This document shows, piece by piece, positions 1 to 54,557 of a stretch of DNA of 54,557 bases (its first letter is position 1; each line of letters opens with the position of its first letter). Both the position numbers and the translations under genes were made by a program. The notes under the pieces are model-generated. The model was not told where the DNA came from, ran no database searches, and saw only the letters and a program-made list of their open reading frames with translations. Source of the DNA: Escherichia phage mEp044; the sequence record PP180004; one strand, written 5' to 3'.

Positions 1-60
1 ATTTTTCATTAAGTTACCCATTCAAAAGATAAGTAGGTAGCTCCATTTCTATCATTTCAT

Positions 61-128
61 ATCGTGTCACATCGTCACCGTTTCGCGTTGATTTAAAAAG
101 AAATATTTATTCTATCGTGTCACATCGT
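61..128. repeat. two exact direct copies of atcgtgtcacatcgt (61-75, 114-128) plus a partial third (cacatcgtgt, 131-140); candidate integrase arm-type or int-regulatory repeats
   Basis: exact repeat read directly upstream of int. Confidence 0.4.
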
Positions 129-160
129 TCCACATCGTGTTACTATCCATGCGTAAAATG

Positions 161-184
161 TGTGTACCAAATAGTGACCAAAAT
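161..184. repeat. left copy of 24-bp direct repeat tgtgtaccaaatagtgaccaaaat; candidate att core (attL), ends 2 nt before the int ATG
   Basis: identical 24-mer at 54487-54510 with different flanks. Confidence 0.55.
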
Positions 185-185
185 T

Positions 186-1385
186 ATGCTTACAGATACC
201 AAATTACGAAACATTCACGGCAAGCCATACGACGGCCCGAAAGAAGTACCGGACGCGGGCGGATTGTCTGTCAGGATAAGCCCGCGAGGAGTTATATCTT
301 TCCAGTATCGCTACCGATTCAACGGCAAGCCTAGACGGATGAAGATTGGCACATACGGAGAAATAACACTTAAAGAAGCGCGTGCGGCGGTGGCGGAGCA
401 TAAGGAAGTTCTAAACTCAGGTCGAGATCCATCGGTAGCAAAAAGAATGCACCTTTCCCGCATTACGACACGGGCAACGGTTGAGGATATTGTAAGGGAG
501 TACATGGAATCGCCGCAGGCAAGGAACATGGTCAATTATAAGCAGGTTGAGGCCATGCTAGATAAGCACGTCATAAAACCATACGGTAGCTATATCGTCG
601 ATGATATGGACGCTATGATGTGGGAGGGGGTTTTTAGAAAGGTAGCTAATGGTGGTGCACCAGTTCAGGCAGGTATAGTTCTCAACAGAATGAAGGCCGT
701 AATAAAATACGCCATTCGCCGCCGCCGCGTTGATCGTGACGACATATCATTACTGTGCGTTAAAGACGTTGGCAAAAAACCAGCGCAAGGCAAGCGCGTT
801 TTGTCAATACAGGAGATCCACCATCTAATTAGCCTTGTAGACAGTTCAAAAATGGCGAGGCTGAATCAGATATTGATGAAGCTGATTATATTTACCGGGT
901 GCAGGACAAGCGAACTGACAAACGCAAGGCGCGAGCATTTCGATCTTGATAGCTGTGTGTGGACGGTTCCGGGTGCATTAAGTAAGAACAGGAATGAGTT
1001 TAAACGCGGCTTATCCGACGTTAGCGTGGCTTTATTGCGTGAGGCTATGGATCTGCATAGCTTTGATTTTGTCTTCGTTCCTGTGCTTTCTGGAAGGGAT
1101 GTTGCGGTGGACAGAAGTGTGCCGAAAACAGCAGCGAGGGATTTAATGATGAGGATGGGCGGCGAGCCGTGGTCGTGTCACGATCTACGCCGCACCGTGA
1201 GGACAAACCTTTCAGCGCTTGGCGTTGCGCCTCACGTCGCAGAAAAGGTTTTGGGGCATAGGCTGGCGGGGATGTTGGCTATATACGATCAGTATGACTA
1301 TGTGAGGGAACAAATAGAGGCGATGAATAAGCTGGCTGATTATTACATGAAGCCCATTGATTTACAAAATGAAATAACATCCTGA
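186..1385 (+). CDS. int: tyrosine integrase (phage integrase family)
   Basis: ORF 117-1385 with likely start at ATG 186; C-terminal HDLRRT and LAIYDQY catalytic-region motifs typical of tyrosine recombinases. Confidence 0.9.
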   Translation: MLTDTKLRNIHGKPYDGPKEVPDAGGLSVRISPRGVISFQYRYRFNGKPRRMKIGTYGEITLKEARAAVAEHKEVLNSGRDPSVAKRMHLSRITTRATVEDIVREYMESPQARNMVNYKQVEAMLDKHVIKPYGSYIVDDMDAMMWEGVFRKVANGGAPVQAGIVLNRMKAVIKYAIRRRRVDRDDISLLCVKDVGKKPAQGKRVLSIQEIHHLISLVDSSKMARLNQILMKLIIFTGCRTSELTNARREHFDLDSCVWTVPGALSKNRNEFKRGLSDVSVALLREAMDLHSFDFVFVPVLSGRDVAVDRSVPKTAARDLMMRMGGEPWSCHDLRRTVRTNLSALGVAPHVAEKVLGHRLAGMLAIYDQYDYVREQIEAMNKLADYYMKPIDLQNEITS

Positions 1386-1561
1386 TAACGGTAAAGATAA
1401 CCGCCGCGCTTTAATGCTGGCATCCCCTTAACGGGTTCAGGGAATGGAGTACCTGAATCCTTCCACTTCTTAACCAGTTTAAAAAACGCCGACTTACTAA
1501 TCCCGCCCAACATTTTTTGCACTTGCTCGCGATTAATGAGTATTGTGCCGATCTTATCCAT
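1343..1561 (-). CDS. xis: AlpA/Xis-like helix-turn-helix excisionase or regulator
   Basis: 72 aa, convergent with int; AlpA-like motif FPEPVK...YLYRYQDV. Confidence 0.6.
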   Translation of the reverse strand: MDKIGTILINREQVQKMLGGISKSAFFKLVKKWKDSGTPFPEPVKGMPALKRGGYLYRYQDVISFCKSMGFM

Positions 1562-2223
1562 TATCTTTCCCCCGTGTATTCAACGTGTCCGATACATCCA
1601 TCAATAATAGCTTGCGCCATATTGCGATAATCACGCGTAAATTCACTGTCACGGCTAAAGTCGATCTCACTTGCCGCGTCATTACCCATAACCTTAGTGG
1701 CAAGTGCGAACGCTATTCCAGCGAGCGCCTTTTCTTTAGGATCTACATACAGCCTGAAAAAGTATGATGCAAATGATAATGGCTTCTCTTCGCAATCATC
1801 TTCCTTGCTTTCACATATACCCCATTTGTCACCAACATATTTAAATTTAACGACATCAAGAACCCTTCCGCTCGTAAGACCTACACAATCAAGCCACACA
1901 CCAACCGGAGGTTTTTCGCCTGCCAACCATTCAGTTTTTTCTTGTTGAGCATCACAATCATGTCGCTCATCTTCGATTAATTCATCAATGATTTCACTTT
2001 CTTTATTCATACCGTCATCATCCTTATTCGATAAATTAGCGTATTCATCAAATTTCCAGCTTGCAGCCATAACCGAATAAGTGCCGCCAGTGTCAGCGCG
2101 AACACCTAATAAATAGTATGATCCAAAATTATATTCTGTGCGGCATGTTGTTACCTCAAACGATGGGTAACACTCAGGGTTAGTTCGATGGCTAATCACG
2201 CCAATTGCTTTGAGTTTATTCAT
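1561..2223 (-). CDS. hypothetical protein, 220 aa, acidic central region
   Basis: long ORF, no recognisable family. Confidence 0.5.
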   Translation of the reverse strand: MNKLKAIGVISHRTNPECYPSFEVTTCRTEYNFGSYYLLGVRADTGGTYSVMAASWKFDEYANLSNKDDDGMNKESEIIDELIEDERHDCDAQQEKTEWLAGEKPPVGVWLDCVGLTSGRVLDVVKFKYVGDKWGICESKEDDCEEKPLSFASYFFRLYVDPKEKALAGIAFALATKVMGNDAASEIDFSRDSEFTRDYRNMAQAIIDGCIGHVEYTGER

Positions 2224-2237
2224 TTGCTTATCCTCAA

Positions 2238-2414
2238 TTACGCCACAGTTACATTGTCAACTTTGATAAAATATTCAGGGTGGTTTTCTATTTCGTGCTT
2301 AAAGTGCGCATGACACAATCGCCAATCACGCGCCTGATTGTGAAAATAGTAAACGTATTCGCCATCAATCTTGTATAAAATGCCCGTAGGTTTAGCCATG
2401 TAGTAACGAACCAT
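2238..2414 (-). CDS. hypothetical small protein, start coupled to ninB stop (TAATG)
   Basis: ORF 2238-2468 trimmed to the ATG overlapping the NinB stop. Confidence 0.4.
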   Translation of the reverse strand: MVRYYMAKPTGILYKIDGEYVYYFHNQARDWRLCHAHFKHEIENHPEYFIKVDNVTVA

Positions 2415-2845
2415 TATTGCCCCCAGCGTTTTATAAATTCCTCGTTTAACTTCGTATCGCCAGACCACTGAACACCGTGTTCAGCGCCGAACGAGTAGAT
2501 CAGTTCGATTAATTCGCTAAATTCTGCTTTACTCATCCGGCTGGTTGACGTACCAAGCACAACAAAACCTGATTTATCAAGGTTAGGGACAACGCCATAT
2601 TTCTTAAGCCCGGCAGTAAATACCGCTTTCCAGTCTTCAGGGGACAGCTTTTTGCCGTACCAATTAACCTGATCGCTAACGTCTGTCAGAAGCGCCCAAA
2701 GCAACGCGTTTTGACTCAGCGACCGGGTTTTCTCCTGGATGGTAATTACCAGCGGGCTTTTGCTATCTGGCTGGATCTCTCTTATCTGCCTGACAGCATT
2801 TTCTTTCACGGCGTCGTTTACTATCTCAAATCTAATTTGCCTCAT
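2414..2845 (-). CDS. ninB: NinB/Orf-family recombination mediator
   Basis: 143 aa; closely resembles lambda NinB (VITIQE..RSLSQN..LW..L.DVS.QV.W.G..L....WK.VFTA..K...VVPNL...GFVV.G.STSRM...EF.EL.ELI..FG.E.GV.WS). Confidence 0.85.
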   Translation of the reverse strand: MRQIRFEIVNDAVKENAVRQIREIQPDSKSPLVITIQEKTRSLSQNALLWALLTDVSDQVNWYGKKLSPEDWKAVFTAGLKKYGVVPNLDKSGFVVLGTSTSRMSKAEFSELIELIYSFGAEHGVQWSGDTKLNEEFIKRWGQ

Positions 2846-3039
2846 GATACACCGTTACTATTTTTCCACTGCGCCCGCGCATACATGATCGCCCGCAAAG
2901 AAATTAGGCGCGAGCTTGTCATAAAAGCGCTTTTTAAGTACCTCATATCAACAACAACAGGCTTATCAGGATCGTCGCTGCGCATGTATTCCGCAATCGT
3001 GCTCAAGTCTTCAACTGTCAATTCCAATTCCCTGTTCAT
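2842..3039 (-). CDS. hypothetical small protein
   Basis: ORF 2842-3117 trimmed to ATG 3039 preceded by AAGGTGG. Confidence 0.4.
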   Translation of the reverse strand: MNRELELTVEDLSTIAEYMRSDDPDKPVVVDMRYLKSAFMTSSRLISLRAIMYARAQWKNSNGVS

Positions 3040-3049
3040 GATCGCCACC

Positions 3050-3256
3050 TTACACAATCCGCATTGTGTTTCGTAATTCACCGCGCAACGCCTGTAAAGC
3101 GTAACGAATCGACACAAAAGCCCGGTTAAATTTTACGTGCCTGTATTTGCGCATTAGTGGCGGCGTATAAACCATCGCGCCGCAAGGATCGCATGGGAAT
3201 TTAAAGTGAGATTCGTCAATAAACGTTTCAACTGAATAAAAAATTACCCGTCTCAT
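3050..3256 (-). CDS. hypothetical Cys-containing small protein
   Basis: 68-aa ORF, start overlaps the stop of the upstream gene. Confidence 0.35.
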   Translation of the reverse strand: MRRVIFYSVETFIDESHFKFPCDPCGAMVYTPPLMRKYRHVKFNRAFVSIRYALQALRGELRNTMRIV

Positions 3257-3810
3257 AATTCCAACCCCGTTTCGCCGTTAAGTTTTTCGATCTCAAATAT
3301 TGGTTTATCCGGTAGCAGGCCGTTATTTTTCCGGTATTCGTTCAGGCGTCTGTCAAAGTCAAAAGCCAAATCATTAGCGTGACCGAAGCGCCCAGGTTTA
3401 AACAATGAGTAAAAATTTACCCCGTGTCGGTTAGGGTCAACGCAAAGCGTTTCATCAATAACCATTAAACGCAGAGTACGAGATAGATAATTCCACGGAA
3501 TACCCGTTTCCGCGCTAATGTCGCGCATACGCTTTTTAACGCTGTAGTCACCAAATAACGCAGCGACGCGCTCGCGACGTTCAGCATATAACTGTTTAAT
3601 ACGATAACCAAGCAGTCGGCGGCGGCGTCCAAAACATGTATACACGCGCTCGACGATGCCGTTTTTTATTAAGTGTTTAATTGTCTCAGGCATGATTCCA
3701 TCCTTATCATACCCGACCAATAATCCTGTTTTCTGGCGTAACTGGTGCATTGTTGCGATGCCATCAAGTTCAAGGATATTGATAATTTTTGTTTCAATTT
3801 CAGCGCTCAT
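3253..3810 (-). CDS. hypothetical protein, 185 aa
   Basis: ORF in the replication/nin operon; no family recognised. Confidence 0.5.
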   Translation of the reverse strand: MSAEIETKIINILELDGIATMHQLRQKTGLLVGYDKDGIMPETIKHLIKNGIVERVYTCFGRRRRLLGYRIKQLYAERRERVAALFGDYSVKKRMRDISAETGIPWNYLSRTLRLMVIDETLCVDPNRHGVNFYSLFKPGRFGHANDLAFDFDRRLNEYRKNNGLLPDKPIFEIEKLNGETGLEL

Positions 3811-3886
3811 TTTTCGCCTCGTTTAAAACGCGATAACAGCCACCAGAAAGCGGTAAACTTTCCGGCAAGCTGTTTGCTAATATTGA

Positions 3887-5302
3887 TTAAAAAGATGCGT
3901 TATTCTGATTGTTTCGTTGGTTAAAACGGCTTGTGCGATGATTCATTGACTGAATGCACGCTGCGGCTGCGCGCGCCTGGTCGCATGGCAAGATATTACC
4001 GTTGTCATCAAACCGCTGGTAAACAGTTCCAGACTTACCATGACGGTTTTTTGACACAATGATTTCCATGTATTCGCGGGCAACAGACTGCTCGTCGTAA
4101 TACCCATCGCGGTAAACCATGATTATTCTGTCGGCATCTTGCTCAAGGTTGCCGGAATCGCGCAGATCAGAATTATTCGGGCGCTTGTTCGGTCGTTCCT
4201 CAACGCGGCGGGACAACTGCGCCAGCGCTAACACTGGAACGCGCAATTCTTTTGCCATCATCTTCAACGACCATGACAATTGCCCTACAGCGAGATCATG
4301 ACGTTCGGCCTTAGCCAGCTTCATTAACCCGATATAGTCAATCATTACCATACCCAGGTTCGGGTGATCCTGCTTCATGCGTTCCGTTGTTGCGCGTATT
4401 TCCTCAACCGTTAACTGCGACGCGTCAACGATCCACACATCAAGGTTAGCAAGTGCGCTCATACCCTGGCCGACATGCGCCCACCCTTCATCATCAAGTT
4501 TTACCGGATTGCGCAGGCAGTCAGTTGATAAATTACCAGCGCCAGCGATAGCGCGCTCAGTCATCTGATCGAGTGACATTTCAAGCGTGAAGAACAAAAC
4601 GCCAACCCGCTGATCCTTGCTGCCAGGGTAAGGGCGTTCAGCAGCAGAGCGGGCAATTGCCAGCGCAAACGCAGATTTACCAGACCCAGGGCGTCCGGCG
4701 AGAAGCACCAGATCAGTAGCGTTAATGCCGCCTAACATTTCGTCGAGTGGTTCTATCCCTGTTTTAATGTTGTCAGAATTGACACCGCATTCCATGCGCT
4801 TACTTAAAACTTCTGTGTACTCCTGGACAGCATCGCGCAACAGAACAGGGATAATCTTGTCTTTCGTTACCTTTAATTTTGAATAACGGGAATCAAAATC
4901 TTTCATCGTCTCTTTGACGACCTCAAGCGTCCCCGTCTCCAGTTTGTAGCGCATATCGTCGATGAGTTCCAACATCTGCCGCCGCTGGTACTCTTCACGT
5001 AGTAGCTGTGCGTATCCCTTCAGGTTGGCAGCAGACGGGCACGATCTCGCCGTTTGCATTAGCGGTACGAAATTTTCATTACCAATCTCATCACCTACCA
5101 GCAATGCATCGATGAGATTCCTGTTTCTGGCTTGCGCCCGGATAATTTCAAAAGCCCTCTTATACAGCGGAATAGTGAACACTTCAGGATCAAGCGTGGC
5201 GAGAACATCTTGCGCGTTAGGAGTTAGGCCGCCCAACAGCAGCCCACCGATAACTGACGCCTCACGTTCCTGCCGTAGTGAGTTTATTTGCTCAGTTACC
5301 AT
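3887..5302 (-). CDS. replicative DNA helicase, DnaB family
   Basis: 471 aa; DnaB N-terminal EREASVIGGLLLGG; Walker A GRPGSGKSAFAL; RecA-like core. Confidence 0.9.
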   Translation of the reverse strand: MVTEQINSLRQEREASVIGGLLLGGLTPNAQDVLATLDPEVFTIPLYKRAFEIIRAQARNRNLIDALLVGDEIGNENFVPLMQTARSCPSAANLKGYAQLLREEYQRRQMLELIDDMRYKLETGTLEVVKETMKDFDSRYSKLKVTKDKIIPVLLRDAVQEYTEVLSKRMECGVNSDNIKTGIEPLDEMLGGINATDLVLLAGRPGSGKSAFALAIARSAAERPYPGSKDQRVGVLFFTLEMSLDQMTERAIAGAGNLSTDCLRNPVKLDDEGWAHVGQGMSALANLDVWIVDASQLTVEEIRATTERMKQDHPNLGMVMIDYIGLMKLAKAERHDLAVGQLSWSLKMMAKELRVPVLALAQLSRRVEERPNKRPNNSDLRDSGNLEQDADRIIMVYRDGYYDEQSVAREYMEIIVSKNRHGKSGTVYQRFDDNGNILPCDQARAAAACIQSMNHRTSRFNQRNNQNNASF

Positions 5303-5320
5303 TATGTCATTACCTCCTGT

Positions 5321-6463
5321 TTACAAAATGGAAAATTCAGGGTAATAAACAAAGCGCCCGATCTCCCCATGATCCGGGCTGTAAATAATCACCGCTGCCA
5401 GACGCCGCGACCTCCAACCTCCATTAGTCGAATATGCATCTTTGCCCGCTAACGTGCCGTGATACTCAACAACGCCTAACGATGATTCAATCAGCCTTTG
5501 ATGATGCCAGTGCCCGCAATGAGCGTAAACCGCAGACGACTTGCCAAAGTCTTCCCGCCAGTCAGCTACGCAAGCAGACAATAAATTTTCCGGCTTTTTG
5601 ATAGTGTGCCCGTGGTGGTAAGCAAGGAATGTTTTCCCGTACTGCGTGTGGTGGACGATAGTAGGTGACACATCAACCGTCACGCGCGGTTCATCTTCGT
5701 AAAAAGCCGCCAGCGCCGCACGTAGCCAAATCATACCAGACTGGTCATGATTCCCTGATAACACCTGGATTTCCACATCCTTATGATTTAGCAACATCTT
5801 TCCTACCGCACGCCGGACAGACCGGATCGCCACATAAACAAGTTTTGCGTAGCGCGAATCGCAATCAAGAACGTGATTACTTGATGGCGTCACTGGTAAC
5901 AATCCGTCAGTGTGAAGCAGGTCGCCACCGAGAAGCAAGACCGCTTTTTCACTCATAGGAGCAGCGCCAACAGCATAATCAAAGAAGTTATTTAGCACGC
6001 GTTCAGCGATCCCAGTGTCGTAGCTCTCGCCGCATTCAGCTTTATGAGCAAGCGCGCCGATATGCAGATCAAATACCGGATAAAGGGCAAGGCTTTTTTG
6101 AAAATCAATTTCAGGCACTGGCACGGCATCCGCGCGTGGTATTTCCTCCGTGAATGCGTCGCGGGCAGCTTCCATTAGCCTTTCCATTTCATCGCGGTCA
6201 CGGGCTGTTTTAATCCAGCGCATGACCGTATTCCCAGCCTTATCGACAAGAACAGATTCACCAGTAACGCCAAAACCCGGCGCGCGGCGCGTTGATAATA
6301 AACCGCGTTTCGCCAGCTTTGCGCCCAGGCGCTCGACGTTGCGTTTTGACATGCCAAATTTTTCGGCGATCTGTTTATACGTTAAACCGTTGTTATATTC
6401 AGCGATCAATTGCTCATCGCTGATTTTTCTTTGCGACATAATGTTAATTCCTCCAGTTAACAA
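5321..6463 (-). CDS. N-terminal HTH fused to calcineurin-like metallophosphoesterase
   Basis: 380 aa; HTH LTYKQIAEKFGMSKRNVERL; phosphoesterase motifs DLHIG, GGDLLH, GNHDQ, HHGH, GHWHH. Confidence 0.7.
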   Translation of the reverse strand: MLTGGINIMSQRKISDEQLIAEYNNGLTYKQIAEKFGMSKRNVERLGAKLAKRGLLSTRRAPGFGVTGESVLVDKAGNTVMRWIKTARDRDEMERLMEAARDAFTEEIPRADAVPVPEIDFQKSLALYPVFDLHIGALAHKAECGESYDTGIAERVLNNFFDYAVGAAPMSEKAVLLLGGDLLHTDGLLPVTPSSNHVLDCDSRYAKLVYVAIRSVRRAVGKMLLNHKDVEIQVLSGNHDQSGMIWLRAALAAFYEDEPRVTVDVSPTIVHHTQYGKTFLAYHHGHTIKKPENLLSACVADWREDFGKSSAVYAHCGHWHHQRLIESSLGVVEYHGTLAGKDAYSTNGGWRSRRLAAVIIYSPDHGEIGRFVYYPEFSIL

Positions 6464-6472
6464 AATGTATAC

Positions 6473-7183
6473 CTACTTACACGCAAAAAGTTCAGATACC
6501 CAAAGCTGACCTTTAGCAGTAAATAGTGATTGCACGTAACCTTCAGGCGAACATTTTACCACTCCATAGCCTTTGTCTACGAACCACTGTTTAAACATCC
6601 GCCCACCGCGCTTAATTCGCGTATCGTACACGTCAACCTGTTCGAGTTTTTTGTTGAGTTGCGTAGCAGTCATACCCAAAGGCTTGGCAACCTGCGTTGC
6701 GTTGCGATGCTGTTCGTTTCTTACAATCGCATCACAGACAGCCGCTTTTGGCGCTAATTCCTTGTTTTCCAGCGCCAGCCGTTCAGCTTCCTTCTGTGCT
6801 AATAGTTTTTGCTCTACCTCATCCGCCCATGCGCGAGCCGCAACAACTGGGTCAGTGAAATCCGGCAAAGCTGGTTTGCGCACCTGTTTTTCAAGCTCCT
6901 GCCAGCGGTCAACAAGTCGCGCCGTAAATTTAGGACAGTTTTGAGCAACAACGATAATGCTGTCACGCTTGCCTTGTTCGCCTTCAAAAATATAGACATT
7001 AACAAACCTGTTAGGACTAAGTGATTGTTTATTCTCAACTTTCCCCATTGGGGGTAGTTTAATTACCCCTCTCTGTGCCATTCGTTCTATAGACTGTTTT
7101 ACTTTATCGTGACGATTGCCTAGTAGTTCCGCAATTTCAAAACTATTCATCCTAACACCATCAAAAACCATTAAATCACTCAT
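6473..7183 (-). CDS. Rha-family regulator with KilA-C/Ant C-terminal domain (antirepressor-like)
   Basis: 236 aa; N-terminal Rha-like EIAELLGNRHDKV; C-terminal KilAC-like region. Confidence 0.7.
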   Translation of the reverse strand: MSDLMVFDGVRMNSFEIAELLGNRHDKVKQSIERMAQRGVIKLPPMGKVENKQSLSPNRFVNVYIFEGEQGKRDSIIVVAQNCPKFTARLVDRWQELEKQVRKPALPDFTDPVVAARAWADEVEQKLLAQKEAERLALENKELAPKAAVCDAIVRNEQHRNATQVAKPLGMTATQLNKKLEQVDVYDTRIKRGGRMFKQWFVDKGYGVVKCSPEGYVQSLFTAKGQLWVSELFACK

Positions 7184-7215
7184 TGTATATACTCCGGTTT
7201 ACGTAATGTATTTGC

Positions 7216-7827
7216 TTAAACGATAATGCGCACAAACTTACAGCCCAACACTGCGCTTATTTCTTTTTCACGAATACGATCTGCTTCCGTATGCTGCGGT
7301 GTGAAATGTTGCTCCTCATCTATTTCATAGGCGATATTGTTTACAGGATCGTAGCCATCTATTCTGTATTTTCCTAGCACTGGATACTGCCTTATTAATT
7401 TAACTCCCTGTAATTGTTCTATGGTGGTTAATGCTGTTTTCTCTCTGATTCCGTTATTTCTGATTTTTTCACTTACGACGGATAAAGATGATATTGTTTC
7501 GCATAAATCATTGTATTCACTGAATTTATTACAAACTTCTTCTTTGAACCAATGTAAAAAGCGATAGTTTTTAGATTTCAATACAATATTGCATAAGTCA
7601 CATAACAACATAAGCGTTACGCCTTGTGGCTTGGGCTTAAAACCAATATTAAGCATTTCACCGTATTTGATTTTAATCAATGACTTACAGTGTCTTTTGA
7701 TTGCGCTTTGTGGTTTTATGTATCCAAGCGCCCGCGCCACATCCATTGCAACAAAAGCAGGTTTACCATCATAAATTACAGCAGTGATTTGGTTGTTATC
7801 GAAATTAAAACTCATCAACTCAGACAT
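7216..7827 (-). CDS. Bro-N domain protein fused to a Vsr/DUF559-like PD-(D/E)xK nuclease-like domain
   Basis: ORF 7216-7887 with likely start MSELMSFNF at 7827; C-terminal YRIDGYDP..IAYEIDEEQH..D.IRE...LGCKFVRI. Confidence 0.55.
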   Translation of the reverse strand: MSELMSFNFDNNQITAVIYDGKPAFVAMDVARALGYIKPQSAIKRHCKSLIKIKYGEMLNIGFKPKPQGVTLMLLCDLCNIVLKSKNYRFLHWFKEEVCNKFSEYNDLCETISSLSVVSEKIRNNGIREKTALTTIEQLQGVKLIRQYPVLGKYRIDGYDPVNNIAYEIDEEQHFTPQHTEADRIREKEISAVLGCKFVRIIV

Positions 7828-8194
7828 TGTAATTTCTCCGTAAAACGCTCTACAACGCAAAAATCCCACCGCGTAACACGTTTGCACATGTTGCAGTGTC
7901 TTATTGCGTCATAGGAGCAATCAGGTGGCTAATTTTTGATTTACAGACTGGTAGGTATGTTATGGATTGACTAGAAGGAATAAACCGCCGAACAAGGCGA
8001 CGTTAACAGCGATTGCCGCAGAGATGGCAAAAGCTAGGGCGAAAACGTGTTTACCGTCCATTTAAAAATCCCCTCTAAAACGCTATCTAACGAGCTAATA
8101 GCAAAAAGGTATGCAAGTGTAGCACCCAATGCAATTTAGCTCGCTGGTGAGCTTGCTGGGTTGGTTATTTTTGGTTTTTGTGTATCGTGGTTGG

Positions 8195-9187
8195 TCAAAG
8201 AGCGCCAGCGCGTGTATCACGTAGCGTTTTTGGTTTAAGCAGGAAATCAAGTGTCGCAGTGAAGCCATCGCCGAAGTAAAAATCTGAAGCCTTGTTTTTG
8301 AATGCTTCGAAGTAGGCGATAAATCCGTTAATGCTTTTGTCTTTCAGGTAGTCAGTGAACGCATAGATCTTGCGTTCAAGATCCCGATCAAGTTCGGCAG
8401 GTGGCAACAGGCCATCAAACGTGATGTTAAATTCTTCCACCACGTCGGCAGCGTTTGCAGTAGCTGATAGCTTTCGCCATTGTTCAGCATCAGCCAGATA
8501 CCCATCAAACTTAGTTGCCCGGCAAATGTTAACAGGCTTAGGTGTTCCACCACGGCTACGCCATTGCGTTAAAGCCCACTCAATCACTAATGTGATCTCA
8601 TCCTCAGTATACGCTTTACGTGTTTTTGTTTCTGTCAGTAGTTCGATGAACGGTTTTGCATCACGACATTTGCATCCTGCCTTGTCGTTGTAAAAGGCCA
8701 GGCAACGCAATGCAGCCAGATTAACCTCCCGATCTTCTTCGCTGATAGACTCGTCTTTTTCCAATACACGAAGTGTATTGTTTTTAATGTTCTCTTTACT
8801 GGTTATATATGACTGGTTAGGGTGACTCTGTGTCACTACCCCCGGTGACTCTGTGTCACTACCCTGGTGACTCTGTGTCACTACCCCCGGTGTCACAGTG
8901 ACACTACCATGTAATGACGGGAGGACTATTACATAGAAATTACTAGTTTGCTCTTTTCCTCCGATTAAGTATCTTGGTTGTTTAATCAACAACCCTTTTT
9001 CACAAAGTGAGTCTACAGCCCTCATAGCTGTTCTTTTACTGATCTCACACTCCTTTGCTATGTGATGGTAAGAAGGGTAACACTCGCCGTTATCATTAGC
9101 GTTGTCAGCTAACTTTAACAGCACAAGTTTGTGCATTGGGTCGCCGACCTCAGTATGGAAGACCTCTACCATTAGCCGCATACTCAT
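8195..9187 (-). CDS. replication initiator with N-terminal HTH domain (lambda O-like role); contains the ori iterons
   Basis: 330 aa; N-terminal HTH; internal iteron array as in lambda O. Confidence 0.7.
   Translation of the reverse strand: MSMRLMVEVFHTEVGDPMHKLVLLKLADNANDNGECYPSYHHIAKECEISKRTAMRAVDSLCEKGLLIKQPRYLIGGKEQTSNFYVIVLPSLHGSVTVTPGVVTQSHQGSDTESPGVVTQSHPNQSYITSKENIKNNTLRVLEKDESISEEDREVNLAALRCLAFYNDKAGCKCRDAKPFIELLTETKTRKAYTEDEITLVIEWALTQWRSRGGTPKPVNICRATKFDGYLADAEQWRKLSATANAADVVEEFNITFDGLLPPAELDRDLERKIYAFTDYLKDKSINGFIAYFEAFKNKASDFYFGDGFTATLDFLLKPKTLRDTRAGAL
8821..8908. repeat. origin iterons: three direct copies of about 20 bp (ggtgactctgtgtcactacc) followed by an inverted variant, then an AT-rich stretch (8909-8950)
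   Basis: read directly; lies inside the initiator gene (encodes the VTQSH peptide repeats). Confidence 0.7.
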
Positions 9188-9207
9188 AAATATGGCCTCC
9201 TGATAAA

Positions 9208-9453
9208 CTAAAACATTAACTTATAAACACAGAAGAAGCCCGGCAGCTGGCTAATCAGGCCGCTTCTTTTCAGTTGATGCAGCGCAGATATAGTGTCACG
9301 TAACGAAATTTCGCACATTTCCGCGATCTCTTCTGGCGTTACTTCGCTTTTGCCGTTGCATCCGGCCTTTGTTGCCAGTGCAATTAAGATGAGTTTTTGC
9401 GCCGGATCATTGTTATTCAGGCGAATATCAAAAGCCTTGCGCACGTAATACAT
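9208..9453 (-). CDS. small HTH DNA-binding protein, first gene of the minus-strand early operon (Cro/CII position)
   Basis: ORF 9208-9495 trimmed to ATG 9453 preceded by AGGAGA; HTH similar to the initiator N-terminus. Confidence 0.55.
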   Translation of the reverse strand: MYYVRKAFDIRLNNNDPAQKLILIALATKAGCNGKSEVTPEEIAEMCEISLRDTISALHQLKRSGLISQLPGFFCVYKLMF

Positions 9454-9561
9454 ATTCTTTTCTCCTATGGTTAGAGTGAACGCGCGGGCGGGCATCCCAT
9501 TAGCATTAGATAGCAGTGACTGACCGCTGAACAGATCCCGCCGTTGCGTGATATTTGTTTT

Positions 9562-9595
9562 TCGCTTCGCAGCGACACCGGATTTTTAAAGAGCT
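9562..9595 (-). promoter_or_regulatory. candidate nutR-like site: boxA-like GCTCTTTAAAAAT plus hairpin TCGCT-GCGA-AGCGA on the minus strand
   Basis: boxA-like match and adjacent short stem-loop in the leader of the minus-strand operon. Confidence 0.4.
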
Positions 9596-9633
9596 TTAAG
9601 GTATGTGCCTTTTGTGCTTTCCCTTATCTTTTT

Positions 9634-9735
9634 CCTTGCATCATTGCAACTATGGCCTTACCTTGTCTGTAAGTTTACAGAATGGCGTTAACAGATCAAG
9701 GATTGAAAATTACATTTTGTGACTTGCATCAAAAT
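9634..9735. promoter_or_regulatory. immunity-region operator/promoter zone: repeated TTGCATCA half-sites (9636-9649 as TTGCA-N4-TGCAA; 9726-9733), palindrome CTGTAA-GT-TTACAG (9666-9679)
   Basis: repeats read in the 305-bp divergent region between the Cro-position gene and cI. Confidence 0.4.
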
Positions 9736-9758
9736 TTTTTCGGTTATAGGGTAGCGAT

Positions 9759-10406
9759 ATGAAAACAAAATGGTATGACTTAGCAAAACAACTCATGCGG
9801 GCGCAGGGCATGAGCCAGGATTCATTGGCTGATCTTATGGGGATAACCAAAGGCGGCCTTTCTCACTGGTTGAACGGTCGCCGTGAGCCGAATCTTGAAG
9901 ATATTGCGCGGATCATGCGGGCGCTTGGGCGTCGGCAGTTCACTGTCACACATGATGGAATGGTCATTGATGATTCTGTTTCTAACACGTTGCCGGGAGC
10001 GCCACCGCGTGATTTAGGCAGTTACCCGGTTGTTGACTGGAAGGATGTAGTAAACAATATGGAAGATGCAAGGCGATCAACATTACCACACGTTACGACT
10101 AGCGTTATTTGTTCAGATGATAGTTATTGGCTGGTAGCTAAAGGCGAATCAATGAACGCGCCGCAAGGGTTAAGCATCCCGGCGGGTACTATGATACTTG
10201 TTGACCCGCACGCGCCAGCTATTGACGGCAAGCTCGTTATAGCCCAACTGGAGGAAGGGCAGACGCCTACGTTTAAACAGTTGATTATTGATGGAGGCCG
10301 AAAACTTTTGCGTTCACTTAATCCGTTGTATCCGCCGATCCCTATGAATCCAGAATCAAAAATCATTGGCGTGGTTGTTGATGCGAAGATCGTAAACCTG
10401 CCATAA
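9759..10406 (+). CDS. cI: CI-type repressor (HTH plus LexA-like S24 peptidase domain)
   Basis: 215 aa; N-terminal HTH; C-terminal AKGESM ... K motifs of S24 autopeptidases. Confidence 0.9.
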   Translation: MKTKWYDLAKQLMRAQGMSQDSLADLMGITKGGLSHWLNGRREPNLEDIARIMRALGRRQFTVTHDGMVIDDSVSNTLPGAPPRDLGSYPVVDWKDVVNNMEDARRSTLPHVTTSVICSDDSYWLVAKGESMNAPQGLSIPAGTMILVDPHAPAIDGKLVIAQLEEGQTPTFKQLIIDGGRKLLRSLNPLYPPIPMNPESKIIGVVVDAKIVNLP

Positions 10407-10411
10407 ACACT

Positions 10412-10436
10412 AGCCGCCTGATGGCGGCTTTTCTTT
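10412..10436 (+). terminator. rho-independent terminator after cI
   Basis: 7-bp GC stem agccgcc/ggcggct followed by a T-run. Confidence 0.6.
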
Positions 10437-10529
10437 GCCTGAAAAACACCAAAACGTAAACAGAAAACGTGTTTTATCATTTAAATATCAATGACATATA
10501 AAATATTTTAAAAAAGTATACAAAATGGA

Positions 10530-10558
10530 TTGACTAGGTGTTTTACGGGGCGTATATT
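10530..10558 (+). promoter_or_regulatory. sigma70-like early promoter: TTGACT, 17 bp, TATATT, immediately preceded by a TATACAAAATGG motif
   Basis: near-consensus -35/-10 with 17-bp spacing. Confidence 0.55.
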
Positions 10559-10599
10559 GCGAATCAAAGGATGAAGCAAGGCAGGGAAAGAAGGTTACT

Positions 10600-10637
10600 T
10601 GCTCTTTAACAATCTGGTCAGCCGCTGGAAGTGCGGC
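10600..10637 (+). promoter_or_regulatory. candidate nutL-like site: boxA TGCTCTTTAACAA (10600-10612) plus boxB-like hairpin GCCGC-TGGAAGT-GCGGC (10621-10637)
   Basis: boxA matches the rrn/lambdoid boxA consensus; hairpin follows 8 nt later, upstream of the N-like gene. Confidence 0.55.
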
Positions 10638-10692
10638 AATTAACGAAGATGATTTTTATTAAGTATCATCAAGGATATAAGGAGATCAGATC

Positions 10693-10983
10693 ATGACAGT
10701 TACAATCATGTATGGCAAATGTGACAGTAAACTGAATGCCAGGGAACGCAGAAGAATAAAAAGAGAAAACGAAAGAAAATCATCACCTGCAATCAATAAA
10801 ACGGACAATGTGGATAAAGCCATTCGCTTTGCAAACGAGGAGAGATGCAAACCCAATGGCATTAAAGAACGTCGCAAAGGAGCAGTAAAATGGTATACGG
10901 AAAATGAAAGCGGCAACTACTACCACGCAACGCAACCACGCCAGTTAGGGGAAAAACCCCTTGATAAAGTCCGCTATCATTAA
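10693..10983 (+). CDS. N-like antitermination protein candidate (arginine-rich motif NARERRRIKRENERK)
   Basis: 96 aa, first gene after the early promoter and nut-like site; ARM resembles lambda/P22 N. Confidence 0.5.
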   Translation: MTVTIMYGKCDSKLNARERRRIKRENERKSSPAINKTDNVDKAIRFANEERCKPNGIKERRKGAVKWYTENESGNYYHATQPRQLGEKPLDKVRYH

Positions 10984-11013
10984 TACAAAATGTAAATAAT
11001 AGGAGGTGACATT

Positions 11014-11136
11014 ATGGTTATCGAGGCGCTTCAATTCAAACTAGCGGTAGCGGAAATGCTTCATGATGCCGAAATGTGGAGCGCCGCGAATAAAGCCTTG
11101 TATGTAGTGTTAACAGCGAAGGAGATTAAAGGGTGA
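11014..11136 (+). CDS. hypothetical 40-aa protein
   Basis: short ORF in the gap between the N-like gene and erf. Confidence 0.25.
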   Translation: MVIEALQFKLAVAEMLHDAEMWSAANKALYVVLTAKEIKG

Positions 11137-11774
11137 AAACAGAGTTACACAAAAAATTATGGACGATTCAACAAACGTTGAACGCGCCGAAAAATCAGCG
11201 TAATAATTTCGGTGGTTACAATTACAGGTCGGCGGAGGATATTTTAGAGGCGGTTAAGCCACTGCTTCAAAATATAACGCTGACTGTTAGCGATGAAATC
11301 GTCCTGATCGGCAATCGCTATTATGTGAAAGCAACTGCTACACTAAGCGACGGTGAAGATGAAATTGCGGTAACTGCTTACGCCAGGGAAGAAGAAAGCA
11401 AGAAGGGAATGGACGCAAGCCAGTTAACTGGCGCGACATCAAGTTATGCGCGTAAATACGCGTTGAACGGATTGTTCTGTATTGATGATGCGCGAGATCC
11501 TGATACTGACGCATACGCAAAGCAGACAGGCCAGCAGCCTCGCCAACAGAAAAACCCACCAAAACAACAACCACAGCAGCAGAAAGCGCCGCCAAATCCT
11601 GACGAGGTGTTAGCGCGTTTCTGTGATGCAGCAGCGAAAGCGCCTGACGCTAACAAGCTGCGCGAGATATTCGGGAAGTGCTGGAAGCTACTTCCTAAAG
11701 ATTCAGAACAGCAACAGAAAGCTAAAGATGTTTATGACATTCGCTTGAAAGAGCTTAACGGGGAGATCGGTTAA
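11133..11774 (+). CDS. erf: Erf-family single-strand annealing protein
   Basis: 213 aa; YRSAEDILEAVKPLL and TSSYARKYALNGLF motifs of Erf. Confidence 0.8.
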   Translation: MKTELHKKLWTIQQTLNAPKNQRNNFGGYNYRSAEDILEAVKPLLQNITLTVSDEIVLIGNRYYVKATATLSDGEDEIAVTAYAREEESKKGMDASQLTGATSSYARKYALNGLFCIDDARDPDTDAYAKQTGQQPRQQKNPPKQQPQQQKAPPNPDEVLARFCDAAAKAPDANKLREIFGKCWKLLPKDSEQQQKAKDVYDIRLKELNGEIG

Positions 11775-12193
11775 TGAGCTTAAATTTAATCACACTTGGC
11801 GGTAATATCGGGAATGATATGGAAGTTCGCTACACACAAAACGGGAAAGCGATTGGTAGTTTTCCGTTAGCTGTAACGAATGGCTACGGTGATAATAAAC
11901 GGACAATGTGGATAACTTGCCTGGTATTTGGCGAGCGTGCGGAAAAATTAGCGCCACATATCCGCAAGGGCGGGAAAATAGTGGTAAGCGGTCGCCTGGA
12001 CGTTCGGCAATATGACCGGAACGACGGCACGAAGGGAACTGCGGTGGAAGTGGCGGTCAATGAGTTCGAATTTTGCAGCAGGAACGATCAGCAACCACAG
12101 CAACAGCCACAGCAACAGCAACAGCAACAGCAGAATTATAGCGGTGGATATAAAGAGCCGCCAATGGATTTTGATGATTCGATCCCGTTTTAA
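11774..12193 (+). CDS. ssb: single-stranded DNA-binding protein
   Basis: 139 aa; OB-fold N-terminus, Q/P-rich linker, acidic tip DFDDSIPF. Confidence 0.85.
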   Translation: MSLNLITLGGNIGNDMEVRYTQNGKAIGSFPLAVTNGYGDNKRTMWITCLVFGERAEKLAPHIRKGGKIVVSGRLDVRQYDRNDGTKGTAVEVAVNEFEFCSRNDQQPQQQPQQQQQQQQNYSGGYKEPPMDFDDSIPF

Positions 12194-12208
12194 ATAAATA
12201 GGTTAGCG

Positions 12209-12487
12209 ATGGGCGATTATTTAAAAACGCCACCGCCGCCGCGAACAAAAGAGCAAGTATTAAAAGAAGCCCGTGATCATATCGATCATGGGCTTTTTTT
12301 ATGTGGAACGGCAGCGGAACGGATGGCAAAAAGATTTAGTGACCTGTACGCAAAACAAATATGGTTCGACAACTGGCAGGCAAGTTTTTACCCGCTGCAA
12401 AGAAAACCGGATATGCACTGGCCTGAATATGTCGATCCACGTATGCGCAAATATCGCGGTCGTATGGGCCAGGTTATTAACGATTGA
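12209..12487 (+). CDS. hypothetical protein
   Basis: 92-aa ORF. Confidence 0.4.
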   Translation: MGDYLKTPPPPRTKEQVLKEARDHIDHGLFLCGTAAERMAKRFSDLYAKQIWFDNWQASFYPLQRKPDMHWPEYVDPRMRKYRGRMGQVIND

Positions 12488-12726
12488 TGGGGTATCAAAT
12501 CATGATCGAAGAAAAAGAAGTTGATAAAGAAATGCCTGACACAGCAGATGACTATGTCACTTTTAACGGCGGCCTGTATGAGTTCGAAACGTCTGCGGGC
12601 TGGCACGATAAATGGCCTATGCCAACGCGCAAGGAATTAAGCGAACGTAAAACATTTGGCGAAGATGCCGAACGCCTGGCCAATAACAAATGGCTTGATA
12701 AGTTTATTGCGGAGGGTGGCAAATGA
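12484..12726 (+). CDS. hypothetical protein
   Basis: 80-aa ORF. Confidence 0.4.
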   Translation: MMGYQIMIEEKEVDKEMPDTADDYVTFNGGLYEFETSAGWHDKWPMPTRKELSERKTFGEDAERLANNKWLDKFIAEGGK

Positions 12727-12836
12727 ACCTTGCAAAAATTGCCGCATTGCTTGCGGCTTTGTCTATCGCTGTGCTGTATCTCAGCGTATCGCTTTATATC
12801 ACGGTAGCGATCATTAAACTCATTGCTAACATGTGA
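12723..12836 (+). CDS. 37-aa hydrophobic single-helix membrane peptide
   Basis: manual translation MNLAKIAALLAALSIAVLYLSVSLYITVAIIKLIANM. Confidence 0.35.
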   Translation: MNLAKIAALLAALSIAVLYLSVSLYITVAIIKLIANM

Positions 12837-12844
12837 GGTTAATC

Positions 12845-12967
12845 ATGAAAGTCGGTAAGGATATTGTGACGGTCGCGTTTTGCATTATTTGCTTCCTGTT
12901 TTCGGTTGTATTTTGTGGCGCACTTGCGGCGGTGATCAGCTTTATTGGTAAAGGGGTGATATTATGA
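12845..12967 (+). CDS. 40-aa hydrophobic membrane peptide
   Basis: manual translation MKVGKDIVTVAFCIICFLFSVVFCGALAAVISFIGKGVIL. Confidence 0.35.
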   Translation: MKVGKDIVTVAFCIICFLFSVVFCGALAAVISFIGKGVIL

Positions 12968-13236
12968 TTCCGTGGAATGCAAAAGCTGGTGATCTGGTTG
13001 TTTTGCCTGCATATCGTAGTGATCCTGGTCTTGTGGTGCTGAATAAAGCATGTATAGAAATTGAGCGCCCGATCCTGGTCAAATACCTGGACGGAACAAT
13101 TATAGAGCCTATTTTCTTCGACAAGATTGAGCTGAAGGCCCGTAATGTTCGCGTTAAGCCGTTCCGGGCTTATGTTGAAGACCACTGGCGGAAATTGTTC
13201 GCCGGACTGAATGGGATGTACGGCGTATGGCTATAA
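12964..13236 (+). CDS. hypothetical protein
   Basis: 90-aa ORF. Confidence 0.4.
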   Translation: MIPWNAKAGDLVVLPAYRSDPGLVVLNKACIEIERPILVKYLDGTIIEPIFFDKIELKARNVRVKPFRAYVEDHWRKLFAGLNGMYGVWL

Positions 13237-13418
13237 AATTGGTGAAAGTTAAAGATTTAAAAGGCGGCGAAAAACTCCGCGCATGGTTCGGATATGAATT
13301 TATTGCTACTGCCTTTCATTTCGGGAAAGGGGGCCAGGTAACAATTTTTGATGAAGATTACGACGAAGTTGGGCAATGGCATCTTGAGCAATATATCGAG
13401 GTGTTAAATGAAAATTAA
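13227..13418 (+). CDS. hypothetical protein
   Basis: 63-aa ORF. Confidence 0.35.
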   Translation: MAIKLVKVKDLKGGEKLRAWFGYEFIATAFHFGKGGQVTIFDEDYDEVGQWHLEQYIEVLNEN

Positions 13419-13740
13419 ATTCCATAAAGCATATGATAGCCAGACAAACAAGCTATCACTATTTATTGAGTTCGAACGCCGGATCGTGGTTGTTCCTTAT
13501 TCTCGGCGCTTTAATGATGCAGCAGGGCGGAGACAGTTCGCGTTAGATATGTTGTTACGCGGTTGCGGCCTTATGCGCCCGCTATCTGATTTAAAACGGA
13601 TGATGCCTGGATCGTTCGGTCAGATTGATGAAATTGAAGTAAGCCAGGAAGAGCTAAAACGGGCGCGTGATTTGTTCCTTTCAAGCGAAGGAAACCCGTT
13701 TAATCCAGAAACTGAAATGAAATGGCATCACCAACTATAA
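13408..13740 (+). CDS. hypothetical protein
   Basis: 110-aa ORF. Confidence 0.4.
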   Translation: MKIKFHKAYDSQTNKLSLFIEFERRIVVVPYSRRFNDAAGRRQFALDMLLRGCGLMRPLSDLKRMMPGSFGQIDEIEVSQEELKRARDLFLSSEGNPFNPETEMKWHHQL

Positions 13741-13752
13741 AGGATAAATATC

Positions 13753-14373
13753 ATGAACGACATCAAAACAGCTTATTCACTCGGAAGCGATGGCATGTTA
13801 ATCACTCGCTACGCTGAAGATGCAAGTTTTCACGAAGTTGAAACGAAGGATTATCACGAAGTATTAAAAGATATGGAATCTGGCGCGTATGACGCAGATT
13901 TGAATCTGGCTTTACAGATTGTTGATATTATGATGGACGCGTCGATCCGCGATTATGTGTCTTTGGACGCTGAAGAAAAAACTGCTATAGCTCGTTATGT
14001 CTTCTGCCTAACTTTCGTGAAACGAATGGAAGAGGAATATGGTCGCGTGCCAGTGCCGGAAGAAATTGACCCGCTGGCGTTCGGAAGCGCTGTTATTTTC
14101 CCGTTAGATGAAAATCATACTGGTAGCGTTGCGCTGTATTCTATGCGCGGCGTAATGAAAAGTATTTTTGAGGCCAAAGCGCTACAGAAGTGCATTGATG
14201 AAGGGCACAGCGAAGAAGACGTAATGGCTATCATGCCGTTGTTTTATGGAGAAATGGTTGGTAATAACATGCGTGCAAATGATTTAGGTGTGCAGGCGGC
14301 TATAACTGTTCTTAATGAAGCACGGAAAATGGCACAGCCAATGCCTGAGCCGGAAAAACGTGTACTGCATTAA
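13753..14373 (+). CDS. hypothetical protein
   Basis: 206-aa ORF. Confidence 0.5.
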   Translation: MNDIKTAYSLGSDGMLITRYAEDASFHEVETKDYHEVLKDMESGAYDADLNLALQIVDIMMDASIRDYVSLDAEEKTAIARYVFCLTFVKRMEEEYGRVPVPEEIDPLAFGSAVIFPLDENHTGSVALYSMRGVMKSIFEAKALQKCIDEGHSEEDVMAIMPLFYGEMVGNNMRANDLGVQAAITVLNEARKMAQPMPEPEKRVLH

Positions 14374-14472
14374 CATCGTGATTGCGATCACATAGATATA
14401 CATTTTGTGTTGTGATCGCGTATCCGTTTTGTAAACTGAAATCAAAAGGTTTACGGTACGGAGGAAAACAAG

Positions 14473-14691
14473 ATGCCGCGCGAATTGATGCTTTATTGCG
14501 TAGAAGGTGGCGTGGGACATGATGCCTACGTCGCAGGGAAAAGCTATCCAGCAGATGAAGTGCTTTCTAATATGCACTTCCGGGAAAATGAACACCAGGT
14601 GTCTGTATGGAAGCGATGCGTTGATGGCATTGAGTTAGTTAGCCTAGAAAGATATTTGGGTAAATTTGACTACGCATTGATCGAGGCTTAA
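14473..14691 (+). CDS. hypothetical protein
   Basis: 72-aa ORF preceded by GGAGGAAAA. Confidence 0.45.
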   Translation: MPRELMLYCVEGGVGHDAYVAGKSYPADEVLSNMHFRENEHQVSVWKRCVDGIELVSLERYLGKFDYALIEA

Positions 14692-14789
14692 CTATGGACG
14701 AAGCATTGCTATTCATGTGCATTTGCTGGGGTTTTATTGCCTTATGCCTGTTTATCAGGTGGTTTATTGAATACCACATGAGGTGAGTT

Positions 14790-14981
14790 ATGAAAAAGGT
14801 TGGCGAATACATGATACCGGATAACGCTAAATTAGCCGGGATAGGTCAACTTGGTTGTTATTACTATAACTGTGTCGGTGATATTTATCAGGTCAGTATT
14901 GTTGGTGGCGTACAGCATTTTCGTCTTATGCACTTTGAATTAAGCGAACTTAAAAAGGCGGTGTTAATGTATGAAGTTTAA
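14790..14981 (+). CDS. hypothetical protein
   Basis: 63-aa ORF. Confidence 0.35.
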   Translation: MKKVGEYMIPDNAKLAGIGQLGCYYYNCVGDIYQVSIVGGVQHFRLMHFELSELKKAVLMYEV

Positions 14982-15174
14982 ACAGTATAAAGAATGGAAG
15001 ATTCCAGAGGAAGCAAAAAAGGCAGCGCCCGGAAGGTTTTCTGGCGTTTATTTTTATATGGATGGTAAATGGTATTTCGGCAGCAGGCCGGATCACTATT
15101 ATCAAGAATTATGCAAATCTCACACATGGGACATTAAGGAGCGCGTGCAAGGCGGTGTAATAGACGAGGTTTAA
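14971..15174 (+). CDS. hypothetical protein
   Basis: 67-aa ORF. Confidence 0.35.
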   Translation: MKFKQYKEWKIPEEAKKAAPGRFSGVYFYMDGKWYFGSRPDHYYQELCKSHTWDIKERVQGGVIDEV

Positions 15175-15175
15175 A

Positions 15176-15412
15176 ATGGTTAAGAGCTTTTTTAACTGGT
15201 TGGGGGCGTGGCTTTTGGCTACGCTTTTTGTTTTCTTGGCGGCCCTGACTGTTATCGGTATTATCATGCTGGTGGCTATGTTTATTACGTGGTCGCTGCC
15301 TGAATTTAACGACATTGGGAATATTCTTTTTGCAGCCCGCGCTTTATTGGCTGTTAGCGCATTCATTGGTTTTTGCTGGACTGTGGCGCCTGATTGGGGT
15401 GATGAATGGTGA
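15176..15412 (+). CDS. small membrane protein (two predicted TM helices)
   Basis: 78 aa, hydrophobic. Confidence 0.4.
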   Translation: MVKSFFNWLGAWLLATLFVFLAALTVIGIIMLVAMFITWSLPEFNDIGNILFAARALLAVSAFIGFCWTVAPDWGDEW

Positions 15413-15650
15413 TCCTATGGCTTTGTTCAATATGTCAGAACTGCAATTTAATGCCGTAAAAGCCGCCGCCCGCGCTGCACTTTCTGCTTGCAAAGCGGAG
15501 GTAGAGAAAAACGGCTACAGCGATAAAGCTACACGGCTGATATTAGAAAAGCATTATCGCAAGGTCGCCCCACTAATCAGTATTGAGCGTTTTGTATGGT
15601 TGGTGGGGTATCTCAATAACCGATGGGGGACTGACCAGGATTATTTTTAG
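15315..15650 (+). CDS. hypothetical protein (start uncertain)
   Basis: 111-aa ORF overlapping the previous gene. Confidence 0.3.
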   Translation: MGIFFLQPALYWLLAHSLVFAGLWRLIGVMNGDPMALFNMSELQFNAVKAAARAALSACKAEVEKNGYSDKATRLILEKHYRKVAPLISIERFVWLVGYLNNRWGTDQDYF

Positions 15651-15653
15651 TGT

Positions 15654-15663
15654 GGGGGGGGGG
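15654..15663. repeat. G10 homopolymer forming the Shine-Dalgarno region of the Dam-like gene
   Basis: ten consecutive G between the upstream stop (15650) and ATG 15669. Confidence 0.8.
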
Positions 15664-15668
15664 TAATA

Positions 15669-16208
15669 ATGAAAAATGATTTCGGAGGCAGCAACACGCC
15701 GAAGGAAATAAAAGACCTGTGGCAGACGCCTAAACCAGTTTTCAGGGGAATGGACCGCGAGTTTGAATTTGTCGCTGACGTTGCGGCAAACAAGGCAAAC
15801 GCGCTAGTTCCGCGATATATAACCGAAGAAATGGACACGTTGCATTATCCGTGGGGAGCGGTGGCAATGCCTGGTGAGTATGTCTGGATGAATCCGCCAT
15901 ATTCGAATCCCGGGCCATTCGTTGATAAGGCGGCGCTAGAACATCATCGAAATCACATAGGTTGCGTAATGTTATTGCCCGCTGACGTTTCTGTTAGCTG
16001 GTTTATGAACGGCATTGAGACGGCAAACGAATGCCGATTAATCACGCGCGGTCGGCTGGCGTTTATCAATGCTGCGACAGGGAAACCAGTGAGCGGAAAC
16101 AATAAAGGGAGCTTGTTTTTGATCTGGCATCCACGATGCAGACATGAATGTATTTTTACACACATAACACGTAAAGAGCTATACGCAAGAGGTGCAGATA
16201 ATGACTAG
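15669..16208 (+). CDS. dam: phage-type DNA N6-adenine methyltransferase (Dam family)
   Basis: 179 aa; NPPYS catalytic motif and WQTP N-terminal motif. Confidence 0.8.
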   Translation: MKNDFGGSNTPKEIKDLWQTPKPVFRGMDREFEFVADVAANKANALVPRYITEEMDTLHYPWGAVAMPGEYVWMNPPYSNPGPFVDKAALEHHRNHIGCVMLLPADVSVSWFMNGIETANECRLITRGRLAFINAATGKPVSGNNKGSLFLIWHPRCRHECIFTHITRKELYARGADND

Positions 16209-16698
16209 TGCGGCAGATTTACTACGAATCGCAGCGGAAACAATTGAGCAAAGAGGTAAACAAAACGGATACGACAGAAAAGAGGAAAAATCGGCGCCAA
16301 AAATAGCCACTATATACAACGCTAAGAAGGGGGCAAATTTAACACCACTTGATGTATGGGATCTGTTGATTTGTCTCAAGGAGGCGCGATTAGAGGCCAT
16401 TTTAGTTAATGGAAGCGATCCGACAGACACACTGATAGATTTAATTAGCTACAGCGCACTGAAAGCGGAGCAAGTATTAACGGAGCGTGAGAAAGAGCAA
16501 AAGGAAAAACAGGCCGCTTTTGATCTCCCTATTGGCGGATTGGTAAAAGGTGAGGCGATAACCAGTTGTAAGGGATTGCCACCTTCTATGCTTGCCCCTC
16601 AATGTGGCTGCATTCCAACTAGTGTTGGCGTGAAGTTTAATAGGGATAATGCTATTCGTGACAAGAGGTATGACCCAAATGAAAAAGGTGGCAATTGA
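16201..16698 (+). CDS. hypothetical protein
   Basis: ORF 16192-16698, start taken at ATG 16201. Confidence 0.45.
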   Translation: MTSAADLLRIAAETIEQRGKQNGYDRKEEKSAPKIATIYNAKKGANLTPLDVWDLLICLKEARLEAILVNGSDPTDTLIDLISYSALKAEQVLTEREKEQKEKQAAFDLPIGGLVKGEAITSCKGLPPSMLAPQCGCIPTSVGVKFNRDNAIRDKRYDPNEKGGN

Positions 16699-17182
16699 CA
16701 GGTTATTGGCCTGCGTTTATGTCGCCGTTTTCGTGATCATCAACCTTATTGTTAACCATTGCGGCCCGTGGGTAATTCCGATCACCACGGTAGCCGCTGT
16801 GTGTGTCAATATGATGATCCGTGACTTCCTGTTGTATGACGGCGGCCTGAAATGGTCTGCTACAACATGCGCCGCCGCTGGCGCAATTACTGTGCTGATA
16901 AATTACGACGCCGGAATGGTGGCGATAGCGTCATTCGTTGCGGTTGTTTCCGGTGCGCTTATTTCTGGCGGCGTTTACCGGGTTTTACCTGGTGATTTCG
17001 ATTCTAAGCGCTGGCCTGCAAATATAGCGTCCGCCATTGGCGATGCGTTAATTTTCCCGACGCTATCGTTTATGGCATTTATGCCTGAAATATCAGCTAT
17101 GCAATTTATCTCAAAAATGGCAGCGGTAACGGTGATCACTATCATCATGCGCCGATATTTCACGTTTGAGGGCAGAAAATGA
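16679..17182 (+). CDS. multi-pass integral membrane protein; weak resemblance to VUT/YhhQ-type transporters
   Basis: ORF 16649-17182 trimmed to ATG 16679 preceded by AGAGGT; about 5 hydrophobic helices. Confidence 0.45.
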   Translation: MKKVAIDRLLACVYVAVFVIINLIVNHCGPWVIPITTVAAVCVNMMIRDFLLYDGGLKWSATTCAAAGAITVLINYDAGMVAIASFVAVVSGALISGGVYRVLPGDFDSKRWPANIASAIGDALIFPTLSFMAFMPEISAMQFISKMAAVTVITIIMRRYFTFEGRK

Positions 17183-17937
17183 GCAAGGCTAAACACTGGT
17201 TAAATAACTGGCTAAGAAGTTGGGTTGTATGGTCGCTGTACGACGGCAGCGGGTACGCCGTTAAAGATTGGGCGGAAGCAGGATATAAATGCTATTGCTT
17301 CAACTATGACGGCGCAAATCACGGCGATTATGAAGGCGTTAAAATAATTCATCCAAATATTGAATATGTCAACGTCTGGATTGATAGCCATTTCCTGGTA
17401 ATGTTCTCCCCTGAATTGTCTGTATATCCAGATCCTGACATTATCTTGGGTTTTCCGCCATGCGACGATCTCGCTGTGTCTGGCGCTCGCTGGTTCGCTG
17501 ACAAGCGAAAAGAAGATCCTGACTTCCAGGTGAAGGCGGCGAATAGCGCCAAACTGGTAGAAAAACTGGCGAATATGCACAACGTGCCGTGGATGGTGGA
17601 AAATCCTGTTGGCGCACTGTCAACTCTATGGCGTAAACCTGATTTTATATTCAACCCGTGCGCTTACGGTGGCTACCTGCCGGAAGATGACAAACATCCT
17701 GCTTTCCCGGATGTTTATCCGCCGCGCGACGCGTACACGAAAAAAACTTGCATATGGTGCGGCAACGGATTCAAACAGCCGCTTTTTAGACCTGTAGATC
17801 TTAACTCTGGTGATAACCCTGGATGGGCGAAAACAGGAGGCAGGACGAAACGAACAAAGATGATTCGCTCACTAACGCCGCGTGGCTTTGCCCGTGCTGT
17901 ATTCCTGGCTAACCATAACAGCGCTTTACCGGACTGA
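17179..17937 (+). CDS. short C5-cytosine methyltransferase-like protein
   Basis: 252 aa; motif I-like LYDGSGY..AGY, motif IV-like GFPPCDD..SG, motif VI-like ENPVG; no obvious target-recognition domain. Confidence 0.55.
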   Translation: MSKAKHWLNNWLRSWVVWSLYDGSGYAVKDWAEAGYKCYCFNYDGANHGDYEGVKIIHPNIEYVNVWIDSHFLVMFSPELSVYPDPDIILGFPPCDDLAVSGARWFADKRKEDPDFQVKAANSAKLVEKLANMHNVPWMVENPVGALSTLWRKPDFIFNPCAYGGYLPEDDKHPAFPDVYPPRDAYTKKTCIWCGNGFKQPLFRPVDLNSGDNPGWAKTGGRTKRTKMIRSLTPRGFARAVFLANHNSALPD

Positions 17938-18096
17938 AATTTACAAAATGGCGTCATTGCGTGATGCTGATCACATAATGGCGCTTTTCACCTTGTTCTG
18001 ACGTATCCATTTTGTATACTTCAAACAAGCAAAATGCTCTTTAAAAATCCGGCAGCGCTGAAATGCGTAGAAATCACCTGAAAAGGAGAGAGCATT

Positions 18097-18273
18097 ATGC
18101 CTTTTGATAATTACCAATGGCATGACGACTATGAACGAGAAAGCGTCATGCGTGCAATGTGCAATGTATGCAGCACGAAGAAAGGAGATTGCAACGAGTG
18201 CAACGAATGTTTAGATCATTGGCTAAGGGCCGGACACGCCGAAAGGCTGAACGAAACAGAGAATCAAAAATAA
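18097..18273 (+). CDS. 58-aa Cys-rich small protein (NinF-like position)
   Basis: manual translation; strong AAAAGGAGAG ribosome-binding site. Confidence 0.45.
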   Translation: MPFDNYQWHDDYERESVMRAMCNVCSTKKGDCNECNECLDHWLRAGHAERLNETENQK

Positions 18274-18287
18274 TCGGGGTGGTTTTT

Positions 18288-18893
18288 ATGCAGAACCCTA
18301 AAAAACCCATACGACGCCGTTGCAAGTGCTGCGGCGTTTTTTTTGAGCCTAAATATCACAATCAAACGTGGTGCAGTGATGAATGTCTGGAAGAACTGAA
18401 GTTTGACCAGCTATGCCGCGACCGTGAAAAGGCTATGAAGGCTATGGAGCGTAAGAAACGACGCGACAGCCAGCGGGAAGAGCGCAACCGGAAGCGGAAG
18501 CAGTTGCACCCGCGAAGCTACTGGATACACCAGGCGCAAACCGTATTTAACGCATACATACGCGAACGAGACGCAGGACAACCGTGTATATCTTGCGGTA
18601 CTTACTATTACGAGCAATGCGGAGCAGACGCGGGCCATTATAGATCTGTGGCGGCGGCTGGGCATCTTCGATTCAACGAAGATAACGTGCATTTACAATG
18701 CAGACATTGCAACCAGATGTTAGACGGCAATATTGAGGCTTATCGACCTGCACTGATTCGAAAAATTGGCCTGGCAAGGGTGGAGGCGCTTGAGAACAAT
18801 AACGAAGTTCACAAATGGACTATCGAAGAATGCAAGGAGATCGCAAAAGTTTATCAGGCTAAGTTAAACGCCTTAAGGAGAAAGGCAGCATGA
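18288..18893 (+). CDS. ninG: NinG/Rap-family protein
   Basis: ORF 18159-18893 with likely start at 18288; Cys/His-rich HNH-like motifs. Confidence 0.7.
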   Translation: MQNPKKPIRRRCKCCGVFFEPKYHNQTWCSDECLEELKFDQLCRDREKAMKAMERKKRRDSQREERNRKRKQLHPRSYWIHQAQTVFNAYIRERDAGQPCISCGTYYYEQCGADAGHYRSVAAAGHLRFNEDNVHLQCRHCNQMLDGNIEAYRPALIRKIGLARVEALENNNEVHKWTIEECKEIAKVYQAKLNALRRKAA

Positions 18894-19318
18894 ACGAATA
18901 TTCTTTTAGCCTGCCTTACCCGCCATCGAATAATCGCTATTACCGACATTCGCGCGGTTTTCACTATATAAGCAAAGTGGGGAAGGAATATCGGGAACAA
19001 GTAAAAGACATCATCGAATTATTAAATTTAAACATCAACCTATCTTGCCGACTGGCAATCGCCATCTATGCCGCGCCGCCGGATAACCGGATCAGAGATC
19101 TGGATAATATCCCTAAATGCCTTTTTGATAGCCTTACTTACGCCGGATTCTGGACCGACGACGGGCAGATCGATTCTATAAAAATTGTCCGCTGCCGGAA
19201 GGTAAAAGGCGGACGCTTGTTTATTAAGATCCGTGAACGCGGCGACCTGCTACCGGATATTGACGAATACGCGACGAATATGTGGGGTGACAATGGAGCT
19301 AATAAACATTGTTGTTAA
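18890..19318 (+). CDS. rusA: RusA Holliday-junction resolvase
   Basis: 142 aa; PPSNNRYY and LDNIPKCLFDSLTYAGFWTDDGQI motifs. Confidence 0.8.
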   Translation: MNEYSFSLPYPPSNNRYYRHSRGFHYISKVGKEYREQVKDIIELLNLNINLSCRLAIAIYAAPPDNRIRDLDNIPKCLFDSLTYAGFWTDDGQIDSIKIVRCRKVKGGRLFIKIRERGDLLPDIDEYATNMWGDNGANKHCC

Positions 19319-19529
19319 ATGTACTCAATCAAGCGTCGATTTTTTCACTGAAGGTAAAAAATATTCAGGTTTTATAAAGCATGGGTGCTTTGCTTTCATT
19401 CTACAAGACGATCTTGTATCTGATTTCGACGACGCCGACGCATGGCGATTAGTCCAGTATTTCCCGTCAAAAAATGAGTATTTTTTGCAGGGTCATTTTA
19501 AAACTCGGTTTAAGGTGGTAGAGAAATGA
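19293..19529 (+). CDS. hypothetical protein
   Basis: ORF 19233-19529 trimmed to ATG 19293. Confidence 0.35.
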   Translation: MELINIVVKCTQSSVDFFTEGKKYSGFIKHGCFAFILQDDLVSDFDDADAWRLVQYFPSKNEYFLQGHFKTRFKVVEK

Positions 19530-19708
19530 AAAACGAAATTAAAGATCTGCAAATAGATATTCAGCGCGATGAGCATGATTTAGAAACTGTACGACAAATA
19601 CAGGCTTTCCACATGCGAGAACTGCTTGCGCTGAAAGAGCTTGAGAGGAAGCTAGTCCAATCAATATCTGATCGTAAACGTCTGGTTGCTCGTTACGGGG
19701 GCAAATAA
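19526..19708 (+). CDS. hypothetical coiled-coil protein
   Basis: 60-aa ORF. Confidence 0.35.
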   Translation: MKNEIKDLQIDIQRDEHDLETVRQIQAFHMRELLALKELERKLVQSISDRKRLVARYGGK

Positions 19709-20430
19709 TGAATCTGGAATCAATTCTTAAATTCCACTTCCCAAAATCACCTCGTTTGTCAGATGAAAGCCGGGGCACGTCCCCTGATGCGCTTAATACT
19801 ACTGATGCACTAACTGCCGCAGGTATGGCGCAATCGCGCGTAGAGCTTGGTTACAGCGCTTTTTTAGGGAAGATGGAACTATCACAAGCAGAAAAACATA
19901 AGGCCGTAGTTTTGCTTATAGAGCGTTTAAGGGCTATGGCAAAAGACTATGAATACGTTATGGAACTGGACGAGGCCAAACGCAATGATCTCATTATTCT
20001 TATTGCCGTTTTCGCGTTTCGGGATTATTGCCAGAGTGCCGCGACGGGAAAAACTTGCCCGGAGTGCGGCGGATATAAATTTACGTTTGACGAATACGGA
20101 GAAAAACACCTTTGCAAAAAATGCAAGGGGCATGGGACAGTTCGCAATCATTGTAAACAATGCAAGGGTCGGGGCGAAGTACCGGATAAAGCAGCCAGTG
20201 AAGCGGCGGAAATGCCAGTGTTCAAAACGTGCCAGCACTGCGGCGGGCGCGGGTATCCGCGTTTCCCTGTAGATCTCGTTCGGCAGGCTGTCAATCAGCT
20301 TGTCTTTCCGGTAAGCCGATCAACGTGGTGGAAGAAATACCGCGCTTTCTATGAAGACGCCATTGCTGAATTGTTCAAAGAAGAGGCGCGTGCTGATAAC
20401 GAAATTAAACGAGTTACGAGGGGTGAATAA
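19708..20430 (+). CDS. Q: lambda-type late antiterminator Q
   Basis: 240 aa; N-terminus (ESILKFHFPKSPRLSDESRGTS...AAGMAQS...ELSQAEKHKAV) and Cys-rich FAFRDYCQSAATGKTCPECGG region resemble lambda Q. Confidence 0.8.
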   Translation: MNLESILKFHFPKSPRLSDESRGTSPDALNTTDALTAAGMAQSRVELGYSAFLGKMELSQAEKHKAVVLLIERLRAMAKDYEYVMELDEAKRNDLIILIAVFAFRDYCQSAATGKTCPECGGYKFTFDEYGEKHLCKKCKGHGTVRNHCKQCKGRGEVPDKAASEAAEMPVFKTCQHCGGRGYPRFPVDLVRQAVNQLVFPVSRSTWWKKYRAFYEDAIAELFKEEARADNEIKRVTRGE

Positions 20431-20699
20431 TGAAGCCTAAATTAAAGGAGCATCTATTTGCAAAGCTGGTTAATGACCTGACATTATCCGCGCGGTTGTG
20501 CCGTGATACACAACAATTAAGGGCGTGGATAGCAAGGGATTTAAGAAAATACATTGAGCCAGGCGGACCAGGCGACAAAATGACTATGGACAAGGCCATC
20601 AAACGCCGTTCGGCTGATTGGTCAGTTAGTAACACAGGATTAACCGGATACATCGAAGGCTATAACGACTGTTTACAGGATCATAGCGATGGCAAATAA
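20430..20699 (+). CDS. hypothetical protein
   Basis: 89-aa ORF, ATGA overlap with Q stop. Confidence 0.4.
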   Translation: MKPKLKEHLFAKLVNDLTLSARLCRDTQQLRAWIARDLRKYIEPGGPGDKMTMDKAIKRRSADWSVSNTGLTGYIEGYNDCLQDHSDGK

Positions 20700-20988
20700 A
20701 CACTTACATTTAAATTTAAAAGGGGAATACTTTCACGCTATCCGGGCGGGAAAGAAGGTGGAGGAATACCGGCTTTATAATGACTACTGGCGGAAACGCC
20801 TGGAAGGGCGGGAATACACAAGATTAATCATCAAATGGGGATACCCGGCTAACAACGAGAAGGAACGAATACTGATTCTTCCTTATATGGGATACACAAT
20901 CAAGACGATTCAGCATCCTTTGTTTGGTGACGATCCTGTTAAGGTTTTTGCTATCCACTGCGATATTTATTGGCAATATAGGTTTTAG
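20689..20988 (+). CDS. ASCH/PUA-like small protein
   Basis: 99 aa; pattern resembles ASCH/DUF3850 proteins. Confidence 0.4.
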   Translation: MANKHLHLNLKGEYFHAIRAGKKVEEYRLYNDYWRKRLEGREYTRLIIKWGYPANNEKERILILPYMGYTIKTIQHPLFGDDPVKVFAIHCDIYWQYRF

Positions 20989-20991
20989 AAT

Positions 20992-21207
20992 ATGAAAAGT
21001 AACCGTAAACGCCTGGTAAGGGCATATGACAAAGCATTAAAGGCTTTTGATGATCTGCGACACAATAAGCGCAAGCGTCGCACATGGGCGCGTGTGCTTG
21101 TTCGTGAATGGCATTATTCTGATGCTTTTATGGAAAGCGCACCGCTATTAACACAAGAACAAGCCGACGAAGTAGCTAACGATAACGTTTATTATATGAT
21201 GTGGTGA
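20992..21207 (+). CDS. hypothetical protein
   Basis: 71-aa ORF. Confidence 0.35.
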   Translation: MKSNRKRLVRAYDKALKAFDDLRHNKRKRRTWARVLVREWHYSDAFMESAPLLTQEQADEVANDNVYYMMW

Positions 21208-21257
21208 TAATATGCAAATAATCATTGATTATCTCTGTCATGCTGTGAATACGCTTT

Positions 21258-21578
21258 TTGGTTTTTTATCAACAACCATTCCTAAGAGAATGGGATGAAA
21301 TGCTTAATGACATCATTGATGAGGGGATAATAGTTGCGGTTGACGAATTAACAATTACGTTCAATTACGAAGGAAAAGAATACGAAATATGGGTAGGGAA
21401 TAGATGGTACTCATACGGGCATATATATTCAATTGGCGGCAAGCACATTAAACGCAGCCAGGAGTTCAGGCCACGATTCCGCACAATGCGCCGCCTGCGT
21501 GATCTGCATATAGGTATATTTGACGAGCAGGAAGAGCGCGAACTATTCAAGATATACGGGGATAAATCATGGAATTAA
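21258..21578 (+). CDS. hypothetical protein
   Basis: 106-aa ORF. Confidence 0.4.
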   Translation: MVFYQQPFLREWDEMLNDIIDEGIIVAVDELTITFNYEGKEYEIWVGNRWYSYGHIYSIGGKHIKRSQEFRPRFRTMRRLRDLHIGIFDEQEERELFKIYGDKSWN

Positions 21579-21799
21579 AAATCTGGCAGGCTATCGACGT
21601 TGTTGATAACGCGTTGTCTATGTTCGCCACTGATGGAAAACGCGTGGCGATTATTACATGGACGCATCACTATGATGATATTGCTTTTCGTCGCAGGACT
21701 GCGGAGTGGTTTTTCTTAGAAGGCGGCTACACGATGAACATCGCACAGCTTGCCAGAATGAAAGATGAAAAGCTGGTTGACAGCTACACAATTGCGTAA
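21569..21799 (+). CDS. hypothetical protein
   Basis: 76-aa ORF. Confidence 0.35.
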   Translation: MELKIWQAIDVVDNALSMFATDGKRVAIITWTHHYDDIAFRRRTAEWFFLEGGYTMNIAQLARMKDEKLVDSYTIA

Positions 21800-21809
21800 C
21801 GGGGTTGAT

Positions 21810-22040
21810 ATGCGTATCTATGAGCACAAGCGGGATAAAACCCGCTTTTTTGTTCGTGCTGGCGTTGCGTACCAGTATCACGAATGCGGTTACATTGAGG
21901 CGCTCGCTTACGATCTGGATTTCGAGCAAGAAAAGGCATGGTTCGATTTTAAAATTTACCGTAAGCGCAAACCTACGCGCGACGAGCGACACGCTATCCG
22001 TGACTTTTTAATCAGTATTGAGCGCTGGGAGACAGATTAA
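21810..22040 (+). CDS. hypothetical protein
   Basis: ORF 21765-22040 trimmed to ATG 21810. Confidence 0.35.
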   Translation: MRIYEHKRDKTRFFVRAGVAYQYHECGYIEALAYDLDFEQEKAWFDFKIYRKRKPTRDERHAIRDFLISIERWETD

Positions 22041-22267
22041 TGAAAGTCAAATTTTTGCACGATCACGGTTATCCGTCACTGAAACAGGTTGTTGGTAAGG
22101 TGGTTAACGTCGTTCATAGTGATAATGTCACTTGCATGATTAACGGTGCTGACCTCATTGCCGCTGGCGCTGATGATCATTACATTAATCCGGCATGGTC
22201 GTATACGTTCAGCCTGAGTGACTTCGTTGGCGATAAGGGGCGCGGGCTTGAAGTAGTCGAGGGTTAA
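22040..22267 (+). CDS. hypothetical protein
   Basis: 75-aa ORF. Confidence 0.35.
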   Translation: MKVKFLHDHGYPSLKQVVGKVVNVVHSDNVTCMINGADLIAAGADDHYINPAWSYTFSLSDFVGDKGRGLEVVEG

Positions 22268-22271
22268 CATC

Positions 22272-22520
22272 ATGGACGTTTACGAAGATCTGTACCTTCA
22301 GACAAATACCAACACTTTTTATTTTCTGAAAAACGGCGTCGTGTATCGCAGTGACGACGGGGTGATAATGAAAGAGTGGTTATTTAAGCGTGAAGACCTA
22401 CTCGACGATCTGGTTTTTGCCGGGGTATTCCGTAAACGTCCGGCTAACCTGGAAGAAGAAATGTTGATAGAGGTATATCAAAATGAAAATCAGGGTAAGT
22501 TATTTCCGGGCGAAAGATAA
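22272..22520 (+). CDS. hypothetical protein
   Basis: 82-aa ORF. Confidence 0.35.
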   Translation: MDVYEDLYLQTNTNTFYFLKNGVVYRSDDGVIMKEWLFKREDLLDDLVFAGVFRKRPANLEEEMLIEVYQNENQGKLFPGER

Positions 22521-22734
22521 GGCAACAGGAAAGCAGATGGCGATCCTGGTTAACGAGGCGCGTTACATGTTTGTGCTTCAACCGTGGTGTATGGCTGACT
22601 ATAACGATGATTATCGCCGTCACGCTGCGCGAAGTGCGGTAGGCATGAAAGGATGGCAACCTCGCGACATGGAAAACTATTGTGAATGGAAATTGGTTGC
22701 AAAGTACACGGTCGATTATAAAGGGGTTTTCTGA
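22483..22734 (+). CDS. hypothetical protein
   Basis: 83-aa ORF. Confidence 0.35.
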   Translation: MKIRVSYFRAKDKATGKQMAILVNEARYMFVLQPWCMADYNDDYRRHAARSAVGMKGWQPRDMENYCEWKLVAKYTVDYKGVF

Positions 22735-22736
22735 TT

Positions 22737-22955
22737 ATGTTTGCAAGATGCGTTTACTCTGACACTGTTCATTTTACTGTTGGCGAGTTATATAGCGTTG
22801 ACCTTCTCAACGGGTCTAATTGGCGACGCGCTGGCGGTATTCATTATGTAAAAGATAATGATGGCGATGCGTGGAAATTTTACGGCGATCATGCAAAAGG
22901 GGTTGTTAAGGGAGGATTTGACAATCGAGTTATGGCGCGTTTCTCTAAGTGGTGA
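22737..22955 (+). CDS. small protein, paralog family A (DxDGxxWxFY motif)
   Basis: 72 aa; shares motif with 22965 and 23207 ORFs. Confidence 0.4.
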   Translation: MFARCVYSDTVHFTVGELYSVDLLNGSNWRRAGGIHYVKDNDGDAWKFYGDHAKGVVKGGFDNRVMARFSKW

Positions 22956-22964
22956 GGTAGTGTT

Positions 22965-23204
22965 ATGAGACAGAATCAGAGATACCAGTGCACATACTCA
23001 CGATGCAGCGCGTTTTTTAAGAATGGCAAGATCTACGAAGTCGGCGCGGCATTGGTTGACGCAAAGAATCAGGAATATATTCACGCCATTACTGACGACC
23101 AGGGTCAGTTATGGCGCTTTTATAAGATGGGGTGCGGCACGGCGCTTGTTTATGCTCGTGCTGGTGGTGGTGCTTTTGCTGCGTTTTCGTATGTAGGGGT
23201 ATGA
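22965..23204 (+). CDS. small protein, paralog family A
   Basis: 79 aa; TDDQGQLWRFY motif. Confidence 0.4.
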   Translation: MRQNQRYQCTYSRCSAFFKNGKIYEVGAALVDAKNQEYIHAITDDQGQLWRFYKMGCGTALVYARAGGGAFAAFSYVGV

Positions 23205-23206
23205 AA

Positions 23207-23425
23207 ATGATTTTAACGTGTAACGAGTCGGAATTAGGCTGTTTTGAGGAAGGCGCACAGTATACGGCTGAAAAACCGATGGGATTGTCGCCTAAGCTGC
23301 CGTTTATCGTCGTGACTGACACTCACGGTCACTTATGGTATGCGGAACCGCGCCGTGGCGTTGGTCGCTACGTTGTCCGTAGTTCGGACGGGATGATGAA
23401 GGTTACTTTTACGGAAGAAACTTAA
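23207..23425 (+). CDS. small protein, paralog family A
   Basis: ORF 23132-23425 trimmed to ATG 23207; TDTHGHLWY motif. Confidence 0.35.
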   Translation: MILTCNESELGCFEEGAQYTAEKPMGLSPKLPFIVVTDTHGHLWYAEPRRGVGRYVVRSSDGMMKVTFTEET

Positions 23426-23426
23426 A

Positions 23427-23442
23427 TGTGATCTGTATCACA
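23427..23442. promoter_or_regulatory. perfect CRP-type palindrome TGTGA-N6-TCACA, adjacent to a TTTACGAAATGG motif
   Basis: tgtgatctgtatcaca read directly, upstream of the 23522 ORF. Confidence 0.35.
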
Positions 23443-23521
23443 ATGTTTACGAAATGGCATTGTTTCGGCAGTGCCGTTTTGTTATATATAAGTCAAAGAA
23501 AGACGGAAGAGGAGGCAAGAA

Positions 23522-23660
23522 AATGAACGCTAACGCTAAATATCCGGCATGGGTTTTTGAACTATACGCACGATACTTTGAATTGCTGGCACCAGGTGAA
23601 GAAGCATTAAGCATTGACGAATACGCGGAGTGTTTGGGGTTCAAAGAAGGCAAGGAATGA
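23522..23660 (+). CDS. hypothetical 45-aa protein
   Basis: ORF 23454-23660 trimmed to ATG 23522 preceded by GGAGGCAAG. Confidence 0.35.
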
Positions 23661-23706
23661 TAAGGTACGGGGTCGGATGGCCCCATCAAATCAGAAGGGT
23701 TGAATT

Positions 23707-24006
23707 ATGAAAAGCAATAAGTTCATTGCTTGCTGTTTTGTTGAAGTGCCTAAAGATGATGTTTTCTGTAATTATGAATTTAAAGATAGTTTAGGCAGAT
23801 CTCATGTTGTTGTTGGTAAGCGCGGAGACTGGTTATATATCACTGATGGTGACAGGATCTTCACCAAAAACCAGTTATTAAGAATAAAGGCAGAAAATAA
23901 TGAAATGCCGGTAGGCAATATGTGGATCATGAACTACCACGCCTGCCTGTGTTTAAAGCATGACGCGGTGAATAAAGCGCGTAGCTTACCTGGTGCTGAA
24001 TTTTAA
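23707..24006 (+). CDS. hypothetical protein
   Basis: 99-aa ORF. Confidence 0.4.
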   Translation: MKSNKFIACCFVEVPKDDVFCNYEFKDSLGRSHVVVGKRGDWLYITDGDRIFTKNQLLRIKAENNEMPVGNMWIMNYHACLCLKHDAVNKARSLPGAEF

Positions 24007-24029
24007 TTTCTTGTTAAGGAGAATAATCA

Positions 24030-24353
24030 ATGTCTAAATTTATCAGCGTTAAGGTTTTCCGTGGCACTTTACCGAACGAAGAAAAACTTGGGCAATTCGC
24101 CGGACAACCTGGCGCATGTTTCCGTGTAGCCACTGACGACGAAGCTAACGTAAAGTGCTTCCATGTATCTGAACCGCCTTTTGACGTGAAACACCTTGAT
24201 GATACAAATCACGTTAAGCATTTTGTTTTTGCATCTGTGGTGCTTAATCCTTGCCCTGATGTTGATGTGGAATTGATTGGAGCTGAACTGGTGGCGGAAT
24301 ACAAAATGACTGAAGGTGTGACAGGGGGAATTGACATTGAGCGCATCAAATAA
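24030..24353 (+). CDS. hypothetical protein
   Basis: 107-aa ORF preceded by AAGGAGAA. Confidence 0.45.
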   Translation: MSKFISVKVFRGTLPNEEKLGQFAGQPGACFRVATDDEANVKCFHVSEPPFDVKHLDDTNHVKHFVFASVVLNPCPDVDVELIGAELVAEYKMTEGVTGGIDIERIK

Positions 24354-24591
24354 GGTATACAAGATCAGGTGTAAAGGCGAATATCCTGGATTTACGATTG
24401 GTTGCGAATACATGGGCCACATTGGGTATGGCCCTTTCGGTGAATTAGGGATGAATACGATGGACGACGACGGCGACAGCAGGACGCTTGATCTTGATTC
24501 TGATGATTTCGAATACATCCCGCCAGTAACTTACCGTGCCGTTGATGATTTCATGGCTGAACATGAAGACGAGGACGATGATTATGATTGA
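24337..24591 (+). CDS. small protein with strongly acidic C-terminus
   Basis: ORF 24331-24591; start uncertain (TTG 24337 or an internal ATG); ends DDFMAEHEDEDDDYD. Confidence 0.35.
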   Translation: MSASNKVYKIRCKGEYPGFTIGCEYMGHIGYGPFGELGMNTMDDDGDSRTLDLDSDDFEYIPPVTYRAVDDFMAEHEDEDDDYD

Positions 24592-24778
24592 ATGTCTTAT
24601 TGCTGTGACTGTTTTGCTTTATATCGCTGGCGCGATCCTGATGTCATGTTTTATTAGATTTAGCGGCGCTAAACCTGGTGGCCTTGAGATTCCTTTCTGG
24701 CCTGTAGTGGTGTTTCTCGCTTTCTTTGATGCTACGGCAGAGCAGATCAGGCGAGCTATTAAGGAGCGCAAGAAATGA
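24578..24778 (+). CDS. small membrane protein
   Basis: ORF 24536-24778 trimmed to ATG 24578; two hydrophobic helices. Confidence 0.35.
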   Translation: MIMIECLIAVTVLLYIAGAILMSCFIRFSGAKPGGLEIPFWPVVVFLAFFDATAEQIRRAIKERKK

Positions 24779-24957
24779 TTGAAGATGGGATCTATGGTGT
24801 AAACCTGATGGAAAACGTTTTTTACATGGTGGAAGGCGATACCGTAACAATCAGCGTAGATGGTGGGGAATATGTAGAGCCATTCTTCAAAACAACAAGG
24901 GAAGACATTAAGCGAAGCGTTGATAACGGTATACTATTTAAGGTTGGCGAGCTATGA
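24775..24957 (+). CDS. small protein, paralog family B
   Basis: 60 aa; GDTVTISVDGGEYVEP...DNGILFK. Confidence 0.35.
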   Translation: MIEDGIYGVNLMENVFYMVEGDTVTISVDGGEYVEPFFKTTREDIKRSVDNGILFKVGEL

Positions 24958-25130
24958 ACGAGATTGAAGACGGTATCTATTTAAGCAAGTTATTTGACAT
25001 CGCCTATTTACTTAAAGGTGATAAGGTGATGATACAAAGTACAGACAATCCATACTGGGAATCAAGCAACGTGGATCGTGAACACCTGCAAACATTATTT
25101 GATAACGGCATGATATACAGAAAGCAGTAA
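24954..25130 (+). CDS. small protein, paralog family B
   Basis: manual translation, 58 aa; GDKVMIQSTDNPYWES...DNGMIYRK, parallel to the preceding ORF. Confidence 0.35.
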   Translation: MNEIEDGIYLSKLFDIAYLLKGDKVMIQSTDNPYWESSNVDREHLQTLFDNGMIYRKQ

Positions 25131-25138
25131 AGCCGTAT

Positions 25139-25167
25139 TTGTGGAGCGAAAACAAACAGATTAAAAT
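25139..25167 (+). promoter_or_regulatory. candidate late promoter (pR-prime-like): TTGTGG, 17 bp, TAAAAT
   Basis: -35/-10 with 17-bp spacer, 30 bp upstream of a terminator and just before the holin gene. Confidence 0.45.
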
Positions 25168-25195
25168 ATTCTCTAACAATGCGAAACTGTAACTA

Positions 25196-25217
25196 CCCGG
25201 CCCTGCGCCGGGTTTTT
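25196..25217 (+). terminator. rho-independent terminator between the late promoter and the holin gene (tR-prime-like, candidate target of Q)
   Basis: hairpin cccggc-cctgc-gccggg followed by TTTTT. Confidence 0.55.
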
Positions 25218-25237
25218 GCTTTGTTGGAGGTAAATCT

Positions 25238-25438
25238 ATGTTCGACAGAATACGGGCGGCGTGCGCTTATGTTACTGGGACCGTAACCGCTTTTTTCGGT
25301 GCTATAACCATTAATGATGTTGCCGTCTTCGTGGGTATCCTATCAACCATTGGCACATTTGCCGTTAATTATTACTTCAAATCACAGGAGAACAAGCGAG
25401 CGCAAGAGGAACACGACGCGCGAATGGGGAATAAGTAA
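25238..25438 (+). CDS. holin, phage-21 S-like (pinholin-type)
   Basis: 66 aa, two TM helices, charged C-terminus, directly upstream of a SAR endolysin. Confidence 0.75.
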
Positions 25439-25439
25439 C

Positions 25440-25931
25440 ATGATTAGCCAATCGCTGAAAAACAAAATTGTTGCGGCGGCGGCTGGTGGGGCGATCGCTA
25501 TTGCGGCGGTGATGATTAAGCCATTAGAGGGCGTGGAATACGATCCTTATCGTGATGTTGTTGGTGTATGGACTGTTTGCTATGGTCACACCGGAAAAGA
25601 CATCATGTTGGGCAAGACTTACACGCAATCAGAATGCGATGCTTTGTTAAATAAAGATCTACACAAGACCGCAAAAGCGATTGACCCATATATCAAAGTC
25701 GAAATATCAGATTTTACCCGCGCAGCACTTTATTCATTCGCCTATAACGTAGGCGCAACCAACTTCAAAACATCAACCTTATTAAAACTACTCAATGACG
25801 GTAAGAAATCAGAAGCGTGCGCACAGCTTAAACGTTGGGTATACGCTGGCGGTAAGAAGTGGCAAGGCCTGGTAAACCGCCGCGAGGTTGAATATGCCGT
25901 TTGCGAATGGGGTGAGACATGGACAAGGTGA
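25440..25931 (+). CDS. SAR endolysin (T4-lysozyme-like muramidase with N-terminal signal-anchor-release helix)
   Basis: ORF 25314-25931 with start at ATG 25440; strong resemblance to phage-21 R ([33 protein letters not shown]). Confidence 0.85.
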
Positions 25932-26389
25932 AGACGTTAATCATCGCCGCTGTTGTTTGCATTGTTGTTGGCCTTGTTGCCGCGCTCAGTCATTGCCAGT
26001 CAGTGATAAACACAATGCAAAGCGAGCTAACGACCACGCAAGGCGCACTGAAAACAGCAAGTAACACTATTCAGCAGATGAAGGAGCGAAACGCCGAACT
26101 GTCAAAACTTGATAAGAGGTATCACGATGAAATTAAAGCTATCAGATCTGACATTGCCGATCTGCGCACTGGCATTGATAGCGGCACTATCAGGCTGCGC
26201 GTCAACGCAATACCAGTGCGAGTGTCCGACCCCGCCGGAACCGCCAGCAGCATTGATGGAGCCTCCTGTAGACTCACTCCCGACGCTGAATCGGCTTATC
26301 TATCCCTCAGAGAACAACTAAAAGAGAAAGACGCGAAGATAACCGCGCTTCAGGGATACATCAAAACGCAGTGCTTACGCAAAGAATAA
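25919..26389 (+). CDS. Rz: i-spanin (Rz)
   Basis: 156 aa; N-terminal TM helix then coiled-coil periplasmic domain; position after endolysin. Confidence 0.75.
26127..26321 (+). CDS. Rz1: o-spanin (Rz1), lipoprotein embedded in Rz in the +1 frame
   Basis: ORF 26109-26321; lipobox LSGC and proline-rich mature part. Confidence 0.7.
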   Translation: MKLKLSDLTLPICALALIAALSGCASTQYQCECPTPPEPPAALMEPPVDSLPTLNRLIYPSENN

Positions 26390-26667
26390 CAGTGCGTTGA
26401 CGTGTCGCCGTTTCTGCCAGCCAGCCATAACCGGGCCAATCCTTCCCGCGAGCGACGGCGGAAATTCAAAAACACGTAATACCGGGTAAACAACCTCATT
26501 AACAGGTCCGGCGCTACCTGGGTAGAAGAAAGCGCCATCCACCAATTTTATAAAATTCTGTAAACGGTACTAACACAGCGCCGTTTTCAGTGTTTTATAG
26601 CTGTTTTCACTCCCTGCGGTGTCGAGTTTTGCGGGGGTTATATTTTTCAGGATAGAGGAATATTCTG

Positions 26668-27252
26668 ATGGCTAAGGCTAAAGGCATTAAGTTGCCTCAA
26701 TTCAAAGTCCCGCTCTTTGAGCATACAACCGTTTTCTTTTGCCCGACCCGCGAGATGTTCTATGAATTTTGCGAAAAGGCAGGGATCCCAATCGAACCTG
26801 ATTTCGAACTAGCAGGAGGATTAACACTTACTTGCACTGGTGAGAAAGGTGGTAACTTCTACGTGATCGCAGTATTCGACAATGAGTTGGGAACATTGGT
26901 ACATGAATGCGCTCACACCACATTCCATGTTTTAAGTGATGTAGGCGTCGTAGCGACAACTGATCCCAGCCATCCAGCAAATGAGACTTATGCTTACATG
27001 GTGGGCCGTATCTTTGACGCATTTTCCCCCATCCTGGCAGAATCAAATGAAGCACAGGTGGCAGCTATGCAGGCCGCTGAAGTCGTAGAGAAGGCATTAG
27101 AACAGGCAGAAAAGGCGACTGATGCAGCAGAACAGGCAGTTGAACAGGCAGATGAGCCGAAAGAAGAGAAAAAACCAGCTAAGAAAGGCAAACGTAAGCC
27201 GAAAGCAAAAGATGCGTATGTGCCGCGCGTGATGAGCTTTAAACGGGGGTGA
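26668..27252 (+). CDS. HExxH-motif protein (putative zinc metallopeptidase-like) with lysine-rich C-terminal tail
   Basis: 194 aa; LVHECAHTTFH motif; C-terminus KEEKKPAKKGKRKPKAK. Confidence 0.45.
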   Translation: MAKAKGIKLPQFKVPLFEHTTVFFCPTREMFYEFCEKAGIPIEPDFELAGGLTLTCTGEKGGNFYVIAVFDNELGTLVHECAHTTFHVLSDVGVVATTDPSHPANETYAYMVGRIFDAFSPILAESNEAQVAAMQAAEVVEKALEQAEKATDAAEQAVEQADEPKEEKKPAKKGKRKPKAKDAYVPRVMSFKRG

Positions 27253-27254
27253 TT

Positions 27255-27323
27255 ATGCTTACTTTTCTGTTAGGTTTATTTATCGGAATGGTTATCGCTG
27301 TAGCATTTCTATTATGGGAATAA
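27255..27323 (+). CDS. tiny hydrophobic peptide 1 (22 aa, MLTFLLGLFIGMVIAVAFLLWE)
   Basis: manual translation; GGGGTGA 5 nt upstream. Confidence 0.35.
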   Translation: MLTFLLGLFIGMVIAVAFLLWE

Positions 27324-27327
27324 TGTT

Positions 27328-27423
27328 ATGGACTCTTATGTCATAGCAGGATTGATCGGCGTTTCTGTATTTCTGGTGAGTTTTGTTATCGCCGTACTGA
27401 TAACCGTAAAGAGCAAGTATTAG
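27328..27423 (+). CDS. tiny hydrophobic peptide 2 (31 aa, MDSYVIAGLIGVSVFLVSFVIAVLITVKSKY)
   Basis: manual translation. Confidence 0.35.
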   Translation: MDSYVIAGLIGVSVFLVSFVIAVLITVKSKY

Positions 27424-27436
27424 ATGGGGTGGCAAG

Positions 27437-27511
27437 ATGATTGACCCGCTCATTATCCTTTCTGCCTGCGTCGCTGTATGGCTGGCGATCATGATATTCA
27501 TTGAAAGCTAA
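27437..27511 (+). CDS. tiny hydrophobic peptide 3 (24 aa, MIDPLIILSACVAVWLAIMIFIES)
   Basis: manual translation; GGGGTGG upstream. Confidence 0.35.
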   Translation: MIDPLIILSACVAVWLAIMIFIES

Positions 27512-27522
27512 AGGTTCTCATC

Positions 27523-27597
27523 ATGAATATTTACGATCTAATCTGGTGGTCGTTGGTCGCCGTCATTATCTATTTCTGGTGGAAGAATGTTGTATAG
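27523..27597 (+). CDS. tiny hydrophobic peptide 4 (24 aa, MNIYDLIWWSLVAVIIYFWWKNVV)
   Basis: manual translation. Confidence 0.35.
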   Translation: MNIYDLIWWSLVAVIIYFWWKNVV

Positions 27598-27604
27598 GTG
27601 AAGC

Positions 27605-27685
27605 ATGAACGCATACGAAATGCTATTACTGGTGGCTGTAGTTGTAGTCATTGCCGTTGATTTCTATCGAGGGTTTAAAAGATGA
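27605..27685 (+). CDS. tiny hydrophobic peptide 5 (26 aa, MNAYEMLLLVAVVVVIAVDFYRGFKR)
   Basis: manual translation; AGGTGA upstream. Confidence 0.35.
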   Translation: MNAYEMLLLVAVVVVIAVDFYRGFKR

Positions 27686-27753
27686 GAGAAGCAGACTTCT
27701 TTTGCATGATTATAGTGATCGTTATCGTTGCGGTGCTTTTAAGCGTTAACTGA
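27682..27753 (+). CDS. tiny hydrophobic peptide 6 (23 aa, MREADFFCMIIVIVIVAVLLSVN)
   Basis: manual translation; ATGA overlap with peptide 5. Confidence 0.3.
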   Translation: MREADFFCMIIVIVIVAVLLSVN

Positions 27754-27771
27754 ATCGCAGGGGGTTAAAAA

Positions 27772-27840
27772 ATGAAATGGCTTGATTTCTTTTTCCTGAT
27801 TGTTGCGATTGTTCTAACCATGACCGCGCTTGCTCAATAG
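27772..27840 (+). CDS. tiny hydrophobic peptide 7 (22 aa, MKWLDFFFLIVAIVLTMTALAQ)
   Basis: manual translation; AGGGGG upstream. Confidence 0.35.
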   Translation: MKWLDFFFLIVAIVLTMTALAQ

Positions 27841-27899
27841 GTTATGGCTTGGACGCGCATTTTATGCGCTTCCTAAATTAAGTAAGTCAAATAAAGTGG

Positions 27900-27992
27900 A
27901 TGGTAACAGTGAAAGAGCTATTCGACTGGTTGGAAGTATTAACATACTGCGCAAGTTTTGTAGCTTGCGTATACATCATCAATAAATATTGA
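27900..27992 (+). CDS. tiny hydrophobic peptide 8 (30 aa, MVTVKELFDWLEVLTYCASFVACVYIINKY)
   Basis: manual translation. Confidence 0.3.
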   Translation: MVTVKELFDWLEVLTYCASFVACVYIINKY

Positions 27993-28002
27993 GAGGTGAA
28001 AT

Positions 28003-28488
28003 ATGGCCCGCACTAAAAAGGCAAAGGCTGACGATAAAAAGCCAGCAGCCAAAAAGACGGGCCGTCCGCATGGTTATACCGAAGAAAAGGCATTAGAAAT
28101 CTGTGAGCTGGTGGCGGACGGTCAAAGCATTAACAAAATATCGAAGATGCCTGATATGCCTGCGCGTTCAACAATCCTTAAATGGTTCAGAGACGTGCCA
28201 GAGTTCTCGGACATGTACATGCGCGCGAAGGAGATCGGTTTTGAGGTATTGGCTGATGAGATAATAGATATAGCAGATGCAGCGGAGAACATTGATAAAG
28301 ACGAATGCCGCCGCCATCAATTGATGATTGAAACCCGTAAATGGCTACTAGCAAAACTGCAACCGCGTAAATATGGTGAACGCGTCACACAGGAGATCGT
28401 CGGTAACAAGGAAGAAGCACCCGTCAGGGTAGAAGTCACAAAAGAAGAGATCGCCCGCATCGTCCAGGAAGTAGAAGACGAGGTGTGA
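28003..28488 (+). CDS. terminase small subunit
   Basis: 161 aa; lysine-rich N-terminus, HTH region, immediately upstream of the large subunit. Confidence 0.7.
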   Translation: MARTKKAKADDKKPAAKKTGRPHGYTEEKALEICELVADGQSINKISKMPDMPARSTILKWFRDVPEFSDMYMRAKEIGFEVLADEIIDIADAAENIDKDECRRHQLMIETRKWLLAKLQPRKYGERVTQEIVGNKEEAPVRVEVTKEEIARIVQEVEDEV

Positions 28489-29969
28489 TTATGTTGACAA
28501 TCAGAGAACGAGTTATTCAGTCCAAATGTGAAAACGATGGCCTGTTTTTCAATCGCTACTTCTATAAGCAAGCGAACGGAACGAAGATGTTAATATCAGG
28601 CCATCATTTAGCTATCCGTGATGCACTGCAACGCGTTATTAATGGTGAGATAACCCGCCTCATCATTAACATTCCCCCAGGGTACGGCAAAACTATGATC
28701 GCGACTATCAACATGATGGCGCGGTCCCTCGCAATAAACCCCCGCACAAGATTCCTTCACGTTTCCTATTCCAACAACCTGGCATTACTCAATTCCTCGA
28801 CTGTAAGAAACATGATCTGTACGCCTGAATATCAGGCAATGTGGCCCATGAAGATCCGCAATGATGCCAACAGTAAATCTATGTGGTGGACCGAATACGG
28901 TGGCGGCGTGTATGCAACGTCATCGCTTGGCCAGGTGACAGGGTTTAGGGCAGGTTACATGGAGCCGGGATTTAACGGCGCGTTAATCATCGACGACCCA
29001 TTAAAACCCGCTGACGCTTACTCTGACGTGGTGAGAAAGCAGGTAAACACAAACTATAACGACACACTTGCTTCACGTCTGGCAGTGCAAACAACGCCTG
29101 TTATCGTCATCATGCAGCGCATCCACTACGATGATTTGTCCGGCTACCTGTTACGCGGCGGCAGTGGCGAAAAGTGGTATCACCTTAACCTGCCAGTGAA
29201 GATCGATAATAGCGTTGACTATTGGGATCTGTACCCTGAAAACGAGTTCGCAATCCCTATTGCTCACAACCTGCCAGACGGCTGGCTGTGGCCCAGGAAA
29301 CACAATGACGATCATGAAGCTGGACTGAAAGCACACAGGCGGTCATTCGAGGCCCAGTACATGCAGCGCCCGCGTAAATTCGACGAAGAGGGTGCATTGT
29401 GGACTGAAGCCATGATAACCGCTGCGCACCGGATGCAGATAACGCAGGACAAGATCCGCACGGTGATAGCCATCGACCCGGCGACAACATCATCTGATGA
29501 GTCGGACGAAACCGGGATCGTGGCATGTTCCGCCTATGGTGGCGGCAAGAATGCTCAGTATTCTGTTGATGGTGACTATTCAGGCCGCATGTCACCTAAC
29601 GACTGGGCGCAGGCATCAATGAACGCATACAACATCCATGAAGCTGACGCGATAGTTATCGAAACAAACCAGGGCGGCGAAATGGCAGAGGCCACGCTAC
29701 GCAATGCCGGATTTAAAGGCCGCATTGTTAAGGTGCACGCAAGCAAAGGTAAGTTCGCCCGCGCTGAACCAATATCTGCATTGTATGCACAAGGAAGGGT
29801 GGCCCACACTGGTGAGCTGTACACGCTGGAAAATCAAATGATGGAATACGTGCCAGCCACCGCCAAAAAATCACCTGACCGTATGGACGCTATGGTATGG
29901 GGTATCACTGAATTAAGCCAACCACAGGCTATGGGCCTCATGTTACCAAAGCGCCTGCGCGGATTTTAA
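28485..29969 (+). CDS. terminase large subunit
   Basis: 494 aa; Walker-A-like PPGYGKT; C-terminal nuclease region with acidic motifs. Confidence 0.85.
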   Translation: MIMLTIRERVIQSKCENDGLFFNRYFYKQANGTKMLISGHHLAIRDALQRVINGEITRLIINIPPGYGKTMIATINMMARSLAINPRTRFLHVSYSNNLALLNSSTVRNMICTPEYQAMWPMKIRNDANSKSMWWTEYGGGVYATSSLGQVTGFRAGYMEPGFNGALIIDDPLKPADAYSDVVRKQVNTNYNDTLASRLAVQTTPVIVIMQRIHYDDLSGYLLRGGSGEKWYHLNLPVKIDNSVDYWDLYPENEFAIPIAHNLPDGWLWPRKHNDDHEAGLKAHRRSFEAQYMQRPRKFDEEGALWTEAMITAAHRMQITQDKIRTVIAIDPATTSSDESDETGIVACSAYGGGKNAQYSVDGDYSGRMSPNDWAQASMNAYNIHEADAIVIETNQGGEMAEATLRNAGFKGRIVKVHASKGKFARAEPISALYAQGRVAHTGELYTLENQMMEYVPATAKKSPDRMDAMVWGITELSQPQAMGLMLPKRLRGF

Positions 29970-30047
29970 AATCTGACTCACAATCACCCGCAAGTTTTTC
30001 TATTTTTCGCGTAGCAACGCGTAAACATGTATTCAGGAGTAAACATT

Positions 30048-31418
30048 ATGCCATCCAATTTAGAATTGGCGGTTAATGCTGCCTTGTCACAACGCCAGGC
30101 GGCCTATGCACGCTATGCAGCAGCGCACCCATTCACTATGGGGATAGATGCCAAACGTGATGCCGCGTGGAGTGAATACGGATTCAAGGAAGAGATCACG
30201 TACGACGATCTATACAAACTGTACAGACGCGGTGGTATCGCTCATGGTGCTGTAGAGAAGATTGTTACCACTTGCTGGAGAACCATACCAACGCTAATCG
30301 AAGGGACAGAAGACGAGAAAGCAGAAAAGGAAACACCCTGGGAAAGAGAAATAAAGAAACAATTTGATAACAGATTTTGGCGCGTTATTGCCGAATGTGA
30401 TCGCCGCCGCCTCATTGGTCGTTATGCCGGCCTGTTGATTCATGTCAGAGATAACCAGCCGTGGGAAAAGCCAGTCACAAAAGGCGTAGGTATTGCCAAA
30501 TTTACCCCGGTATGGGCTGGTGCTCTTACGCCGAAGGAGTTCGAAGAAGACCCAAACAGTGAAAACTATGGCCTGCCGACATGGTGGGAATACAAAGAAC
30601 GCATTAACAGCAAGACCATTGCCAGAAGAATCCACCCTGATCGAATATTCATATTTGGTGACTATTCTGATGATGCTATCGCTTTCCTTGAGCCGTCCTA
30701 TAACGCCTTTGTGTCACTGGAGAAAGTGGAAGGGGGTAGCGGTGAATCATTCCTGAAAAACGCTGCCCGTCAGCTTGCTATCTCATTCGATAAAGAGATC
30801 GACTTCCGGTCACTGGCAGCCACATACGGATGCGACGTCACAGAGCTGCGCGAAAAATTCAACGAGGCAGCGGCTGAAATGAATAAGGGTAATGACGTGA
30901 TGATGGCATTACAAGGGGCAACAGTTAGCCCGCTGGTGACTGCCGTATCTGACCCGTCAGCAACCTATGACGTCAACCTGCAAACCGCCGCCGCTGGTAT
31001 TGATATTCCAACCCGCATCCTGGTAGGGAACCAGCAGGGGGAACGCGCATCAACCGAAGACCTCCGCTACTTCAACAGCCGATGCATGACCCGCAGGGAG
31101 GAAATTGGGGGTGAGCTTGAAGATCTGTTTAGCAAGATGGCAGCGCTACGCCTTATCAGTATGCCAGTAGACGTATCAGTGATATGGGACGACCTGAACG
31201 CTATGACCAAAGCCGAACTACTGGAGGCGGCATACAAAATGGCACAAATCAATCAGGCTTGTCTGGCTACTGGTGAAGAAATATTTAGCGGTGACGAGAT
31301 CCGCGAGGCTGCCGGATACGATGGCCCAGCCAGTGAAGTAGAAACGGAAGAGGAGGACGATGATGAGGGTGAAGAAGATAATCAGGCGAATACCTCCAGC
31401 CGCGATAATGCCACCTAA
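30048..31418 (+). CDS. portal protein
   Basis: ORF 30027-31418 with start at ATG 30048 after CAGGAG; size, position after terminase, acidic C-terminal tail. Confidence 0.75.
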   Translation: MPSNLELAVNAALSQRQAAYARYAAAHPFTMGIDAKRDAAWSEYGFKEEITYDDLYKLYRRGGIAHGAVEKIVTTCWRTIPTLIEGTEDEKAEKETPWEREIKKQFDNRFWRVIAECDRRRLIGRYAGLLIHVRDNQPWEKPVTKGVGIAKFTPVWAGALTPKEFEEDPNSENYGLPTWWEYKERINSKTIARRIHPDRIFIFGDYSDDAIAFLEPSYNAFVSLEKVEGGSGESFLKNAARQLAISFDKEIDFRSLAATYGCDVTELREKFNEAAAEMNKGNDVMMALQGATVSPLVTAVSDPSATYDVNLQTAAAGIDIPTRILVGNQQGERASTEDLRYFNSRCMTRREEIGGELEDLFSKMAALRLISMPVDVSVIWDDLNAMTKAELLEAAYKMAQINQACLATGEEIFSGDEIREAAGYDGPASEVETEEEDDDEGEEDNQANTSSRDNAT

Positions 31419-32304
31419 CACCGAAGACCCTACCATGACAGGGAAGTTAAGGTCTGGTGCTATCAAGCGTTTTAAAGCCTGCCTGAAGAAAGTAGCCGAT
31501 CCATATATCGCCATACTGGACAGAATACAATACAGCCTGGCTGTTAATAAGAAATACACTTTCCAGATCTACATTGACGAATTACATGACTTGCTGGAAG
31601 ACGCCAGCGACATGATTGATGAGATATTCGAGTTAACAGACCCGGAAAACTTCTGGTTCTGGCAGGAATACGTGAAGGTGGCATATCAACGCGGCACTTC
31701 ACAGGAATACGCAAACCTGGCTAATCAGTCAGTCACATATTCCAGGGCTTATCCTGAAGTGTCGGCTGTATTAACCAGCCAGACCTATCGCACGCGCCTT
31801 GCTCTGGTCCGTACCCGCGTATTTGAAGAGATGCGCGGGCTGACTGCACAGATCAAGAAGGATATGGCCCGCCGATTAACCGAAGGCATGGCCCGTGGCC
31901 TAAACCCACTTGAAATAGCGCGCACATTGCAGCAGGAAACGCAATTACCGCTATACAGGTGCAAACGTATTGCCCGCACTGAAATATGCACAGCGTTACG
32001 CACAGCGCGTATGGATGAGGCAGAAGCGGCGACGGAAGAGCTTAACTTGCGCACTATGCAAATGCACATTTCAGCATTGTCACCGACTACCAGGCTATCA
32101 CACGCACAGCGACACGGGAAAACATACACCATAGAAGAGCAGCGCGAATGGTGGAGCAGATCCCCTAATTCAATTAACTGCAAATGTAGCACTATTACCG
32201 TGATGGTTGATGAGTCTGGTAATATATTAAACAAACGAATATTAGATCGGGCGCAAGAAAACTATAAGGTTGCGCACGCTAAATATGGCGAAGATTGGGA
32301 GTAA
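31408..32304 (+). CDS. head morphogenesis protein (Mu F / SPP1 gp7-like), start uncertain
   Basis: ORF 31360-32304; position after portal. Confidence 0.5.
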   Translation: MPPNTEDPTMTGKLRSGAIKRFKACLKKVADPYIAILDRIQYSLAVNKKYTFQIYIDELHDLLEDASDMIDEIFELTDPENFWFWQEYVKVAYQRGTSQEYANLANQSVTYSRAYPEVSAVLTSQTYRTRLALVRTRVFEEMRGLTAQIKKDMARRLTEGMARGLNPLEIARTLQQETQLPLYRCKRIARTEICTALRTARMDEAEAATEELNLRTMQMHISALSPTTRLSHAQRHGKTYTIEEQREWWSRSPNSINCKCSTITVMVDESGNILNKRILDRAQENYKVAHAKYGEDWE

Positions 32305-33578
32305 AAACCGTGAATAAAGAACTGATTCAGGTTAATACCAAATTAACCGCTAATACCATACGCCGGGAAACGTATAACGGGCGTGAGCACATTGTAGTCC
32401 CGTCGTATACGTTGCCCTTCAATATCGTTATGAATCGGGAATATTACCCGGAAGCTGAAATCATTGCTAATTATCAATCTCTGGAAGGTACGCTCGCACC
32501 GCTGGGCCATCCTACGGTTGACGGCGAATTTGTTTCCGCATTTAGCCCGGAAGGACTAAATATTGGCTTTTGTGGTGCATGGAACAGAAATGTTGAATTG
32601 CGCGGGAACCGTGTTTATGTGGAAAAGTGGGTGGATGTTGAAACCGCCAGCCATTCAGAACAGGGCCGCGAATTATTAAGCCGACTGGAAGCACTGGAAA
32701 AAGGCGAAAGCAAGGATCCGATCTGGTCATCCGTAGCCGTATATCGTCAGCGTATGCCAGCTACCGAAGAAATGAAAGCCCAGGGTGCTGACAGCGTTGT
32801 CAAAATTATGTCGATTGACCATGACGCTATCTTATTGCATGAACCGCCAGCTGCATCGCCAGAACAGGGCGTTGGCCTGATGGTTAACACTGACCAGGCC
32901 AAGCCGTTAATGGCGTTGGCAATGAAAGAAAACAGCTATCGCACGCTTGAAAGACAATTGGAAGAAGCTGCGCGTGAACTGTTCCCCGATGCAGATTATG
33001 TCTATGTGGTGGACTTCACTGATAAAGAAGTAACGATTGCCACTAATACCGAAAGTGCTCAAGTTTGCACATATGAAAAACAGGCTGATAAAATTATTCT
33101 CAATAATGGCGAGCTTGCAACCAATGAGGAAAGTAAATCCTGGTTCGCTCAGTTCGCTGAACACTTATCTAATCTTTTCTCCCTGAATGAAAAAATTAAG
33201 GCCAATAAATCGGAGGACGATCCCATGCCTTTGACCAAAGAAGAACGCGCCGAACTGGTAAAAGAAATTAACGAAGGTTTATCCGCTAATATCGCCAGTG
33301 CAGTAGCTGAAGCACTTAAACCAGTACAGGCAAGCGTAGAAGAATTACAGACCAATCAGAAAGCGATTAAAGAAGAGATCGCAGCAAACGCAGATAAAGA
33401 AGTAGCAGAAAAACGCGCCGCAGTAGCAAAAGTGCACGGCGAAATTGTTGCTAACGCTTTAAGTGGTGAAGCGTTAGAAGCAATGTTTAAATCCCTGGGC
33501 AAAGCCGCGCCGATGGCAACCAACGCAGCAAGCGAAGGTAAAAAAGGCGAAGTACCAGACTTTAACACTTATTTCTAA
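32295..33578 (+). CDS. putative scaffolding protein; TTG or GTG start
   Basis: 427 aa; Ala/Glu-rich helical C-terminal half; precedes the capsid genes. Confidence 0.45.
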   Translation: MGVKTVNKELIQVNTKLTANTIRRETYNGREHIVVPSYTLPFNIVMNREYYPEAEIIANYQSLEGTLAPLGHPTVDGEFVSAFSPEGLNIGFCGAWNRNVELRGNRVYVEKWVDVETASHSEQGRELLSRLEALEKGESKDPIWSSVAVYRQRMPATEEMKAQGADSVVKIMSIDHDAILLHEPPAASPEQGVGLMVNTDQAKPLMALAMKENSYRTLERQLEEAARELFPDADYVYVVDFTDKEVTIATNTESAQVCTYEKQADKIILNNGELATNEESKSWFAQFAEHLSNLFSLNEKIKANKSEDDPMPLTKEERAELVKEINEGLSANIASAVAEALKPVQASVEELQTNQKAIKEEIAANADKEVAEKRAAVAKVHGEIVANALSGEALEAMFKSLGKAAPMATNAASEGKKGEVPDFNTYF

Positions 33579-33594
33579 TTAAAAGGTGATCACA

Positions 33595-34017
33595 ATGTTT
33601 CGTTTTCGTCGTGTAAATATTGATGGCAAATCCGTCACAGAAACCCGCCTCGCTGGTGCTGAATTAAAACCGGGTGAACTGGTTAAACTGGAAGGCGGTA
33701 AATTTGTTAAAGCGGCCCCTGCTGATGTTGGCAAGGGACAGTTGTATATCGTTAACCCGGCATTCCATGAAGGTAAAACCATTGCTGATGCAATCGCTGC
33801 AAATGAAACCGTTGTAGCCGATTATGTGGAACAGGGGCGTGAGTTTGCTATCCGTGTTCCTAATGCCACTTATGCTAAAGGCGCAGCCCTTGCCCTTGCG
33901 GCAGATGGCGTTAAATTGTCTTCTGCTGTGGAAGGCGGATCAGCACCAATCATTGCGTACTGCCAGGAAGACGTAACCCTGGAAGCGGAAGACTTTATCC
34001 GCGTTCGCGTCGCTTAA
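33595..34017 (+). CDS. putative head decoration/structural protein
   Basis: ORF 33586-34017 trimmed to ATG 33595 after AAAAGGTGA; lies between scaffold and capsid genes. Confidence 0.4.
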   Translation: MFRFRRVNIDGKSVTETRLAGAELKPGELVKLEGGKFVKAAPADVGKGQLYIVNPAFHEGKTIADAIAANETVVADYVEQGREFAIRVPNATYAKGAALALAADGVKLSSAVEGGSAPIIAYCQEDVTLEAEDFIRVRVA

Positions 34018-34035
34018 TTTAAAAGGGGAAAAAAC

Positions 34036-35088
34036 ATGTACTTTACAAAAGAAAACCTTGCTACCAACGCCCGTATGCAGGGCCATTGGGCCGAACTGTG
34101 GGCGCAACGCAATATCTTCAACGCTCAGCATGACGCCATGATTGCAGCAAATAAAGCAAACATGACTTCTGAAATGTTGGCCTGCAACGCTGTTGGTGGC
34201 TTCGCAAAAGAGTTCTGGAAAGAAATTGATAACCAGATCATCGAACTGAACACCGAGGAAATCGGTATTGAAATCGTCAACGACCTGATGGGTGTGCAAA
34301 CCGTACTGCCTATCGGTAAAACACTGAAAATGTACAGCGTATCCGGCGACATCAACGATGAAGTCGTAATGTCTATGGACGGTCAGGCGCCACACGGCTT
34401 TGATCACACCGAATACGGCAGCGATGGCGACCCGATCCCGATGTTCGCCGCTGGTTACGGTGTTAACTGGCGTTTAGCTCAGGGCTTAAATACTGTAGGC
34501 ATTGACCTCGCCCTGGACAGCCAGCGCCTGAAACTGAAAAAATTCAACAAAGCCCGCGTTAACTTCTATCTGAACGGTAACGAAAACATCAAGGTTGATG
34601 GTCATAAAGCTATGGGTATTAAAAACCACAAAAACACCCAACAACTGACCCTGACCACTGACCTGACCACTGCACAATTTGACGCACTGATCGACTTCTT
34701 CACCATTGGTGAATTCGGTGTTATGGCCCGCAATAACTTCGTTGCAAGATATGATGTTATGTGGGTATCACCTGAAATCATGGCTAACCTGGCACGCCCG
34801 CACATCGTTAACAGTGCTGTAGTTGGCAGCGTGCTCAATACGGTTATGCCGTTCGCCCCGGTTGGTGAAATCCGCCAGACCTTTGCACTGAAAGGCAACG
34901 AAATTATTGCTTATCAGCGCCGTCGTGATGTTATCAGCCCGCTGATCGGTATGACTACTGGCGTAGTACCTGTACCGCGCACCATGCCTACCGATAACTA
35001 CAATTTCAAAATCATGTCTGCCGAAGGTTTACAAATCACCTGCGACATGCTGGGCCGTTCTGGCGTCGTTTACGGCAAAAATTCTTAA
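34036..35088 (+). CDS. major capsid protein
   Basis: 350 aa; strong RBS; followed by a strong terminator. Confidence 0.7.
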   Translation: MYFTKENLATNARMQGHWAELWAQRNIFNAQHDAMIAANKANMTSEMLACNAVGGFAKEFWKEIDNQIIELNTEEIGIEIVNDLMGVQTVLPIGKTLKMYSVSGDINDEVVMSMDGQAPHGFDHTEYGSDGDPIPMFAAGYGVNWRLAQGLNTVGIDLALDSQRLKLKKFNKARVNFYLNGNENIKVDGHKAMGIKNHKNTQQLTLTTDLTTAQFDALIDFFTIGEFGVMARNNFVARYDVMWVSPEIMANLARPHIVNSAVVGSVLNTVMPFAPVGEIRQTFALKGNEIIAYQRRRDVISPLIGMTTGVVPVPRTMPTDNYNFKIMSAEGLQITCDMLGRSGVVYGKNS

Positions 35089-35108
35089 TTAGAACGTTTC
35101 CTGTAACT

Positions 35109-35137
35109 CCCCGGCGCAATGCCGGGGATTTTTTTTG
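35109..35137 (+). terminator. rho-independent terminator after the capsid gene
   Basis: hairpin ccccggc-gcaat-gccgggg followed by T8. Confidence 0.7.
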
Positions 35138-35154
35138 TATGTGGAGAAGACAAA

Positions 35155-35541
35155 ATGGTCACTACAGAACAGGCGCGGGAATATCTTGAAAGCCAGGGTA
35201 TTGACCTGCCAGACGTTATCTTATCTTTGCTGGTGGAGCAGGCAAATAGCGTTAATGAATGCCTTGATGCTAACTATCCGGCCTCCACTGCAACATTAAT
35301 TCAACTTTATCTGATTGGCCTGTTAGGACTTACCCAGGCTAACAAATACGTTTCCTCGCATACTGGCACGAACGGCGCAAGCCAGTCGTATCGCTATGTT
35401 GATTTTAATAAGAAATGGAAGGCAGCCTATTCGTTGCTTTACTCACTTGACAAACACCATTGCACAACAGAACTGATTCCACCAGATCCAGAAAACACCG
35501 CGCACGCAGGGCTGTGGATAGGTAAAAGCGGGAGGATGTAA
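35155..35541 (+). CDS. head-tail connector/adaptor candidate
   Basis: ORF 35119-35541 trimmed to ATG 35155; position. Confidence 0.4.
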   Translation: MVTTEQAREYLESQGIDLPDVILSLLVEQANSVNECLDANYPASTATLIQLYLIGLLGLTQANKYVSSHTGTNGASQSYRYVDFNKKWKAAYSLLYSLDKHHCTTELIPPDPENTAHAGLWIGKSGRM

Positions 35542-35543
35542 CA

Positions 35544-35729
35544 ATGTGGAATGACCTGACATTACCGGATCCGCTATTACCAAAACTGTTTACCCGTGTA
35601 TGGGTGAAGACAGACACCGGGCGACAGGTGGCGGCATATCTTAATGACGCTGGCGAATGGGTGATTCTTTGCCCGCGCGTGGCGGAAACTCATCCGAAAA
35701 TCATCAAATGGAGCAACGGCTATGAGTAA
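35544..35729 (+). CDS. hypothetical structural-module protein
   Basis: 61-aa ORF. Confidence 0.35.
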   Translation: MWNDLTLPDPLLPKLFTRVWVKTDTGRQVAAYLNDAGEWVILCPRVAETHPKIIKWSNGYE

Positions 35730-36090
35730 GTTGTCACGATTCACTTACAAAGCGTTAGCCACCATTTATCCCGTGACGCGTGACGACTGGACAAACTCAG
35801 ACGTATACGGAACGCCATACCTGATTGATTGTGCATGGGAACGCACTGACGGAACCGCAACAGACGCAAACGGGAATGAGGTTAGCAACACAATAACCGT
35901 ATATACCGAACTGCTTTACAAAATGCAGCCAGTGCAGCGCCCGGAAAAAGGGTGGATGCTTGCTACTGGCGACACTACCGCTATTGCCGACCCGCTGGCG
36001 GCTGGGGCCAACTTTATAACCGGGATCGTTGAATGGGACATGATCATGTTTAACGACACGCCGGATTATAAGATCGTCACAGGAGGTTAA
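35722..36090 (+). CDS. hypothetical head-tail joining protein
   Basis: 122-aa ORF. Confidence 0.4.
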   Translation: MSKLSRFTYKALATIYPVTRDDWTNSDVYGTPYLIDCAWERTDGTATDANGNEVSNTITVYTELLYKMQPVQRPEKGWMLATGDTTAIADPLAAGANFITGIVEWDMIMFNDTPDYKIVTGG

Positions 36091-36092
36091 TT

Positions 36093-36566
36093 ATGCCACT
36101 GAAAGGCGTCAAACGCGTCCGTATGAAAATGACGGAAGAAATCAGGAGCATAGCAGACAAAAAGACTTATGAAGTGCTATGGATTGTTGGCAATGTCGCG
36201 TCCGGCCTTGCATCTGGAATGACGCCAGTTGATACGGGTTTTTTAATTAACAGCATGTATCAGACGGTTGAGAAAAACGGTAACGGTCTTTGTTTAAGGG
36301 TTGGATATACCGCCCGCTATGCTGAATGGGTGCATGACATGCCAGGGACATTAATGGGACAGCCTCGCGAGCATTTCGGTAAAACCAACAACCTTTCAGA
36401 TTTCGGCCCGAAACAGGTAGTTGAGTTCGGCGGCGGTACTGGTAAGGGTTACTACTGGGATCCAAACGCTGAACCTGAATTTTTGCGCAAGGCGTTCGAG
36501 GAACCAGATAATTTTAATGAGATCTGGAACACGATTAAACTTGGGTACTGGACGAAACAATCATGA
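36093..36566 (+). CDS. neck/head-tail joining protein candidate (HK97 gp10-like)
   Basis: 157 aa; position. Confidence 0.35.
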   Translation: MPLKGVKRVRMKMTEEIRSIADKKTYEVLWIVGNVASGLASGMTPVDTGFLINSMYQTVEKNGNGLCLRVGYTARYAEWVHDMPGTLMGQPREHFGKTNNLSDFGPKQVVEFGGGTGKGYYWDPNAEPEFLRKAFEEPDNFNEIWNTIKLGYWTKQS

Positions 36567-36949
36567 AACGCAGCGAAGTATACGATGAAATAAGGGATTG
36601 GATTAAGTCCCACGGGTACGACGAAGGTTATATTTTGCAGGCCCGTTTCTGGAATGAGCGATCCAATTCTAATAAAGACAGATACATTGTCGTACAGCAA
36701 AACGGCGGCGCGGCGGGAGAAGAGGCAATAACCCGCGACTATTTCCGCATCCTGGTTATTTCGGCGCGTAATGACGCAAATATTAGTGAAGTGGAAGATC
36801 TCGCCGATGCAATACGGCAAAGTATGATAACCGAATATAAAACTGATAAAATTACACACATGAAGCCAATTGGCGCCATTCCTGCAATGCAGACAAGAGA
36901 AGGGCGCTTCATCTTTACCGTAGCTTTTCAAACCATCATTTCAAGATAA
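36563..36949 (+). CDS. tail completion/terminator protein candidate
   Basis: 128 aa; position before the major tail gene. Confidence 0.35.
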   Translation: MKRSEVYDEIRDWIKSHGYDEGYILQARFWNERSNSNKDRYIVVQQNGGAAGEEAITRDYFRILVISARNDANISEVEDLADAIRQSMITEYKTDKITHMKPIGAIPAMQTREGRFIFTVAFQTIISR

Positions 36950-36962
36950 GAGGTAACTAAAC

Positions 36963-37439
36963 ATGTCTCAGACTTGTGATAAAGGTTCGTTCTTAGGCCG
37001 CGACGTTGCCGTATTTTACGCTATCGCTTGCCCTAATGCGAAACCTAATGACGAAGCATATAAAGCGTTAGGCATGATGCGTGGCAAATCTCTTTCCGTA
37101 GAATGGGAAACCGCAGACGCCACCGCTGATAAATCGGCAGACTATACAAAAGAATCACTGGTTACTTACAAATCTGTTGCCTTCTCAGGTGACGGCGTAT
37201 CCCGCACCGAAGAAATCCACAACCAGAAGGCACTTAAACGCCACGTTATTAACCCTGGCGAAACAACTGGTGCGCAGCCTTACGTCTGGCTTAAACTCGT
37301 TTCCCCGCTCGACGTAACAGAAGGCCCGTTCCTTTGCACCTCCTTTAAAGAAGAAGATCCGCACGACGATGTATCAACATGGTCAATTGAGTGCGAAAGC
37401 GCTGGCAAGGTCACAGTAGGTGACGTTCCGTCAGTGTAA
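36963..37439 (+). CDS. major tail protein
   Basis: 158 aa; followed by a terminator and the chaperone and tape-measure genes. Confidence 0.6.
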   Translation: MSQTCDKGSFLGRDVAVFYAIACPNAKPNDEAYKALGMMRGKSLSVEWETADATADKSADYTKESLVTYKSVAFSGDGVSRTEEIHNQKALKRHVINPGETTGAQPYVWLKLVSPLDVTEGPFLCTSFKEEDPHDDVSTWSIECESAGKVTVGDVPSV

Positions 37440-37456
37440 CAGTAAATATTAACATC

Positions 37457-37481
37457 GGGGCCATTTGGCCCCTTTATTTTT
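37457..37481 (+). terminator. rho-independent terminator after the major tail gene
   Basis: hairpin ggggcc-attt-ggcccc followed by a T-rich run. Confidence 0.65.
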
Positions 37482-37484
37482 GGG

Positions 37485-38174
37485 GTGATAGTTATGATCC
37501 ATGTTCGAACCGGACAATTTTCGGCTGTAGTCGATGGCAGGCGGTATGTGTTTAATCCCTGCTTTGCTGCAATGGCTAAGATCGGCAGTGACAGGGAATT
37601 AGTTGAATACTTCGTAACTGTTCACGGTGGCAAATACCCACAGCGTTTGCCAGCGGATCCAGACCTCCGCAATCGCATTATGGCGCGTTGTTATGGTGAG
37701 TTAGTGCAAACGTCCATACACGTCCTGAAATGTTGCTCAGAGGACGAAATAGGCCCGTTATTGGGCGAATGTAGATTTACTCCTTCGGGGAAGTTGATAC
37801 TAAAACCTGGGCTGATGCCTACCAGTGACGTTATCACACTTGCGCAACACTGCATGTATCACGGTTTAATTGGTGACGGACCAGATGAGGACACTGGCGA
37901 GGAGCAGGAAGGCGACTATAAACAGACGTTTGACATCCTTGAATACGTTTACTCCGCCGTTGCTCACCTGGGATTGTCTGAATCTGAAGCATGGGGCATG
38001 ACAATGACCGGATACAGGGCCGCTGTACGCGCTAAAACGCCACCAGACGAAAGAAACGAGAAACGTAAGCCAAACGTTCAGATAAATAAACGTGATTATG
38101 ATGAGCAAATGGAGGCCGCTAAAAGGGTGCTGGAATTAATGAAAAAACGCGAGCAAGAAAAAGCCCGGAATTAA
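37485..38174 (+). CDS. tail assembly chaperone candidate
   Basis: 229 aa; position between major tail and tape measure; acidic middle and basic C-terminus. Confidence 0.45.
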   Translation: MIVMIHVRTGQFSAVVDGRRYVFNPCFAAMAKIGSDRELVEYFVTVHGGKYPQRLPADPDLRNRIMARCYGELVQTSIHVLKCCSEDEIGPLLGECRFTPSGKLILKPGLMPTSDVITLAQHCMYHGLIGDGPDEDTGEEQEGDYKQTFDILEYVYSAVAHLGLSESEAWGMTMTGYRAAVRAKTPPDERNEKRKPNVQINKRDYDEQMEAAKRVLELMKKREQEKARN

Positions 38175-38200
38175 CCGGGCCTTTATCTTTATTTGTATGC
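38163..38200. terminator. bidirectional terminator shared by the chaperone gene and antisense cassette 1
   Basis: hairpin gcccgg-aattaa-ccgggc flanked by T-runs on both strands. Confidence 0.5.
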
Positions 38201-38491
38201 TGCAAATCTGCATCTTGCCTCATCCAGGTCGTGAATATCGTACACGTTATCGTATAGGTAAGTTGCAACCTGTGATTTCTGTACGTCAGTTGCGTTTGGG
38301 TACTCCATGTTAACGAAAGTCAATGCATCAACGTAGTTCTTAAACATTTTTTTGTTAACGCACAGTGCGTAAATCAATACAACAGGCCAGCAAATCAGCG
38401 CACCAAAGAATGCCAATAGCATATTAAGATGTTTTTTCTGAGCCACAACCATAGTTGCGATGAATCCTACGAAGCAAATTACAAGTTCCAT
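38189..38491 (-). CDS. antisense cassette 1: 100-aa membrane protein (two TM helices)
   Basis: ORF with AGGAGGTG RBS; reverse orientation inside the tail module. Confidence 0.5.
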   Translation of the reverse strand: MELVICFVGFIATMVVAQKKHLNMLLAFFGALICWPVVLIYALCVNKKMFKNYVDALTFVNMEYPNATDVQKSQVATYLYDNVYDIHDLDEARCRFAAYK

Positions 38492-38501
38492 GATACACCT
38501 C

Positions 38502-38609
38502 CTAATTACGTTTATCTTCGGTTGTCATTGCCAGCACTAGCACAGCCATCACATTAAATGCTAACCATGCCGTAATATATACATCTATAACTGTTTTGAT
38601 TGTGTCCAT
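38502..38609 (-). CDS. antisense cassette 1: 35-aa single-TM peptide (MDTIKTVIDVYITAWLAFNVMAVLVLAMTTEDKRN)
   Basis: manual translation. Confidence 0.3.
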   Translation of the reverse strand: MDTIKTVIDVYITAWLAFNVMAVLVLAMTTEDKRN

Positions 38610-38624
38610 TTGCCTGCCCAGCTT

Positions 38625-38710
38625 ATTTCTTGTTTTTAAGTGCTTTCAGCATTTCTTCGATAAAGTCGGCGTAGTGCTCATGCTCGTTGGGTCGGTAGTA
38701 GTTTTTCATT
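38625..38710 (-). CDS. antisense cassette 1: 28-aa peptide (MKNYYRPNEHEHYADFIEEMLKALKNKK)
   Basis: manual translation; GAGGA RBS. Confidence 0.3.
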
Positions 38711-38865
38711 TTCTTATCCTCTTTTGCTTCCTCCGGTTAATCCGGTCTTCTGAATCCCTTTACTCTATCCCTTTCCTTTAGCCTCTTTATACAAAATGTA
38801 TTCGTTGAAGTGAAGCCATTTTGTATAAAATAGAGATCAGGATCACACTTTTACGAGGTTAAATC

Positions 38866-41214
38866 ATGTCCACCAGTTTAGGTACAATTTATTACGAAGT
38901 TGATGCAAAAACTGGTCAACTTCTAGTCGCTCAGCGACAGGCGGACCAGGCTTTTGACAGTATCGAGCGTGGCGCAAAACGCGCTGACCGCCAGGTAAAC
39001 ACGCTTAAGACTTCAATCAAAGCACTATCCAGGGTCATTCATCTGTTGCTTGCTGCGGAGGCTGTACGCCAGTTTATTGACATGGCGGAACAAGCAAAAA
39101 TGCTTCGCGTAAAAATCAAATTGCTTACAGGTGAAGCGGAGGCCACGGAACGTGTTTTCAATAGACTGAAAGAAATATCAAAAGAAACAGGCCAAAGCCT
39201 CAAGGATACTGGCGATCTGTGGCAAGGTCTTGCTATATCGCTAAAAAACACATCCGCTACGGAAGGCCAGGTGCTTAACCTGGTTAGCACGCTGCAAAAA
39301 CTCGGCAACCTGGGCGGCGTGTCTGCGGAACAACTATCAAACTCCATGCGTCAGTTCCGCCAGGCGATTGATGCTGGCGTGTTGCAGGCTGAAGAATTTA
39401 ACTCAATACGTGACAACACACCAACAATCATACAGGAAATGGCCCGCCAAATGGGATTGTCAATGGGGCAGTTCCGCGCTGAAATGCTGGACGGCAAGAT
39501 CACTGCTGAAAGGATGCTCAACGCGATCCAGGCCGCCACGCAGGAAACAAACGAGAAGTTTGCGCAGTTGCCGCGCACATCCGGCATGGCCTTCAACGAG
39601 CTTAAAGTTGAGGTGATGGGACTTGTCGAACAGTTAGACGATCTTTTCGGCATATCAGATGGCGTTGTGTCAGCAATAGACTTAATCACTGGTGGCGTTG
39701 AGGGATTAGGTAAAGGCGCAAAATTCGCCGCAACATGCTTCAATACACTAAAAACGGCTGGCAGCGAATTTATCGATATGTTTGATGATGTGGCTGTTAA
39801 GGCTGGAGAGGTGGCGGAAGAGATTATTAGGATGGTAACGCCAATCAAGGCGCTAATGGATGGCTACAAATGGATGAAGGAGATTATTGACAAACGCAAG
39901 GAAGAGCTAAACAGCAATAACGAGAAGAAATTTGGCCCCACCATTGGCAAATTCATGACGTTTAAGAATGACATCGAAAAAGCGACTGCCGCTTATGATG
40001 AGTTCATGCAGAAACAGGGGGAGGCTGACGACGGCAAGATCACCGGATTCGATCAGCCAGTTGGCAAACCGAAAAAAGGTAAAAAAGGCAAAAAAGACAA
40101 GAAATCTGAAGCTGATCGGCTTGGTGATGAAGGTGTAAATGTCTCCGACCAGTACAACAAAGACGCCGCCGCTATGCGTAAAGCACTGGAGAACGGCAAG
40201 GCCATTGACGCTGCGTTTGCTCAGGGCAAAATAACCCTCCTTGAGTACAAGGCAGCGCAAAAGGGGATAGGCAAGGAACTGAAGGACGAATTGGCCCAAA
40301 TCCCGGTGGAGGAATTGCAAGACAAATGGGCGCACATAGTAAGCCCGATGGATCAGCTTAAGGGCGAAATCGACCCAATCAAACAGGCGCAAAATGAATG
40401 GGCAGTAAGAAAGCAAATGTTATTAGACCTGGGAGCTACAGAGGCGCAACAGAGACAGGCGCAGTTAGAATATGAACAACAGATCCGCGATCTGAAGTGG
40501 GAACAATGGCAGGCGCAAAGCGACACAAACGGCCTGATCGGTGCTTGTGTCAGTGGCCTAAAAGGTGGCATGGGCAATGCGCTTACTGGCCTGTTGAACG
40601 GTACTCAATCATTAAGCGAGGTTTTCGCCAACCTGGGAAGCAGTATACTCAACACCGTAGGCAATAAACTTTCTGAAATAGCCGCTAACTGGATAGCAGA
40701 TCAATTAATGATGGAAACGCAAAGCAAGGCTACCCAGGCAAGTACAACTGCTGGCGCTGTGGCGGCGCAGGGCGAGATTGCTGCGGCTGCGGCCCCGGCA
40801 GCGGCTGCGACGGCTGCGTCAACTGGTGGTAGCTGGGCTGCGGCTGGCGCTGCGGCTCTTTCTGCGATCATGTCGCTGGCGACGTCAATTTTTGGCGGCG
40901 GGCGTTATAATGGTGGTTCTGTGAATGGTGGTAGTCTGTATCGCGTAGGGGAACACGGAATACCGGAGCTATTCCAGACGAGCAACGGGCGTCAGTACAT
41001 GATCCCTGGGGAAAATGGCAGGGTTATTCCTGGCCGCGATCTTTTCAGCGGTGGCGGCATTAACATGCCTGTTAACATTACAGTTCAGACCACAAACGGG
41101 TTTGGCGACGAAGACGGTCGCAGACTTGAACAGACTATGGAGCGCGTAGCAATGAAGATGATGGCAAGGGAATCACAACGACCTGGAGGAATGTTGCAAC
41201 CGCGCCGCAAATAA
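38866..41214 (+). CDS. tail tape measure protein
   Basis: 782 aa; long helical protein with Ala/Gly-rich C-terminal segment, in the canonical position. Confidence 0.85.
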   Translation: MSTSLGTIYYEVDAKTGQLLVAQRQADQAFDSIERGAKRADRQVNTLKTSIKALSRVIHLLLAAEAVRQFIDMAEQAKMLRVKIKLLTGEAEATERVFNRLKEISKETGQSLKDTGDLWQGLAISLKNTSATEGQVLNLVSTLQKLGNLGGVSAEQLSNSMRQFRQAIDAGVLQAEEFNSIRDNTPTIIQEMARQMGLSMGQFRAEMLDGKITAERMLNAIQAATQETNEKFAQLPRTSGMAFNELKVEVMGLVEQLDDLFGISDGVVSAIDLITGGVEGLGKGAKFAATCFNTLKTAGSEFIDMFDDVAVKAGEVAEEIIRMVTPIKALMDGYKWMKEIIDKRKEELNSNNEKKFGPTIGKFMTFKNDIEKATAAYDEFMQKQGEADDGKITGFDQPVGKPKKGKKGKKDKKSEADRLGDEGVNVSDQYNKDAAAMRKALENGKAIDAAFAQGKITLLEYKAAQKGIGKELKDELAQIPVEELQDKWAHIVSPMDQLKGEIDPIKQAQNEWAVRKQMLLDLGATEAQQRQAQLEYEQQIRDLKWEQWQAQSDTNGLIGACVSGLKGGMGNALTGLLNGTQSLSEVFANLGSSILNTVGNKLSEIAANWIADQLMMETQSKATQASTTAGAVAAQGEIAAAAAPAAAATAASTGGSWAAAGAAALSAIMSLATSIFGGGRYNGGSVNGGSLYRVGEHGIPELFQTSNGRQYMIPGENGRVIPGRDLFSGGGINMPVNITVQTTNGFGDEDGRRLEQTMERVAMKMMARESQRPGGMLQPRRK

Positions 41215-41221
41215 ACAAAAA

Positions 41222-41251
41222 CCCCGGTACAATGCCGGGGTTATCTTTATT
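41222..41251. terminator. bidirectional terminator after the tape measure gene
   Basis: hairpin ccccgg-tacaat-gccgggg with T-runs on both strands. Confidence 0.6.
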
Positions 41252-41429
41252 CAATTTCATCATTCTTAAATTCGCCGCTTGCATAAAGCTGTAATGCTCT
41301 TATCAGTTCGTCAGCTTGCTTTTTGTTTATTACAATCATCTCGCAGTCGCTAACGATCCATAATCTTCCATCATCTTCAACACTAAGATCAATCCTTCTG
41401 CATTCTTCAGTCTCGTGAATAATCATCAT
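41247..41429 (-). CDS. antisense cassette 2: 60-aa acidic protein
   Basis: ORF, reverse orientation inside the tail module. Confidence 0.4.
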   Translation of the reverse strand: MMIIHETEECRRIDLSVEDDGRLWIVSDCEMIVINKKQADELIRALQLYASGEFKNDEIE

Positions 41430-41467
41430 AAACCTTCATTATGTTATTAATTTACTGAATAAATTTA

Positions 41468-41635
41468 CTAAAATCTTGTATATCCTCTCTCAATTTTCCC
41501 TCCGTGTACACTTCTGGCAAATACCGCGTCAGTATACCTGAAAAATGGACATGTATATGTATCCCCTTTGCTATCCATATATTTTAGCACCCATGCCATG
41601 CGTTTTACGTTGCTTTTGTTTGCCTGATTTTTCAT
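41468..41635 (-). CDS. antisense cassette 2: 55-aa basic protein
   Basis: ORF 41468-41668 trimmed to ATG 41635 preceded by GGAGG. Confidence 0.4.
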   Translation of the reverse strand: MKNQANKSNVKRMAWVLKYMDSKGDTYTCPFFRYTDAVFARSVHGGKIERGYTRF

Positions 41636-41654
41636 TTTTATTTTCCTCCGTAAA

Positions 41655-41747
41655 TCACAACCTGCCATTTCTTGCTATGTAGCTGCGAGCAAACATTACC
41701 TGCCAGATGTTCCAGATCTCCCGCCAGGTGAATTTATCGTCATCCAT
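41655..41747 (-). CDS. antisense cassette 2: 30-aa Trp-rich peptide (MDDDKFTWREIWNIWQVMFARSYIARNGRL)
   Basis: manual translation; GAGGTGA RBS. Confidence 0.3.
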   Translation of the reverse strand: MDDDKFTWREIWNIWQVMFARSYIARNGRL

Positions 41748-41755
41748 ATTTCACC

Positions 41756-42010
41756 TCATTTATGCGCCCCTTTTACGCCACAGTGGCGGTTGTATTCCAG
41801 ATGGTCAATAATTAACCACATCTTTAAATCTTCGCTGAATAACCGCCAATCGGGGTTGATGTCAAATTTATAGCCGTAGCCATCGCGTAATTTTTTGGGG
41901 TTGGCCTCTTTTTTCAGGAAAGAATTTAATAAAGCCTTGCCTTTTTTGATGATCCGTTCCTGTGCGTTTTTCTGTGCTTTCAGGTTTTTGCCAATCGCCA
42001 CCAATTTCAT
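41756..42010 (-). CDS. antisense cassette 2: 84-aa lysine-rich protein
   Basis: ORF preceded by GGGGTGAG. Confidence 0.45.
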   Translation of the reverse strand: MKLVAIGKNLKAQKNAQERIIKKGKALLNSFLKKEANPKKLRDGYGYKFDINPDWRLFSEDLKMWLIIDHLEYNRHCGVKGAHK

Positions 42011-42030
42011 AACTCACCCCACGCAATCAA

Positions 42031-42186
42031 TCAGTTGACCACTTTCAGGAAGAAATCACGGTATTCATCTTCTTTTGCATTCATCATGAATTGACCGTAT
42101 TTGAATGCATCATCAAAACCCTTCACAATCGCAACTTCCACCTGTTCGAATGCTTTGTTTAGCATTACCACTACATAGCGTTCCAT
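42031..42186 (-). CDS. antisense cassette 2: 51-aa acidic protein (paralog of 43713-43868)
   Basis: ORF 42031-42375 trimmed to ATG 42186 preceded by AAGGGGGCC. Confidence 0.4.
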   Translation of the reverse strand: MERYVVVMLNKAFEQVEVAIVKGFDDAFKYGQFMMNAKEDEYRDFFLKVVN

Positions 42187-42358
42187 ATTGGCCCCCTTTG
42201 TTGGTACTGCTTTCTCTTCTTGCTTTCTGTATACATCTTGTTGCGTCCTGTGTGAAGCCATTTCGTAAACTGGGTATAATTCTTGTGACGAAGTTATCAT
42301 TTTTCGCGTAGAAGCGCGTAAAGATGTATGCAATATGTAACTTATGATGGGGGAAATC

Positions 42359-42712
42359 ATGCCTGAAGTTTTCAAATGGACGCCGCAAAGAAGCTACAGC
42401 GTAAACACTGAACCAAACGTGTCCGTCGTTAAACTTGGTGACGGTTATGAGCAGCGCCAGGCGAAAGGGATCAACACGTTACTTGATACTTATACCCTGG
42501 TTTTCAAAGGAAGTAGTGCAGGATGCGGTGCAGCCGGAAATGTCGCGCTACAGGTTGACGCATTTTTAAGGGCGCGCGGCGCGGTCGAGGCGTTTTACTG
42601 GACTCCATCGACCGACGGGGTGCAAAGGCTTTTCGTTTGTCGTAGCTGGAGTATGACCAAAGACGGGCCTGTTTGCACGCTAAACGCAACGTTTGAACAA
42701 GTTGTTGGCTAA
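42359..42712 (+). CDS. M: minor tail protein M
   Basis: ORF 42344-42712; resembles lambda gpM (GDGYEQR ... FYWTP ... FEQVV). Confidence 0.8.
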   Translation: MPEVFKWTPQRSYSVNTEPNVSVVKLGDGYEQRQAKGINTLLDTYTLVFKGSSAGCGAAGNVALQVDAFLRARGAVEAFYWTPSTDGVQRLFVCRSWSMTKDGPVCTLNATFEQVVG

Positions 42713-42912
42713 TGGTGGGGGTTGTTATGTACGGTTTTTGTGTGGTTGATAAGACTGAATCTTTTACATTATTTGCAGACTATGAGATCAACGACCTTGC
42801 TGTAAGAGCTGACAATGGCGATACATGGTATTTGCATGATATGGGTGACGGGTATGTCGGGTGCAGATCCAGGGAGGGTAAGGAGGTTTTATTTTTGGTT
42901 GATGGCGTATAA
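42712..42912 (+). CDS. hypothetical protein
   Basis: 66-aa ORF. Confidence 0.4.
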   Translation: MVGVVMYGFCVVDKTESFTLFADYEINDLAVRADNGDTWYLHDMGDGYVGCRSREGKEVLFLVDGV

Positions 42913-42918
42913 AAACAA

Positions 42919-42941
42919 CCCCGCGCGAAGCGGGGTTTTTC
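42919..42941 (+). terminator. rho-independent terminator
   Basis: hairpin ccccgc-gcgaa-gcgggg followed by TTTTT. Confidence 0.6.
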
Positions 42942-42944
42942 TTG

Positions 42945-43082
42945 TCAGTAGTGGATATACAGCAAGCTCATTGGGTGAGCGTGCGCCATGTTGTTTGCTA
43001 TTGCCGCCCAGTCCCAATCAGCAGCGTGAATGCCAAATACTATCAGTCCCATTATTATTAGCGCCAAAACTTCTATTTTCAT
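42945..43082 (-). CDS. antisense cassette 3: 45-aa membrane peptide (MKIEVLALIIMGLIVFGIHAADWDWAAIANNMAHAHPMSLLYIHY)
   Basis: manual translation; AGGTGA RBS. Confidence 0.35.
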   Translation of the reverse strand: MKIEVLALIIMGLIVFGIHAADWDWAAIANNMAHAHPMSLLYIHY

Positions 43083-43092
43083 AATCTGTCAC

Positions 43093-43341
43093 CTATAAGT
43101 TATCACGCAGATAATTAACGCCTTTATCAGTGACGAATGAATGATTGACCTGGTTTTCGTCCGTCATGATTATGAATAGCTTTTCCTGTAGGTATTTCGC
43201 TTTCGGGTACAGCGTTAAACAGACCTGGTACAGTATCCCGCGCTCAATCAGCAAATCAATAAATTCGTGCTCATGATAACCGACGAGGCGGGCGGCCTGT
43301 TTTAACGTGTACACATAATCGCCGTGATTGCGCCGCCCCAT
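43093..43341 (-). CDS. antisense cassette 3: 82-aa putative HTH protein
   Basis: ORF; AlpA/MerR-like HTH pattern LKQAARLVGYHEHEFIDLLIERGIL. Confidence 0.45.
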   Translation of the reverse strand: MGRRNHGDYVYTLKQAARLVGYHEHEFIDLLIERGILYQVCLTLYPKAKYLQEKLFIIMTDENQVNHSFVTDKGVNYLRDNL

Positions 43342-43349
43342 GTTGCCGC

Positions 43350-43700
43350 CTATTTATCGAATGCAGACAAATTGTCGATACAGAAGTCTTTAGCAGCCTT
43401 TTCGTATTCGCGTTTTGCTTCTGGATTGTCAGCCGGGAAACCTTTTGCGTGTATTTCACCAGGGCAAGATTGATCCATAGAGTCTGCAAAGTTAACATTG
43501 GCGTTGAAGTTAACATCTTTCGGGTTCATCTCTTCCGCCTTATCCGGTACTTGGACCGGAGTAATATCAAAATCACGAGCGTTAGACCAACAGCGAAGTA
43601 ATTCGCGACCTTCATCACGCGCCTCAGTATATGTGTCAAATAGGCCCATGCGTTCCCATTCACATTTATCAGTCCAAACGTCTAATCTGTATTTTTGCAT
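43350..43700 (-). CDS. antisense cassette 3: 116-aa hypothetical protein
   Basis: ORF preceded by GAGAGG. Confidence 0.45.
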   Translation of the reverse strand: MQKYRLDVWTDKCEWERMGLFDTYTEARDEGRELLRCWSNARDFDITPVQVPDKAEEMNPKDVNFNANVNFADSMDQSCPGEIHAKGFPADNPEAKREYEKAAKDFCIDNLSAFDK

Positions 43701-43712
43701 TTTGTTAACCTC

Positions 43713-43868
43713 TCATTTGACAGGTTCTATCCTGTACCCCAAAACGCGGTCATCCTCAGCAAGTAAAAGCGCGTCAGTAAGTGCCTCGCCTTCATCTTTA
43801 TACAGGGCCACAGTCATTTCCCTGCCATCATCAAGGAACACCGTCAACCTCCACACCTTGTCAGCCAT
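43713..43868 (-). CDS. antisense cassette 3: 51-aa acidic protein (paralog of 42031-42186)
   Basis: ORF 43713-43943 trimmed to ATG 43868 preceded by GGAGGTG. Confidence 0.4.
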   Translation of the reverse strand: MADKVWRLTVFLDDGREMTVALYKDEGEALTDALLLAEDDRVLGYRIEPVK

Positions 43869-43995
43869 ATAACACCTCCGCGCCATTTTGTTAACCATGC
43901 TTCCTTTTGAGTACAATATACATATTGTAAAAAGCGCTATCAACCGTTTTGGTATGATTTAGCGTGACGTCGATCACAAATTACAAGGTGATAAA

Positions 43996-44700
43996 ATGCG
44001 CAGCATACCTACAGAAATGATTATTGATTCCGTGGATGCCGGAGTCGGCGCGGTAATTGACTTGTTTGAATTAGACCTCACGCCCCTGGGTGGCGAGGTT
44101 ATCCGCTTCCATTCCGGCGCGAATGGCTATTACGGCCCGGTTATCTGGAAGGGAGTGGCTTACAACAGCTATCCAATCGAGGCAACTGGCTTCGAAATGA
44201 AAAACGAGGGTGTTTACTCACGCCCCCAAATGGTAGTAGCCAACATTGGCGGGCTAATCACCGGGATGAATAACGATTTCAACGACCTGCGAGGAATGAA
44301 GGTTACGCGCCGCCAGGTGGAAGTAAAATACCTGGACGCCGTTAATTTCCCCAACGGCAACCCGGATGCAGATCCATCTATTGAGGCTGTGTCTTTTTAC
44401 GTCGTTGAAGCGATGAGCGAAGAAACAGCCGACCAGGTGCAATATGAACTGTCAACGCCAATTGATGCTGATAAGGCGGTTATCCCGGGGCGCACAATTC
44501 TCGCTGACGTTTGCCAGTGGCAATATCGCGGCGACGGTTGCGGATACAGCGGCGGCCCTGTAGCTACAGATAAAGACGAATCGACCAGCGATCCAAAACT
44601 GGACAGATGCAGCCACCGCTTGAGCGGTTGTCGTTTACGTTTCCCGCGTCCAAATCCGTTACCAATTTCCTGTTTCCCTGGTTCCAGCAAGGTAGGTTAA
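43996..44700 (+). CDS. L: minor tail protein L
   Basis: 234 aa; strong resemblance to lambda gpL (LDAVNF.NGN..ADP ... GRT.LAD.C.W.YRGD.CGYSG ... C..RLSGC). Confidence 0.9.
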   Translation: MRSIPTEMIIDSVDAGVGAVIDLFELDLTPLGGEVIRFHSGANGYYGPVIWKGVAYNSYPIEATGFEMKNEGVYSRPQMVVANIGGLITGMNNDFNDLRGMKVTRRQVEVKYLDAVNFPNGNPDADPSIEAVSFYVVEAMSEETADQVQYELSTPIDADKAVIPGRTILADVCQWQYRGDGCGYSGGPVATDKDESTSDPKLDRCSHRLSGCRLRFPRPNPLPISCFPGSSKVG

Positions 44701-44702
44701 TC

Positions 44703-45434
44703 ATGGTAATGGAAGACAAAATGTTGCGTTATGCCGCCGCGCATCCGTTTGAAGAAGTATGCGGGCTGGTGATAGATAACGATTATTTTTACCCATGCTT
44801 AAACGTGTCTGAAACGCCGCACAACAGCTTTAAAATCTCGCCTGACGATTATATCAAAGCTGACGAATTAGGCGTTATAACCGCCGTTTTTCACTCCCAC
44901 ACTGACAATTCATTGGTATTGTCGGCGCGGGATCGACAACAGCAGGTTATTTCCGGGCTGCCGTGGTTTTTGTGTTCAGGTGGTAGGGTAAGAAAATTCC
45001 GCCCAGTGGCACACCTGTTAGGCCGTAAATTTGAGCACGGGAAAACAGACTGCTATTCGCTTTTCCGTGACGCCTATCACCTTTGCGGCGTGGATCTGCC
45101 TGACTTTGAGCGCCTTGATGGGTGGTGGCTGCGTGGGGAAAACCTGTATTTAAAAAACTTGCCTCTAAACGGGTTTTATCAGGTTGACGCGCAAAGCATT
45201 CAGCCAGGTGATGTGATTATCCGCCAGCCGTTTAAAGGCGCTGACCCATGTCACGCGATGATTTACCTGGGCGACAATACTGTTTTGCATCATGACAATG
45301 CCGGACTGTTAAGCCGCCGCGAGCAAATGCGGCCCGCTTATGTTCGGCAGACCAACTCAATATGGAGATCTGACAAATGCTCAAGTTTAGATTTACGGGC
45401 AATCTTCGAAGATATTACGGCAAGGTGTGTTTAA
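44703..45434 (+). CDS. K: tail assembly protein K (MPN/JAB plus NlpC/P60-like domains)
   Basis: ORF 44607-45434 with start at ATG 44703; strong resemblance to lambda gpK (RKFRPVAHLLGRKFEHGKTDCYSLFRDAYHLCG). Confidence 0.9.
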   Translation: MVMEDKMLRYAAAHPFEEVCGLVIDNDYFYPCLNVSETPHNSFKISPDDYIKADELGVITAVFHSHTDNSLVLSARDRQQQVISGLPWFLCSGGRVRKFRPVAHLLGRKFEHGKTDCYSLFRDAYHLCGVDLPDFERLDGWWLRGENLYLKNLPLNGFYQVDAQSIQPGDVIIRQPFKGADPCHAMIYLGDNTVLHHDNAGLLSRREQMRPAYVRQTNSIWRSDKCSSLDLRAIFEDITARCV

Positions 45435-45907
45435 ACGTTGATACGCCAGCGCAGGGACTTCGCTTATTGACCGCACAGAATCAGGAGTTCAAGAAGGCTT
45501 TTTTAAACACCCCATTGCGCTTGCGAATTGCCGGAAAAGATTACGACGAAAAGACTGCGCCAGCAGCGGTTAACAGTAAATACCCGGATGGGACTACCGT
45601 CATTGTTGCGCCAGTGGTGGAAGGCGGTATTGCAGGAATTGGCGTTGTAGGTTGGATTTTGATCGGTGTTTCGGTTGTTAGCGTTGCGTTCTCGATCTTT
45701 ATGTCTCGCAACATGAAGATAAAAACATCAGCAGAAAGCGCACAAGATAACACCATATCTAACAACACATACACCAGCGTTGAAAACAAGGTTGGCCAGG
45801 GTAGACCAGTGCCGATCCTGTTGGGTGAAATGAAGATAGGTTCAAACGTCGGATCGTTAGGCATAGACACAAGTAATAACAAAGACGCCTTAGACGTTGT
45901 AAGTTAA
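45377..45907 (+). CDS. I: tail assembly protein I
   Basis: 176 aa; Gly/Ile-rich hydrophobic centre and GEMKIGSNV motif as in lambda gpI. Confidence 0.8.
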   Translation: MLKFRFTGNLRRYYGKVCLNVDTPAQGLRLLTAQNQEFKKAFLNTPLRLRIAGKDYDEKTAPAAVNSKYPDGTTVIVAPVVEGGIAGIGVVGWILIGVSVVSVAFSIFMSRNMKIKTSAESAQDNTISNNTYTSVENKVGQGRPVPILLGEMKIGSNVGSLGIDTSNNKDALDVVS

Positions 45908-45920
45908 CAGGAGAAAAGCC

Positions 45921-48900
45921 ATGAGTAGCGGCGGCGGCAAAGCCAAAACACCAACATTATTAAACGATAACCTGTATCATAAACAGTTTTATCGTGTTTT
46001 AGACATTCTCAGCGAGGGGCCGATATACGGCCCGGCAAACCAGAATGCGCCATTAAACAACGTAATGCTTAATGACACGCCTATCACTGACGCAAACGGA
46101 AACACATCAATTCCTGGGATTAGTATAGCCTGGCGAAACGGCACGGCTGACCAATCGCCGATTAATGGTTTTAATGCCATCGAATCAACCGTTATTGTCA
46201 ACGCAAAGGTAACTCACGACACACCAATAATAAGGACTGTTTCAGATCCAAACGTTACCCGCGTAAGGTTAAATCTTGGCGTTGATGCTCTTGTTCAGTC
46301 AGATGATGAGGGCAATCAATATAATACATCCGTTATGTTGATGGTTGATGTTAAACCGTCAACATCTTCTACGTGGTCGCTGGTTAAAGATATACACATT
46401 GGTCCCGGTAAACAAAGCGGCGAATATCTGGAAGCTCACATTATCAAAGCGCCGGATGAAAAGCCGTTTGATATTCGCGTTCGTCGCGCAACGGCAGACA
46501 GCAAAAGCGATCTTCTTCGTAATGATACGCGGTGGAGTAGCTACAGCGAAATAATCGACGATAATTTATCTTATCCTCATACCGCTGTTGCTGGCGCGGT
46601 AATTGACCATGACCAGTATACTGATACTCCTACCCGTACATATCACCTGCGCGGGCTGATTGTTGATGTTCCTGATAACTACGACCCGGAAACGCGCACG
46701 TACTCAGGTTTATGGCTTGGTGGCTTTAAAAAAGCGTATACCAATAACCCTGCATGGCTTTTCCGGTATCTGGTGAAAAATGAACGCTTCGGGCTTGCCC
46801 GCCACGCTGGTTACGTTGATGTTGACGACGGAGCATTATATACGCTTTCTCAATACTGCGACCAGTTGGTAAACGACGGTTACGGCGGCTTTGAACCACG
46901 CATGACGCTTAATGCTTACATCACGGAGCAAATGAGCGCACGAGACTTGCTGGATAACATTGCAGGTATGTTCCGTGGTATCGCGTTATGGGACGGGCAA
47001 CGCCTTACTGTGATGATTGATGCGCCACAGGATCCAATTGCCACCATTACAAATGCAAACGTCGTTGATGGCGCGTTTACTCGTTCAAGTATCGCCCGTG
47101 CAGAATCTTACAACGCCGTGATTGTGTCATGGACTGACCCGGAAAACGGTTGGGAGCAATCAAAAGAATACGTGGCAGATGATGAACTGATCGCCCGCGA
47201 TGGTTATAACGAAACCACTTTAGAGGCGTTCGGTTGTACGTCACGCGGGCAGGCGTACCGCGCTGGCAAGTGGCTGATAGAAACAGCAAAACGCGAACCA
47301 TCAAAATTCACGTTTAAAATGGCCCGTGACGCAATTCACTTCACCCCGGGTGATATTATCGAGATACTCGACAATAACCGCGCAGGCGCTCGTTTAGGCG
47401 GTCGTATCGTGGCTAATAATGGCAAGGTGATAACGGTCGATAAGGTTGATTCTGAATATATCGCGGCTGGTGACACTATCAGTTTGCTTGATAGTGATGG
47501 CAAGTTTAAAAAACACCAGATCACCGGAGTTAACGGAAACAACATCACCCTTGCAACCGCCCCCGCATGGATTCGTAACGGGACCGTATTCGCTGTGTCA
47601 ACTGAAGCGGCAAGACCTGTTCTGTGTCGAATTATCAGCGTAGCGGAAACCGAAAATAACAGCGTGTACACCATCGAGGCTGCACAGCATGATCCGCACA
47701 AGCAGGCAGTAGTTGATGAAGGTGCAATCTTCGAGGTAAACAACGACACGCTTAATCACTTCCGCGTGCCGAACATTGAAAACCTGAAGGTGTTAAATGT
47801 TGGTTCTGAAACTGTTCAATGTCGCGCTACATGGGAAACACATACGACAACGCATCGCCTGACCTTTGAGATCCGCGTATATAATGCAGACGGTCGCGTG
47901 GTGGCAAGTTATGAAACAACGAATTACCGTTATGAATTTTATGGCCTCGAAGCAGGCAGCTACACGCTTGGTATTCGCGGTCGTAATGACACTGGCATGA
48001 AGGGCGCTGAAAGTATTGTGGATCTGGTGATTGGTGCACCATTGGCCCCTGTCGGCGTTAATTGGGTTCCGGGCGTTTTCCAGGCAACAGTATACCCGAT
48101 CAGCAAAACAACCCTGACCACTGATACGGCATATGAGTTCTACTTCTCAGGTGAAAACCAGATCACAGATCCATCAAAAGTAACCACGCTGGCGCAGTTC
48201 ACCGGGCGCGGCTACCAATGGACTTTTGGCGGCATGAACACGGGTCATACCTATTACGTTTATGTGCGCACGCGTAATGCCTTTGGTGTGTCAGACTTCG
48301 TTGAAGCATCAGGCGAACCGACTGAAAACTTCGATGAAATCAGCGACTACGTCACAAAAGACGTGATTAATTCAGAACAGTTTAAGGGGATGATTAGCGA
48401 CATTAAAGATCTTGGCGACCGCGCCGACCTTATCGAAAGCGCTACAAATGACCTTAAAACTGCTACCGACAACCTCAAAACTGCAACTGATAACCTGACA
48501 AACATCACTGACGATTTGAGGGTTGACACGGACAACCTGACAAACATCACTGACGAATTGAGGACTGATACGGACGGCCTAATCACAGAAACAGGGGCCA
48601 TAAAAGCTGATACGGACACACTGAAAAAAGAGACGGAAGATCTTTATAAAAAGGTTGGGGAAAACGCCGATGATATTGGACAGCATGAGGCAAGAATAGA
48701 TTCGCTGGAGGTATCTAGCGAAAAAGTTGGCAGTGAACTAGCACAAGCAAAAGCAAGCCTGCAAAATGCGTCATTGGCGCTTATCAATAACTCACTTGCA
48801 CAGACTAACACGCGCGTAACTCTTACCGCCCAATACAAGAAAGGTAGGACAGAGACGAGGGCTGAAATTGACCGCATTGACAACGTTATTGCTGAAGAGA

Positions 48901-51407
48901 AAAAGGCAACGGCGGAATCACTGGAAACCATCACGGCAGAAATGAACACGATGGATTCTAACCTTAAAGGTCAGATCTCAAGCGTGGAACGTGCAGTGGC
49001 TGACGAGGCCAGCGCACGCGCAGAAGCCATTAACGGTGTGAACGCATCAATAAGCAATCTAGACAAGAAAACAGACGCCAGCATCAATAGACTTGATCAA
49101 GCTATTGCAGACGAAACGACCGCCCGCACACAGGCAGTCAGTGACGTTAACGCGAGTATCTCATCGCTAGACAAGAAAACTGGCGCCAGCGTGAAACGCT
49201 TGGATCAAGCGATTGCAGACGAAACCAGCGCAAGAACTGAAGCTATCAGCGGAGTGAACGCATCAATTTCCACGCTTGATAGCAAGGTAACAAGCAATGT
49301 AACGCGCATAGATAAAGCTATTGCAGACGAAACGAAGGCACGCACTGACGCAATCAGCGGCGTTAATGCAAGTATTAGCACACTCGAAGGCAACACCAAT
49401 TCAGAAGTGAAACGCCTTGATCAAGCAATAGCTGACGAGACTAGTGCCCGCACACAGGCTATCAGCGGTGTAAATGCTTCAATAAGCAATCTTGAAAGCA
49501 AAACCGACGCCAGCGTTTCCCGTCTTGATAAAGCAATAGCAGATGAAACGCAGGCAAGAAGTGCTGCAATAACAGATGTTAAAGCTGATTTAACAACACT
49601 CGAAAACAGCACAAACGCCAGCGTCAAACGTCTTGATCAGGCAATTGCCGACGAATCAAGTGCCCGCGCTGAAGCAATATCAGGCATCAATGCAGAGATT
49701 GGCAACATTGAAAATAATGTTGACAAAAACAGCGATGATATAAATCAGACAAAAGCAAGCCTGCAAAACGCGTCTATCGCGCTTATTAACAACTCAATCG
49801 CTCAAACAAACACGCGTGTTACGCTTACGGCCCAATACAAGAAAGGCCGCAAAGAAACCAACGCGCAAATTGACCGTATTGACAATGTTATCGCTGAAGA
49901 GAAAAAGGCTACAGCGGAAGCGGTTAGCGTGGTAAAAGCATCGATCACGGATCTTGATAAGAAGACTGACGCGAGCGTTTCCCGTCTCGACAAGGCTATC
50001 GCAGACGAAACAAGCGCACGCAGCGAGGCTATTAGCGGAGTAAATGCCTCAGTGTCAGCGCTAGACAAGAAAACGGATTCAAACATAAGCCGTCTTGATA
50101 AAGCCATTGCAGATGAGACAAGCGCAAGAACTGAAGCTATCAGTGGAGTGAATGCAAGTATTATCACTCTTGAAAGCAACACTGAATCTGAAGTTAGCAG
50201 GCTGGATCAGGCAATTGCCGACGAATCAAGTGCCCGCACCCAGGCTATAAGCGGAGTGAACGCATCAATTTCCACGCTTGATAGTAAGGTGACAAGTAAC
50301 GTAACCCGTATTGACAAGGCAATTGCAGACGAAACGAACGCCCGCACTGACGCGATAAGTAGCCTTAATTCATCGCTTACCAGTACGATTAACTCGAAGG
50401 TGTCTGAGGTATCAACGGCGCTTTCTACGCATGAAGCATCAAGCGCAGAAAAATTTAGCCAGATCTCAGCGTCTTTCGATTCTGTAAATTCAAGTATTAC
50501 AGAATGGTCGCAGGCTATGGCAACGGCTGACGAGGCATTATCAAGCAAAATTGATCAGCTAACAGTAACCGTTAACGGGAACACGACAGCAATAGAGACA
50601 ACATCGAATGCGCTAACCGATTTCAAGGGTAACGTTGATGCGTCATATTCCATCAAGCTGGCAACAGATAACAACGGCATGAAGTACGCTACAGGTATGT
50701 CGCTTGGCCTGACTGGTAACGGCACAAACTTTCAATCGCAGTGTATTTTCCTTGTTGACCGCTTCGTATTAATGACCGCAGCAAACGGCACATATACAAC
50801 GCCTTTCTATGTATCTAATGGCGCTATGTATGTGAAAGAAGCGTTTATTAAAAACGCATCAATAGGAGAAGCTAAAATTGCAAACGCCGCAATCACATCA
50901 GCCAAAATTGCACAGCAGATACAGTCAACTGAATTTGTTAAAGACTCAAAAGGTTGGATGATTAACAAAGATGGGTGGGCGGAGTTCAATAGCGTTACGG
51001 TGAGGGGGACTGTGTATGCTACGGACGGTAAGTTCTCCGGTTCGCTTGAGGCGAAAACCTTTATCGGTGATGTTGCGAATATGTATACAGGAGGTGACGT
51101 TAGTAGATTAAATGATGGTGTGCTAGAAAAAACAATCACATACAACGATACATCAAGTGCAGCACATAGTAGACACATCTGCGTTATGGCAAACGTCAAA
51201 GGTTTTGGTGGCTGCACGATAAACATTGGAGGTTCAGAAAAAAACCTTGCTATGAATGGAGATGAGCGTCTTGTCATGCATTCAGCGGCAATAACTACCA
51301 AGAGCGTTACAGTTAAAATTAAGGTATCCGCTCAAAATAGCAAGGGTGCATATATAAATTCGCCGACCGTCATTGTGTCGCGCGGTTCTGGTTCATTCTC
51401 AGGATAA
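45921..51407 (+). CDS. J: tail tip/host specificity protein J with an internal coiled-coil repeat expansion
   Basis: 1828 aa; N-terminal ~1000 aa resemble lambda gpJ (ISEGPIYGP, WSSYSEIID, FGCTSRGQAYRAGKWLIETAK); repeats at about aa 930-1500. Confidence 0.9.
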   Translation: MSSGGGKAKTPTLLNDNLYHKQFYRVLDILSEGPIYGPANQNAPLNNVMLNDTPITDANGNTSIPGISIAWRNGTADQSPINGFNAIESTVIVNAKVTHDTPIIRTVSDPNVTRVRLNLGVDALVQSDDEGNQYNTSVMLMVDVKPSTSSTWSLVKDIHIGPGKQSGEYLEAHIIKAPDEKPFDIRVRRATADSKSDLLRNDTRWSSYSEIIDDNLSYPHTAVAGAVIDHDQYTDTPTRTYHLRGLIVDVPDNYDPETRTYSGLWLGGFKKAYTNNPAWLFRYLVKNERFGLARHAGYVDVDDGALYTLSQYCDQLVNDGYGGFEPRMTLNAYITEQMSARDLLDNIAGMFRGIALWDGQRLTVMIDAPQDPIATITNANVVDGAFTRSSIARAESYNAVIVSWTDPENGWEQSKEYVADDELIARDGYNETTLEAFGCTSRGQAYRAGKWLIETAKREPSKFTFKMARDAIHFTPGDIIEILDNNRAGARLGGRIVANNGKVITVDKVDSEYIAAGDTISLLDSDGKFKKHQITGVNGNNITLATAPAWIRNGTVFAVSTEAARPVLCRIISVAETENNSVYTIEAAQHDPHKQAVVDEGAIFEVNNDTLNHFRVPNIENLKVLNVGSETVQCRATWETHTTTHRLTFEIRVYNADGRVVASYETTNYRYEFYGLEAGSYTLGIRGRNDTGMKGAESIVDLVIGAPLAPVGVNWVPGVFQATVYPISKTTLTTDTAYEFYFSGENQITDPSKVTTLAQFTGRGYQWTFGGMNTGHTYYVYVRTRNAFGVSDFVEASGEPTENFDEISDYVTKDVINSEQFKGMISDIKDLGDRADLIESATNDLKTATDNLKTATDNLTNITDDLRVDTDNLTNITDELRTDTDGLITETGAIKADTDTLKKETEDLYKKVGENADDIGQHEARIDSLEVSSEKVGSELAQAKASLQNASLALINNSLAQTNTRVTLTAQYKKGRTETRAEIDRIDNVIAEEKKATAESLETITAEMNTMDSNLKGQISSVERAVADEASARAEAINGVNASISNLDKKTDASINRLDQAIADETTARTQAVSDVNASISSLDKKTGASVKRLDQAIADETSARTEAISGVNASISTLDSKVTSNVTRIDKAIADETKARTDAISGVNASISTLEGNTNSEVKRLDQAIADETSARTQAISGVNASISNLESKTDASVSRLDKAIADETQARSAAITDVKADLTTLENSTNASVKRLDQAIADESSARAEAISGINAEIGNIENNVDKNSDDINQTKASLQNASIALINNSIAQTNTRVTLTAQYKKGRKETNAQIDRIDNVIAEEKKATAEAVSVVKASITDLDKKTDASVSRLDKAIADETSARSEAISGVNASVSALDKKTDSNISRLDKAIADETSARTEAISGVNASIITLESNTESEVSRLDQAIADESSARTQAISGVNASISTLDSKVTSNVTRIDKAIADETNARTDAISSLNSSLTSTINSKVSEVSTALSTHEASSAEKFSQISASFDSVNSSITEWSQAMATADEALSSKIDQLTVTVNGNTTAIETTSNALTDFKGNVDASYSIKLATDNNGMKYATGMSLGLTGNGTNFQSQCIFLVDRFVLMTAANGTYTTPFYVSNGAMYVKEAFIKNASIGEAKIANAAITSAKIAQQIQSTEFVKDSKGWMINKDGWAEFNSVTVRGTVYATDGKFSGSLEAKTFIGDVANMYTGGDVSRLNDGVLEKTITYNDTSSAAHSRHICVMANVKGFGGCTINIGGSEKNLAMNGDERLVMHSAAITTKSVTVKIKVSAQNSKGAYINSPTVIVSRGSGSFSG
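48741..50400 (+). repeat. in-frame coding tandem repeats inside J: about eleven 108-bp (36-aa) units in two blocks, each block headed by a ~180-bp duplicated segment (48741 and 49750)
   Basis: repeated peptide LDQAIADETSARTEAISGVNASIS...; attgcagacgaaac recurs every 108-109 bp. Confidence 0.8.
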
Positions 51408-51414
51408 AAAACAA

Positions 51415-51440
51415 CCCCGCATCGCGCGGGGTTTTCTTTT
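51415..51440. terminator. bidirectional terminator after J
   Basis: hairpin ccccgc-atcgc-gcgggg with T-runs on both strands. Confidence 0.6.
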
Positions 51441-51687
51441 AGTAGTTGGCTACACAGTTCGACGGGCTACCGATGCGGCGCATGTTGTGATCGAGTTCAT
51501 GACACCATTGCCCAGTATACGGCAGTTTTTCAGTGTCATAGACAAGATGACCGCTGCCATCATAGACAACATCCTGTGGAATTACTCCGCTATTAGGCAG
51601 GTTATGCAATGCGGCCTCTTTGTCAATAGCGCAACCAGTAAGAGCAACAGCCGCAGAGAACAAAACCACTTTGAACACGTTTTTCAT
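51439..51687 (-). CDS. lipoprotein (signal peptide plus lipobox LTGC), antisense between J and the tail fibre; Cor/Lom-position candidate
   Basis: 82 aa; MKNVFKVVLFSAAVALTGC lipoprotein signal. Confidence 0.55.
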   Translation of the reverse strand: MKNVFKVVLFSAAVALTGCAIDKEAALHNLPNSGVIPQDVVYDGSGHLVYDTEKLPYTGQWCHELDHNMRRIGSPSNCVANY

Positions 51688-51864
51688 TTTTGAATCCTCA
51701 TTCTTGTTGGTTCATCCGGTTTACCCGGTGGTTTAAATATCCGACAAAACCACATTTCGTATATTGATATAAGTCAATAAATACATTTTGTGTAAGCAGA
51801 AAATGCAACATAGATCACAAAATGGTAGAATTATTCCGTTAATTAACATAATGGAGTCATTGCG

Positions 51865-54429
51865 ATGATTTACACAACTGGAACAATTGCCATCAACGGC
51901 AACACTGTTAAAGGCACGGGAACAGACTTTTCCGCGCCGCTTTCTCTCATTCGTGTAGGGTGCACGCTCATTGCTATCAGCAACCCCATCCAGATCTTTA
52001 CCGTTACTGAAATCAAGAGCGGCACTGAACTATCAGTGACGCCAGCGGCTAACCCTGCAATTGCTGCCGGGACAAAATTCAGTATTCTACTTTCTGACTC
52101 GATCTCAGTTGATGGGCTTGCCCAGGATGTAGCAGAAACGCTTCGTTTTTATCAGGAAAAAGAAGATGAAATAACAAGCGCAATAGATGGCAGCAATATT
52201 GGCTTGGGGCCAGAGCCGCGAGATTGCACCGATATATCAGGCGATCCGTCTTCTTACGTTGGCTTTTTGCGCATAAAGGAAACGGCTAAGGGTTTTCCTT
52301 CTGTAGCGGCTGGTGAATCATTTTTGAGTGGATTCATCTGTCAACGAGATGTCACGCCTTCATATACAGGCGTCTTTGTCGGTTGGGCTACGCGATCACT
52401 TTATACTTATACATGGGTAGCCACATCAGGTCCGCAATGGACACGCAACGCAAGAAAAGATGAAGTTGACAGGCTTGTCCAAAGAACAGGAGAAACGCGC
52501 GTATGCTCTCAAAACGCAAATAAATTCCTTACTGTCTATGATTCTGGATCGTGGGGTTATTACGATTCAGAGGCCAGCAAATGGCTACCGCTTCCAATTC
52601 TTGCTGGCGGCACTGGCGCAACATCGCTTGATGATGCAAAAAAAAATCTTCAGATCCCTGAAGGCGGTCTATCAAAAACGATAACCATAAGCGCCCCATC
52701 AGGTATGGAAGATGGAAAATACTATCCTATAATCGTGTTTACTGGTGAAACAAACGGAGGAGCTTTTCCGTGTCCGGTTGAAATTGTAACTGTTGGCGGA
52801 CCTTCCACCTCAGAAATGAACAGCAATACATTTTCTGGTTATGTCAGATGCGGTGGATGGTCAGACATCAGAAATATAGCGTATGGGTACTATACTGCAT
52901 ACGAACCAAAAGAGGTTGCTATACTTTGCATTAAGGGATCAACCAAAGACTACGCTCAACATATAGCTTTTTATGTAAGCAATAAAGCGTTTCCAATTAA
53001 AATCCAAGTAGGATATAAAGCGCAAGTATTCGTGCCCACTAGTGATTATTCTTTGGGAACAAACGGGGTAAAATTCAAATTTGGCGTGTCAACATCAGAA
53101 GAGGGTAACACAGAAAACAGCGTTACTAATATACTTGATTTTACTGGTGGCCAATCAGGTTTTTACAGTAACGCATTATTCAGGCAAGGATACTCAACAA
53201 ATTTTGCGCTTACTAATAAATTAAACTCAACAGATCCGTTTATTGTTACGCTGCCGTCATTCACAGTTTTAGGGTCTATTAATTGCACTAAAGGACTTAT
53301 TGCATATGGCGAGGACGTAACCAACAGGACATTTGTATCACGGCGCACCAATGCAGCAGCCAATGAGACGCTTGATCAGTCAGAGTTCAGGGCAGCAGAA
53401 AAAGCCGCGCAAATTGTTGTTCGTGACATGACTGCATCAAACCATATGTTTTTTAATTTTAATGGTGATGGTACTTTTAATGCACCAGGAGGTCTTGTAT
53501 CACAGACTGGCACTGACTGGAACGGTCAGCAGTCAGATAACATAAACAGGTTTAAGCCGATTGCTGGTCAAATAAATACACCGGAAAATAATGTTGTTTA
53601 TGGCGGTTTTCATGTCGGTTTTAGCGGCAACTACGCAACCCAGTTCGCTGGGCGCAATTCAAAATTCTACGCCAGAAGTTTTGAGGCAGGAGTAGACAAA
53701 GGATGGTGTCAGCTTGCAACGCTTAACAATGAGCTTGTGCAAAGGTGGACGGGATACCAACAATTTAAATCAACGGATTTTTTTGCTGATACTTTCACAA
53801 GAAAAATAACTCTAGCCGTCTCAAATTCATCGGCAAGAAATGCCGAGCTTTATTTGTGGGGCGCTGAAAACCGTCCCACCGTACTTGAGTTCAAGATAAA
53901 GGATCCAGACACAGGTAGTGGGCTTTCATGGGCTTTTTACGCACAGCAAAACCAGGATGATTCATGCCAATTTAATGTTAACGGTGCTGTAAACTGCACA
54001 ACAGTTAACCAGTCATCTGACCGCGACTTGAAAGACAACATTCAGGTTATAGGTGACGCAACTGAAGCCATCCGTAAAATGAACGGGTACACTTATACCC
54101 TCAAGGAAAACGGCCTGCCTTACGCTGGCGTTATCGCTCAGGAGGTCATGGAGGCACTGCCGGAAGCTGTGGGGTCGTTTACTCATTACGGTAAAGCATT
54201 GCAAGGACCGACCATTGACGGCAACGAGCTACGCGAAGAAACGCGTTATCTCAATGTTGACTACGCCGCAGTAACTGGTTTACTTGTCCAGGTTGCACGA
54301 GAAACGGATAACCGCGTCACCGAACTGGAAGAAGAAAACGCAAGCCTACGCGCTAACATTGCCGCAATGGATGAGCGTATCGCAAAACTTGAAGCGCTTG
54401 TCAGTAAGTTGACAGAAGGCGAAAAATAA
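51865..54429 (+). CDS. tail fibre/tailspike with C-terminal intramolecular-chaperone (peptidase S74) domain
   Basis: 854 aa; C-terminal SSDRDLKDNIQ ... LNVDYAAVTGLLVQ and coiled-coil end typical of S74 autoproteolytic chaperone domains. Confidence 0.75.
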   Translation: MIYTTGTIAINGNTVKGTGTDFSAPLSLIRVGCTLIAISNPIQIFTVTEIKSGTELSVTPAANPAIAAGTKFSILLSDSISVDGLAQDVAETLRFYQEKEDEITSAIDGSNIGLGPEPRDCTDISGDPSSYVGFLRIKETAKGFPSVAAGESFLSGFICQRDVTPSYTGVFVGWATRSLYTYTWVATSGPQWTRNARKDEVDRLVQRTGETRVCSQNANKFLTVYDSGSWGYYDSEASKWLPLPILAGGTGATSLDDAKKNLQIPEGGLSKTITISAPSGMEDGKYYPIIVFTGETNGGAFPCPVEIVTVGGPSTSEMNSNTFSGYVRCGGWSDIRNIAYGYYTAYEPKEVAILCIKGSTKDYAQHIAFYVSNKAFPIKIQVGYKAQVFVPTSDYSLGTNGVKFKFGVSTSEEGNTENSVTNILDFTGGQSGFYSNALFRQGYSTNFALTNKLNSTDPFIVTLPSFTVLGSINCTKGLIAYGEDVTNRTFVSRRTNAAANETLDQSEFRAAEKAAQIVVRDMTASNHMFFNFNGDGTFNAPGGLVSQTGTDWNGQQSDNINRFKPIAGQINTPENNVVYGGFHVGFSGNYATQFAGRNSKFYARSFEAGVDKGWCQLATLNNELVQRWTGYQQFKSTDFFADTFTRKITLAVSNSSARNAELYLWGAENRPTVLEFKIKDPDTGSGLSWAFYAQQNQDDSCQFNVNGAVNCTTVNQSSDRDLKDNIQVIGDATEAIRKMNGYTYTLKENGLPYAGVIAQEVMEALPEAVGSFTHYGKALQGPTIDGNELREETRYLNVDYAAVTGLLVQVARETDNRVTELEEENASLRANIAAMDERIAKLEALVSKLTEGEK

Positions 54430-54460
54430 GAGGTGATGTGCGAAGAACATCGCCACGCGA

Positions 54461-54487
54461 AACGAGGCTAACGCCTCGTTTCTTTTT
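54461..54487 (+). terminator. rho-independent terminator after the tail fibre gene, abutting the right 24-bp repeat
   Basis: 8-bp stem aacgaggc/gcctcgtt followed by a T-run. Confidence 0.7.
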
Positions 54488-54510
54488 GTGTACCAAATAG
54501 TGACCAAAAT
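54487..54510. repeat. right copy of 24-bp direct repeat tgtgtaccaaatagtgaccaaaat; candidate att core (attR)
   Basis: identical to 161-184 with different flanks. Confidence 0.55.
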
Positions 54511-54557
54511 GATAAATCAAAAACAAAAACAAAGCATAACACATTGAATACAAATTA

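Follow-up and report, generated by a model that had tools for sequence, protein, structure and literature searches.

An expanded, repeat-built helical shaft of variable length in the J-like tail tip protein of Escherichia phage mEp044

Described tip shafts and the mEp044 J protein

Coiled-coil stalks of variable length are well known from phage fibres and bacterial adhesins, and the YadA-type adhesins carry trimeric coiled-coil stalks in which the number of repeats varies. At the tip of a lambda-like siphophage, the receptor-binding domain has first to find its porin and afterwards to allow the tail tube access to the membrane. The best-described counterpart of the region analysed here is the alpha-helical shaft (AHS) of lambda gpJ, a three-helix bundle of 53 residues (809-861; PDB 8iyk, 8xcj; Ge & Wang 2024, PMC11101478) that flips by 180 degrees and partly refolds to beta upon LamB binding (PMC11101478). 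The phage T1 protein gp33 is also J-like, with IA[DT]ET.A-type repeats just ahead of its Phage_Tail_Tip-like part, as in mEp044 J; its repeat region is unseen by cryo-EM and is modelled by AlphaFold3 as an alpha/beta fibre of ~37 nm (PDB 9l9p; PMC11945409). For mEp044 itself, J has been recorded as containing "repeats of different length (positions 950-1,475)" (PMC11893012, 2025), and what follows is hence the dissection of a known feature. That report states neither the unit length nor the block duplication, and does not account for the 1002-nt difference between phages mEp021 and mEp515; the word "coiled" occurs 0 times in its text and supplements, and it offers no coiled-coil interpretation.

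The window analysed here is the whole 54,557-nt stretch of mEp044 DNA (PP180004). Its J gene is a single ORF encoding 1828 aa, as the initial annotation had stated, and an exact-sequence look-up returned WWQ70607.1 (Escherichia phage mEp044) as identical to the product. It lies in a tail module of the order L - K - I - J:

43996-44700: Phage_tail_L (Pfam)
44607-45434: K, NlpC/P60 and JAB (Pfam)
45377-45907: I, a 176-aa ORF (position and relatives' annotation; no Pfam match)
45921..51407, + strand: gene J, host-specificity / tip attachment protein (ORF list, Pfam, WWQ70607.1)

The 176-aa ORF is taken as I because of its position and because relatives carry a co-located 531-nt ORF annotated as "tail assembly protein I". 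Phages mEp554, mEp010 and mEp021 match a 24.5-kb query at 91-93% nt identity across 79-91% of its length, and by sequence the window phage belongs to the mEpimmI group.

Pfam matches above cut-offs cover the N-terminal part of J (FNIII-A_GpJ, aa 88-214; Phage-tail_3, aa 335-492), its FNIII/Ig part (Ig_J, aa 609-707; Ig_J_second, aa 709-811) and the C-terminal beta-prism (PF09327, Phage_Tail_Tip / DUF1983, 121 bits, aa 1557-1704), which also aligns to the F2-pyocin fibre and gp24 in PDB alignments. The lambda J equivalog model of NCBIfam (NF049904) scores 697.6 bits, below its cut-off of 1950, so that J is a member of the lambda J superfamily and a different protein from lambda J. The C-terminal ~130 aa are 89-92% identical to mEp554 and 26% identical to mEp021; the receptor-binding end is of the mEp554 (LamB-user) type.

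The array lies where lambda gpJ has its shaft, between FNIII-2 and the beta-prism. Window J aa 1-851 align with lambda residues 1-858 (phmmer E = 6e-179), and from aa 1549 on J aligns with lambda J 837 onward (1549-1721 against 837-1000); given these flanking alignments, ~700 aa sit inside the lambda shaft region 809-861, and the array does fall, as had been proposed, downstream of the conserved hub and FNIII domains and ahead of the C-terminal fibre with its receptor-binding end. Family and site are shared with the lambda AHS, as the trimeric context would be, and alignment to lambda persists over the first ~50 and the last ~25 residues of the shaft. The lambda shaft, however, has no internal repeats, whereas that of mEp044 comprises ~770 residues with 7-aa and 36-aa arrays and two conserved nodes. 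Outside the group, the closest phages (ES18, SPN3UB and Oslo) match in two pieces spanning only ~3 kb, and thus lack the array.

Likeness to other systems is more partial. T1 gp33 matches the window array (phmmer E = 3.7e-6), but has ~3 copies at a 33-residue period, as against 13 units of 36 aa in mEp044 J. A profile of the 36-aa unit found other J-like fibres, a pb4-spike central fibre and a YadA-anchored trimeric autotransporter (P0032) with an 18-aa stalk repeat, VSRLDTAISDEKTKREQE. This stalk shares the motif RLDxAI(A/S)DE, and its 18-residue (7+11) period is half of the J unit. P0032, in contrast, belongs to the bacterial surface, where a YadA anchor holds it in the membrane, and it has no J hub, beta-prism or phage context; the Pfam search for that anchor (PF03895) found it absent from J, and the resemblance may be convergent.

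Anatomy of the shaft

The shaft, ~770 residues overall, is built from 7- and 36-residue repeats and reads as follows (D1-D5 are families of repeated DNA):

48327..48434, + strand: helical shaft start, aa 803-838 (NFDEISDYV...), alignable to the top of the lambda gpJ shaft
48435..48635, + strand: heptad array, aa 839-905, ~9 copies of a 7-aa unit (TRF, lag-7 identity)
48636..48749, + strand: pre-header helical linker, aa 906-943, EDLYKKVGENADDIGQHEARIDSLEVSSEKVGSELAQA (D5, header alignment)
48750..48842, + strand: header A, aa 944-974, KASLQNASLALINNSLAQTNTRVTLTAQYKKG (column conservation, AF2 break)
48843..49706, + strand: block A, 8 units of 36 aa, aa 975-1262 (unit coordinates, identity matrix, D1-D3)
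49248..49282, + strand: longest exact direct repeat (35 nt), copy 1
49707..49751, + strand: inter-block linker, aa 1263-1277, IENNVDKNSDDINQT (unit coordinates, header alignment)
49752..49844, + strand: header B, aa 1278-1308, copy of header A at +1002 nt (family D4)
49845..50384, + strand: block B, 5 units of 36 aa, aa 1309-1488 (unit coordinates, identity matrix)
50250..50284, + strand: longest exact direct repeat (35 nt), copy 2
50385..50588, + strand: post-array helical segment, aa 1489-1556, leading into the beta-prism (alignments)
50589..51404, + strand: central straight fibre (Phage_Tail_Tip, aa 1557-1704) and C-terminal receptor-binding end (aa 1705-1828) (Pfam, PDB alignments)

The units have diverged too far for TRF, which credits the 108-nt period with just 1.9 copies, and we therefore defined the array at the protein level. 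There, instances of the motif [LI]D[KQ]AIADE are spaced by exactly 36 aa, and a looser pattern yields 13 units. At lag 36, residue identity reaches 0.498; 2000 shuffles gave 0.091 +/- 0.013 (max 0.144). The first unit of block A is degenerate and embedded in the header (IDRIDNVIAEEKKATAE), and repeat families D1-D3 recur within the block at a spacing of 108 nt. The 36-aa unit matched no Pfam or NCBIfam family, returning only sub-threshold coiled-coil noise (SF-assemblin, SMC, Rad50, apolipoprotein).

Copies of the header, ASLQNAS...EEKKATAE, lie at aa 945 and aa 1279 and agree in 50 of 55 residues. At the DNA level the two copies, 1002 nt apart, are 82% identical over 170 nt (D4), with pS 0.54 and pN 0.04; among 30 header copies, column conservation is at least 90%, far above that of the units, and even at E <= 10 the header has no PDB match. 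The start of the pre-header linker is weakly repeated before header B (family D5, 48643-48676 against 49708-49741, 74%). Downstream, 85 aa separate the last unit from the ASYSIK anchor in all relatives alike, and the post-array segment aligns with the helical lead-in in three other proteins, the F2-pyocin fibre, gp24 and T1 gp33.

The initial annotation had bracketed the array well, at 48741-50400 (48750-50384 by our boundaries), and had correctly described a header that appears twice about 1 kb apart, each copy followed by repeats. Its 36-aa spacing proves exact, although its count of about eleven units becomes 13 (8 + 5), and the ~1-kb segmental duplication that it proposed shrinks to ~630 nt (header plus 4-5 units), for which a diverged copy (69% nt identity) lies at an offset of 1002 nt. 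It had missed the independent 7-aa array (TDNLKTA-like) at 48435-48635, with unit versions ATDNLKT, ITDDLRV and DTDTLKK, TRF periods of 21 and 42 nt, and a residue identity of 0.45 at lag 7 that falls to 0.08 and 0.07 at lags 6 and 8, respectively.

A weak AF2 model (single-sequence, monomer; mean pLDDT 62.6, pTM 0.21) begins its helix at aa 819 and runs in continuous helices over aa 819-968, 976-1304 and 1313-1559, broken only at headers A (969-975) and B (1305-1312), with pLDDT <50 at aa 958-979. In Fourier analysis the hydrophobic signal of block A peaks exactly at a period of 3.60 (power 6.3, against 0.03 at 3.5), that of the heptad zone at 3.52. Aligned by column, 106 distinct units show 10 core positions per 36 aa; Leu, Ile, Val or Met fills positions 1, 9, 12, 16, 27, 30 and 34 in 78-100% of cases, E19 and A22 never vary, and R23 is present in 81%. 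The unit is hence a 7-11-7-11 (heptad-hendecad-heptad-hendecad) coiled-coil pattern with a period of 3.60, for which straight, unsupercoiled helices are predicted. The all-helix prediction, the strict 3.6-residue period and the place of the repeats in the trimeric helical shaft of lambda J make them look like a coiled coil, in agreement with what had been suggested from the bare sequence.

Divergence and length variation

Pairwise identity between the 108-nt units runs from 44 to 77%, with a mean of 62%. Where units carry the same amino acid, the codon is shared in 41% of positions, against 35% expected from codon usage, and synonymous sites are almost saturated (mean pS 0.74); with a mean pN of 0.27, the units are kept under purifying selection. 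The closest pair across blocks (1119/1453) is 81% identical in amino acids and 77% in nucleotides, and the longest exact direct repeat in the array is the 35-nt pair at 49248 and 50250. Recent unit duplications (>95% nt) were sought in 18 J genes and none was found, the maximum being 81% nt. The units are old, with heavy divergence at synonymous sites, and the earlier statement that the repeats are near-identical in DNA does not hold. For the same reason we rejected a hypermutable tandem-repeat (contingency or slippage) locus: at such low DNA identity recombination must be infrequent, and would be rare and homeologous as opposed to slippage in a perfect array. Diversity-generating (DGR) and phase-variation mechanisms were considered and dropped, as was an embedded opposite-strand gene; the antisense ORFs of 101-164 aa inside J are unsupported, and the promoter-like count was below shuffle expectation (1 against 5.6).

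Repeat number does vary among relatives, as a comparison suggested by the initial annotation makes plain. Across 18 J proteins of the mEp044 group, the 36-aa array contains 2-15 units at a strict 36-aa spacing and the shaft measures 279-856 aa; the heptad zone spans 92-155 aa in 7-aa steps with constant flanks. Block A (2-12 units) and block B (0-5) vary independently, and the second header is absent from 7 of the 18. All 18 retain an array, the smallest consisting of 2 units and a header. Array indels relative to window J measure 36, 108, 144, 298 and 334 aa, and every J indel observed comprises whole units and preserves register. The window layout of 8+5 (13 units) is shared with the independently assembled mEp554 and mEp021, and block-B unit types are found within block A of other prophages.

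One pair of relatives documents a recent contraction by recombination. The J genes of mEp021 and mEp515 are 100% identical in DNA apart from a clean 1002-nt (334-aa) deletion in mEp515, which shortens the shaft from 770 to 436 aa; the junction is a 5-nt GATAA (J nt 3391-3395) adjoining the longest inter-block identity of mEp021, 35 nt (J nt 3397/4399). In the window, the 35-nt repeat at 49248 and 50250 would be the likeliest substrate for the same in-frame 1002-nt deletion. The suggestion that the array expands or contracts by recombination is hence supported, though not for the reason given, which was the near-identity of its repeats.

We propose that shaft length evolves by quanta of 7 aa, 36 aa or the whole 334-aa block offset, through rare events in which diverged units or blocks recombine unequally (homeologously); these could take place within one genome or between co-infecting relatives and would always keep frame and helical register. 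Change in repeat number is a fairly ordinary route by which phages vary fibre length. We note that the 7-aa, 36-aa and header structure offers in-register cut points for fibre-length engineering, and that mEp021 and mEp515 constitute a ready-made natural length pair.

Structure and function of the shaft

On balance, we consider it probable that the repeat region is a ~14-fold expanded lambda-type shaft, most likely a parallel trimeric coiled-coil rod that serves as a spacer of adjustable length. The parallel trimeric geometry is put forward from homology of position only; among relatives of solved structure, none spans the array. Such a rod would consist of three long helical segments (the heptad array; block A; block B with its 85-aa lead-out) separated by two near-invariant copies of a non-helical node (…AQTNTRVTLTAQYKKG…), and it may hold the tail tip away from the LamB-binding end; a change in unit number might then alter how far the tip reaches, as the initial annotation had proposed. 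With shafts of 279-856 residues in one closely related group, the distance between tip and receptor would seem to be freely changeable, which raises the question of how DNA ejection is triggered with the tip perhaps 100 nm from its receptor.

Fully extended, 770 aa would measure ~115 nm, nearly as long as the tail, for which ~130 nm is reported in phages of the mEpimmI group (PMC11893012). Against an extended rod, the text of PMC11893012 makes no mention of a long tip fibre.

A more elaborate version, which we regard as possible but doubtful, has the shaft as a jointed, collapsible rod of straight trimeric segments and two beta-forming hinge nodes (TNTRVTLTAQYKKG). After LamB binding, the ~100-nm fibre would fold at the nodes in a scaled-up form of the lambda 180-degree flip, bringing the tip to the outer membrane, and the thickness of the natural host's O-antigen or capsule would set the unit number that is selected. 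This reading would be directly testable with the natural isogenic pair mEp021 and mEp515, whose J proteins differ by 334 aa.

It is unlikely, in our view, that the headers are instead fixed turns, with the three segments of helix folded back antiparallel on one another as a thicker bundle, an arrangement in which unit number would change length and stability far less than in a straight rod. The sole predicted helix breaks do fall at the two headers, which are much more conserved than the units; the lambda shaft is capable of a 180-degree flip; and the tails reported are just ~130 nm (PMC11893012), matching the 782-aa putative tape measure alone. The segments of the AF2 model, however, are very unequal (about 150, 329 and 247 aa), and the independent variation of block A (2-12 units) and block B (0-5), together with the missing second header in 7 of 18 J proteins, makes an obligatory pairing of blocks hard to sustain.

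The adjustable spacer that we favour may also be questioned on the ground of selection, since any in-register number of units might be tolerated and copy number might simply drift, with no tuning of reach or host range. This we hold to be a shade less likely still. Phages mEp021 and mEp515 both infect K-12 via OmpA, and hence share receptor and host with shafts 334 aa apart; nor does shaft length correlate with that of the side fibres (r = -0.08, p = 0.80, n = 13) or relate to the type of receptor-binding domain among the J relatives. Against neutrality stand the purifying selection on the units (mean pN 0.27 against pS 0.74), the preservation of register by every observed indel, and the fact that no J of the group has lost the array (minimum 2 units and a header), which argue that some shaft is needed while its exact length is not necessarily important. 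No phenotype is attached to shaft length in the mEp021 (770 aa) and mEp515 (436 aa) pair.

Very improbable is a role of the repeats as ligand-binding modules, with an adhesin-like surface that recognises glycans of the host, mucus or some other protein of the virion, in place of the passive spacer preferred here. In favour of binding, conservation of surface residues D13, D18 and N31 reaches at least 90% within the window's own units, and across the 106 distinct units of the group it stands at 94%, 79% and 55%, respectively; the conserved charges, however, are equally explained by inter-helix salt bridges. The motif shared with a bacterial trimeric autotransporter adhesin might suggest binding, but in YadA-type adhesins it sits in the stalk and not in the binding head, and no binding-domain family was detected by Pfam or NCBIfam.

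Finally, while tandem repeats are in general prone to assembly artefact, collapse or expansion of the array can be dismissed with near certainty, since units of 44-77% nt identity and a longest exact repeat of 35 nt allow ordinary reads to place each unit uniquely, the 8+5 layout is identical in the independent assemblies of mEp554 and mEp021, and the J ORF is intact.

Repeat arrays of J and their place in the shaft

The window is the complete genome (PP180004, 54557 nt) of mEp044, one of six "mEpimmI" coliphages (Front Microbiol 2025, PMC11893012), and a sequence look-up of its tail tip protein J returned an exact match, WWQ70607.1, "host specificity protein J [Escherichia phage mEp044]". The closest records in the phage BLAST collection are mEp554, mEp010 and mEp021, at 91-93% nucleotide identity.

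45921..51407, + strand: J, ORF of 1828 aa
J aa 88-214: FNIII-A_GpJ (Pfam)
J aa 335-492: Phage-tail_3 (Pfam)
J aa 609-707: Ig_J (Pfam)
J aa 709-811: Ig_J_second (Pfam)
48435-48635, + strand (aa 839-905): heptad array, about nine 7-aa units (ATDNLKT, ITDDLRV, DTDTLKK...), from TRF and lag identity
J aa 975-1262: block A, eight 36-aa units, the first degenerate (motif pattern)
J aa 1309-1488: block B, five 36-aa units (motif pattern)
J aa 1557-1704: Phage_Tail_Tip (Pfam)

The motif [LI]D[KQ]AIADE occurs ten times in J at an exact spacing of 36 aa, a slightly looser pattern yields 13 units, and at lag 36 the residue identity reaches 0.498, as against 0.091 +/- 0.013 in 2000 shuffles (shuffle maximum 0.144). 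The coordinates (48741-50400), unit length and approximate copy number proposed in the initial annotation are thus right, as is its description of a header present twice about 1 kb apart: ASLQNAS...TNTRVTLTAQYKKGR...IDRIDNVIAEEKKATAE lies at aa 945 and 1279, an offset of 1002 nt, with 50 of 55 residues and 82% of 170 nt identical. The heptad array is a second array of J, absent from that annotation; its TRF periods are 21 and 42 nt, and its residue identity is 0.45 at lag 7 and 0.07-0.08 at lags 6 and 8.

In a search of solved structures, lambda J 1-858 aligns with window J 1-851 (E = 6e-179) and lambda J 837-1000 with window J 1549-1721. Given these flanking alignments, the roughly 700 added residues are placed within the equivalent of the lambda "alpha-helical shaft" (AHS, residues 809-861), the three-helix bundle of the J trimer that runs from FNIII-2 to the beta-sheet prism and that, on LamB binding, flips about 180 degrees and refolds in part (PMC11101478). 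The nearest phages outside the group, ES18, SPN3UB and Oslo, match as two stretches that together extend over only about 3 kb, at about 58% identity, and are therefore without the array.

Age and turnover of the units

The units had been described as near-identical in DNA, a claim that the divergence among the eleven canonical units refutes. Pairwise nucleotide identity is 44-77% (mean 62%) and equals amino-acid identity, the same codon is used at 41% of same-amino-acid positions (35% expected from J codon usage), pS averages 0.74 and pN 0.27, and no exact direct repeat of the region exceeds 35 nt (the copies at 49248 and 50250). The units are hence old paralogues whose protein has been kept by purifying selection. 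An assembly collapse or expansion, raised initially as the case that would undo the array, is implausible, since ordinary reads would map each of these diverged units uniquely; the separately assembled mEp554 and mEp021 have the identical 8+5 layout. The proposed 1-kb segmental duplication survives in reduced form: there is a diverged copy at the 1002-nt offset, but it spans only about 630 nt (the header and four to five units), and identity is 69% over the whole copy, 80-83% within the header and 81-89% near 49237-49345.

Repeat number does vary among relatives. We compared window J with those of six phages and eleven E. coli prophages (18 genes in all), in which J measures 1350-1935 aa and the shaft, taken from FDEI to the ASYSIK anchor, 279-856 aa, the first ~803 aa and an 85-aa post-array segment being constant. 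Block A holds 2-12 units and block B 0-5, spaced always at 36 aa or, at the block boundary, 82 aa; the heptad zone moves in 7-aa steps (92, 99, 106, 113, 127, 141 or 155 aa). Relative to window J, gaps within the heptad zone measure 14 and 35 aa; those within the 36-aa array measure 36, 108, 144, 298 and 334 aa.

Between the J genes of mEp021 and mEp515, a prefix of 3395 nt and a suffix of 792 nt show 100% DNA identity; the sole difference is the 1002 nt (334 aa) deleted in mEp515. The junction is the 5-nt GATAA at J nt 3391-3395, adjoining the longest exact inter-block identity of mEp021 (35 nt, J nt 3397/4399). Because the two blocks of mEp021 have themselves diverged, this event was a deletion from a two-block gene and no fresh duplication. 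Units have also been shuffled between blocks, since block-B-type units (J, K and L, by best-counterpart mapping to window units) sit inside block A in strains 190, NRZ96606, WCHEC025970 and 127. Such events are rare, as none of the 18 genes holds two units above 81% nucleotide identity. The suggestion that the array can expand or contract by recombination hence holds for the contraction in mEp515 and the varying unit number, but not for the high DNA identity invoked for it.

Probable coiled-coil geometry and proposed role of the shaft

A weak single-sequence AF2 model of J aa 806-1560 (mean pLDDT 62.6, pTM 0.21) is helical throughout, with helices at aa 819-968, 976-1304 and 1313-1559; the helix is broken nowhere but at the two headers, around TNTRVTLTAQYKKG, where confidence is also lowest. 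Hydrophobicity in the 36-aa arrays has its strongest moment at a period of exactly 3.60 (power 6.3, versus 0.03 at 3.5); in the upstream 7-aa zone the peak is at 3.52. Coiled coils with an 18/5 = 3.6 period are straight, unsupercoiled bundles. A profile was built from 106 distinct units of 18 proteins. In it, aliphatic residues (Ile/Leu/Val/Met) account for 100% of positions 9, 12, 16, 27, 30 and 34, and Leu/Met for 78% of position 1; together with positions 5, 19/20 and 23 these make a ten-position core whose spacings, 4,4,3,4,3,4,4,3,4,3, read heptad-hendecad-heptad-hendecad. E19 and A22 never vary, and R23 is conserved in 81%. Where both core positions carry beta-branched residues, trimers are favoured.

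The header is conserved far more strongly than the units across 30 copies in the 18 genes, with at least 90% conservation per column in KASLQNASLALINNSLAQTNTRVTLTAQYKKG; in mEp013, M1/5 and M15 the second header is a variant form. A PDB search with the header gave no match, and its T-R-V-T-L-T-A-Q-Y alternation has a strand-like look. We infer that it may be a structured node or hinge joining rod segments.

No curated family covers the 36-aa unit. A profile of the eleven window units, run against 1.84 billion cluster representatives, matched 67 proteins at E <= 1e-3 (19 at <= 1e-10). Those examined include two J-like proteins (P0021, P0023), a pb4-spike central fibre with an Ig_J_second domain (P0044) and a YadA-anchored trimeric autotransporter adhesin of 1834 aa from a metagenomic/genomic representative (P0032). 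The stalk of the adhesin (aa ~1450-1710) is a near-perfect 18-aa repeat, VSRLDTAISDEKTKREQE, half the length of the phage unit and sharing its RLDxAIxDE motif; this likeness may be convergent, or phage fibres and the stalks of bacterial adhesins may have exchanged sequence. The phage T1 central fibre gp33 (PDB 9l9p) carries three 33-aa IA[DT]ETxA repeats in the equivalent place, a part too flexible for resolution and available as an AF3 model only (PMC11945409). These contexts, all trimeric fibres, support a trimeric coiled coil for the array but do not prove it.

The shaft is best read as a spacer of adjustable length that separates the tail tip from the receptor-binding end; if extended, 770 aa at 0.15 nm per residue would measure about 115 nm. 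A simple "reach" account needs caution, however, because the mEpimmI phages are reported with tails of ~130 nm and no mention of a long tip fibre (PMC11893012), because both mEp021 and mEp515 need OmpA on K-12 despite the 334-aa difference in J, and because shaft length correlates neither with side-fibre length (r = -0.08) nor with receptor-binding-domain type. The ~130-nm tail fits the following ORF.

38866..41214: putative tape measure, 782 aa, taken so by position only

In lambda and Ur-lambda, LamB binding is followed by a bend of the central fibre that brings the tip to the membrane; a rod 100 nm long would have to be jointed, and the headers are candidate joints.

Repeats in J are already known for mEp044, and the mEpimmI paper (PMC11893012) neither states a unit length nor proposes a coiled coil or a block structure, and does not analyse recombination; the word "coiled" is absent from its text and supplements. 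New here are the 7/36-aa quantisation with the 3.6-residue periodicity, the placement of the array inside the lambda AHS, the conserved header as a putative node, and the mEp021/mEp515 deletion.

Mosaicism of J and neighbouring genes

J is a mosaic. Its hub and shaft are nearest to mEp021 (97.4% nucleotide identity in the repeat region), and its C-terminal ~130 aa (window 50900-51404, aa ~1660-1828) share 89-92% identity with mEp554, which uses LamB, and only 26% with mEp021, which uses OmpA. The receptor-binding domain has therefore been swapped at a point just past the beta-prism.

51413-51433: perfect GC-rich hairpin AACCCCGCGCGATGCGGGGTT, T-runs on either side, six bases past the J stop codon
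51439-51687, - strand: lipoprotein ORF, 82 aa, signal peptide and lipobox (…VALTGC…), between J and the side-fibre gene
51865-54429, + strand: side tail fibre, 854 aa, Peptidase_S74 intramolecular-chaperone domain at aa 718-769, then a short heptad-rich C-terminal tail
48644-48949, 49802-50182, 50207-50548 and 50807-51301, - strand: four antisense ORFs in J, 101-164 aa, three within the repeat region
44607-45434, + strand: K homologue, NlpC/P60 with a weak JAB match

The hairpin looks like a bidirectional intrinsic terminator common to J and the convergent lipoprotein gene. The 82-aa ORF corresponds to the Lpp-type superinfection-exclusion lipoprotein of the mEpimmI paper, in which Lpp010 excludes LamB-dependent phages, lambda included (PMC11893012). 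Relatives carry, in place of this side fibre, very dissimilar ones that range from 449 to about 1160 aa, and the exchange is independent of how long the J shaft is. The antisense ORFs are without supporting signal as genes and are most likely by-products of Ala/Ser/Asp-rich repeat codons.

A 567-nt ORF, annotated in mEp021 as a putative HNH endonuclease, lies between I and J and overlaps the J start in the mEp021 and mEp515 loci (L002 2942-3508 and L003 2942-3508); it is absent from the window (I ends at 45907, J starts at 45921), mEp554, mEp010, mEp013 and MagusPhagus. The K homologue has a possible start about 94 nt before the end of L, and K is annotated inconsistently in relatives, as 828, 765, 732 or 714 nt.

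Follow-up and report, generated by a model that had tools for sequence, protein, structure and literature searches.

The antisense gene lpp of Escherichia phage mEp044 and its very probable role in the exclusion of LamB-dependent phages

The stretch of DNA analysed here (the window) comprises the 54,557 nucleotides of Escherichia phage mEp044 in sequence record PP180004. Between gene J (45921..51407, plus strand) and the side tail fibre gene (51865..54429, plus strand), the product of which possesses a Peptidase_S74 chaperone domain, lies lpp, a gene antisense to both. The list of open reading frames places it at exactly 51439..51687 on the minus strand, with an ATG start and a product of 82 aa beginning MKNVFKVVLFSAAVALTGCAIDKE, and a previous reading of this DNA from its sequence only had the coordinates, strand and length exactly right. 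The protein is an exact match to WWQ70608.1, which carries the GenBank label 'hypothetical protein mEp044_110'. The features of the gene and of its left flank are as follows.

50985..51407, plus strand: C-terminal tip of J (last 140 aa plus stop), which accompanies the Lpp family; from tip alignments
51413..51433, both strands: bidirectional intrinsic terminator common to J (plus) and lpp (minus); from a two-strand terminator scan
51439..51687, minus strand: lpp (mEp044_110), prolipoprotein, 'type-C Lpp' superinfection-exclusion protein; from WWQ70608.1, PHROG 12984, pN/pS and Lpp010
51442..51633, minus strand: mature Lpp, 64 residues, 7.1 kDa, acidic (pI 5.3); from alignments A2 and A3
51628-51630, minus strand: +2 residue of Lpp, Ala; from the sequence
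51631..51642, minus strand: lipobox L-T-G-C (L16-T17-G18-C19), Cys19 being the predicted lipidated N-terminus
51634..51687, minus strand: signal peptide, residues 1-18, with n-region MKNVFK and h-region VVLFSAAVA; rule-based
51695..51699, minus strand: Shine-Dalgarno sequence GAGGA, 7 nt before the lpp ATG; read from the sequence and invariant in five relatives

The gene lpp is genuine and under strong purifying selection. Its pN/pS ratios against four related phages are 0.04-0.17, with changes that are overwhelmingly synonymous, and residues 7-82 of its product match positions 5-77 of the 77-position PHROG 12984 'lipoprotein' profile (E=1.8e-26); together these observations argue against a chance ORF. 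The n-region of the signal peptide has a charge of +2 and the hydrophobic core of nine residues has a mean Kyte-Doolittle value of 2.6. On a purely rule-based assessment the protein possesses the charged n-region, the h-region, the [LVI][ASTVI][GAS]C lipobox and the +2 residue other than Asp that mark bacterial lipoproteins. The lipoprotein signal with LTGC lipobox that had been proposed for it is thus borne out, and Cys19 is invariant in 26 of 26 aligned homologues. In these the +2 residue is Ala, Gly or Ser and never Asp, a residue which at this position would retain a lipoprotein in the inner membrane. The mature protein consists of a variable tether (residues 20-30) followed by a highly conserved core running from P31-N-S-G-V to Y82. 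Residues that are invariant or nearly so in the alignments are P31, N32, S33, G34, V35, P37, T52, E53, T58, G59, Q60, W61, C62, R71, G73, S76, N77, C78 and Y82. There are thus two further cysteines (Cys62 and Cys78) in the mature protein, along with five prolines among its 64 residues.

The terminator common to J and lpp is a GC-rich hairpin flanked by an A-run and, opposite it, a T-run, which begins 5 nt from the J stop and, on the other side, 5 nt from that of lpp. Its minimum free energies are -15.5 and -18.9 kcal/mol (z of -4.1 and -5.3), and it is also annotated in phages mEp554, mEp010 and mEp013. The gene had been described as lying between bidirectional terminators, which is correct for this one; on the 5′ side of lpp (51688-51864), however, the scan found nothing terminator-like and the leader folds no better than its shuffles (z -0.17). 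A CCGG-TTTAC-CCGG hairpin at 51715-51727 was considered as a second terminator and rejected, being too weak, missed by the scan and located in a leader that folds like shuffled sequence. The features identified in the region between lpp and the side tail fibre gene are these.

51782..51793, plus strand: motif copy 1, TACATTTTGTGT, which reads ACACAAAATGTA towards lpp; from a motif scan
51803..51831, plus strand: candidate sigma-70 promoter of the side tail fibre gene, ATGCAA-17-TAGAAT with a TG extension; from a position weight matrix (PWM) scan
51815..51826, minus strand: motif copy 2, TACCATTTTGTG, read as CACAAAATGGTA in the direction of the tail fibre gene; unchanged across six related phages

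No convincing sigma-70 promoter was found on the minus strand upstream of lpp by either a consensus scan or the PWM scan. The best minus-strand PWM candidates, ATGACT-19-AATAAT (score 7.6) and TTGACT-17-TGTGGT (6.4), were rejected, both falling below 7.8, the median of the best scores in random 240-nt windows from the same genome. The candidate promoter of the tail fibre gene has a PWM score of 11.2, in the 90th-95th percentile of the 240-nt windows of the genome, and is absent from the stricter consensus scan. Expression of the maltoporin LamB depends on CRP and MalT. A CRP-like site in this region, TGTGA-N6-TTGCA (minus strand, ~51805-51820), was rejected as it has a single good half-site, with ~0.35 occurrences of TGTGA expected by chance.

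The intergenic DNA at 51688-51864 is far more conserved than the synonymous sites of lpp, with ~4% as against 28% divergence between the window and mEp010. Homology to phages mEp021 and mEp515 begins at ~51781 and extends rightwards, so that motif copy 1 forms the left edge of the stretch common to these phages, while the cassette to its left differs. As this homology starts at motif copy 1 despite the different cassette, the motif pair is placed within what looks, from the alignments, like a conserved divergent control region (51688-51864). A small ORF on the minus strand (51733..51849) is annotated in relatives as a 'hypothetical protein' of 38-43 aa (mEp554_112, mEp010_117, mEp013_105 and a CDS of phage MagusPhagus). 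It was rejected as a gene, its annotated length varying (117, 120 or 129 nt) and the mEp021 homology boundary at ~51781 cutting through it, and it is probably a gene-caller artefact in conserved regulatory DNA.

Two copies of a 12-mer motif had been reported upstream of lpp. Both are present, and they form an inverted pair with arms CATTTTGTG (51784-51792) and CACAAAATG (51816-51824) that lie 23 nt apart, copy 2 overlapping the spacer and -10 element of the candidate tail fibre promoter. The 12-mer itself, allowing two mismatches, is not enriched in the genome (15 occurrences against 8.2 +/- 3.2), but its core is: the 10-mer ACAAAATGTA was observed six times with 0.18 expected, and the 8-mer ACAAAATG 23 times against 4.2 +/- 2.1 in shuffles, an approximately five-fold excess. 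The 23 sites of the 8-mer span positions 1364-51824 and include five inverted pairs less than 100 nt apart (9713/9765, 17943/18008, 24219/24301, 38791/38817 and 51784/51817). One of these pairs is found at the start of a CI-like repressor gene (9759..10406), and a lone copy at 10520 abuts the -35 element of an early promoter, TTGACT-N17-TATATT. A role as start-codon context was rejected as the sole explanation, plausible ORFs starting at only ~4 of the 23 copies. The ACAAAATG sites could be operators of a phage regulator, scattered over the genome; no operators were defined in the paper describing the mEpimmI phages.

Of the deposited genomes, those of mEp554, mEp010, mEp013, mEp021 and mEp515, all temperate gut coliphages of the mEpimmI group, and that of MagusPhagus are closest to mEp044. 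When 50,697 phage records were searched in translation, full-length Lpp homologues with 51-60% identity were also identified in virulent phages of the Seuratvirus, Nonagvirus, Dhillonvirus and CSP1-like groups. The family numbers 26 proteins among 5.8 billion, with three real clusters among 1.84 billion representatives, and 26 of 5,426 complete E. coli genomes carry it under the label 'hypothetical protein'. Every locus inspected (KurtStettler, EP23, 9g, CSP1C and MagusPhagus) has the same order of J, terminator, antisense lipoprotein and lateral tail fibre. The gene had been expected to be of the lysogenic-conversion kind, with presumed expression from the prophage. Since its homologues are also found in strictly virulent phages, the family serves the lytic cycle as well and is not defined by lysogenic conversion.

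Homologues of Lpp were found only beside one family of J tips, the tip being homologous in all carriers. Over the last 140 aa, the identity to the mEp044 tip is 91% for mEp554, 86% for CSP1C and 62-63% for KurtStettler and 9g, whereas over the full tip length it is 27-31% for EP23 and MagusPhagus. The same comparison of the last 140 aa found no similarity between the mEp044 tip and those of lambda or mEp021. The linkage between tip and lipoprotein is loose at the sequence level, as the lipoprotein of MagusPhagus is 90% identical to that of mEp044 while its J tip is only 31% identical. Four BASEL phages (Bas21-24) have an Lpp homologue and all four use LamB as terminal receptor; Bas14, Bas15, Bas20 and Bas25, which use LptD or FhuA, were absent from the Lpp matches among the 50,697 phage records. 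A LamB-specific C-terminal domain of GpJ unlike that of lambda has also been described independently in a 2026 preprint.

Over ~480 nt (51060-51540 of the window), from the J tip through the terminator into the 3′ part of lpp, mEp044 shares 85-86% identity with CSP1 and CSP1C, virulent phages of Cronobacter/E. coli, and these genomes have no other nucleotide similarity to it. As this identity stands without other DNA similarity, it suggests a recent horizontal exchange of the J tip-lpp module with CSP1/CSP1C, with one junction apparently inside lpp. Another mosaic joint, judged from sequence identity, is found where the side tail fibre gene ends: positions 53970-54350 (the Peptidase_S74 intramolecular chaperone region and the DNA just downstream) are 83-86% identical to the side tail fibre genes of the unrelated phages Ayreon and PhiR70_1. 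The J protein of mEp044 is unusually long, at 1828 aa compared with 1132 in lambda. Its residues ~800-1560 (48300-50600 of the window) consist of long imperfect coiled-coil-like repeats (...RLDQAIADETSARTQAISGVNASIS...), the number of which varies among relatives, with the J proteins of mEp010 and mEp013 having 1707 and 1504 aa, respectively. A portable module of LamB-specific J tip and exclusion lipoprotein is common to temperate gut coliphages and virulent sewage phages.

The function of this lipoprotein type has been addressed experimentally. A lipobox search of the genomes of these phages defined four lipoprotein types, of which the 'type-C Lpp' consists of the proteins of mEp010, mEp013, mEp044 and mEp554, with an A>S change at position 11 being noted (Negrete-Mendez et al., 2025, PMC11893012). 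All four phages fail on the Keio lamB mutant. In the same work, the mEp010 allele Lpp010 (gp116) was cloned under Ptac, expressed from a plasmid and assayed by spot-plating; its expression alone excluded mEp010, mEp044, mEp554 and, unexpectedly, lambda, and did not exclude mEp013, which is LamB-dependent (PMC11893012). The mEp044 protein is identical to Lpp010 at 80 of 82 residues (97.6%). The two differences are A11S in the signal peptide, the change carried by mEp044 Lpp, and V21I, the sole difference in the mature protein. The mEp044 gene has therefore already been published and the exclusion phenotype demonstrated for its near-identical counterpart. The earlier proposal of an outer-membrane lipoprotein in the lom/cor slot that excludes superinfecting phages is accordingly upheld through Lpp010, while FhuA, which had been named as a receptor to be considered, does not fit, the excluded phages depending on LamB as seen with the Keio lamB knockout (PMC11893012).

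Taken together, the product of lpp is very probably a small lipoprotein of the outer membrane that renders cells refractory to phages using the maltoporin LamB. The precursor would be exported by the Sec system, lipidated on Cys19 and cut by signal peptidase II. The Lol system would then send it to the outer membrane, as expected from a +2 residue that is Ala and not Asp, and a disulfide is probably formed between Cys62 and Cys78. The exclusion spectrum points to the receptor LamB, and not to one particular phage protein, as the target, since lambda is excluded although its J tip is unrelated to the tips of the mEp phages. It also points to a local change or masking of LamB in place of its removal or full plugging, since LamB-dependent mEp013 still plates. 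By analogy with Llp of phage T5, which binds the periplasmic face of FhuA (van den Berg et al., 2022, PMC9586334), and with Rtp45 and LptDE, a second structural precedent for binding at that face, Lpp would most likely bind its receptor from the periplasmic side and alter what the phage tip sees. The gene and the LamB-specific J tip travel together as one module. In the virulent relatives, and probably in mEp044 too, its product would spare the progeny from being wasted on infected cells and debris.

Phage mEp013 escapes Lpp010 even though it is LamB-dependent and encodes the same lipoprotein. Between mEp013 and mEp044 the J tips are 78% identical (last 140 aa) and the lipoproteins 96%. From these identities the J tip seems to evolve much faster than the lipoprotein, which would be expected if tips are selected to evade exclusion.

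The transfer of the Llp mechanism to LamB is not straightforward. LamB has no plug and no known allostery, such that an Llp-type mechanism may not transfer, and van den Berg et al. called it unclear how lipoproteins could act on a receptor without allostery, although for phages that target LamB, Bas23 among them, the same authors consider that they 'likely do have SE lipoproteins', and they had pointed to the Bas23 member of this family as the probable LamB exclusion factor (PMC9586334). An AlphaFold2 model of Lpp built from a 20-sequence alignment, the family being too small to yield a deeper one, had a mean pLDDT of 58 and a pTM of 0.30 and was too poor for a fold search. A tentative reading, which we consider doubtful as a whole, joins two elements: that Lpp disables LamB, a plugless and non-allosteric trimeric porin, in a structural manner unlike that of Llp with FhuA or Rtp45 with LptDE, and that the ACAAAATG sites control both lpp and the tail fibre gene. 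In it, Lpp could, for instance, insert itself into the LamB channel from its lower side or cap it there, with a selectivity for epitopes that some J tips, such as that of mEp013, evade. If this were true, the ACAAAATG operators would couple receptor blockade to the lysis-lysogeny state.

It is also conceivable, if unlikely, that Lpp is flipped to the cell surface and there sterically masks the extracellular loops of LamB to which J tips bind. Such a topology would suit a plugless porin without known allostery, it was raised by van den Berg et al. for lipoproteins acting against non-TonB-dependent receptors (PMC9586334), a proportion of the small lipoproteins of E. coli is able to reach the surface, and the escape of mEp013 would fit epitope-specific masking. 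Against this, binding is at the periplasmic side in both of the complexes solved, Llp-FhuA and Rtp45-LptDE, and the latter includes the non-TonB-dependent LptD. There is also no recognisable surface-export signal in Lpp, and its sequence does not separate the two topologies.

Less probable again is that Lpp blocks a step after adsorption, such as tail-tip insertion or the passage of DNA across the envelope, or that it lowers the amount of assembled LamB. The published assay scores plaque formation only (PMC11893012) and several phage Sie proteins do act at DNA entry, but mEp013 needs LamB and yet is not excluded, which speaks against depletion of LamB or a general block of the route through it, and Lpp is co-inherited with the receptor-binding J tip and not with any inner-membrane function. 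Moreover, the outer-membrane anchor predicted from Ala at +2 would place Lpp at the receptor. That lpp encodes an Rz1-type o-spanin or an accessory lipoprotein for virion assembly, or that it is a spurious ORF opposite the late operon, is scarcely credible, as the small size and outer-membrane lipoprotein signal of its product (shared with o-spanins), the 'hypothetical protein' label in GenBank and the inclusion of a virion structural protein in the equivalent cassette of mEp021 are set against strong purifying selection, full-length conservation in five phage lineages always beside J and never in a lysis cassette, the lack of any adjacent or embedding Rz-like partner ORF for a gene isolated between J and the tail fibre gene, only five prolines in the 64 mature residues, and the direct exclusion phenotype of the orthologue Lpp010 (PMC11893012).

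The reading retained is therefore that of a receptor-level exclusion lipoprotein directed at LamB. Publications of 2021-2025 already cover the gene family along with its position, receptor context and exclusion phenotype, and the present analysis adds no new biology to them; its practical value lies in correcting a 'hypothetical protein' annotation and in assigning the gene to the portable module described above. With regard to phage therapy and engineering, a strain with a resident prophage of the mEp044 kind could be refractory to many, but not all, users of LamB, as the escape of mEp013 shows.

Among known systems the nearest is Lpp010 of mEp010, which has the same position, terminator, upstream region and LamB context, the mEp044 protein being itself listed as type C (PMC11893012). 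The difference is that the allele cloned and tested is that of mEp010, two residues apart. Next are the putative LamB exclusion lipoproteins of virulent phages (bas22_0021 of KurtStettler, gp69 of 9g and that of Bas23), which share the lipobox, the two conserved cysteines, the antisense slot and a homologous J tip. Full-length similarity to these proteins and the antisense slot beside a homologous J tip place mEp044 Lpp in PHROG 12984 and in type C. The lipoproteins of the Seuratvirus, Nonagvirus and Dhillonvirus phages differ in belonging to virulent phages, with a putative role in exclusion during the lytic cycle in place of prophage conversion, and in having a shorter tether after the lipid anchor (CGNGLNTGK, compared with CAIDKEAALHNL in mEp044).

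The slot between the J and side tail fibre genes is occupied by other genes in related phages. In mEp021 it holds Lpp021 (gp81, 'type-A Lpp'), likewise an exclusion lipoprotein and with the same upstream region from ~51781 rightwards. Unlike lpp, it is co-transcribed with a virion structural protein gene (gp80), and it excludes OmpA-dependent phages. The mature proteins are unrelated, with a profile comparison aligning the signal peptide only. The mEp021 antisense cassette (1302-2455 of the mEp021 locus, equivalent to 51439-51780 of the window) consists of gp81 and gp80, the latter annotated as a virion structural protein of 311 aa. By analogy with the loci of T1- and Rtp-like phages that combine a receptor-binding protein with an exclusion gene, gp80 may serve as a receptor-binding protein of its own that recognises OmpA. 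In lambda the slot holds Lom, which differs in being an annotated outer-membrane protein of 206 aa encoded on the J strand and not a lipoprotein. To our knowledge, Lom does not exclude phage. Searches of Lpp found no Ail/Lom-type beta-barrel match in Pfam, in which the sole match at E<=10 was LPAM_1 (residues 8-20, E=0.12, below threshold), and remote homology searches of Pfam, NCBIfam and PADLOC gave only signal-peptide noise.

The Cor proteins of T1, phi80, N15 and HK022 resemble Lpp in being small outer-membrane lipoproteins with two further cysteines that act in superinfection exclusion at the level of the receptor, and T1 cor, like lpp, lies antisense just downstream of J and the receptor-binding genes and ends at a shared terminator. 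However, Cor targets FhuA whereas the probable target of Lpp is LamB, and hhalign aligned only the signal-peptide residues 1-23 of Lpp with T1 Cor, with no Cor-annotated PHROG being matched. The designation 'cor-type' given to lpp previously is thus apt for its position and architecture, but not for its mature domain, in which similarity to T1 Cor was not detectable by hhalign. Llp of T5 and Rtp45 of Rtp are also comparable, these being lipoproteins of 6-7 kDa with one disulfide that are encoded beside the receptor-binding protein. They bind FhuA and LptDE, respectively, at the periplasmic face and change their extracellular loops, and are the template adopted here for the mechanism of Lpp, although the receptors differ, LamB having neither a plug domain nor a lateral gate. 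Neither was among the matches of the Lpp profile to all PDB chains at E<=10, which comprised two chance matches (E~0.7). As its mature domain has no detectable similarity to those of Cor, Llp and Rtp45, Lpp is on sequence comparison an analogue and not a member of these families, with which it has an architecture in common: a mature lipoprotein of 55-65 residues with one probable disulfide, encoded antisense beside the receptor-binding determinant and, as in T1, ending at a shared terminator.
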